Shown: piece by piece, positions 1 through 34,318 of the stretch
Layout: every line of letters begins with the position of its first letter
Numbering within the stretch: position 1 is the first letter of the stretch
DNA from: a virus
Taxonomy: Duplodnaviria > Caudoviricetes
DNA length: 34,318 nt
IMG/VR virus record: IMGVR_UViG_3300037461_001343
Span: 1-34,318 of that record
Strand: one strand, 5' to 3'
The notes under the pieces: model-generated
Seen by the model: only the letters and a program-made list of their open reading frames with translations
Told to the model about the DNA's origin: nothing
Databases searched by the model: none
Program-made: the position numbers and the translations under genes

Positions 1-1
1 C

Positions 2-376
2 TCTCAAGTCACCCAGACCTCAAACTATCTGGACTATCTTGATTCCCAAATCCAACTCGCTAACCAAGAAATTCAACGACTCCAAAAACACAAGCAAGAC
101 CTACAACTTAAACAGCAACGCGTCCTAGACCTCGCCGCTCAAACCATGACACAAAACTCCCTCACCTTACTTCTAGGTGAGCTAGGACGGAAATTCACCC
201 TCCACCTCTCTCAGTCCGTTCAATGCCTCGCTGATCCACACAGCCTACCACCACGGTATCAAAGAATTAAAATCACCGTCGAACCCGACAAGGTTGAGCT
301 CAAAAAAGCCCTCCTCGACGGTACACAGATCCCAGGATGTTGCATCGTGGTAAACACCAGCGCCTCCTGGAAATAA
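2..376 (+). CDS. Siphovirus Gp157-like protein, 5'-truncated by window edge
   Basis: The frame is open from position 2 (SQVTQTSNYLDYLDSQIQLANQEIQRLQKHKQDLQLKQQR..., coiled coil) into the track ORF. The C-terminus PDKVELKKALLDGTQIPGC matches the Gp157 pattern DKxxIKxALKxGxxIPGA. Confidence 0.75.
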   Translation, partial: SQVTQTSNYLDYLDSQIQLANQEIQRLQKHKQDLQLKQQRVLDLAAQTMTQNSLTLLLGELGRKFTLHLSQSVQCLADPHSLPPRYQRIKITVEPDKVELKKALLDGTQIPGCCIVVNTSASWK

Positions 377-426
377 GATCCTTAATCTCCTTGCCCTTAA
401 AGAGGCTACTGTGATCTCATCAGGAA

Positions 427-840
427 GTGGGTGAGCAATATACATATACACAGCTTGCGATGGACCGTTCAGATCCACTTGGGAACTCTCTTGATAACCA
501 GGCCAGGCGTGCTCTTCACACAAAAGTCACCAACCTACCCTCCGAAAGTATCCCCTTCTCCCTCGTCGAAGCCGGTGACCCTGTCCTCAGAAACGTCGAT
601 ATCTCCCTCGCTAACACTGAATACGCCGTCCCACTCACTGATAATGCTAAGCGGTTTCTACTCCGATCCAGACTCCCTGCCAAACTCCAGTTGTCATTTA
701 ATATAGGAGAGTCCGGAACCACTTATCTCACCATACCGCCAGCAGCAATCTACACAGAGACAGGAATTCTCGTCCTATCGAAAACAATGTATATTCAAAG
801 CTCAAAACCAACTACACTGGAATTACTCGAATGGATTTAA
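427..840 (+). CDS. Putative virion structural protein (small beta-sandwich)
   Basis: 137-aa ORF with a beta-strand-rich C-terminal ~85 aa loosely patterned like 865..1521 and 1916..2227. The start could be ATG 460. Confidence 0.5.
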   Translation: MGEQYTYTQLAMDRSDPLGNSLDNQARRALHTKVTNLPSESIPFSLVEAGDPVLRNVDISLANTEYAVPLTDNAKRFLLRSRLPAKLQLSFNIGESGTTYLTIPPAAIYTETGILVLSKTMYIQSSKPTTLELLEWI

Positions 841-864
841 ATGAACACCTAGGAGGTTATTAAT

Positions 865-1521
865 ATGTCTAGTCTAAACATCGCAGAACTACTGTTTGAT
901 CCTGCCAACGCGTCTACCTCTCCCACCGTCGGTGGATACATGCTAGATGCCTCTGGCAATCTCATCACCTCTGGTGGCGTCGGCGCCGATGCAATCTCTA
1001 GCGCCGGCATTCAAGCCACAGACGTTCGATCCTTTCTCTTCGGTTGGAATGGAACGACCTGGGATCGCGTGCAAATTAGCTCTGGAGCTCTCGTTGTTAC
1101 CTTCCCCACTGTGGCCGATGACGCCGTAGATTCAGGGAATCCACTCAAAGTAGGATCCAAAGGACTAGGTGGAGCACTCGCCGCTCTCTCCGCTTCCGGA
1201 GATCGCGCTGACCTCATCTCCGATCTCTATCGACGAGTCTATATCAATGATTCACCAAATATCGCCATGGACTGCCAGCAAATCACCGTCGGCGCAACTG
1301 CTGCACAAATAGACGCTACTCCCCTGGCTGGACGACGTCGCGCTATCCTGCAAAACCAAAGCCAAAAGTATATATTCGTCGGTCCCTCTGGTGTGACGGC
1401 TTCCTCTGGAATCAAACTTGCTCCAGGTAGCTCTCTCACTTTGGAAATCGGACAGGATGTTCCCATCTATGCAATCTCAACAGCAGCTGGACAGGAACTC
1501 CGATTCATGGAACTTGCATAA
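865..1521 (+). CDS. Putative virion structural/head appendage protein
   Basis: Strong RBS AGGAGG. Ala/Gly/Ser-rich, with a WNGTTWDR motif. The C-terminal domain is paralogous to 1916..2227. Confidence 0.6.
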   Translation: MSSLNIAELLFDPANASTSPTVGGYMLDASGNLITSGGVGADAISSAGIQATDVRSFLFGWNGTTWDRVQISSGALVVTFPTVADDAVDSGNPLKVGSKGLGGALAALSASGDRADLISDLYRRVYINDSPNIAMDCQQITVGATAAQIDATPLAGRRRAILQNQSQKYIFVGPSGVTASSGIKLAPGSSLTLEIGQDVPIYAISTAAGQELRFMELA

Positions 1522-1529
1522 AACTTACT

Positions 1530-1654
1530 CCACTCGGCGGGGGGGAAACATACCTACCACTTCCGTTCCCCCCACCCTAGATCACGCATCTTCGTTATCG
1601 TTCCGGTTTGGTCACAGGCATCAGGTCCTTTTCCGATAACCCCCCCCCGAGTGG
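1530..1654 (+). other. Structured intergenic element (nested inverted repeats)
   Basis: CCACTCGG(C)GGGGGGG 1530-1545 pairs with CCCCCCCCCGAGTGG 1640-1654. Inner GTTATCG 1594-1600 pairs with CGATAAC 1634-1640. An alternative pairing of 1539-1549 with GTTCCCCCC 1565-1573 is possible. Confidence 0.5.
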
Positions 1655-1706
1655 TCCTTGTCTAATCTCCTTAAATCATACAAACTCAAAATAAAAGGGG
1701 GAAAAT

Positions 1707-1919
1707 ATGGAAAAAAAAGAAGCAGACATCGCTCGTGTCCTACTAACGTCTCTTAATAAAGCAGAATTCAAAAACCTCTCAGGACCCGAACTCATCCAAT
1801 ACGCCCAGAGCTATCAGTGGCTGGCTAATAAAATCAAAGAAATCGAAAACCCACCAGCAGCAGAAACACCCAAAACAACTGAATCCAAAACCGTTTCCAT
1901 GAGAGAACCTAAAAAATGA
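1707..1919 (+). CDS. Small hypothetical protein
   Basis: RBS AAGGGGG; ATGA overlap with the next gene; helical 70-aa product. Confidence 0.65.
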   Translation: MEKKEADIARVLLTSLNKAEFKNLSGPELIQYAQSYQWLANKIKEIENPPAAETPKTTESKTVSMREPKK

Positions 1920-2227
1920 CCAGTCTCTCCTATGATCCAGATCGCGCTGACGTTGATAACACCGCCTATGTGCAGGGAACCCTCAGCGTCTCAACATCCG
2001 CCGTTGAAGCCAAAGTTTCTACCTCCGCACTCTCAAACAGACAATCTGTCCTCGTGTATAACTCCTCTAATGCTACTATCTATGCCGGACCCTTAGGAGT
2101 GACCACCTCAACCGGAATCGCAATCTTCAAAAACCAATTCTTCTCTCTACCACTCGGACAGTCTAACCCCCTGTATCTCATCGCAGCCTCTGGATCCAAT
2201 ACCGTCGTCATCGGAGAAATTGCATGA
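1916..2227 (+). CDS. Putative virion structural protein, paralog of 865..1521 C-terminal domain
   Basis: NRQSVLVYNSSNATIYAGPLGVTTSTGIAI...LYLIAASG...IGEIA aligns with GRRRAILQNQSQKYIFVGPSGVTASSGIKL...IYAISTAAG...FMELA. Confidence 0.65.
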   Translation: MTSLSYDPDRADVDNTAYVQGTLSVSTSAVEAKVSTSALSNRQSVLVYNSSNATIYAGPLGVTTSTGIAIFKNQFFSLPLGQSNPLYLIAASGSNTVVIGEIA

Positions 2228-3006
2228 TCTATCGCTCCCCGGTCGCTCGCGAAGTCTTCTTCGATAACACCGCACAAAGTCTCCTCGCGTCCACAGCCCA
2301 AGACGCTATCATCGAAAATAGACAGCTCGTCGGTTGGGATCCTGAATTCATCACCACTTCCGCCTCCGGGACCTCAACCCTGATCAACACAAGCAAAACA
2401 CTCCAAATCGTCACAGGCTCAGCATCCGGACATTCCGTCGTCCTGCCTAATGCCACAACACTCTACAACGGACGAAAATTCGAAATTGTTAACAAATCAT
2501 CCCAACCCATCTCTATCAAAGATGGGTCCAGTACCTTACTCTTCAATCTCAACCCAGACTCCGTTGGAGGACTCACCCTCCAAAGTAATTCCTCCACCGC
2601 TGGCCTCTGGATCTCCGTCATCGTCTCAACCATCGCCTCTGGAATCCAAAGCTACAATATTATCTCTAGTACTACATTCACTACCACCTCTACCACTGAT
2701 GTACTCATCACAGGCTTTCAAATCACTCCACTCTCAGGCACCTATGCCATTTGGTATTCCGCAAGTTGCCTGGTCACAAAAACACCCTATACTCATTGGT
2801 GGTCCATCTATAGAGCTGGAACAAAAATAGCTGATTCTGAACGCTCTCAAGATACTGCCCACTCTAATCAAACAATGTCCGATATGACTCAAAGCATAGT
2901 ATCCCTCAATGGCTCACAAACCTGCGACATCCGCGTCCGTGTACAATCCACAGGATCTCTTTCTGTCTATCAAAGAAGTCTACTCTTCATTAGACTCGGA
3001 GTTTAA
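2224..3006 (+). CDS. Fibre/spike-like protein with C-terminal C1q/BclA-like (TNF-like) domain
   Basis: Ser/Thr-rich. Has a VVLPNA...GRKFEIVN fibre module and a C-terminal GTYAIWYS...SLNGSQTCDIRV...RSLLFIRLG pattern typical of trimeric jelly-roll tips. Confidence 0.55.
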   Translation: MIYRSPVAREVFFDNTAQSLLASTAQDAIIENRQLVGWDPEFITTSASGTSTLINTSKTLQIVTGSASGHSVVLPNATTLYNGRKFEIVNKSSQPISIKDGSSTLLFNLNPDSVGGLTLQSNSSTAGLWISVIVSTIASGIQSYNIISSTTFTTTSTTDVLITGFQITPLSGTYAIWYSASCLVTKTPYTHWWSIYRAGTKIADSERSQDTAHSNQTMSDMTQSIVSLNGSQTCDIRVRVQSTGSLSVYQRSLLFIRLGV

Positions 3007-3009
3007 AAT

Positions 3010-3789
3010 ATGACCTCCTACCAGTACTCTAAAACAGTTAACGTCGATCGACTCACTCTTGAAATTAATACTTCCACTATCATCACAGCTCTGGAATCCA
3101 TTTCCGCCCTCGGAACTGAAATCACTATTAATTTTAAAGCCGATCTTTCCACCGCCGACAAAGCAACCCTTGATACCATCGTCGCCAATCACGTCCCAAA
3201 TCCACTACCCTCCGCACCAGAAATCCAAGTCGATGATCAAAATGCTCAACTCGTTCGACTCAAATTCGCTACCGTTGGATGGACCTATCTAGAACGATGC
3301 TTCAATCTCCAAACCTCTAACCTCCTTTGGTCCAACTTCAATCCCGCTGGTCAAGACATGAATGATCTTGTGATCAAACTCTTCGACTCCACAGGAGCCC
3401 TACTCAACGTCTACTCCAGCGGAGTCCCCGTCCCAAATGACCCTTCCTATGCCAATACCGTCGTCACTCAACTCGATTTTGAACCCAACTATGATTATGA
3501 ACTCATCGGAGGCTACTTCATCCAAGATCAAACGCCCACTAGTGATGTCTTTATACACCTTGTGGCCGTTCCAGATATCCCAAGTACGTACGGAGGGACA
3601 AAGATCATGTTACAAAATTTTAACTTGAAGTATTTCTCCCAACTATCGAAAATCACTGCAGATGGACGAACCTCAAAAAGGTTAACGTACAGCAGCACTT
3701 ATCACACTAACAAGTTGCGTCTAACTATTCGGCATGCCGCAGGGCTTCAACATAATCTACTTATAGGAGTGCAATACTTTAAAGCATGA
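3010..3789 (+). CDS. Hypothetical protein, possibly fibre-associated structural protein/chaperone
   Basis: 259-aa ORF tightly coupled to its neighbours. Function inferred from position only. Confidence 0.45.
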   Translation: MTSYQYSKTVNVDRLTLEINTSTIITALESISALGTEITINFKADLSTADKATLDTIVANHVPNPLPSAPEIQVDDQNAQLVRLKFATVGWTYLERCFNLQTSNLLWSNFNPAGQDMNDLVIKLFDSTGALLNVYSSGVPVPNDPSYANTVVTQLDFEPNYDYELIGGYFIQDQTPTSDVFIHLVAVPDIPSTYGGTKIMLQNFNLKYFSQLSKITADGRTSKRLTYSSTYHTNKLRLTIRHAAGLQHNLLIGVQYFKA

Positions 3790-4346
3790 AATACACCTTG
3801 ATTCTTTGTAACAACCGGAAGCTCATCTATTCCCTCCAGGCCTTTGTCATCCGACTCGTCGAGGGAACACCATTCAACCACGCCTCTATCCTTTGCTCTA
3901 GTGACACAGAGCAATGGGTCTATGAAGCTAACTGGCCGTTCTCTCGGAAAGTCTCCTACGACGAGTGGCTCAAGACCTATGCCCCCTATGTCATGTACGA
4001 ATTGCCCGTGGAGGAAAGTAAGCAACGCCTCGCCCTGTCTTGGCTCAATATCCAAGTCGGAAAACCCTATAGTCTTTGGCAGGACGTTATCATCGGATTC
4101 TGCCAGCTCTTCCCACCCATCGGACGCATTCTGGCAGCAACATCCAACGAATGCCTTAAGGTCACGACAAACTGCACCGAGCACTGTGCTCGTTTTTTGA
4201 ATCTCATTTTTGACACACAATTTTGTGTCCCTTACGATCTAATTGGTTTAAATGAACTTTATGACGTCATCAGAAAAGAAAGCTTCGGAAGTCGCGGCGC
4301 TGTCGGATTCCAAGAAGAAAAACAAGAAAGTCCTCAAGGCACTTGA
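3786..4346 (+). CDS. Permuted papain-like (NlpC/P60, YiiX/YaeF-type) amidase/peptidase
   Basis: His-before-Cys order: PFNHASI...VYEA...QVGKPY...NCTEHCA. Confidence 0.75.
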   Translation: MKYTLILCNNRKLIYSLQAFVIRLVEGTPFNHASILCSSDTEQWVYEANWPFSRKVSYDEWLKTYAPYVMYELPVEESKQRLALSWLNIQVGKPYSLWQDVIIGFCQLFPPIGRILAATSNECLKVTTNCTEHCARFLNLIFDTQFCVPYDLIGLNELYDVIRKESFGSRGAVGFQEEKQESPQGT

Positions 4347-4890
4347 TTTTACAATCAAGCCTGCGCAAAACGACTGGAAGCCTAAGGGGCCTCGTAAAAA
4401 AGTCTGGAATCAAATAGACAAAGACGAATTCGAACGACTCGTCTTTGACGGAAACACTTGCGACGATATCGCCTACCACTTCGCTCGCAAAATGAATCAT
4501 AAAAAAGAAAGACTCCACTACTCGACACTGGACTTTTTTTGTAAACGCACCTATGGCAAAAAGTTTCGCGAAGTCCAGCAAGACCTTCGCGGAGTCACTC
4601 GCGTCGCTCTTCGAAACAAAGTGATGAATCTAGCTTTGCAGGAAAACCACGAATGGAGTCTCAAAAAAGTCACCAACGAGTTTCTAGGTTGGTCTGAGAA
4701 AATGGATCTCAACATTTCCGGAGAACTCACTAATGTCGAATTCCGTACAGCCTGGGCCCGTGACGTCACGCCGATTCACACTGAGGCTCTACCAGCCCCA
4801 TCCACTTCAGAGGGAAATGCACAACAGCCAGAAGCGCTTCAGGATAGCTGCATTCGGGCGGCAATCGGGAAAGAGCACCTGGGCAATTAA
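4252..4890 (+). CDS. Putative terminase small subunit
   Basis: HTH-like IDKDEFERL...TCDDIAYHF...CKRTYGKKFREV...ALRNK...FLGWSEK, immediately upstream of and overlapping TerL. The start may be 4261. Confidence 0.65.
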   Translation: MNFMTSSEKKASEVAALSDSKKKNKKVLKALDFTIKPAQNDWKPKGPRKKVWNQIDKDEFERLVFDGNTCDDIAYHFARKMNHKKERLHYSTLDFFCKRTYGKKFREVQQDLRGVTRVALRNKVMNLALQENHEWSLKKVTNEFLGWSEKMDLNISGELTNVEFRTAWARDVTPIHTEALPAPSTSEGNAQQPEALQDSCIRAAIGKEHLGN

Positions 4891-6091
4891 CGAGATCCTT
4901 CATCAGGCTTGGACTCATCCCTATACAAACAACTGGTTTATCGCGCCCACCTATGACCAGGCCCTCGTCATCTATCGACGCATGAAGTACCAACTCATGA
5001 ATTGCCGTGGTTGCCTGGAAAAGAAACCCAACGACTCCGAACTCCGTTTTGACTTTATTAACGGCTCATTCATCCAATTTAAATCCGGGCACAACTTCGA
5101 TTCCCTCCGTGTCGAGACACTCCACTTCGTGATCATCGATGAGGTCCGAGACCAGTCCAAAGACCTTTGGCCCATGATCATCCGCCCGATGCTCACCACT
5201 ACCATGGGACGGGCCGGATTCATTTCCACGCCCGCTGGCTTCGATCACTTCTATGACCTCTTTGAAGAGGCCCGTGCCAACCCATTCGAGTGGGATCACT
5301 TCCAAGCCCCCTCTACGGTCAATCCCCTCATCACCCACAAAGAAATGGAAGCCGCCCGTAGATTCGTCACGGAAGCTCAATACCGGCAAGAATACCTGGC
5401 CGAGTTCTGCGACATCACAGCCGACAAGGTTTATATCAACCACGGGACCCACAACCACATGCTCCACTCACCATTTTGTCACACAAACTTGATCCACCCC
5501 CTCCTCCCCGTGATCATCGGCATGGACTTCAACATCTCCCCCATGGCCTGGACTTTGGGCCAGAAGCGGGGCGACATATTCTATTGGTTTGACGAGCTCC
5601 ACATAGAATCAGCCAACACCCAAATAGCTGCCGAAGTCCTCGCTCAAAAGGTCAAAGCGCTGAATCTGAAGCATGGTGCGGTCATCGTGGGAGATGCCAC
5701 TGGCCGGGCATCTCAACGCGCTGCCCACGGCCAAAGCGACTACGATATCGTCTGCCAAGCCTTGGATCGGGCTGGGATCCCCTGGCAGAATCTCACGCCT
5801 CAATCTAACCCGCCCGTGATGGATCGGATCAATACCGTCAACGCAAAGCTCCTCAATGCCGCCGGCGAGGCTTCACTTTACTATCACCCGATCAATTGCC
5901 CATACTTGAAGAAAGACTTTGAGCGAGTGACCTGGAAGAAAACATCCACAAGCTCCGCGATACTCGACCAGAGCTCAGACCCAATGTTGACACACCACTC
6001 TGATTCAGTAGGCTATGCTGTATGCGCCCTGTCTCCGCTCATCTATCAAGCGAGTATGCCGATACTTAAAGTCATCACTAGGAGAACATGA
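4733..6091 (+). CDS. terL: Terminase large subunit
   Basis: Walker A GRQSGKS, Walker B VIIDE, motif III ISTP, nuclease motifs GMDFN, GDATG and HHSDSVGY. Confidence 0.95.
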   Translation: MSNSVQPGPVTSRRFTLRLYQPHPLQREMHNSQKRFRIAAFGRQSGKSTWAINEILHQAWTHPYTNNWFIAPTYDQALVIYRRMKYQLMNCRGCLEKKPNDSELRFDFINGSFIQFKSGHNFDSLRVETLHFVIIDEVRDQSKDLWPMIIRPMLTTTMGRAGFISTPAGFDHFYDLFEEARANPFEWDHFQAPSTVNPLITHKEMEAARRFVTEAQYRQEYLAEFCDITADKVYINHGTHNHMLHSPFCHTNLIHPLLPVIIGMDFNISPMAWTLGQKRGDIFYWFDELHIESANTQIAAEVLAQKVKALNLKHGAVIVGDATGRASQRAAHGQSDYDIVCQALDRAGIPWQNLTPQSNPPVMDRINTVNAKLLNAAGEASLYYHPINCPYLKKDFERVTWKKTSTSSAILDQSSDPMLTHHSDSVGYAVCALSPLIYQASMPILKVITRRT

Positions 6092-7191
6092 AAAACCTTT
6101 CTCAATCTTCTCGGTACAAAAAATTCACCCATGATCGAGACGCTGCTTCAGAACTCATCTTGCAAAACACACACCGACGCATCACAGAAATCCTAGACCA
6201 CGCCTTCAGTGAACTGATCGTCATGGTCAAAACCTACTATCCGGATTCGCTCAAGCACTACAAGCCCCTGCGCTTAAAACTTCAATTCTTCGATGAGCTT
6301 TTTGATCGCACTTTACATCCATTGGGTGATCTCATTAGTAGGGAAATCATCCGGATGAGATACAAAGTCCTCACACTGGCCTATCACTCAGAGAATGAGG
6401 CCATCCGACAAAGCGCCAGCCCTCAGTCTTTTCCAAAGCTCTCTCCCAGTGATCTTCACACTCTTTGTCAAAATCAATTCAAAGACGTGTCTAACCAAAT
6501 CACTTTGGAGCTGGCTCGTTTGCGTCACTCCCTATCCGCCAAAATAGGAATTTCCCTGATGAACGATGAGCCCACAGAAAAAGCCGTTGGAAGAGTCTTT
6601 GCTGCTTTGCCAAAGAAAAAACCCCTGCCAGACAAGCTACACCTGAAAAGAGTAAAACACATCGAAGCCCCGCGACCACCGCAGATCTTCACGCAATTCC
6701 TCGACAAGGCTCTTGCTGAGCAAATTATCAATGACTATACATCTAAATATATATTCACAGACAGAAGCCCTGAAAATGTGTTTGATATAATCAACCCATT
6801 CACCGATACGAGATATATTAACAAGTACCAATCAAAAGATGCGGTCTATGGTTGGCAAGTAGAGCAAGAAATCACTCATGACTTTGTTTCACAAGTGCGA
6901 TCCGGCCAAATTGCCGCAGCTCGCGATGCTGGGATCAAAGATTTCATGTGGCTTGCTGTGCTCGATAGCAAAACGTGTGAAATGTGTTGTGCTTGGCGCG
7001 ACGGGTTGACGAGTTCTGAGATTTTAGATAAACTTAACAAAGATAAAGATTTGAAGGCTGCCTGCAGCGCTCTCGTCCCTCCCGCCCACATGAATTGCAG
7101 ATGCACGCCAGTACCAGCGACAGACGATATTGAATACGACCTCTCAGACGACGCAAAGGATTTCCACGAATGGCTTTATCAGAATTCCTAG
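6088..7191 (+). CDS. Head morphogenesis protein (SPP1 gp7/MuF-like)
   Basis: C-terminal WLAVLDSKTCEMC...DG...PPAHMNCRC signature. Confidence 0.85.
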   Translation: MKNLSQSSRYKKFTHDRDAASELILQNTHRRITEILDHAFSELIVMVKTYYPDSLKHYKPLRLKLQFFDELFDRTLHPLGDLISREIIRMRYKVLTLAYHSENEAIRQSASPQSFPKLSPSDLHTLCQNQFKDVSNQITLELARLRHSLSAKIGISLMNDEPTEKAVGRVFAALPKKKPLPDKLHLKRVKHIEAPRPPQIFTQFLDKALAEQIINDYTSKYIFTDRSPENVFDIINPFTDTRYINKYQSKDAVYGWQVEQEITHDFVSQVRSGQIAAARDAGIKDFMWLAVLDSKTCEMCCAWRDGLTSSEILDKLNKDKDLKAACSALVPPAHMNCRCTPVPATDDIEYDLSDDAKDFHEWLYQNS

Positions 7192-8867
7192 AAGACTCGT
7201 TCTTAAAAGATTCTGCCGACCACAAAAGCTCCGTACTAGTTAACAAAGGCTTAAAATTCGATTCTCGGTACAAAGACGAATATCCAGATCCAGGTATCGG
7301 ACTGGATCCGTCATTGAGCTCTACTGAAGATCTTGTGCGGCACCTAGAGTCTACGAGCGATGAAATAGATGCCGCCGTGTGGGCGGTGGGTCCAGCAGGC
7401 CCAAAACTTGTACGAATGGCTAAAAAGGAATTCATCGAAGCCTTTCGGTCTGAGAAGCCCCGCCTCAAAGAGGGGGTGGACTGGTTTGCTGCTGACTACT
7501 ATCCCTCGACCAAAGTCGGGGTGGACTATGTCCCCTTGCTTGGGGGCCCCTTCTTTCGCCAGCAGTACATCTATGACATGCTCAAAGGTCACCAGCAGGC
7601 CTTCTTCGCCTATCACCACGACCCCTTTTGTCGCCAGGCTGTGAACATTATCAATGACTTTACCCTCGGCAAAGGATTCCGAGCGGACTGTGATGATCCT
7701 ACTGGACAGATCCTTTGGGATGCCTTTGCAAAAACAAACTTCCTCGATCAATTCATGCGGTACGTGAATACCGAGATGACACTCTTTGGCGAAGCGCTTG
7801 TATGGACGCTGCCGGACCTAGAGAGTTCATTCCGGCACAATGTACCTGCTGAGCAGGCGGCCCAGCGCGGTCTTCTTCCCCGCGTGAGACTCATTGATCC
7901 ATCAACATGTTGGGAGATTGTCACCTATCCGGAGGACCTGACTCCAGGTGGTGTGCTGCATTATCAGCTGGTGTACCCGACTCAATATCAGATGTACACG
8001 GGCCAAGATAAGGGCAAGCAAGTCCCATCGACGAAGTATATTTTCCGGCAAGTCCCAGCCCCTCAAGTGAAGCACTACAAGATCAATGTGGTTTCAGATG
8101 AGAAGCGTGGGAGATCCGAATTCTATCCCGTCTTTGGGTACCTGAAGCGCCTACGAGACGCGATCAACTTCAATATCATGGGGCTCATGAAGGCTTCTGC
8201 CTGGTCTATTGACACAACCATCGATGGGTCACAAGCCGACATTGACGCATATCAGGCTGCCGTTCAGTCTCTGGGTGACTATCCCCCTCCAGGATCCGAG
8301 TTCATTCACTCAAACAAAGTGAAGAGAGAGTATCTGTCTTCCGATGGATCTGGAGCCCGCAAGTCTGAGGCCTTTGAGTGGGTCCTCTCTTGCATTTGCT
8401 CAGGGTTGGGAATCCCGCTCCAGTACTTCTGTACCCATCTCACATCGGGCTCCTCACGCGCTGGAGCAATCGTTGCGACGGAGCCTGTGGCCAAGAAGTT
8501 TGAGATGCGACAGGAAATCCTGAAAACAGTCCTGCAAAACATGGCAGACGACCTCTTCGAACTTTACAATATCAAGTGTTCAATCGAATTCACCTTCCCG
8601 GAGATCATCACGCAAGACCGCTCAGCCAAGCTCAAGGACCTCAGCCTGGCTGCCGCTGAAGGTTGGATCTCCAGCCAACGGGCGGCAGAGATTGCCTCCC
8701 AGGAATTAGGGATCAAGGACTTTGATTTTGAGTTGGAGAGAGCTCAAATTGAGAAAGAAAAACTACAAGGCATAATCCCGGCACAGGCTGCGCCCTTAAC
8801 TACGCCGGCGGGTTTCATGAATATGCCACCTTCTGAGGAATTATCAGTGAGGCAGACTAGTGAGTGA
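7170..8867 (+). CDS. Portal protein
   Basis: 565 aa, in the head module. Motifs include TLFGEALV, KRGRSEF...YLKRL, ICSGLGIP, EFTFPEI and GWISSQRA, all consistent with portals. Confidence 0.8.
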   Translation: MALSEFLEDSFLKDSADHKSSVLVNKGLKFDSRYKDEYPDPGIGLDPSLSSTEDLVRHLESTSDEIDAAVWAVGPAGPKLVRMAKKEFIEAFRSEKPRLKEGVDWFAADYYPSTKVGVDYVPLLGGPFFRQQYIYDMLKGHQQAFFAYHHDPFCRQAVNIINDFTLGKGFRADCDDPTGQILWDAFAKTNFLDQFMRYVNTEMTLFGEALVWTLPDLESSFRHNVPAEQAAQRGLLPRVRLIDPSTCWEIVTYPEDLTPGGVLHYQLVYPTQYQMYTGQDKGKQVPSTKYIFRQVPAPQVKHYKINVVSDEKRGRSEFYPVFGYLKRLRDAINFNIMGLMKASAWSIDTTIDGSQADIDAYQAAVQSLGDYPPPGSEFIHSNKVKREYLSSDGSGARKSEAFEWVLSCICSGLGIPLQYFCTHLTSGSSRAGAIVATEPVAKKFEMRQEILKTVLQNMADDLFELYNIKCSIEFTFPEIITQDRSAKLKDLSLAAAEGWISSQRAAEIASQELGIKDFDFELERAQIEKEKLQGIIPAQAAPLTTPAGFMNMPPSEELSVRQTSE

Positions 8868-9213
8868 AATTCAATGGCAGGACCTAATTCGGAACCCATC
8901 TAAGTTTGGAGCTCCCACTTTTGAGGACTTCAAAAGGAATCGGTCCAAGTATCTCGGTCATGAAGAGGACACACTCCGATCAGCGGACATCGGATCCATC
9001 GTGTTTAAAAAGGGCCTCAAGAAGTACCGGTATGAGCTCGAAGGATACCGATGCCAGTCTTTGGAGGAAGTGGAGAGGGTGGCCAAATCACAAGGAATTG
9101 CGCTCTCAGACCTGGACTACCGGCCGGAGTTCATACCTCTGGGTGGAGGACAGGCGGAGATGCTCGTGAAGTTTATATCTAAACATGAACGTCAAAAGAG
9201 GAGTCAGATATGA
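8860..9213 (+). CDS. Hypothetical protein
   Basis: 117 aa, overlaps the portal stop and the protease start. RBS GAGG. Confidence 0.65.
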   Translation: MSEIQWQDLIRNPSKFGAPTFEDFKRNRSKYLGHEEDTLRSADIGSIVFKKGLKKYRYELEGYRCQSLEEVERVAKSQGIALSDLDYRPEFIPLGGGQAEMLVKFISKHERQKRSQI

Positions 9214-10805
9214 CAATAGGCCCCACTGCCGCACTTCTCACTCAGGCTCAGCCAAAGTCCTACGCTGCTTTAAAGGTCAGCAAACCAGAGCCTACTGCTG
9301 ATATCGATGTCCTCATGCTGATCAAAGATCACCCAAGCATGATTGCATCGACTTTCTATAATTTAATTAAGTCCAAGGGTTTTAAAATTGTCCCGGACAC
9401 AGACAGGATTGCGCAACCGGGTGAGCCGGCCCAGCAAGCCGATGCCACTTCAGGCTTTGGCCAGATGACTCGTGCTGGAGCCAAGGAATCCATCCAAACC
9501 TACTTCGGTTTAAAGTTTCTGGAGCTTGATAAGAGTCCCAAAGACAAGGCCATTGGATTCACGAAGTTTAAAGTGGTGCTCTTAGCGGAGGGGATGGGCA
9601 ATTTTGCTAACGCATTTTACTATCCGAAATCAGCCCTTGATAGTTCAATACCTGTCTTTGAGGGGAAGAAGATCTATGCCGACCATCCAAGCCTTTCGGA
9701 GGAGAAAGACCGACCAGAGAGATCCGTTCGCGACGTGCTTGGCCATTTTGAGAATGTCCACACAGAGGAAGTGGACGGGCAGTCCTTGCTGGTGGCAGAC
9801 GTCATTATACCGCCAGACCAACCCTTCTTGTGGGCCCGGTCACTCATGGGTCACGCTGTCGTGTACTCCGAAAAGTATCCGGACAAGAGCTTCATCGGCT
9901 TGTCGATCAACGCCAACGGGGAAGCCGTCGAGAAAGACATCGAAGAGGTCATGAAGACTGCGCCGAAGACCGCGATTCCAAAACTTCAGGACGCTCTATT
10001 GCAAGGAATCAAAAAATTACGTGTTGTGAATTCAATTACAGAAGCGACCAGCGTGGACCTTGTCACAGAGGCCGGAGCTGGAGGCAAAATCTTAAGTTTT
10101 ATCGAAAGGAATAGAAACATGGAGAAAGAAGAGCAAAAAGATCTAGCGCCGTCTGGTCATGCTGATGCAGCTCAAGACATTGAGTTGATCAAAAAGATGA
10201 TCACAAAGTACTTGGGTGAAGAGCCCACACCGAATGAAGAAGAGTGCGACATGGTCAAAAAGGCCAAGCAAGCCTACGAAGAGATGGGCGAAGACGAGGC
10301 GGAAGCCAAGGCAGTAGGTACCTTAAAACTCGCTCGCCATATGGCTGCTAAGGCGGCGCCTCTCCCTGAAGCGAAACCCGAGGCAGTAAAGCCCGAGGAC
10401 CACAAGGACGAAGCAGCTAGCAAAGGTGAATGTAAGCAAGCGGAAAAAGCAGAGTCCGAGGAGAAAAAAGAATCGGAAAAAAGACTGCATGCTGAACTCC
10501 TAAAGCTTAAGGGTGAATTAGCCAAGTATCACGAGGCACAGAAGACTCAAGACCTGATGGTATACTTGGATAAGAAGCTCAAAGAAACAAAACTTTCCAC
10601 GGAAGTCACAAAGAAATTCCGTGAGTCTTTGGGCGCTCCGAAATCCAAAGAGCAGATTGATTCTATGTTTGGTGTTTTCATGGAAGGATACAGCTCAAGC
10701 CGGGCAGCGGCTATTGACTGGTCTTTTGTGACTCAAGGTACAACGCGGGAGAATGCTGCAGGCAAATCCACTCGCAAAATTAGTTTCGAAGGAATAACAA
10801 AATAA
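9210..10805 (+). CDS. Prohead maturation protease fused to scaffold
   Basis: YYPKSAL...IYADHP...RSVRDVLG...IGLSINA...SVDLVTEAGAGG protease core, followed by a Glu/Lys-rich coiled-coil scaffold. Confidence 0.8.
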   Translation: MTIGPTAALLTQAQPKSYAALKVSKPEPTADIDVLMLIKDHPSMIASTFYNLIKSKGFKIVPDTDRIAQPGEPAQQADATSGFGQMTRAGAKESIQTYFGLKFLELDKSPKDKAIGFTKFKVVLLAEGMGNFANAFYYPKSALDSSIPVFEGKKIYADHPSLSEEKDRPERSVRDVLGHFENVHTEEVDGQSLLVADVIIPPDQPFLWARSLMGHAVVYSEKYPDKSFIGLSINANGEAVEKDIEEVMKTAPKTAIPKLQDALLQGIKKLRVVNSITEATSVDLVTEAGAGGKILSFIERNRNMEKEEQKDLAPSGHADAAQDIELIKKMITKYLGEEPTPNEEECDMVKKAKQAYEEMGEDEAEAKAVGTLKLARHMAAKAAPLPEAKPEAVKPEDHKDEAASKGECKQAEKAESEEKKESEKRLHAELLKLKGELAKYHEAQKTQDLMVYLDKKLKETKLSTEVTKKFRESLGAPKSKEQIDSMFGVFMEGYSSSRAAAIDWSFVTQGTTRENAAGKSTRKISFEGITK

Positions 10806-10821
10806 TAATAGGAGATAGAAT

Positions 10822-11313
10822 ATGGCTGGCGTAAATAATATCGTACGGACAGTGACTCCTGGTTCTATTTTTGAAGAGGCATCAGCTGTTATCAGCTCAA
10901 GTGTTTCTTTCAACCAGGGCGATCTTTTGGTGTTTGACGACACAAACAATGTTCTCAAAAAACCCGCTGCAGAAGCAGAAGGCGCGACCTTCCTTGGCGT
11001 TGCTCGATGCTCAATTGCAAGCGGCAAACTGGTTTCTCCCTACAACACTGATGTTGTGGCTTCCCAGGCTGCAAGTGCCATCCCAGGCCCTCAGTATGGG
11101 GTGATTTGCAAACTGACTCTGAAGACAAGCAGCTCTCTGAATCCTGGCGATCTAGTATATCTGGATCCCGCCACCGGTACAGATGGCATCGCAGTAACTG
11201 GCACAAAGGCGATTGGTATCTACCAGGGCCCTGCGCTTACAGGATCTGCAGCTGGTCTTAAGGTCGAAGTACTTCTGGGCCATCGGCATCCCGCTGATGC
11301 TCTACGGTTTTAA
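10822..11313 (+). CDS. Capsid decoration/cement protein
   Basis: Lies between scaffold and MCP. QGDLLVFD...FLGVA...PGDLVY...AIG pattern. RBS AGGAG. Confidence 0.7.
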   Translation: MAGVNNIVRTVTPGSIFEEASAVISSSVSFNQGDLLVFDDTNNVLKKPAAEAEGATFLGVARCSIASGKLVSPYNTDVVASQAASAIPGPQYGVICKLTLKTSSSLNPGDLVYLDPATGTDGIAVTGTKAIGIYQGPALTGSAAGLKVEVLLGHRHPADALRF

Positions 11314-11328
11314 TTAAGGAGAATCAAA

Positions 11329-12492
11329 ATGACATTACGAGAAAGAAACTTAAAAGTTATCGAGAAGCAGCTGATTGAGTCTGAAGAGGTTAAAAAACTT
11401 CGTGACTCACTGATGCGAAGATTCGGTGTGGATCCGGTTACCGATACAGTTCAATTTCCTTTTGCTGAGGGCAAAGTAAGCCTTCGCTCTTTGGAAGCCA
11501 AACTGGAGGAAGCAGATTCTGCATCAGCTTTCACTCAGTTCCTGCGCGCTGGTATTCAGCAGATCACTGCTGGGATGTACAAAGCCGTTGACACGACTTG
11601 GCAAGACTGGGCCGTTGCAGTACCAAGCTCAAAAGACACTGAGCTGTATGCACCTAACCATGGCGTGGCATTCCCTAGGGAAGTCGGACAGAATGAGATC
11701 TATCCCGAAGTGGGCGCTGCTGCTTTGGACCTGGAGCTCAAGAACAAGAAGTTTGGGAACATCTACGGTGTGACTGTAGAGCTCGCAAACGACGATCAGA
11801 CAGGCACCTTCATGCAGCAGGCTTCCTTGCTGGGTGAGTATGCAGCTCTCCTGGTTGAAGTGTATGCTTACGGCAAGCTCGCTTCTGTAGCCAACATGAA
11901 ATACCTGGATCTGACGATCCCGGTTTCTGAGACGAAGCCTTCTTACGAATCCGCCTATCCTTGGTCAACGGCACTGCGTGGCGGTGGGGCAACGCGTCCA
12001 TCTTCTTTCGGCGCTTTGATTCAAGCCAACGTACAAAACGGTATGGTCGCTCTGATGAATCAGAAGAATCTGCAAGGGATCAAGATGCAAGTTGCACCTG
12101 GTCGCCTAGTCGTTGGATCAGCCTATCGGTTTGACGCTGGTGTTCTGCTTAACAGCTCTTTCTATCCGTCTGGAGCCGCTTCGGCTGGCGTCGTCGGTGG
12201 AGCTTTCGCAGTGAACATGCTCAAGGGCATCTTGGATCTGACTGTATCTCGCTATGTATTTGCCAACGACGGGACCGTCGATGGGACTTCTAAAGCGTGG
12301 TACCTGATGGATTCTACGGGCAAGCCCTGGTTTATCGTTCAGCAAAGGGAGCCAGTCGCCGTTGTTCAAGAGGCACCAAATTCAGGAGCTAACTTTGATC
12401 GAGATATCGTCCGATTCAAAGCCAGCACGCGTTTTAATTGCGACCACATTGACCCGCGTTTTGCATGGCAAGGAAGTGATGGAAGTGTATAA
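11329..12492 (+). CDS. Major capsid protein (HK97 fold, Mu gpT-like)
   Basis: 387 aa, RBS AAGGAG. Contains KKFGNIYGVTVELANDD, RLVVG and KAWYL motifs. Confidence 0.9.
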   Translation: MTLRERNLKVIEKQLIESEEVKKLRDSLMRRFGVDPVTDTVQFPFAEGKVSLRSLEAKLEEADSASAFTQFLRAGIQQITAGMYKAVDTTWQDWAVAVPSSKDTELYAPNHGVAFPREVGQNEIYPEVGAAALDLELKNKKFGNIYGVTVELANDDQTGTFMQQASLLGEYAALLVEVYAYGKLASVANMKYLDLTIPVSETKPSYESAYPWSTALRGGGATRPSSFGALIQANVQNGMVALMNQKNLQGIKMQVAPGRLVVGSAYRFDAGVLLNSSFYPSGAASAGVVGGAFAVNMLKGILDLTVSRYVFANDGTVDGTSKAWYLMDSTGKPWFIVQQREPVAVVQEAPNSGANFDRDIVRFKASTRFNCDHIDPRFAWQGSDGSV

Positions 12493-12507
12493 TTATAGGA
12501 TGGTATA

Positions 12508-12954
12508 ATGCAAATGAATGTAGAACAACCCAAGAAGAGGGGGAGGGGACGTCCCCCCTCCCTCCGGGGTAAGGAAGATGACATGAAAGTACGGGTAAAC
12601 AAAATGGCCGAAGAGATCATTGGTTCAAAACCTAGCCTGGATGCCCTTCGCGCTCGTATCAAGTCAGACAAGACTTTGTCTGAGCAAATCGCTGGTGACA
12701 CGATTTGTTATTTAAACAAGTACTTCACGGGATACAAAGAGGCCTTTCCAGAGCCACAAGATGTGGGTTTGCGCACGGTGGACAAGTATTTCCCCTTTGC
12801 TGAAGGCGGTCCTTTGTATGTGGACGAGCATCGTGGAGTGACAGAGCTTCGGGATCTGGATCGAAAGAAAGAGGTCATGAAGAGTCTGGGCTTTCGTTAT
12901 GTGATTTTAAAACCTGGAATGAGTTTGATTGACGCATATGAGGCACTTCCATGA
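12508..12954 (+). CDS. Protein with AT-hook-like motif and possible Vsr/DUF559-like C-terminus
   Basis: KKRGRGRPP at the N-terminus; VDKYF...LYVDE...DLDRKKEVMKSLGFRYVIL at the C-terminus. Confidence 0.5.
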   Translation: MQMNVEQPKKRGRGRPPSLRGKEDDMKVRVNKMAEEIIGSKPSLDALRARIKSDKTLSEQIAGDTICYLNKYFTGYKEAFPEPQDVGLRTVDKYFPFAEGGPLYVDEHRGVTELRDLDRKKEVMKSLGFRYVILKPGMSLIDAYEALP

Positions 12955-13616
12955 CATGGGCAGCACCGGAATCGGATTTAAGAACGCTCTTATCTGATAA
13001 CGCAGAAGACAAATATCGGTATCGCAAGAAGGTCTTTGGAAACACGGATGGGACCAATGTGCTCTTTAAGACTTTTGAGTTCCGTCGTGTGACCGACTTC
13101 ACCACAGCGGCTTATCCACTAGGCGTTTGGGTGGAGGGAGTCCTTTTGACCTCCACGGATATTGCTTCTGACAATCCGGGCTCAGGTGATTTTGAGCTGG
13201 CTGCGGCTCCGACTGTGCGACAGAAGGTCGAGGCGTCGTACTACATCCAGTGGTTTTTAGATGTTGAAATACAAAACTTCCTCAGGCTCGCGTCAAACTG
13301 GTTGGGCATGGGAGATGATTATACACAGATCAGTCCTCAGCTCAGGCCAGCGGCTTTAAAGTATGCGTCTGCTGAGGCGTATCAAAAGTTGTCGCTTCGA
13401 TGGGCGGAACACTTGTCGGAGGGTTTTTTACTCAACGATGCACCTGTGGAAAAGAATTTCGCACCGGTGGATAAGTACCGGGAGCTATCTTTGGACTTAC
13501 GCAAAGAGGCCGAGGAGGCTGCGAAGTTTGTCTATTCCAGGTCCGCTCAGAACTATCAGCCCCTTTGGGGATTTGCCTTGGGCACAGACAATACGGAGCC
13601 ACAGCCGAGGAGATAA
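12951..13616 (+). CDS. Head-tail adaptor (putative)
   Basis: Position after the MCP; DLRTLLSD N-terminus; FLDVEIQNFL helical pattern. Confidence 0.55.
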   Translation: MTWAAPESDLRTLLSDNAEDKYRYRKKVFGNTDGTNVLFKTFEFRRVTDFTTAAYPLGVWVEGVLLTSTDIASDNPGSGDFELAAAPTVRQKVEASYYIQWFLDVEIQNFLRLASNWLGMGDDYTQISPQLRPAALKYASAEAYQKLSLRWAEHLSEGFLLNDAPVEKNFAPVDKYRELSLDLRKEAEEAAKFVYSRSAQNYQPLWGFALGTDNTEPQPRR

Positions 13617-13618
13617 AG

Positions 13619-14104
13619 ATGCACGCAGGCCTGAAGCAGACCGAAAACAAGATTACTAAGAAGCTAGACGACATGGTCAAGCGGGGCCGATCAGGCAGGT
13701 ATTTTATTACGAAAGAGGTCTATCCCAGATACCAGGAGTATCAAGTGATGCGGTGGAAGACCGAGAACTGGGGGAAGTGGCCCAAACTCAATCCGGAATA
13801 TGCCAAAAAGAAACTGGTGAAGCACGCAGGAGATCCTGGGCAAGGGCGAGTGATGATGATTGCGACCTCCAGACTCTATGGATCCGTGGTGGGCCGAGTG
13901 TCTAACGGGACGCCTCCGACGCGTGGGCTAGAACATCACTTCCGTGTGATCACGGACACTAGCTTGATCGTTGGGATCAGTGAGACCGAAGGGGAGATGC
14001 AGTATGCGAAGAGGGCGAACGCTTCGAGGCCTTTCTTTGGTTTCAAGCCGGACTTCAAGAAGACCTTGAAGGACCGGTATGCGCGCTACATGAGGGGGAC
14101 CTGA
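13619..14104 (+). CDS. Neck/virion morphogenesis protein (Mu gpG/P2 gpS-like)
   Basis: ATG 13619 after RBS GAGGAG. Basic protein with WPKLNPEY...TSRLYGS...YA...RPFFG motifs. Confidence 0.7.
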   Translation: MHAGLKQTENKITKKLDDMVKRGRSGRYFITKEVYPRYQEYQVMRWKTENWGKWPKLNPEYAKKKLVKHAGDPGQGRVMMIATSRLYGSVVGRVSNGTPPTRGLEHHFRVITDTSLIVGISETEGEMQYAKRANASRPFFGFKPDFKKTLKDRYARYMRGT

Positions 14105-14107
14105 GCC

Positions 14108-14596
14108 ATGGCTGCTGTAGATCCAGTTGAATACATTGTGGACCAGCTCCTCAGTTACATCCCCGACAATATCGGGGCGGCTTTGGACGAAGTGGCTATT
14201 GAGTACAACACGGAAATTTCGATAGAGAATCCGTTGGACTATTTCATCTACCAGAATCCGATTGGGTACCGTGTACCCTGCATAATCTTGGTGCCTCAAA
14301 ACATCGAGTGGCTGTGGACACGTGGCCAAAATCATATCAATTGCATTGTGGGCTTGAGCCTCACCTGTGTGGTGGAAGACCGAGACCAGACGATGCTATC
14401 TCGAAAACTTTGGCGCTTTCATGCGGCCCTATTTAAACTACTATCGTTCGCAACATTTTTGTCATCGACTCAAAAAGATATCGTGAAAGTGACTAACAGC
14501 AGTTTTTCACAGACGATCTTGATGAGCGGCACCGATTCGATTTTCAGAAAAGAAGTTACAATGAGTCTTGATATAGAACATTTTGAACAAAGTTAA
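14108..14596 (+). CDS. Tail terminator (putative)
   Basis: Position before the tail tube; 162 aa; VPCIIL motif. Confidence 0.55.
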   Translation: MAAVDPVEYIVDQLLSYIPDNIGAALDEVAIEYNTEISIENPLDYFIYQNPIGYRVPCIILVPQNIEWLWTRGQNHINCIVGLSLTCVVEDRDQTMLSRKLWRFHAALFKLLSFATFLSSTQKDIVKVTNSSFSQTILMSGTDSIFRKEVTMSLDIEHFEQS

Positions 14597-14607
14597 GGAG
14601 AAACAAT

Positions 14608-15165
14608 ATGGGTGTATCATACGCGACTATCACTCCCGGCAGTCTTGAATTGACGCCGATGAAACTATCTTGGACTCCTCCGGGGGGAACTACCGCGGTG
14701 GATCTAGGAGCCTCGTTGGGAAACATCGTCGTTGAGACGAAATACTTAAAGGCTGAGCTCATGGCAGATCAGATGGGGAAGACTGTCTTGGATCGTCGAG
14801 TGTCTGGTGTTCAGATCACCGTGACGACGGAGCTTGCTGAAGTCCTCAATATGGAGACTGTAAAAGTAGTTTTCCCGCATGCAACTCTGGTCGGCACAAC
14901 TCCAGACTTTGCATTGGATTTTGAGAGTATGATCGGGGACAGTGATTTGGCCAATGCTGGAGAGCTCAATTTGCATCCCTTGTCTAAGGTGACTGCGGAT
15001 GAAACAGCTGACTATACATTTTATAAAGCCTGTGCGTCTGCAGAAAGCTCCATCACTTATGGCCCGGACAGCCAAGCACGGTTAAAGATCGTTTGGAATA
15101 TTCTGCCCGACACGAGTGTAAGCCCGGCGAAATTCTACCGTTATGGTGACCCTGCAGTAGTATGA
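14608..15165 (+). CDS. Major tail tube protein
   Basis: RBS AAGGAG. VDLGASLGNI...ADQMG...ITVTTELAE pattern. No sheath gene is present. Confidence 0.8.
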   Translation: MGVSYATITPGSLELTPMKLSWTPPGGTTAVDLGASLGNIVVETKYLKAELMADQMGKTVLDRRVSGVQITVTTELAEVLNMETVKVVFPHATLVGTTPDFALDFESMIGDSDLANAGELNLHPLSKVTADETADYTFYKACASAESSITYGPDSQARLKIVWNILPDTSVSPAKFYRYGDPAVV

Positions 15166-15545
15166 GATTAATGAGCTGGCTTTCTGATCTTATAGGCAAG
15201 GAAAAGATCCCGGTGGAAGTCTACCGGGATCTAGACGCTTTGGAAACCACGCCCGTTCCATTTAAGGTGGGGGGTGAGGTCCATGTGTTGAATCCTTTAA
15301 CGACAGCTCAATTCTACGAATTCACAAAGGGTCTTGTGCAATTTCAGGCGGCGCAGCAGGACAGCCTAACGCCGAATCAAATTGTGGATATCTATTCGGG
15401 TTTGATCACGCCACTCATTCCGACTCTGACACGCAAGAAGATCGGTGACCTGACGATTCAGCAGGCCAATGCGATCTTCAATATGGTTATGGAGACTGTG
15501 TTGGGGAAGAATCACGTGCAAGGGGCTGAAAAAAAAAGACCTTAG
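15162..15545 (+). CDS. Tail assembly chaperone (gpG-like)
   Basis: Lies between the tube and the tape measure, and ends in an A9 slippery run. Confidence 0.8.
   Translation: MRLMSWLSDLIGKEKIPVEVYRDLDALETTPVPFKVGGEVHVLNPLTTAQFYEFTKGLVQFQAAQQDSLTPNQIVDIYSGLITPLIPTLTRKKIGDLTIQQANAIFNMVMETVLGKNHVQGAEKKRP
15529..15537 (+). other. Programmed -1 frameshift slippery site (A AAA AAA)
   Basis: GAA AAA AAA AGA CCT TAG. The -1 frame reads AAG ACC TTA GAT AGG GAT TTG GTA... straight into ORF 15554..15904. Confidence 0.85.
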
Positions 15546-15553
15546 ATAGGGAT

Positions 15554-15904
15554 TTGGTAGCTGAGCTGAGGGATTCCATCGTTGATTTTGCCAATGAGTG
15601 CGGGATGCCGATGGCTCAGCTGATGCAGGAGTCCGCCCGTTGTTTTATGTATCGACAAAGACGCTACTGGGATTTGGATCAGAAGAAGCACCTGAGGAAG
15701 TATATGGAGCTAGTAGACATCTCGCGAGTGAGCCAGGCGACTCAAGAAAGCTATGAGAAGCTACGAGAGTACTACTACAAGCGTTTGAATCCAGATCGGC
15801 GACGACCAGCCTTCAATGCTGACGATGAGAGTCAGAGCAAAATGGCTGCGTCTATTCTCAACCACATGTTTGAAGTCAAAGCGCGAGCGGAGGGATATCG
15901 GTAA
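15554..15904 (+). CDS. Tail assembly chaperone extension (gpT-like), expressed by frameshift
   Basis: Lies in the -1 frame relative to 15162..15545, has only a TTG start, and abuts the tape measure start. Confidence 0.75.
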   Translation: MVAELRDSIVDFANECGMPMAQLMQESARCFMYRQRRYWDLDQKKHLRKYMELVDISRVSQATQESYEKLREYYYKRLNPDRRRPAFNADDESQSKMAASILNHMFEVKARAEGYR

Positions 15905-17874
15905 TGGCTGACGAATCGATGCAGGTGAAGTTTGATTTTGACGCCAAGGAGGCCATGGGGAAGATCGGTGAGCTAACCGATAGGCTCGCTTCAATTGGAA
16001 ATATTGAGTCTTTTGATTCTTTGATTGGATCGATGGGACGAGCCTTGGGGCCTTTGGCACTACTATCCGCCTCAGTCTATGCACTCAAGAAGGCCATGGA
16101 TTTTGCGATTGAGGGAGAGCAGATTGAGCGTATTAACAAGCAATTTGAATCCTTAGCGGTTTCTGCTGGGTTAGCAGCTGGGGAATTGCGCAAGGGAATC
16201 GAAGACTCCAAGGGGCCTCTAGTTGGAATGGATGAGGCTCTCACGCATTCTTCAGAAGCCATTGTGAAGTTAGGCACGCAGGCCAAGAAGATTCCTGAGG
16301 TCTTTGAGTTATCTCGCCGTGTAGCAAAGGTTTTCGGTGGAGAGGTCACAGAGAGATTTGATCAGATCGTTCAAGCGATATCGACGGGCAATCAAAGGCT
16401 AGTGAAAACGATTGGTCTCAATGTGGATCTGGAATCTGCGACTCGAAAGTATGCGGCATCGGTGGGCCAGACTGTCAATACACTTTCGGAAGCGCAAAAA
16501 CAGCAGGCCTACCTGAATGCGATTTTGGATACAGGTGAAAAGAAGTTTAGTGCGATCAGTTTACAGTCTGACACTTTGGGAGACAAAACGAAGTCGCTCA
16601 AGATTGCCTTTCAGGAATTCGGAGAGTCTTTCTCTAAGTTAGCGACGAAATTGAGTCCGATTCTTACCCCTGCGGTAGAGATGTGGACCAGCATGGTTGA
16701 TAAGATGACCAAGTACTTAGAGGCTGGATCTGGGCTGGATGCTCAGAAAGAAAAGTTGAAGGCCCTGACAGATGAAGCGTCGAAGCTCCAAAAGAAGGTA
16801 GAGAGCTTGGATCAGGCTGGGGCGTTGCCCTTGTTTTTGCGATGGGATTTGGATTCTACAGTCACGAGATTGGCGAACGTGAGAGGTGAGATTGCTCTCA
16901 TTCAGCAAAACATTGCGGGCGCTGAAGGCAAGGGTCCGGAAGGGACGAAAGAGGCACGCACAGAGATTGCGACGGAAGAGACCTCAAAGCGGAACGAGAA
17001 AATTCTGTCTGAAGAAAACAAATTTGCCCAGAGTCTCAATGCCATTCGCCAGGGTATAGCGGCAGATGAGGCCAAGTACACCACGTCCTCTGAGATGGCC
17101 TATTCGAATCACTTGGAGCAGATGCGCTTGCTCGATGAGCAGTATGCTTTGAAGCTCAGACAGATCCAGATTGAGAAAGAGCAAAACGGCACACTGACGG
17201 AAGCTCAGGCTGCTCGGATGACTGAGCAAATCCAAGAGGAGCGATTTTTGAAGCTCAAGGCTTTGTCTGAGAAGGAGAAGGATCTGGACAAAGAGGTCGC
17301 CGACAATCGAGTGAGATTGGCTCAGACGACAGGAGACCAGATCAGCGCAGGACTAGCGCAGCGCAATGTGGAGATTCAAAAGGATCTAACAAACTGGGGA
17401 AAACTTGCGGTGCAATTCCGTCAGGTCGCAGCAAATAACATCGCTGGGGCTTTTCGTGACATAGGCTCTGGAGCGAAGACCGGCGCGAAAGCTATGGAAG
17501 ATGTAGTGAAGGGCATGGTTGGGACCATGGCCGATGCCTACGGAAGGTTACTAATTGAAACGGGTCTATGGCCTGTAAACCCAGTAGCCTTGGCCGCAGG
17601 GGCGGCTCTGCTGGCTTTAGCAGGGGCGATGGGTGGGAGCTCAAGTAGTGGTGGCGGATCAGGCGGTGGCATGGCTCCTGGTCCAGCTGCTGGCGGTACG
17701 ATTGGTTCAGATATGAGTCGTCCGAATCTTGAAGCCCAGAAGGGCAAGACAGTAACACTTCAAGTCATGGGTCATTATTTCGAAACGGCTGAAACTCAAC
17801 GTACACTGATGAATATGATTCGATCAGAGACAGATGCGACGACATTTCAGTATCAGCAGATAGGGGTAAAATAA
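15904..17874 (+). CDS. Tape measure protein
   Basis: 656 aa, Ala/Leu/Glu-rich helical, follows the G/GT chaperones, with hydrophobic and Gly-rich C-terminal segments. Confidence 0.9.
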   Translation: MADESMQVKFDFDAKEAMGKIGELTDRLASIGNIESFDSLIGSMGRALGPLALLSASVYALKKAMDFAIEGEQIERINKQFESLAVSAGLAAGELRKGIEDSKGPLVGMDEALTHSSEAIVKLGTQAKKIPEVFELSRRVAKVFGGEVTERFDQIVQAISTGNQRLVKTIGLNVDLESATRKYAASVGQTVNTLSEAQKQQAYLNAILDTGEKKFSAISLQSDTLGDKTKSLKIAFQEFGESFSKLATKLSPILTPAVEMWTSMVDKMTKYLEAGSGLDAQKEKLKALTDEASKLQKKVESLDQAGALPLFLRWDLDSTVTRLANVRGEIALIQQNIAGAEGKGPEGTKEARTEIATEETSKRNEKILSEENKFAQSLNAIRQGIAADEAKYTTSSEMAYSNHLEQMRLLDEQYALKLRQIQIEKEQNGTLTEAQAARMTEQIQEERFLKLKALSEKEKDLDKEVADNRVRLAQTTGDQISAGLAQRNVEIQKDLTNWGKLAVQFRQVAANNIAGAFRDIGSGAKTGAKAMEDVVKGMVGTMADAYGRLLIETGLWPVNPVALAAGAALLALAGAMGGSSSSGGGSGGGMAPGPAAGGTIGSDMSRPNLEAQKGKTVTLQVMGHYFETAETQRTLMNMIRSETDATTFQYQQIGVK

Positions 17875-18635
17875 TGGCTCTTAGGTCGCAATCCCTAATT
17901 TTATACAACTTTGAGACTAGTTCCTACAAGTTTGCTATAGATTTTCAAACTTCCTTCGGTGGGCCGATTCTTCAGGCCTCTATTCCGTATAAGTCTTATA
18001 CTTTGTCTGAACTCTTGATCGCTATTAAAAACCAAATGCAATCTGTAGATCCATACAATATTTATACTGTTTCTGCTGTTAGATCATACTCTGGTGGGAC
18101 TCAAAATCGGGTGACGATTTCAACGAGTGGAAGCTATTTGAGTCTTCTTTTTGGCACTGGTCCAAGATCTGGGACATCGATTGCGAGTTTGATTGGTTTT
18201 GCGGCATCGGATCAGACAGGGGCATTATCTTACACTGGGACTTTGACTGCGGGCACGGCGTTGATTCCAGCCCAGATTGCCTATAGTTACTTATCACCTA
18301 GTATGGTCCGAACGAATTCCGGGGCTGTGAACATTTCAGCATCGGGTTTGAAGGAGACCATTATTTGGTCGGTGCAGCAGTTTTTTCAGTGTGAGTTTAA
18401 GTATGAGCCTGAGCTCTCTGTGTTAACGACGTGGACGCCTCTTGTGGACTGGCTCATCCAGCAAAAGCCGATTGAGTTCACCCCTGAGATCTCAAGCCCC
18501 ACGGTGTATTACAAGGCCACTTTGGAAGGGACTCAGATGGATTCAAAAGGTTTGGGATTTACTTTTACGGAGATGCTTCCGGATTTTCCGTTTTTTTATC
18601 GGACCGGTGTGTTGAAATTCAGAATGAGGTTATAG
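17874..18635 (+). CDS. Distal tail (Dit-like)/baseplate protein
   Basis: Directly after the tape measure; 253 aa. Call is positional. Confidence 0.5.
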   Translation: MALRSQSLILYNFETSSYKFAIDFQTSFGGPILQASIPYKSYTLSELLIAIKNQMQSVDPYNIYTVSAVRSYSGGTQNRVTISTSGSYLSLLFGTGPRSGTSIASLIGFAASDQTGALSYTGTLTAGTALIPAQIAYSYLSPSMVRTNSGAVNISASGLKETIIWSVQQFFQCEFKYEPELSVLTTWTPLVDWLIQQKPIEFTPEISSPTVYYKATLEGTQMDSKGLGFTFTEMLPDFPFFYRTGVLKFRMRL

Positions 18636-20495
18636 ATGGCAAAGATCATAGATGGGACGCCAGTAGATGCGGCGACAACGAATCCGGCTTTCTTAGGGCG
18701 TCGGGACGATGATTTCACGATTGGAAAGTTGGGACTTCAAAACGCAGATAGTCCGAGTGGGACATCGATAACCAATGCCCAGCAGGAGCTCAACTCAACG
18801 AGCTCTTTTGTGGGCAAGGCGGTGAATCTTTCCGCCACTTTGCTGCCGACCTACACGAATAGTGAAGGCTTTGGAGTGAACGATCCACTTCGCACGCGCC
18901 TAGACACGGTGAGTGGGAAGTTTAGTTTGACCACGGGCCATGCGCACTCAGGGGTTTTGGGAGATGGAGTGCCGATTCAGAGCTCCTACATTATATCCGT
19001 GCCACTTTCTGGGAGCATGGTTCAGGGGACGAATCTGATTGGAGTCACAGGGGCTTCCACGGATGTATCAAGTTTGCTGGCTGGGTACACGGCTTCTACG
19101 GGTTCCGGTATCAAAGGAGTGGTCGTTAACTTTCCGTATAACAAGATCATTCTTCGAGATTTGAATGGGGATCTGATCGTGAATGGTACGGGAGACGAGA
19201 TCTATGGGCGGCTTGGATATAGCTCACCGACATGGACATTAAGCTACTGGTATTTAAATGGGGCCACGGAGACGAGCTATAGTTTTGCCATTGCGACTGA
19301 TGTTCAATGGTGGTTCCAGCATCTCTACAATCCGATTGTGGATAAACCGGTGTATTCGGACACTTTGTTCACGCCTAGTGATAATGCGACAGCAGATGTG
19401 GTGGATGCCACAGCGACTCAGCGAGGGGTCGTGAACACTGGCACTCAAACCTTTGGTGGAGATAAGACCTTCACGGGCACAATCGGGGCTGCGAATCTTT
19501 CAGGGACCAACACGGGGGATGTGACACTCACGAACGTGGGAGCAAGTCCCAGCGCAGATGGGGCCAGCCTATCGGGCCAGGCTCTCACTTTGCAACCCGC
19601 GGACGCAACTCATCCAGGGGTGATCACGGCAGGCACTCAGACAATCGGTGGAAACAAGACCTTCACGGGCACGATTGGGGCTTCGAATCTCTCCGGTACG
19701 AATACGGGGGATGTGACTTTGACGGCTGTAGGGGCCATCCCGAACGCCAATGCCGCAAGTCTATCGGGTCAGGCGCTGACCATCCAGCCAGCGGATGCCA
19801 CGAATCCTGGTGTATTTACTTCTGGGGCCCAGACATTAGGAGGCGCGAAGACTTTCAATGGAGACTTGATTGCCGCGGCGACGCTTCAGGCCCAGACCTA
19901 TTTGGACTCTGTGACGACGGGTACGGATGCGACAATCTCCACGGTGAATCAAAGTACGATCAAACTCACAAATGGCACACTGGTATCGGTGGCGATGATC
20001 AACCGCACGAGTGATGGGATGATCTTGAATCTGGTGAATGGCACAGGAGCGGCTTTGACGATCAAGAATGAAACCGGAGCCACGCCAGCCCAGCGGATCA
20101 CCACAGGGACGGGGAGCGATCTATCGATCAGTAACAACGGAGTGATTCAGCTTTTATATGATTCAGACGCTGGACGTTGGAAATGCCTTGGCACAAGCAC
20201 GGTCGGGGCTGTGACTTTGAAGGTGACTGGTTTATTCAATCCAACGACCTATTCAGTTACCAACGACGATGTGGTTTTAATTCGATCGCAACTTGTCACC
20301 TGTACGGTGAATCTTCCGAATCCGGCTGTGTTTACAAAGCAGATCGTGATTCGAAAAGCCAATGAGGCAAACTTTGGAGTTCAGATACTTCCTTTCGGTG
20401 GAGGCAATATAGATGGCATTGGAGAATATTTTCTGGTGGAGAAGCAGCAATCGGTTACTCTGGTCAGTGACACTTTTAATTGGTACATACTATGA
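18636..20495 (+). CDS. Tail fibre protein with internal 64-aa repeats
   Basis: Gly/Thr-rich with TQTxGGxKTF repeats and two C-terminal fibre modules (..VNLPNPA..IVIRK..NIDG..VSDTFNWYIL). Confidence 0.75.
   Translation: MAKIIDGTPVDAATTNPAFLGRRDDDFTIGKLGLQNADSPSGTSITNAQQELNSTSSFVGKAVNLSATLLPTYTNSEGFGVNDPLRTRLDTVSGKFSLTTGHAHSGVLGDGVPIQSSYIISVPLSGSMVQGTNLIGVTGASTDVSSLLAGYTASTGSGIKGVVVNFPYNKIILRDLNGDLIVNGTGDEIYGRLGYSSPTWTLSYWYLNGATETSYSFAIATDVQWWFQHLYNPIVDKPVYSDTLFTPSDNATADVVDATATQRGVVNTGTQTFGGDKTFTGTIGAANLSGTNTGDVTLTNVGASPSADGASLSGQALTLQPADATHPGVITAGTQTIGGNKTFTGTIGASNLSGTNTGDVTLTAVGAIPNANAASLSGQALTIQPADATNPGVFTSGAQTLGGAKTFNGDLIAAATLQAQTYLDSVTTGTDATISTVNQSTIKLTNGTLVSVAMINRTSDGMILNLVNGTGAALTIKNETGATPAQRITTGTGSDLSISNNGVIQLLYDSDAGRWKCLGTSTVGAVTLKVTGLFNPTTYSVTNDDVVLIRSQLVTCTVNLPNPAVFTKQIVIRKANEANFGVQILPFGGGNIDGIGEYFLVEKQQSVTLVSDTFNWYIL
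19407..19860 (+). repeat. Coding tandem repeat, 192-bp period (~2.3 units)
   Basis: GTQTFGGDKTF at 19440, GTQTIGGNKTF at 19632, GAQTLGGAKTF at 19824. Confidence 0.85.
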
Positions 20496-22342
20496 CATTA
20501 GTTCCTAAAAACACTCAGAGAAAAAACAGGATCTTTAACCCAGACACTCGTTTTGGTGCTTATCAGTTTGTGAGAGTACAAGCTCCCTATTCGAGTGGAA
20601 CTCCGACAACCTTTGCGACGAGTGCCGGGGCGGCAACCACGGGGCGTGGAACGAGTGCTGCCATCGGTGAGGGAGTTGATTTCTTTGTGTCCGTTCCTGT
20701 GGCGACCCCACAAGGGGATGGATGCGGGTTTGGTTCAGTCACAATCAATCCTAAAGAGCAGGGGACCATGTGCGAGTTTTCTTTCTTTTACAAGAAAGAG
20801 TCTGGCACGATGGATGGCTCTCAGACGTCCACGCATTCAATGGAGATTTGGATTCGGGATCAATCAAATGCGAGTTGGATTCAACCGATTGGATATCGCA
20901 ACATTGCCAACGTGACGGGCAACGTAAACAAGTGCCAGTGTTTCTTTCAGGTCCCCTACAACTGCACAACGCTCTATCTGTGCCTTTTAAATAACAACGC
21001 GGCGGCAGCCTATCAGCTGGGGATATCCGATTGCTATTTTGGCGTTGTTCAGACGGCTGAGAGCGGGTTTCCAGCGAGTGACTGGCAGGCTTACACACCA
21101 GTGCTGGAGTACGCTGGAAATGCCACGTCAAGCGCCTATTGGAGGCGGGTCGGGGATTCCATGGAGATCATGGGATCGATTATCTTTGGGAGCACATTGC
21201 CTACGGGCAACTATGCGGTAGAGTTGCCGCCTGGATATCTCATGGACACATCCAAACTAGTTCCTGGGAATCAAAACATAGGCATAGGGCATTTGTATGC
21301 GGGATCCGGGACCTATGTGGGTGGTACAACGATCTATGGATCTTTTCAATTTGGTTGGACGAGCGGTCCCGGCACCTGGTGGAATTCTACAAATCCGGCG
21401 ACGATTGCCGCTACCAATTCGGTCACATTCACGGCGAAGTTTCCGATTCAAGGCTGGTCCTCGAATCAGCAGATGGCTTCGCAATTAGGGAACACGCCAA
21501 GGCAGGTCAATGTGTATTCTGGCACACTGACGTCCATTCCGAGTGGATCCAGTAAGTATGGATTTAATACTATAATCAATGACGAGAGTGGGTGGTTTGA
21601 TATCCCCACAAACAGTGTCACGATAAAAGAGCCAGGATTTTATACGATTGATTGGTTCTTTGACGCGTATCAAACCACTGGATCTAATCAAACGATCAAT
21701 GCCACCACAACATTGAATACAAACCCGATTGCAAGATCTTCCGACGTGATCCCGACTGCTACTCAAAAGACGTGCAGAGTGTCTTCGTTGGAGCAGCTAA
21801 AACCTAACGATGTTCTAGAATTTTATTTAAATGCTAGTACGACATTCACCACAAGCACGTCACCATTTGCAAATCGGCTAATGGTGACAAAGATTCCAAA
21901 CCCTGCGACGACAATCCCAAGCCCAAATATTCTATCTGTGTATGGGAGTACGTCTGGAGTCTTGCTGCCGACTTCACCGACAAACTACAACTGGGAGGTG
22001 AAAGTCACGGATCTAACGGGTGCTGTGACCACAGGAGCTGGGTGGCAATTTGTGGCTCAGATTTCAGGTCCGTACAACTTTTCTTTCAATTTGGTCACGA
22101 ACTATTCCTCGACGATCAATGCGATTCATTTGGCCGTGAGGGTGAATTCAACTACCGTCGACTATGGTTATACAGCGCGCCTTGGGGCCTATTCGACTTT
22201 TGTGCAAACGAGATGTGCTGGGACGACGTGGATGAATGCGGGTGACACAATGATTTGCTGGGCTTGGCAGGACACTTCAGTAGATACAACATATCCTGAT
22301 ATAGGATTGAATCGAGCAATGATTGTTTATGTGGGGAGATAA
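20492..22342 (+). CDS. Tail fibre/receptor-binding protein with two C1q-like domains
   Basis: ATGA overlap at 20492. SDWQAYTP...WRRVGD module. PGFYTID...LKPNDVLEFY and SGPYNFS...MNAGDTM jelly-roll patterns. Confidence 0.7.
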   Translation: MTLVPKNTQRKNRIFNPDTRFGAYQFVRVQAPYSSGTPTTFATSAGAATTGRGTSAAIGEGVDFFVSVPVATPQGDGCGFGSVTINPKEQGTMCEFSFFYKKESGTMDGSQTSTHSMEIWIRDQSNASWIQPIGYRNIANVTGNVNKCQCFFQVPYNCTTLYLCLLNNNAAAAYQLGISDCYFGVVQTAESGFPASDWQAYTPVLEYAGNATSSAYWRRVGDSMEIMGSIIFGSTLPTGNYAVELPPGYLMDTSKLVPGNQNIGIGHLYAGSGTYVGGTTIYGSFQFGWTSGPGTWWNSTNPATIAATNSVTFTAKFPIQGWSSNQQMASQLGNTPRQVNVYSGTLTSIPSGSSKYGFNTIINDESGWFDIPTNSVTIKEPGFYTIDWFFDAYQTTGSNQTINATTTLNTNPIARSSDVIPTATQKTCRVSSLEQLKPNDVLEFYLNASTTFTTSTSPFANRLMVTKIPNPATTIPSPNILSVYGSTSGVLLPTSPTNYNWEVKVTDLTGAVTTGAGWQFVAQISGPYNFSFNLVTNYSSTINAIHLAVRVNSTTVDYGYTARLGAYSTFVQTRCAGTTWMNAGDTMICWAWQDTSVDTTYPDIGLNRAMIVYVGR

Positions 22343-22345
22343 CAA

Positions 22346-22909
22346 ATGATACAAGTCAGCGTTGAGAACATATTTGGAGCCATTTTCAAAGGCGCTTTTA
22401 AGACTCAAGATGAGGCTGATGCTTGGAGTGACCAGTGCATTGGGACCGGAGTCTGGGGCAAAAAAGCAGGTTGGTACAACGAGTCATTGCTAACGCAAAC
22501 GGAGAAGGATTCGAGCTTGGAGAGTCGAACGGAGCTTGAGGGGGTCCCTCTTGTAGAAAAGCAGTACCGGATATCGGACCAGTTTTCGGTGAGCAGTGTG
22601 ACTGTATCCGATGCGGATAAGGCCAAGCAGGAATTTGTCCAAAAGAAGCTAAAAGATATTCAATTCGGACGAACTCTGGTGAATGAACTCCAATGGATGA
22701 ATTCGCGAAAACTCAGCCAGGGTCAGCTGACATTGGCTCAAGTATTCGAAATGAAGATGCGTCTCAAAGATATTCAAGGCTACGCTTTGGACGGTGATAT
22801 CGCGATAGCTAAGGCACTAGTAGATTCTCTGGTGGTTGATACGCTGGTGACAGCTGAAATGAAGTCTTACTTTCAAAGCATGGTTAATACGTATTTACAA
22901 GGAGGTTAA
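22346..22909 (+). CDS. Hypothetical protein, possible fibre assembly chaperone
   Basis: 187 aa directly after the fibre gene. Confidence 0.45.
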   Translation: MIQVSVENIFGAIFKGAFKTQDEADAWSDQCIGTGVWGKKAGWYNESLLTQTEKDSSLESRTELEGVPLVEKQYRISDQFSVSSVTVSDADKAKQEFVQKKLKDIQFGRTLVNELQWMNSRKLSQGQLTLAQVFEMKMRLKDIQGYALDGDIAIAKALVDSLVVDTLVTAEMKSYFQSMVNTYLQGG

Positions 22910-22911
22910 GC

Positions 22912-23121
22912 ATGACCAAAACCACGGAGTGCATCTATGCAGAGTGGCTCAGGGATGAAATGTCAGAACTGAGGCAGGACTTAAAAGCGGTAGACGTGAA
23001 AGTTGATCGTCTTCTGGAATTTAAATGGAAAATGGTCGGTGCCGCTGTGATCATGACGGGGATCATGACGGCTGCGATTCAAATCATCTCGTCGTTACTA
23101 CAAAGAGGAGGCATATCATGA
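22912..23121 (+). CDS. Holin-like protein (coiled coil plus C-terminal TM)
   Basis: RBS AAGGAGG; WKMVGAAVIMTGIMTAAIQII hydrophobic helix. Confidence 0.55.
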   Translation: MTKTTECIYAEWLRDEMSELRQDLKAVDVKVDRLLEFKWKMVGAAVIMTGIMTAAIQIISSLLQRGGIS

Positions 23122-23339
23122 CAAAAGAGCAAATGCTGGAGATTCTCAAAGAATGCGTGGTTGTAAAAATAGATACTTCCATGCTGCTGCAGAAGTTAAT
23201 TCTGCCGGAGCTTGAGCACTTTGTACAAAAGACTTCGACCAATGTGGACGATATGATCTTGTCTGCATTAGTAAAGTACTTCAATTTGAAGTCTGATCAG
23301 GTCCCTGGAGTTAACGCACCAGCTTTGGAAGTGAAATAA
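23118..23339 (+). CDS. Small lysis-cassette protein
   Basis: ATG 23118 after GAGGAGG; FVQKTSTNVDDMIL motif reminiscent of small holin-associated proteins. Confidence 0.5.
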   Translation: MTKEQMLEILKECVVVKIDTSMLLQKLILPELEHFVQKTSTNVDDMILSALVKYFNLKSDQVPGVNAPALEVK

Positions 23340-23340
23340 T

Positions 23341-23559
23341 ATGAGCTGGGTTCAATCAATAGGGAAGTGGTTGATCGGAGTTATTTTGAATTTTGGATTG
23401 GGGAAGATCATTGGATGGATTTCTTCCCTACTCTTAAAATGGAAGAAGGATAAGACCAACCAAGAAAACCTGAAGACCTATGAAGAAGCACTAAAGTCTG
23501 GAGACAAAGATGCAATTGCGAAGGCTGCTGAGCGTTTGCTTAACGGTATGTCTAGTTAG
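23341..23559 (+). CDS. Putative i-spanin
   Basis: N-terminal hydrophobic helix then a charged helix; overlaps the lipoprotein gene. Confidence 0.5.
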   Translation: MSWVQSIGKWLIGVILNFGLGKIIGWISSLLLKWKKDKTNQENLKTYEEALKSGDKDAIAKAAERLLNGMSS

Positions 23560-23809
23560 CTGTACGAAATCGGACTTTCCAAAGATAGCTCCTCATGTGG
23601 TGATTTTTGATCCAAAGCACAATGTTCTGATGTGTGCTGAGTATGAGGTGGTTGGAACAGCTCCGGCGGTTAGCTTTCGATTCGTACGCTGGAAACTTCT
23701 AGAAGAGTGCAATGGTTTTTTTGCTCTGAGTCCTCAGGACATGATTCAGGTGAGAGATTGGTACAATGAAAACTATGCGAATCCTTATGGTGGAGAGCCC
23801 GGTCAATGA
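23510..23809 (+). CDS. Lipoprotein, putative o-spanin
   Basis: Signal peptide MQLRRLLSVCLTVCLVSC with lipobox LVSC; overlaps the upstream TM gene in another frame. Confidence 0.6.
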   Translation: MQLRRLLSVCLTVCLVSCTKSDFPKIAPHVVIFDPKHNVLMCAEYEVVGTAPAVSFRFVRWKLLEECNGFFALSPQDMIQVRDWYNENYANPYGGEPGQ

Positions 23810-26577
23810 CGATACCTGAGAACTTTTTTCTACAGAATCAAAACCAGACAAAGTTTCTCAATGTCGTATTAGAGATCGAAGATGTCCCCTACAAGTTTTC
23901 TTTGGTTACCACAAGCCGAAAGATCCGCTATGGAGATCCGGATTTGAACTATGGAGATCCTGGTATTGTCTATGGCGGGTACAAGGTTTTGCCAGACGTG
24001 AAGCCATATTTGCTGATTGACTCAGGACTGAGCCTTTCTCAAAAGATTGAGCCTGAACAAGGCAAGGGAAGTGTCTCAACACTTTCCATCTATCTCATAG
24101 ACTACAATCAGGAAGTATCCGCATTGATCAGCCCTGGAGTTGTAGTCGATGAGCTCTTAGGGAACAAGCAGGTCAAGATCTGGATTGGATACCAAAACAA
24201 TTCTTTCCCGGAAGACTATTTCGTAGTCTTTCGTGGATACATCACGGCAGTGAGTTCTCTTCCAGGGAGAGTGCAGTTTCAGTTTTCCGATGCCAATTTT
24301 AAAACCAAGCAGCAGGTTTTTTACAGTGGTCTTTCCAAAGTCCAGACTCTGACGTATCCCTTTGCTCCAGCAGATGTGAATACGGGAACGAGTCAGATCA
24401 CGATCACAGACGCCATTGTGTTTTTGGCTCCAAACCTGAGGGTGAACTTTTCCGGTACAGTAGGATCTACCTTGCCGGCCCCTTTGGCTCCCTCAACGGA
24501 CTATTTTCTTTTGAATCCAACGGCGGGTGCTTTTCAAGTCTCAAGCACAAGGGGCGGGAGTCTGATTCCGATTACTACAGTAGGCGTTGGCAACTTTACT
24601 ATGACCATTGCCGACTATGGGGATTTGGCCACGCACATTCCTTTGTATAAAACCGAGGGATTCATTGAGCCGATCCTGGGTCCGAATGGGGGATATGATC
24701 CGAGTTTCAAGACCTACATTGTGTCTGATACAGAGAGTATGGGCTACGGGGCGGGGGATATTCTAGTCGCTTCGACTCTTGGGACTCAGGTACCCTATGT
24801 GAATGTGACGCGGAGTGCGCGGGGCTCTCAGGCGGTTTATCCTGAAGCCGAGAGTGATATCACAAATGGTGTAGAGATCACGGGCAACATTATCGATTCT
24901 TCCCTAAAGATCTACTTGTCTGGTTGGAATGGAGTCTGGGTTCAGAATTGTCCGATCCATGCTTTTGTGGACACGGGAGATCCGTTGATTGGGCCTTTGC
25001 CCAATGCCATGGTCCTGCCGGACGGAGTGGATGCTGTGGAGCAATATGGACTGGCTATCGGTGACTACGTCTATGTGACGGGATCCGGTTTTAACAACGG
25101 GACCTACACGGTGACTGGGTTTTCATCCGCCAGGGGCTATGCGAACAATCTGGTTCTCTTGAGTGGGACCCTAGTAAACGAGACAAGCCTGAGTGGGACA
25201 GTGGGCCAGTTTTCCATACGCTCCCAGTATGACACGTTTCCGGCCCAGTGCGGGATGCAGCAGCGTCCCACAGATGTCGATGTGGCGCAGTTCCAGCTGG
25301 TGAAGACGCAGTTTGTTTCTTACGCGGATTGTACATTTCGGAACTGGATCACAGAGCCCCAGAGTGCGAAATCATTCATCGAATCGCAATACTATTTGCC
25401 TGCGGGTTTATATGGGATCACGCGGTTTGGAAGGATCTCGGTGACAGCAAATAAACCACCGATGTCCTCCGACAATCTGGTGGTGATCGATAACACCATG
25501 GTGATCAATCCGAACAACATGATTCTCACACGTCAGCTCAATGCTCGCAGGTTCTATAATGAGATCGACTATCGCTTTGATTATCTAGACGACAATACTT
25601 CGGAGACGAGTGTCGTTAAGATTCTAGATACGGATTCACTTCAGGCCTTTGATATCAACTCGGTGCTTCCGATCCAGGCCCAGGGTTTGCGCACGGACCT
25701 AGGAGCTTTAAGTTTTATCAATCGTCGCGGGAACTATATTCTGCGAAGATTCAGAAACATCGCCCACGAGATCCAATTGAGCGTGACCTGGGAGGTCGGA
25801 GCTCAGGTTCAGGTGGGTGATTGCGTGGCCTTAAATGACGACGGGTTTCTTCAGATTACTAATCTAGCCACAGGCGAAAGAAACCTGGGCCAGCAGCTCT
25901 TTGAAGTGATCGATTGGCAATTAAATATTTCAGCGGGAATGGCCACCTTAAAACTACTCACTTTCCCTGGTTATCAGATCACGGACCGATTCGCAGGGAT
26001 CGCACCATCTAGTCAAACGAGTGCCCTAGGATCCACTGCCACCCAGGTGAAGATCAAAAACTCCTATGGGGCTCTATTCCCCGGTCAGGAGTACTTGAAG
26101 TGGCAGGGATGCAATGGGCAGAAAATCCTAATCCATTCTCCGGACTGGACGAATCAGTATGAGACAGTTCTTTTGGGATTTTCCAGTGTAGATCCAAATA
26201 TAATGCTTTTGCAGAGCAGTCTGCCTTTTCCAGTACTAGATGACTATATCGTTGAGTGCGCAAGATATCCGGTTCCTGTGGAGGGAGACAATCAGAAGTT
26301 TAAAAATCTGTTTTGTTTTATCGATCCCACAGACACTGTGCTTTCGGGCCTTGGAGTGACCAGTTTTGTGTGCACTAATCCGAGTCTCTACACTCCGGGT
26401 CTTCCGGTGATTGTGAGGGACGCGAATTGGTCCTACCAAAGTCCCGAAGTAAATGTTTTGACTGTGAACGTGAGTGTGGTGGTTTTGGATGCGAGCCTTG
26501 GGTTTACGCCCTCCTCTGGAGATAAGGTGGAGCTCATTGGGTTTACAGATGGCCTCGGTCCTTATCGAATTTTATAG
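23806..26577 (+). CDS. Tail hub/central baseplate protein with inserted beta-domains
   Basis: 923 aa. Hub-like N-terminus (VKIWIGY...VFRGYIT) and QVGDCVAL OB-like motif. Inserted modules at FAPADVNT.. and YGLAIGDYVYVTG... Confidence 0.7.
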   Translation: MTIPENFFLQNQNQTKFLNVVLEIEDVPYKFSLVTTSRKIRYGDPDLNYGDPGIVYGGYKVLPDVKPYLLIDSGLSLSQKIEPEQGKGSVSTLSIYLIDYNQEVSALISPGVVVDELLGNKQVKIWIGYQNNSFPEDYFVVFRGYITAVSSLPGRVQFQFSDANFKTKQQVFYSGLSKVQTLTYPFAPADVNTGTSQITITDAIVFLAPNLRVNFSGTVGSTLPAPLAPSTDYFLLNPTAGAFQVSSTRGGSLIPITTVGVGNFTMTIADYGDLATHIPLYKTEGFIEPILGPNGGYDPSFKTYIVSDTESMGYGAGDILVASTLGTQVPYVNVTRSARGSQAVYPEAESDITNGVEITGNIIDSSLKIYLSGWNGVWVQNCPIHAFVDTGDPLIGPLPNAMVLPDGVDAVEQYGLAIGDYVYVTGSGFNNGTYTVTGFSSARGYANNLVLLSGTLVNETSLSGTVGQFSIRSQYDTFPAQCGMQQRPTDVDVAQFQLVKTQFVSYADCTFRNWITEPQSAKSFIESQYYLPAGLYGITRFGRISVTANKPPMSSDNLVVIDNTMVINPNNMILTRQLNARRFYNEIDYRFDYLDDNTSETSVVKILDTDSLQAFDINSVLPIQAQGLRTDLGALSFINRRGNYILRRFRNIAHEIQLSVTWEVGAQVQVGDCVALNDDGFLQITNLATGERNLGQQLFEVIDWQLNISAGMATLKLLTFPGYQITDRFAGIAPSSQTSALGSTATQVKIKNSYGALFPGQEYLKWQGCNGQKILIHSPDWTNQYETVLLGFSSVDPNIMLLQSSLPFPVLDDYIVECARYPVPVEGDNQKFKNLFCFIDPTDTVLSGLGVTSFVCTNPSLYTPGLPVIVRDANWSYQSPEVNVLTVNVSVVVLDASLGFTPSSGDKVELIGFTDGLGPYRIL

Positions 26578-26589
26578 GAGGATGTTTTT

Positions 26590-27435
26590 GTGTCAAATAT
26601 TCCAAGTGTATCGCAGAAGGTTCAGATTGAAGCCACTCAGACTCGCCAGGCGGTGAGTGAGGCTCTCATGCAGACGATGGGTGGGAGTATTAACTGGCTC
26701 ATTGACCAGGCGGCTCTCTTCGCTGGAAACAATTTAAAGAAGCAGGTGTTTACCTCAAGCACGACTTGGACAGTCCCTGCGGACGTCAATTTTGTTTATG
26801 TAGAGGGATGTGGGGGCGGTTCAGGTGGGAACTCTGCCTGGGGCGGGAACGGAGCTCCGAAGGTTTCGGCATGGCTCGATGTGATTCCCTCAAGCACAAT
26901 CACGGTGACAGTGGGTGCTGGAGGAGCGGGAGTTGCTGGTTACAGTACAGCCGCTGGGGATGGGACCAGTAGTTTCTTTGGTTTATTTCAATTTATCGGT
27001 GGGGGCTGGACAGGCTCAAATGGATATGGAGTTTTCTCCTACAAAAATCATATGCCATGCTGGTATTGGGGAGATGCAACGACCGGCAAAATCTTTGGGG
27101 CGACGCCATCGAAATCTTATCTGATGCCCATCCGATATGCTGGACCTTTTCCCGAATATATACCGGCAGCATGTAGTGGAGGTGGTTTTGCACATGAAAC
27201 TATCCCTTCCTATTTTCCGGCCCAAAATGGCTACGGATACTCTAGCGGCGCAAATCTAGGAGGCAATGGAGGTCTGGGCGGCGCGGGGCCTTATGGGGCT
27301 GGTGGAAATTCTAATGCAGGCGCTCCGGGCAACGGCACAGGATATGGCTCAGGCGGTGGCAGTGGCACTTCTCCCTTGGCTGGTGGAAATGGAGCTCCGG
27401 GTCTAGTTCAAGTCTTTTATTTCAGCGCCTATTGA
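26590..27435 (+). CDS. Glycine-rich tail tip/fibre protein
   Basis: RBS AGGAGG. VFTSSTTWTVPA...GCGGGSGG...VTVGAGG...GGNGAPGLV glycine-rich domain. Confidence 0.75.
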   Translation: MSNIPSVSQKVQIEATQTRQAVSEALMQTMGGSINWLIDQAALFAGNNLKKQVFTSSTTWTVPADVNFVYVEGCGGGSGGNSAWGGNGAPKVSAWLDVIPSSTITVTVGAGGAGVAGYSTAAGDGTSSFFGLFQFIGGGWTGSNGYGVFSYKNHMPCWYWGDATTGKIFGATPSKSYLMPIRYAGPFPEYIPAACSGGGFAHETIPSYFPAQNGYGYSSGANLGGNGGLGGAGPYGAGGNSNAGAPGNGTGYGSGGGSGTSPLAGGNGAPGLVQVFYFSAY

Positions 27436-27471
27436 CGGCTGTATCACTTTTCTGGTACTCGCTCTTACACT

Positions 27472-27777
27472 ATGTTTTGTGCTGATTTAACTTTGATTCA
27501 ATTCGGTCAGATCATTTTTGAAGGTGGAGTCCAGTGGAAAGAATCCTCTCAAATTGCGCGAGGTCATTGCAGTTTTGGTCATGATCGATTGTCCACCGAC
27601 AACGCGGTTTTTGATCTGATCTTCGATTTTTTACAAACCTATGACATTCGCAAAGTAGACTGGGGTTTCCCATATCCACGAAGTATAGGAAAGATTGAGT
27701 GCCGGATTCAGCAACGCTCACGTGAGAATTACGCTTTAGAACTTAGGGCTTTGGTGTATCGCACAGAAGAAACATGA
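27472..27777 (+). CDS. Hypothetical protein
   Basis: 101-aa ORF filling the gap; weak RBS. Confidence 0.45.
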   Translation: MFCADLTLIQFGQIIFEGGVQWKESSQIARGHCSFGHDRLSTDNAVFDLIFDFLQTYDIRKVDWGFPYPRSIGKIECRIQQRSRENYALELRALVYRTEET

Positions 27778-27810
27778 CGATTTTTACGGTGGAGCCTATT
27801 TTTTGCAGTT

Positions 27811-27850
27811 TTCATGAGAAAAAACCTTAATTCATGAGAAAAAATCTCAA
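27811..27850. repeat. 20-bp tandem repeat, possible operator
   Basis: TTCATGAGAAAAAACCTTAA / TTCATGAGAAAAAATCTCAA. Confidence 0.7.
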
Positions 27851-27871
27851 ACAAAAGAACGGAGTGGAGCA

Positions 27872-28537
27872 ATGGGGAAAATGCGGGGATTGATTTTTGT
27901 TTTGTTTATAGGACTTCTATGCGGGTTTGAGCGTCCAAGTTTTCAGCAATGGAAGCATGACATCAAGATGCACACGGAAAGAGTGCGGGACTATGGGCTG
28001 GAGATCTTTGAGGGACAGAAACAATACTTTCATTATTTGCAACTTTTGCCTAGGCAAATGTCCTGGCTATTGATCGATACGTACTTGAAGGAGCATGATC
28101 GTGTTAAGAGCATGACGGTATCTGAGTTGCAATCTCAGGGCTATGAGACAGATATGACTTTTGCCGCTCGTCTATACAAATATTATGGAAAGAATATTCG
28201 TCCGCCTTTTGTGGATGAGATGAATTTCATTGAGTGGCGAATGAAGACGCAGAAACTAGATGAGATATTGAAAAATGTTCCGGATCCCTACGCGGAGGGT
28301 TTTCGGAACGAGCTCTTTCTCCTAGAAGAAGTTGCTGACGTGATCGATGTGAAGAAGAATCGGCAGATTGAACTAGGGATCGAATCCAAGCCATATGATA
28401 CAGCCAATTTTTTTGAATCGGTGGGAAAGCCTATGCAGGCGAAGATTGCTAGATCTTGGGAAGAGGAGAGAGCTGTTTGGAGGGCAAAATTTGGATTTTC
28501 ACCAACGGAGCCACGATTGTGCAATCAATTCCCGTAA
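27872..28537 (+). CDS. Signal-peptide protein with HD-superfamily-like motifs
   Basis: Hydrophobic N-terminus RGLIFVLFIGLLCG; H...HD...D spacing in HTERV / EHDRVK / VADVID. Confidence 0.55.
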   Translation: MGKMRGLIFVLFIGLLCGFERPSFQQWKHDIKMHTERVRDYGLEIFEGQKQYFHYLQLLPRQMSWLLIDTYLKEHDRVKSMTVSELQSQGYETDMTFAARLYKYYGKNIRPPFVDEMNFIEWRMKTQKLDEILKNVPDPYAEGFRNELFLLEEVADVIDVKKNRQIELGIESKPYDTANFFESVGKPMQAKIARSWEEERAVWRAKFGFSPTEPRLCNQFP

Positions 28538-28728
28538 AGGATTCCTATGAGAAGTTATTATCTCGCACGACTCGACTTGTGGAGTCTGGACAGCGGCTTC
28601 TGATGGCCTTGGCAGTGCGAGCTACGCATGATTCTTGGAACGATGTTGGTCGTGGAGTCATGGCGGAAGAACAAGATTTCCAAGATCGTCTGAAAGAGTT
28701 TTTGCAGTTTAAAATCAAAGAGGAGTGA
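28519..28728 (+). CDS. Small hypothetical protein
   Basis: GTG 28519 after GGAG, inside track ORF 28456..28728. Confidence 0.5.
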   Translation: MQSIPVKDSYEKLLSRTTRLVESGQRLLMALAVRATHDSWNDVGRGVMAEEQDFQDRLKEFLQFKIKEE

Positions 28729-28940
28729 CTTTGGACGGAGTGATTTTGAAGGGCACGAAAGTACGTTGTAGTCATTGTAAGGAGCTTTTATTTGAGCTCC
28801 GCCGTGACCTCGATGATTGGAACACTGTCACAGACGATCATGTGACGGGGGGCCAGCAGTTTGGAGCTGGAGATCCATTCCTTTGCAAGAAATGCGGGGA
28901 GCCGTTCAATCTTGATTTCGTTCTTTTCTCAAGCGTGTGA
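28725..28940 (+). CDS. Zinc-ribbon protein
   Basis: CSHC...CKKCG. Confidence 0.65.
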   Translation: MTLDGVILKGTKVRCSHCKELLFELRRDLDDWNTVTDDHVTGGQQFGAGDPFLCKKCGEPFNLDFVLFSSV

Positions 28941-29083
28941 GACCGTCTAAGGTTTAAGACTTGGCTAATAGTTTAACAATTCCTCAAGTGATCTTAACCA
29001 CTGCTTAATCTCATTTTAATACAGCTAATTGTATACAAGTTAATCATTTTGATCTTTTGGCGTCCCACTTAAAAGGCTCCAGA

Positions 29084-29100
29084 CTGGCACGTCGCTTGCA
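29084..29100 (+). promoter_or_regulatory. Sigma54 (-24/-12) promoter
   Basis: CTGGCACG-TCGC-TTGCA is an exact match to YTGGCACG-N4-TTGCW. It is intergenic and 46 nt before ATG 29147 (RBS AAGGAGG). Confidence 0.8.
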
Positions 29101-29146
29101 GTAGATATTGTTAGACGATGAGCAAACGATACCAAAGGAGGAAGCC

Positions 29147-29392
29147 ATGAAGCATTCCAGAGCCTATCAGAGTGAGTTAAAGAAAGAGTGTGAGGAGACT
29201 CGGCGGATCATGCGCAAAGAAAGATTGGTCGCTTTGGTGATTATAAACCATAAGAAATTAGAAGCTATTCCATTTAACGATGGAAATTACAAAACCGCAT
29301 GGGACTTCTGCAGAGCTGTTATAAGCCATGACCTCAGTGATTTAGGTCTTAAAGACTTCAGTCATCGTTTAAAAATCTGGGACATTGAGTAA
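29147..29392 (+). CDS. Hypothetical protein
   Basis: RBS AAGGAGG then ATG 29147. Confidence 0.7.
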   Translation: MKHSRAYQSELKKECEETRRIMRKERLVALVIINHKKLEAIPFNDGNYKTAWDFCRAVISHDLSDLGLKDFSHRLKIWDIE

Positions 29393-29409
29393 GATTGAAG
29401 GAGGCTTTT

Positions 29410-29733
29410 ATGACCGTCCGATTTTGCATCGACAATGAAACCTACCTTCTACATCGCAAGAATGGGTCTGTAAGTGTCTCTGTTTTTGCGGAAGGTTGGA
29501 TCGAGATAGCTACGGACATCGAGGAGTTTGACCATGCCTTTGGCACGCATCGTGAATCTGTGGTGGACTCTGAAAGAAGTGTTTTGGATTTGGAATATCT
29601 ATCTGTATCCGTCATCTCAGAGAACGATGAGCTTTATTATATCCAAGCACGGGATGAAATGGGTTATGACGACCTACTGAAATGGATCAAGATTCAGGCC
29701 ATAGAGAAAGCCGTTAAAGGGGGTTTTTTATGA
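29410..29733 (+). CDS. Acidic hypothetical protein
   Basis: RBS AAGGAGG then ATG 29410. Confidence 0.7.
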   Translation: MTVRFCIDNETYLLHRKNGSVSVSVFAEGWIEIATDIEEFDHAFGTHRESVVDSERSVLDLEYLSVSVISENDELYYIQARDEMGYDDLLKWIKIQAIEKAVKGGFL

Positions 29734-29912
29734 AGCGCCTTTTTAAAGAAGTGAAAATCATCGGTGTTCGAATCGAGACGGAGGACTACTTAAAACTACA
29801 GGCCTTGGCCGAGGACATCCACGAAAAGTTTGGCGACCATATGACGGTCTCGGATGTGGTGCGTGGCCTCATACATGAGGCGCTCAAGGCTCACGAAGAA
29901 GGAAGGCTATAG
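29730..29912 (+). CDS. Ribbon-helix-helix-like DNA-binding protein
   Basis: IIGVRIETEDYLKLQALA...TVSDVVRGLI strand-helix-helix pattern. Confidence 0.65.
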   Translation: MKRLFKEVKIIGVRIETEDYLKLQALAEDIHEKFGDHMTVSDVVRGLIHEALKAHEEGRL

Positions 29913-30018
29913 GGATTTTCCGTTCCAGTAGAGCTTTTCTTGCTTGTATTTATTTTCTTCGAAATAGGTTTTGTTATTTAACAGTGCTTTTTTCTCAATA
30001 GAATATACGCATTTGAAC

Positions 30019-30300
30019 CGAGAGTCTGGGACGTTGTAGTGAACTACCAACCCGCTAAAGCAGGCTTGGCTTCCAAGCCGCAGAGGCCGGCTCTTCTTTT
30101 TTGACGGGTGGTCAGGTCCTTTGGGCCCTCTGATTTTAGACTTTTTTGAGTCTTACCGTCCTGTGATCGAAGACGAGTTGCGCCTTCGATCAACTCCGTT
30201 CCGGAGTAAAAAATAGTTCCTTCTAAGAAAGATCGGGTCGCTTCTGTAACTGGCGTTTGCCGTCTGAGTACGCGAGAAGGTGGCGTACTCTTAGCGAACC
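30019..30300 (-). ncRNA. Putative TnpB-type reRNA scaffold plus 3' guide (TACAACGTCCCAGACTCTCG)
   Basis: Multiple hairpins with G-U pairs that work only on the minus strand, a GTAAGAC motif (30150-30156), and a TCAC end. The guide would be the flank 30038-30019. Confidence 0.5.
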
Positions 30301-30402
30301 GAGGGTGAATGTGACATGCTTCTTTAAAAAAAGCAAAAGGAAGATCTGGTTTCGCGGCTAACGCCGCTCGGACCTAATCCCCTCATAAATGAAGGGGGAT
30401 TA
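30039..30402 (-). mobile_element. Non-autonomous IS200/IS605-like element (PATE-like), no tnpA/tnpB
   Basis: On the minus strand the right end is GAAG-CCAAGCCTGC-TTTA-GCGGGTTGG-TAGTTCAC. A left-end-like hairpin TAATCCCCCTTCA-TTTA-TGAGGGGATTA (30375-30402) is followed by GCGGC-GTTA-GCCGC. Confidence 0.7.
30308..30336 (-). promoter_or_regulatory. Possible sigma70 promoter for the structured RNA
   Basis: TTGCTT-N17-CACATT with an extended TG. Confidence 0.35.
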
Positions 30403-30430
30403 AAGATTGGTCTTGTCTTTCTCTTTTCGC

Positions 30431-30985
30431 TCAAACTTTCACCTTGAGCCCACGGTCTCGGAGTTCCAAAAACAGCTCTTGTCTTTGCTCATCGGAATCT
30501 AGAAGAACGCGCAAAACAAACTCGTCGTCGTCACATGTTCTCTGTGAGTCCTCATTAGGATCAGGTAGCTTGGGCACAAAGTTTGGGATGAGGCCAAAAT
30601 TCCGGATGGCCAAATGCTGCAAATCAAAATCAGGCCCCAGGTTTTGCAATTCCAGATTGACCATACTCAAATCGAGATCAGCCCAGTCGTCACTGGCGTT
30701 GTCGGAGATCAGGAATGCGTATTCCTGCTCGGCATCCACGAAGTCTTGATAGACGACCGGATATTGCTCGACCCCCGCACGGATGGCCGCGAGCTTTCTC
30801 CCATGGCCCACAATGATATATCCGCTCAAATTAGATACGATGATTGGGTGACGGATACCTTGGTACTTAAAAAGTTTGACCAGCATTTCGATCTGGTCTT
30901 GGCCATGCTTGTTAGGATTTTTGGGATGGTCTTTGAGTTTATTAACATCTACCAGTTCGTCATACTTGCATTTGATTTCGATCAC
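30431..30985 (-). CDS. ParB/Srx-like N-terminal domain protein
   Basis: LKDHPKNPNKH...PIIVS...IIVGHGRKLAA...ISDN. Confidence 0.85.
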   Translation of the reverse strand: MIEIKCKYDELVDVNKLKDHPKNPNKHGQDQIEMLVKLFKYQGIRHPIIVSNLSGYIIVGHGRKLAAIRAGVEQYPVVYQDFVDAEQEYAFLISDNASDDWADLDLSMVNLELQNLGPDFDLQHLAIRNFGLIPNFVPKLPDPNEDSQRTCDDDEFVLRVLLDSDEQRQELFLELRDRGLKVKV

Positions 30986-31019
30986 GGGTCCCTCGCCTTC
31001 TCAATTGCTAAAGCCAATA

Positions 31020-31418
31020 TCAGACTTTACTAATAAAGGTTGCGCAAATGCTGCAAATAAAAATCAGATAAAGTTTTTGCAATTCGAGACTGATCATTTT
31101 CAGATCAAGATCAGCCCAGTCATCGCTGGCGTTGTCGGAGATCAGGAATGCGTATTCCTGATCTGCATCTTTGAAGTCTTGATAGACGACCGGATACTCC
31201 TTGAGACCTGCATGGAGGGCGGCAATCTTGCGTCCATGGCCGAAAACGATGTGGCCACTGAGCTTAGAGACTATGATCGGATGCCTGATGCCCTTGTACT
31301 TAAAAAGTTTGACCAATAGTTCAATTTGATCTTGGCCATGCTTGTTAGGATTTTTAGGATGATCTTTGAGTTTATTAACATCTACCAGTTCGTCATACTT
31401 GCATTTGATTTCGATCAC
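31020..31418 (-). CDS. ParB/Srx-like paralog, C-terminally frameshifted/truncated
   Basis: GTG 31418 after GAGGTG. Near-identical to 30431..30985 until a 1-nt deletion near 31070. Confidence 0.75.
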   Translation of the reverse strand: MIEIKCKYDELVDVNKLKDHPKNPNKHGQDQIELLVKLFKYKGIRHPIIVSKLSGHIVFGHGRKIAALHAGLKEYPVVYQDFKDADQEYAFLISDNASDDWADLDLKMISLELQKLYLIFICSICATFISKV

Positions 31419-31653
31419 TTCCACCTCGCACTCTGAGCTGCTCCAGCCAATAGTAAACAATCAGTTCGTATCGATTCTTAACACCGAGTTTGTGGTAGAT
31501 GAACATGACATAAGATTTGGCGGTGCTCAATTTGAACTTGATCTTGTGTGCGATTTCTTGGCAGGACAGGGCCTGGATGGCCATGAGCTCGACGAGTTCA
31601 AGCTCCCGTGGATTCAATGTGTGCCAGGCGAGTCTTCGATTTGGATCAACCAT
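31393..31653 (-). CDS. Stand-alone LuxR/GerE-type HTH regulator
   Basis: LNPRELELVELM...QEIAHK...STAKSY...IYHKLGVKNRYEL. Likely start is ATG 31653. Confidence 0.85.
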   Translation of the reverse strand: MVDPNRRLAWHTLNPRELELVELMAIQALSCQEIAHKIKFKLSTAKSYVMFIYHKLGVKNRYELIVYYWLEQLRVRGGSDRNQMQV

Positions 31654-32176
31654 ATGTAGTCCCCAAAAAGATAAAGATGGCCAGAAGGACGCCTCGAACG
31701 AATTCGTGGGCCTCCCATGCATAGTCATCGTGGCGAGCCCACAGGCGGCAAATTAGAGCGGCAAGGAAGAAGGCTAGGGTGATGGCCCAGATGAAGATCA
31801 ACACGGACCTGAGGGAGAATAGGCAGGCAGGAAGCGTGCATAATCCCCACAGCAACCCTCGGAACAAAACAGCAAGTCCTGGGGACTCTGCCAGAGGTCC
31901 GATTTGCCACCACTCTAGACGGTCTTCGTTAAGCTCTCGACTCCCGATGAAGGCTCCAAGGGGCTCTCCCCATCCAATGCTCTCACCGACTACAAAGCCC
32001 AATGAGAAAGAAAGTAGAAAAGGCCATCCATGGCCTTCGATGAGACCGAAGACGAATAGTGCATAAAGAACTTTGAAAGCCGTTTTGCCACCGGGGATGA
32101 TTCCTGAACCACGAAGTCTATCTAAGGCTCCACAGACAATTATTTTGGCAAGCGTTGGAACCAGCTGAAAATCCAT
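31646..32176 (-). CDS. Multi-pass membrane protein
   Basis: Several hydrophobic segments; overlaps the lysozyme stop region. Confidence 0.7.
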   Translation of the reverse strand: MDFQLVPTLAKIIVCGALDRLRGSGIIPGGKTAFKVLYALFVFGLIEGHGWPFLLSFSLGFVVGESIGWGEPLGAFIGSRELNEDRLEWWQIGPLAESPGLAVLFRGLLWGLCTLPACLFSLRSVLIFIWAITLAFFLAALICRLWARHDDYAWEAHEFVRGVLLAIFIFLGTTYG

Positions 32177-32811
32177 AAAATGACCCTCTGAAGAAATGGC
32201 AATGGTGTGATTACTTGGGGATTTGTGAATTCCGTCATTTCATCCATTTGTGTGAGCACTTTTAGCAGTGACGCCACGCCTGGATTTTTAGATACGGCAT
32301 AGGGAGAGAAGTACCCATCGCTGGTGTACAATCCCTTTTCGTATTGATCAGTATATGTCCAAAGGTAGGGAGATGTTCGGGGGGGGGTTGTGTTCACTCC
32401 GGCGCCCGTTTGATATCCCCATCCGTTGTAGGATTCAGATAGATACAACATCCGCTCAATGCTCCATGAAGCATTGTCGGCGAGTTTATCTACTTTCAGC
32501 GCATCGATTGCGGCTTCTTCCCAGCTCTTAAAAGGTCCTCGCCCTTTGGGTACATGAACCGTGGGTCCAGGTAGCGGATCTCCGTTGTGAAGGCAGGTGG
32601 AGAAGTCGCAATCGGATTCCTTCTGGTGGATGCAAAAAACAAGTTGTGCTGGAACGCCAGTGGCCTTCTCTACAAATTTATATCTAGACCGATTCTTCTG
32701 GTAGATCCGGCAAGCTCGTTGGATCTCTGGAAGTTTGGAGTTGCTTATTTTGCATTCGTTGTACTTTTGAAGAAGCTCTTTGGAGTATGATTCATATTTT
32801 GGTGCGGCCAT
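32140..32811 (-). CDS. Lysozyme-family protein (COG5526-like), probable endolysin
   Basis: RY..VEKATGVP...IHQKES..F...LHNGDPL...VPKGRGPF.SWEEAAIDAL...YNGWGY...SPYLW...Y.SDG. Confidence 0.85.
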   Translation of the reverse strand: MAAPKYESYSKELLQKYNECKISNSKLPEIQRACRIYQKNRSRYKFVEKATGVPAQLVFCIHQKESDCDFSTCLHNGDPLPGPTVHVPKGRGPFKSWEEAAIDALKVDKLADNASWSIERMLYLSESYNGWGYQTGAGVNTTPPRTSPYLWTYTDQYEKGLYTSDGYFSPYAVSKNPGVASLLKVLTQMDEMTEFTNPQVITPLPFLQRVILWIFSWFQRLPK

Positions 32812-32856
32812 ATTTTAAGGCTTGCGGTTATTTTAAAATCAGTCAACATAATAAAT

Positions 32857-33282
32857 ATGATCCTCTTCGAATGGTCCGGTGAAGTCCCACTCCATGCCGT
32901 CAAAAAGAATTCCAAAGTGATCCGGATGAATCGGAGAACTGGCCGCCCCTTCATTATGTCCAATGATCTAGCCCGACAGCAAGAAGACTTCCTCATCCGG
33001 TGCTTTCAAATTGAAGCTCTGGAGGTCCACCACAGGATAATCACCCAACCCGTGATACTTTGCTGCCAATTCGTCTATCCGTCGAAAGTCTACTACACAC
33101 AAAAAGGCGAGATCTCCAAACGCCTCGCGGACCTATCTAATCTGTATCAATCCGTGGAAGACGCTTTGCAGCAAGCCAAGATCATCGAGAACGACCGTCT
33201 AATCATCGGCCATGACGGATCGCGACGAATATGCGGTACCAATAGCCATCAGCTCCACCTCAAGTTACAATCTAGTCAGTAG
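32857..33282 (+). CDS. rusA: RusA-family Holliday junction resolvase
   Basis: KKNS N-terminal motif; DLSNLYQSVEDALQQAKIIENDRLI. Confidence 0.8.
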   Translation: MILFEWSGEVPLHAVKKNSKVIRMNRRTGRPFIMSNDLARQQEDFLIRCFQIEALEVHHRIITQPVILCCQFVYPSKVYYTQKGEISKRLADLSNLYQSVEDALQQAKIIENDRLIIGHDGSRRICGTNSHQLHLKLQSSQ

Positions 33283-33341
33283 TGTACTTTCTTATATATG
33301 TTATGTGTTTTGTTTTTTTGCGTTATTCACGGTTTGTTCGG

Positions 33342-33375
33342 GCCCCACCGTTCGCATGCGGTGGGGTTTTTTTTT
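33342..33375 (+). terminator. Intrinsic terminator after rusA
   Basis: GCCCCACCG-N8-CGGTGGGGT followed by a T-run. Confidence 0.8.
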
Positions 33376-33480
33376 GACTTAAAAGACCTGATGAGGTCCA
33401 CTTCCAAACAGGTAGTTTCCATGATCACACGATCTTTCTTCCGTTTGGGGTGGGACTGCAATCAGTGTAGTCCCATTCTT

Positions 33481-33720
33481 TTAATCATCGTCCTGTAGAT
33501 AACTACGAAGAAAATGTATAAAATGAGTGATCACTTGCTTCTCTTCGTCCGTACACTTCGCAAAATTCTCAGGGAAAGCATCGTACTTGATTATAGATCT
33601 AAATAGATCATGTAGAGCGTTGAGCTTTCTTTCATGAAATTCGCAAGAAACAAGCGAATCCATTCTTTCTCGCTCCCCAGGCTCATCTAAATCGAATTCA
33701 TATGAGACTTGGCATTTCAT
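33481..33720 (-). CDS. Hypothetical protein
   Basis: 79 aa; RBS AAGGAA upstream. Confidence 0.6.
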   Translation of the reverse strand: MKCQVSYEFDLDEPGERERMDSLVSCEFHERKLNALHDLFRSIIKYDAFPENFAKCTDEEKQVITHFIHFLRSYLQDDD

Positions 33721-33776
33721 AAAAAGTGTTCCTTTTTTGGTTAGCGGTTGCCTTCAGTTAAGAAAGACCCTAGAAC

Positions 33777-33810
33777 AAAAAAAAAGCCAGTGATTCGACC
33801 CACTGGCTTT
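33777..33810 (-). terminator. Intrinsic terminator-like hairpin
   Basis: Minus strand AGCCAGTGG-loop-TCACTGGCT running into T9. Confidence 0.65.
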
Positions 33811-33900
33811 GAAGAATCCTCTACTAGTACTAGAGGGAGCCGAAGAGTAACTCCCCCAGCGCAGTAGAGTCAACAAAAATGTATGACAAGGGGAGGAAAA

Positions 33901-34318
33901 GTGCTGCCATTTGGAAAAATCTCATCGGACATCTATTCTTCAGAATTAGTTAAAACACTAATGAACAGTCCCACTAGGGATTATCCCTTTAATTGGAACG
34001 TCTACGTTTTTTTGTACTTGTACTATCATCGCCATTTCCCAAAGTTTTCTGAGATCGAAAATTATCCACATCGGCTCCCCTGCGGTGCTCCGATTATCCA
34101 AGTCCAAATTCGGGAAATTCAGCAAGTAACAGGGATAAAGGGAAACCGATTCAAACGAGTCATGAATGAGCTGGTGGCCAAATCAGATCTGTCAGATTTG
34201 AAAGTAACTTTTGAATCATCCAAAGTAACATTGGAATCACCACGAAACCGTCCATTGTCACAATGGAGGGCTCCATTGTTACAATTAGAAAAAATGATTG
34301 TAACAATCACGATTCCTA
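33901..34318 (+). CDS. Probable replication initiator (winged HTH), 3'-truncated by window edge; absent from ORF track
   Basis: GGAGG RBS then GTG 33901; the frame is open to the end. IREIQQVTGIKGNRFKRVMNELVAK is HTH-like and is followed by iteron-like repeats. Confidence 0.55.
   Translation, partial: MLPFGKISSDIYSSELVKTLMNSPTRDYPFNWNVYVFLYLYYHRHFPKFSEIENYPHRLPCGAPIIQVQIREIQQVTGIKGNRFKRVMNELVAKSDLSDLKVTFESSKVTLESPRNRPLSQWRAPLLQLEKMIVTITIP
34201..34309. repeat. Iteron/operator-like repeats
   Basis: AAAGTAAC..T.GAATCA at 34201 and 34222. ATTGTnACAAT palindromes within 34251-34267, 34272-34285 and 34295-34309. Confidence 0.7.

What the first reader, a model, noticed from the sequence alone, without database searches (positions are those of the whole stretch)
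30019..30402. Orphan TnpB-type guide-RNA cassette (protein-less IS200/IS605-like element) in a phage
Seen on the minus strand, in order: a left-end-like TTTA-loop hairpin, a candidate promoter, then hairpins GAGTACGC/GCGTACTC (30266-30290), ACTCCG/CGGAGT (30193-30207) and an 11-bp stem with a G-U pair (30165-30191). These are followed by a GACGG/CCGTC multi-stem containing GTAAGAC and a right end GAAG-hairpin-TCAC. GAAG/TCAC obeys the same guide/cleavage pairing as IS608 GAAT/TCAA. Established: TnpB reRNAs end at the right end and use the flank as guide. No tnpA or tnpB is in the window. Inference: an intact, separately transcribed guide (TACAACGTCCCAGACTCTCG) that could program a host or phage TnpB/TldR in trans, or else a mobilisable PATE.
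Basis: partly seen in the sequence, partly recalled or inferred. Interest (0 to 1): 0.8.

Follow-up and report, generated by a model that had tools for sequence, protein, structure and literature searches.

The report
Gene-less TnpB transposon relic in phage
This 377-base stretch of a wetland phage is a jumping gene that has lost both its protein genes but keeps both ends and the folded guide-RNA scaffold of an identifiable DNA-cutting enzyme (TnpB); such gene-less leftovers are already known and common in phages, and this copy is likely stranded rather than a purpose-built guide.

Summary
Observation confirmed; the trans-guide reading is not shown. Window 30415-30039 (minus strand) is a protein-less IS605 derivative: left end, a 136-nt interior of unknown origin, and a 169-nt TnpB omegaRNA (reRNA) scaffold ending at TCAC. 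Read as protein, the scaffold is 46/53 identical to the C-terminal tail of an intact 456-aa TnpB, so it is that gene's 3' end. A second, 81% identical copy in the same wetland runs matches exactly 30207-30039, carries three compensatory pairs, and continues upstream into tnpB. Stem 1, the pseudoknot and the subfamily's extra hairpins are present. Against a working cassette: the family target TTGAA (6 of 11 related loci examined) is replaced by AAAGA at this left end; the right-end stem is predicted to misfold; the promoter is below chance level; no target, empty allele or RNA data were found. The GAGTACGC hairpin lies outside the scaffold, in an unexplained three-way junction. Gene-less omegaRNA elements (PATEs, standalone omegaRNAs) are published and common in viral contigs, and this scan has noted them in other phages. 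New member of a known kind; interest 0.2.

The parts
30416..30420 (-). Position of the left target/TAM: reads AAAGA where the family has TTGAA
   Evidence: TTGAA|C..12-14 nt..CA(A/T)T-hairpin in L158, L159, L160, L161, L163, L165; window has the same 13-nt spacing with AAAGA and TAAT
30344..30415 (-). IS605 left end: 13-nt spacer, DNA guide TAAT (30402-30399), TTTA-loop hairpin (30398-30379), second hairpin (30367-30354)
   Evidence: contigs in runs X2 and X4 match 30344-30401 with 6 differences in 58 and diverge on both sides; L163 left end also starts CAAGACC
30308..30336 (-). Candidate promoter TTGCTT-17-CACATT with TG extension; not above chance
30233..30302 (-). Unexplained three-way junction holding the GAGTACGC/GCGTACTC hairpin; outside the scaffold and absent from both related contigs
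   Evidence: z -4.56 (boundaries chosen by eye); no match to tnpA, tnpB, Rfam, plasmids, phages or E. coli
30208..30232 (-). Weak hairpin (-3.3 kcal/mol) plus T6 directly before the scaffold
   Evidence: not called as a terminator
30039..30207 (-). TnpB omegaRNA/reRNA scaffold, 169 nt; also the last 54 codons and stop of the lost tnpB
   Evidence: 46/53 identity to the tail of TnpB P0148; second copy matches exactly this span; covariance model aligns end to end 30208-30039
30193..30207 (-). Stem 1; its GAA loop (30201-30199) can pair with TTC at 30043-30041 (pseudoknot)
   Evidence: same hairpin in 49 of 57 tnpB ends; pseudoknot-compatible in 47 of 47 and 6 of 6 family rows
30164..30192 (-). 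Subfamily-specific hairpin between stem 1 and stem 2
   Evidence: an equivalent hairpin of different sequence folds in all 5 family members examined
30103..30160 (-). Stem 2 (GACGG/CCGTC) closing the GTAAGAC hairpin (30153-30138) and the TCAG/CTGA arm
   Evidence: pair probabilities 0.92-0.98; unchanged in the second copy; A:U to G:C change at 30153/30138
30075..30102 (-). A-tract and pre-right-end hairpin; on the plus strand a terminator-like hairpin plus T-run
   Evidence: two compensatory pairs, 30092/30076 and 30089/30079 (read by hand); plus-strand terminator call at 30076-30092
30039..30073 (-). Right end: DNA guide GAAG, TTTA-loop hairpin (stem 4), terminal TCAC
   Evidence: second-copy contigs stop or diverge exactly at 30039; motif marks tnpB ends
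30019..30038 (-). Right flank, the predicted 16-20 nt guide
   Evidence: by analogy with ISDra2 (PMC8612924); no TTGAA-adjacent target found
30431..30985 (-). ParB-like gene ending 15 nt before the left end, same strand (possible read-through source)
29730..29912 (+). Last ORF of the convergent plus-strand gene block

Best explanation
The stretch is a gene-less remnant of an IS605 transposon that keeps its left end and the complete 169-nt TnpB guide-RNA scaffold at its right end, and it is likely stranded in the phage as a passenger. Shown: both ends match IS ends in other contigs, and the scaffold is the 3' end of a tnpB gene of a known subfamily (divergent tnpA/tnpB, target TTGAA). Inferred history: a full element inserted between two convergent phage gene blocks; tnpA and tnpB were then deleted up to the first base of stem 1; the TTGAA target was lost or replaced, so TnpA would no longer cut the left end by the family rule. 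Predicted behaviour: if read-through from the ParB-like gene makes the RNA, a host TnpB of this subfamily could load it and would cut only DNA reading TTGAA followed by the element's own right flank, that is an element-free allele of this site; none was seen.
For: Scaffold read as protein: 46/53 identical to residues 404-456 of P0148, a 456-aa TnpB (E 1.7e-20, the only hit among 15 candidates); the next-best family tails share at most 20 residues. RuvC D/E/D are present in 117 of 117 family proteins. A second copy in runs X1-X3 aligns to exactly 30039-30207 (31 substitutions, 2 gaps); its 30-nt upstream loose end reads KNRLAKMIS by hand translation, 8 of 9 equal to P0148 394-402. Of the 20 listed substitutions, 3 pairs are compensatory in the two-hairpin model, 1 keeps a wobble, 3 add pairs; 3 have hidden partners. 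Five plasmid members of the family fold into the same order of helices, 173-188 nt. Left ends of 6 of 11 family loci examined show TTGAA; the window does not. The guide-to-cleavage-site rule held in 21 of 24 other left ends and fails here. Gene-less ends are common: 25 of 69 viral ends with enough upstream DNA had no tnpB, 9 of those 25 keep a stem-1 hairpin. Published precedent: PMC10055086, PMC10691335, PMC3119063.
Against: The deletion stops exactly at stem 1 and the pseudoknot is intact, which fits selection on the RNA. The 136-nt interior is not recognisable tnpA or tnpB and holds a strongly folded junction that a simple deletion does not explain. The direct parent's DNA was not obtained, so the target change is judged against relatives 35-43% identical in TnpB plus one 23-nt loose end. 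One position of the left guide and target changed together (CAAT/TGAA to TAAT/AAGA), so a retargeted, still mobile end is not excluded. No empty allele was seen in 4 runs, so the insertion itself is inferred.
Confidence: 0.74

Rival explanations
1. A still mobile PATE: host TnpA moves it in trans and host TnpB uses its RNA to cut empty sites and restore it (peel-and-paste plus homing).
For: Both hairpin ends are present with family spacing; the right guide/cleavage pair GAAG/TCAC is canonical; PATEs with omegaRNA acted on in trans are described (PMC10055086).
Against: No TTGAA or guide-matching TAxA at the left junction, against 21 of 24 and 6 of 11 controls; single copy; no joint skipping the element in 4 runs; no other copy in the pattern scans.
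Confidence: 0.12
2. A domesticated phage guide: the immobilised scaffold is expressed from its own promoter behind a structured leader and programs a host TnpB (or dead derivative) against host or competitor DNA.
For: Scaffold kept to the base, pseudoknot intact; loss of the left target would fix it in place; new folded module upstream; cognate TnpB has intact catalytic residues; standalone omegaRNAs act in trans (PMC10691335).
Against: Promoter not above chance; stem 4 has pair probability 0.0 here against over 0.5 in 44 of 47 other scaffolds and 0.45-0.95 in 5 family members, a rival fold being 5.6 kcal/mol lower; no TTGAA plus seed match with fewer than 3 mismatches in 12 in 0.6 Mb of window and loci; no phage hit for the guide region; the compensatory changes may all predate loss of tnpB.
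Confidence: 0.08
3. Kept as a transcription barrier: the pre-right-end hairpin plus T-run terminates the convergent plus-strand gene block.
For: The only terminator-like sites in 29700-30700 are two plus-strand sites inside the element.
Against: 2 found against 1.3 +/- 1.3 expected; the same hairpin and A-tract are in all family members, so it is inherited, not phage-made. Not exclusive of the best explanation.
Confidence: 0.05
4. An IscB-type omegaRNA (HEARO) read on the plus strand, or an IStron remnant.
For: The same end motif occurs, reversed, in viral loci that look like iscB elements by eye (L053, L069, L084, L104).
Against: No Rfam match at gathering score or at E up to 10 to HEARO or intron families; minus strand folds better; direct tnpB homology.
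Confidence: 0.01

Closest known systems
PATEs and PATE-like omegaRNA-encoding minis of IS200/IS605 (Haloquadratum, PMC3119063; Geobacillus ISGst elements, PMC10055086)
   Same: No terminal inverted repeats, palindromic ends, no protein gene, interior deleted so that only terminal remnants persist, omegaRNA kept.
   Different: Single copy in a phage; left target motif lost; an unrelated folded module in the interior; mobility not shown.
ISDra2 TnpB reRNA/omegaRNA (PMC8612924, PMC10097598)
   Same: Overlaps the tnpB 3' end, ends at the right end, stem 1 loop GAA can pair with bases -5 to -3, TTTA tetraloop in stem 4, flank as guide.
   Different: 169 nt against a 116-nt core; extra hairpins after stem 1 and before the right end; terminal TCAC and inferred TAM TTGAA rather than TTGAT.
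Standalone omegaRNAs acting in trans (summarised in PMC10691335)
   Same: Scaffold plus guide without effector or transposase.
   Different: Those sit in the same genome as the effector and were shown to work; here the effector would be the host's and nothing is tested.
IS605 elements with divergent tnpA/tnpB on plasmids (L158 Raoultella, L159 Klebsiella, L161 Shewanella, L163 Geoalkalibacter) and metagenomic TnpB P0148
   Same: Same scaffold architecture, same left-end layout, SGTEL tail motif (82 of 117 proteins).
   Different: They keep tnpA, tnpB and TTGAA.
TldR guide RNAs in prophages (10.1101/2023.11.30.569447; search listing only)
   Same: TnpB-derived guide scaffold in a phage setting.
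   Different: TldR systems carry their own dead nuclease; none is in this record and the cognate family is catalytically intact.

Membership tests
TnpB omegaRNA/reRNA | Derives from the tnpB 3' end and right end | tested here: met
   46/53 identity to P0148 tail; second copy continues into tnpB-like codons
TnpB omegaRNA/reRNA | Stem 1 plus pseudoknot with bases -5 to -3 | tested here: met
   sequence complementarity only; reference structure PMC10097598 section 9
TnpB omegaRNA/reRNA | Stem 4 (right-end hairpin) forms in the RNA | tested here: inconclusive
   can form, but predicted probability 0.0 in the naked RNA; rival fold 5.6 kcal/mol lower
TnpB omegaRNA/reRNA | Transcribed, bound by TnpB, guides cleavage | not testable with these tools
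   no RNA run listed
IS200/IS605 PATE | Palindromic left and right ends of an IS605 family | tested here: met
IS200/IS605 PATE | No protein gene between the ends | tested here: met
   only the 54-codon tnpB tail remains
IS200/IS605 PATE | Target motif at the left junction matching the DNA guide (needed for mobility) | tested here: not met
   AAAGA instead of TTGAA; no TAxA within 35 nt. So a PATE-like remnant, not a demonstrably mobile PATE
IS200/IS605 PATE | Several copies or empty-site alleles | tested here: inconclusive
   one copy; none empty in 4 runs that appear to hold one phage strain; no sister phage found
TldR system | Adjacent RuvC-dead TnpB | tested here: not met
   no TnpB-like ORF in the record; family D/E/D intact 117 of 117
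IscB omegaRNA (HEARO) | Match to the HEARO model on the opposite strand | tested here: not met

The most novel reading that the evidence does not exclude
The phage has domesticated a host transposon's guide RNA: it fixed the element by losing the TTGAA target, kept the scaffold to the base, and put a new three-way-junction leader in front, so that it reprograms the host's own TnpB against a competitor phage or a host locus without carrying any protein.
Probability: 0.08. Interest if true: 0.75.

Novelty: new member of a known kind. Interest (0 to 1): 0.2.

Why it matters
As most likely read, it is one more gene-less IS605 remnant and matters little. Its small value is practical: the cognate nuclease (P0148), the scaffold boundaries and a predicted TAM (TTGAA; no paper held all of TnpB, TTGAA, TAM, IS605) are now defined, so whether a phage-borne orphan scaffold can program a host TnpB is directly testable. 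If it were a domesticated guide, it would be a protein-free way for a phage to take over a host RNA-guided nuclease; I saw no such case in the listings (titles and abstract starts only).

Tried and rejected
No RNA holder listed: no evidence either way on expression. Rfam: nothing at gathering score in the window; only chance-level hits at E up to 10. BLASTN of the element against phages and plasmids: one 41-nt hit at E 0.1, otherwise none; interior against plasmids and E. coli: none. Pattern scans with no hit: viral contigs, genomes, metagenomes. Sister phages by ParB or terminase: none confirmed, so no empty allele could be examined. P0148 in viral contigs: none. Element or P0148 in samples of two unrelated phyla: 1 chance hit in 151 genomes, 0 of 151; these are not the likely host. 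Interior as decayed tnpA: best nucleotide alignment reached by 20 of 200 shuffles, others by more; as decayed tnpB: 157 and 165 of 300 shuffles; phmmer of the 109-aa frame over 1.84 billion representatives gave one repetitive protein at E 4.9e-4. Self-target: best look-alike at window 622 (CTGAA, 2 mismatches at seed positions 4-5), judged chance. Covariance-model score alone (41.5 bits) does not discriminate, since IscB-like and scaffold-less ends score 33-45; only its boundary was used. Pair counts on the six-row family alignment were limited to stem 1 and the pseudoknot because the middle is out of register. Host not identified; one TnpB cluster 51% identical to P0148 has a Pseudobdellovibrionaceae member, a weak hint only.

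Full report
Setting. The window is a whole virus record, linear, about 89% complete, with siphovirus-like head and tail genes on the plus strand up to 29912 and a minus-strand block ending in a ParB-like gene at 30431. The finding lies in the 518-nt gap between these convergent blocks. There is no tnpB or tnpA in the record. The host is unknown. The DNA is in four wetland metagenome runs, two of which may be its source.

Observation. Only 1 of 298 tiles of 69 nt across the phage reached z -4.5, and it lies in the scaffold. The promoter is not supported.

The right end is real. A pattern for GAAGCC-hairpin-GGTAGTTCAC gave 33 genome loci and 123 viral loci (11 of 64 parts scanned, about 720 estimated). 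Of the 123 viral ends, 54 had under 1.5 kb upstream and were dropped; of 69, 41 had a full tnpB, 3 a part and 25 none; 9 of the 25 keep a stem-1 hairpin. So gene-less ends are common in viral contigs. Of 57 non-redundant tnpB-adjacent ends, 49 begin with a hairpin of the GGAAC type; the window has it at 30207-30193, against 0.55% of random phage windows. A covariance model from 47 of the 49 aligns end to end with 30208-30039; its 41.5 bits are no higher than scaffold-less controls (33-45 bits), so I use only the boundary.

Boundaries from a second copy. At 80% likeness, contigs in runs X1-X3 align to exactly 30039-30207 with 31 substitutions and 2 gaps; in X2 and X3 the contig ends at TCAC, in X1 it goes on with another flank. 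Twenty substitutions are listed (those near the ends are not). Read by hand on the two-hairpin model, three pairs change on both sides (30153/30138, 30092/30076, 30089/30079), one becomes a wobble, three new pairs appear, stem 2 is unchanged, and three changes have unlisted partners. On the window's own minimum-energy fold, two changes near the right end would break pairs if their unlisted partners are unchanged, so comparison favours the canonical two-hairpin form. A different contig, in X2 and X4, matches only 30344-30401 (6 differences in 58) and begins at TTGAA. The interior 30343-30208 is in neither. No contig skips the element.

The cognate nuclease. The only open frame through the scaffold, searched against longer proteins, hit one of 15 candidates: P0148, a 456-aa TnpB (PF01385, PF07282), 46/53 identical from residue 404 to the stop. 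Identity starts at stem 1. The second copy's upstream loose end translates by hand to 8 of 9 of the residues just before. Catalytic D/E/D are kept in 117 of 117 family proteins. Plasmid members 35-43% identical to P0148 are IS605 elements, five of the eight fetched with an annotated divergent tnpA. Five family scaffolds of 173-188 nt fold with the same order of helices: stem 1, inserted hairpin, stem 2, GTAAGAC arm, A-tract, pre-end hairpin, right end. So the unusual-looking multi-stem is the ordinary reRNA of this subfamily. The pseudoknot described for ISDra2 (PMC10097598 section 9) is sequence-compatible here and in 47 of 47 and 6 of 6 comparison rows.

Signs of decay. Six of 11 family loci examined show TTGAA, then 12-14 nt, then CA(A/T)T and the hairpin (the script printed only TTGAA matches; two of the six are one element at two sites; the other five loci gave no such left end). 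The window has the same spacing, placing the left end at 30415, but reads AAAGA and TAAT. The guide-to-cleavage pairing rule (recalled from IS608) held in 21 of 24 other left ends and predicts TAAA here, which is absent. Excision needs matched target and guide (PMC10055086 figure legend), so the element is predicted to be immobile, and excision could not create a TTGAA-flanked target. In the RNA, stem 4 has probability 0.0 because the pre-end segment pairs with it 5.6 kcal/mol better; stem 4 forms in 44 of 47 other scaffolds and at 0.45-0.95 in five family members. Protein binding could rescue this.

Mechanism. Shown: both ends, tnpB ancestry of the scaffold, conserved structure, absence of both genes. 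Inferred: insertion, internal deletion, loss of the target. From established work (PMC8612924 passages), the flank is the guide and the TAM equals the insertion target, so the predicted target is TTGAA plus the 16-20 nt after TCAC. No such site with fewer than 3 mismatches in 12 exists in the window or 0.6 Mb of loci, and the guide region has no hit in phage records; the likely host genomes could not be searched. RNA would most simply come from read-through of the ParB-like gene 15 nt upstream; a weak hairpin and T6 just before stem 1, and antisense transcription from the plus-strand block up to the terminator-like site at 30076, would work against it. Expression is untested.

Unexplained. The 70-nt three-way junction (z -4.56, boundaries picked by eye) matches neither tnpA nor tnpB nor any Rfam family or collection searched. 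It is the one feature that keeps the domestication reading alive.

Known or new. PATEs, including remnants of divergent tnpA/tnpB elements that keep only C-terminal pieces, are described in PMC3119063 (passages); PATEs that encode omegaRNAs used in trans in PMC10055086 (passages); standalone omegaRNAs working in trans in PMC10691335 (passages). No supplements were read. Earlier notes of this scan report the same kind of element in several other phages (unchecked, not counted as support; one gave the lead to PMC10055086). It works like, and by ancestry is, a TnpB reRNA; it is PATE-like but fails the left-target test for a mobile PATE; it is not a TldR or IscB system. Verdict: new member of a known kind, interest 0.2; the domesticated trans-guide case has probability about 0.08 and would deserve 0.75.

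Noticed in passing
window 30431-30985 and 31020-31460 (-): Two tandem ParB-like paralogs, 433 nt apart, 81% identical over 300 nt; a contig in run X3 skips exactly 433 nt (30929 to 31363): a one-copy allele or an assembly collapse. The upstream copy has a short, odd C-terminus.
   Followed up: partly
window 30233-30302 (-): Three-way junction (z -4.56) of unknown origin, bounded by a 9/10 inverted repeat, sitting between two GATCTTYCTT copies 112 nt apart (30346, 30234), the first at the point where left-end homology stops. Could be an inserted piece; the repeat alone is near chance.
   Followed up: partly
window 30315-30377 (+): The plus strand through the left end reads ..KKAKGRSGFAANAART-stop, and the related left-end contig reads similarly by hand translation: possibly the last codons of a divergent tnpA. 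Not significant.
   Followed up: partly
window 30013-30017: A TTGAA lies on the plus strand right after the guide; it is not oriented as a self-target. TTGAA occurs 121 times in the window.
   Followed up: no
L094, L041, L043, L062, L089, L070, L071, L090, L036: Viral ends without tnpB that keep a stem-1 hairpin and right end; L094 is a compact left end, promoter-like stretch, scaffold, right end of about 235 nt.
   Followed up: partly
L165:1014-1135: A tnpB-only family member has a palindrome resembling a LexA box (motif recalled) just before the start codon.
   Followed up: no
L166, L167, L170: Decayed or end-only copies of the same IS605 subfamily on Pseudoalteromonas and Shewanella plasmids.
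   Followed up: partly
window 27811-27850 and 34201-34285: Short tandem 20-21 nt repeats and nested inverted repeats, possibly operators.
   Followed up: no
window 31393-31728 (-): Small LuxR/sigma-region-4 HTH protein upstream of the ParB pair.
   Followed up: no
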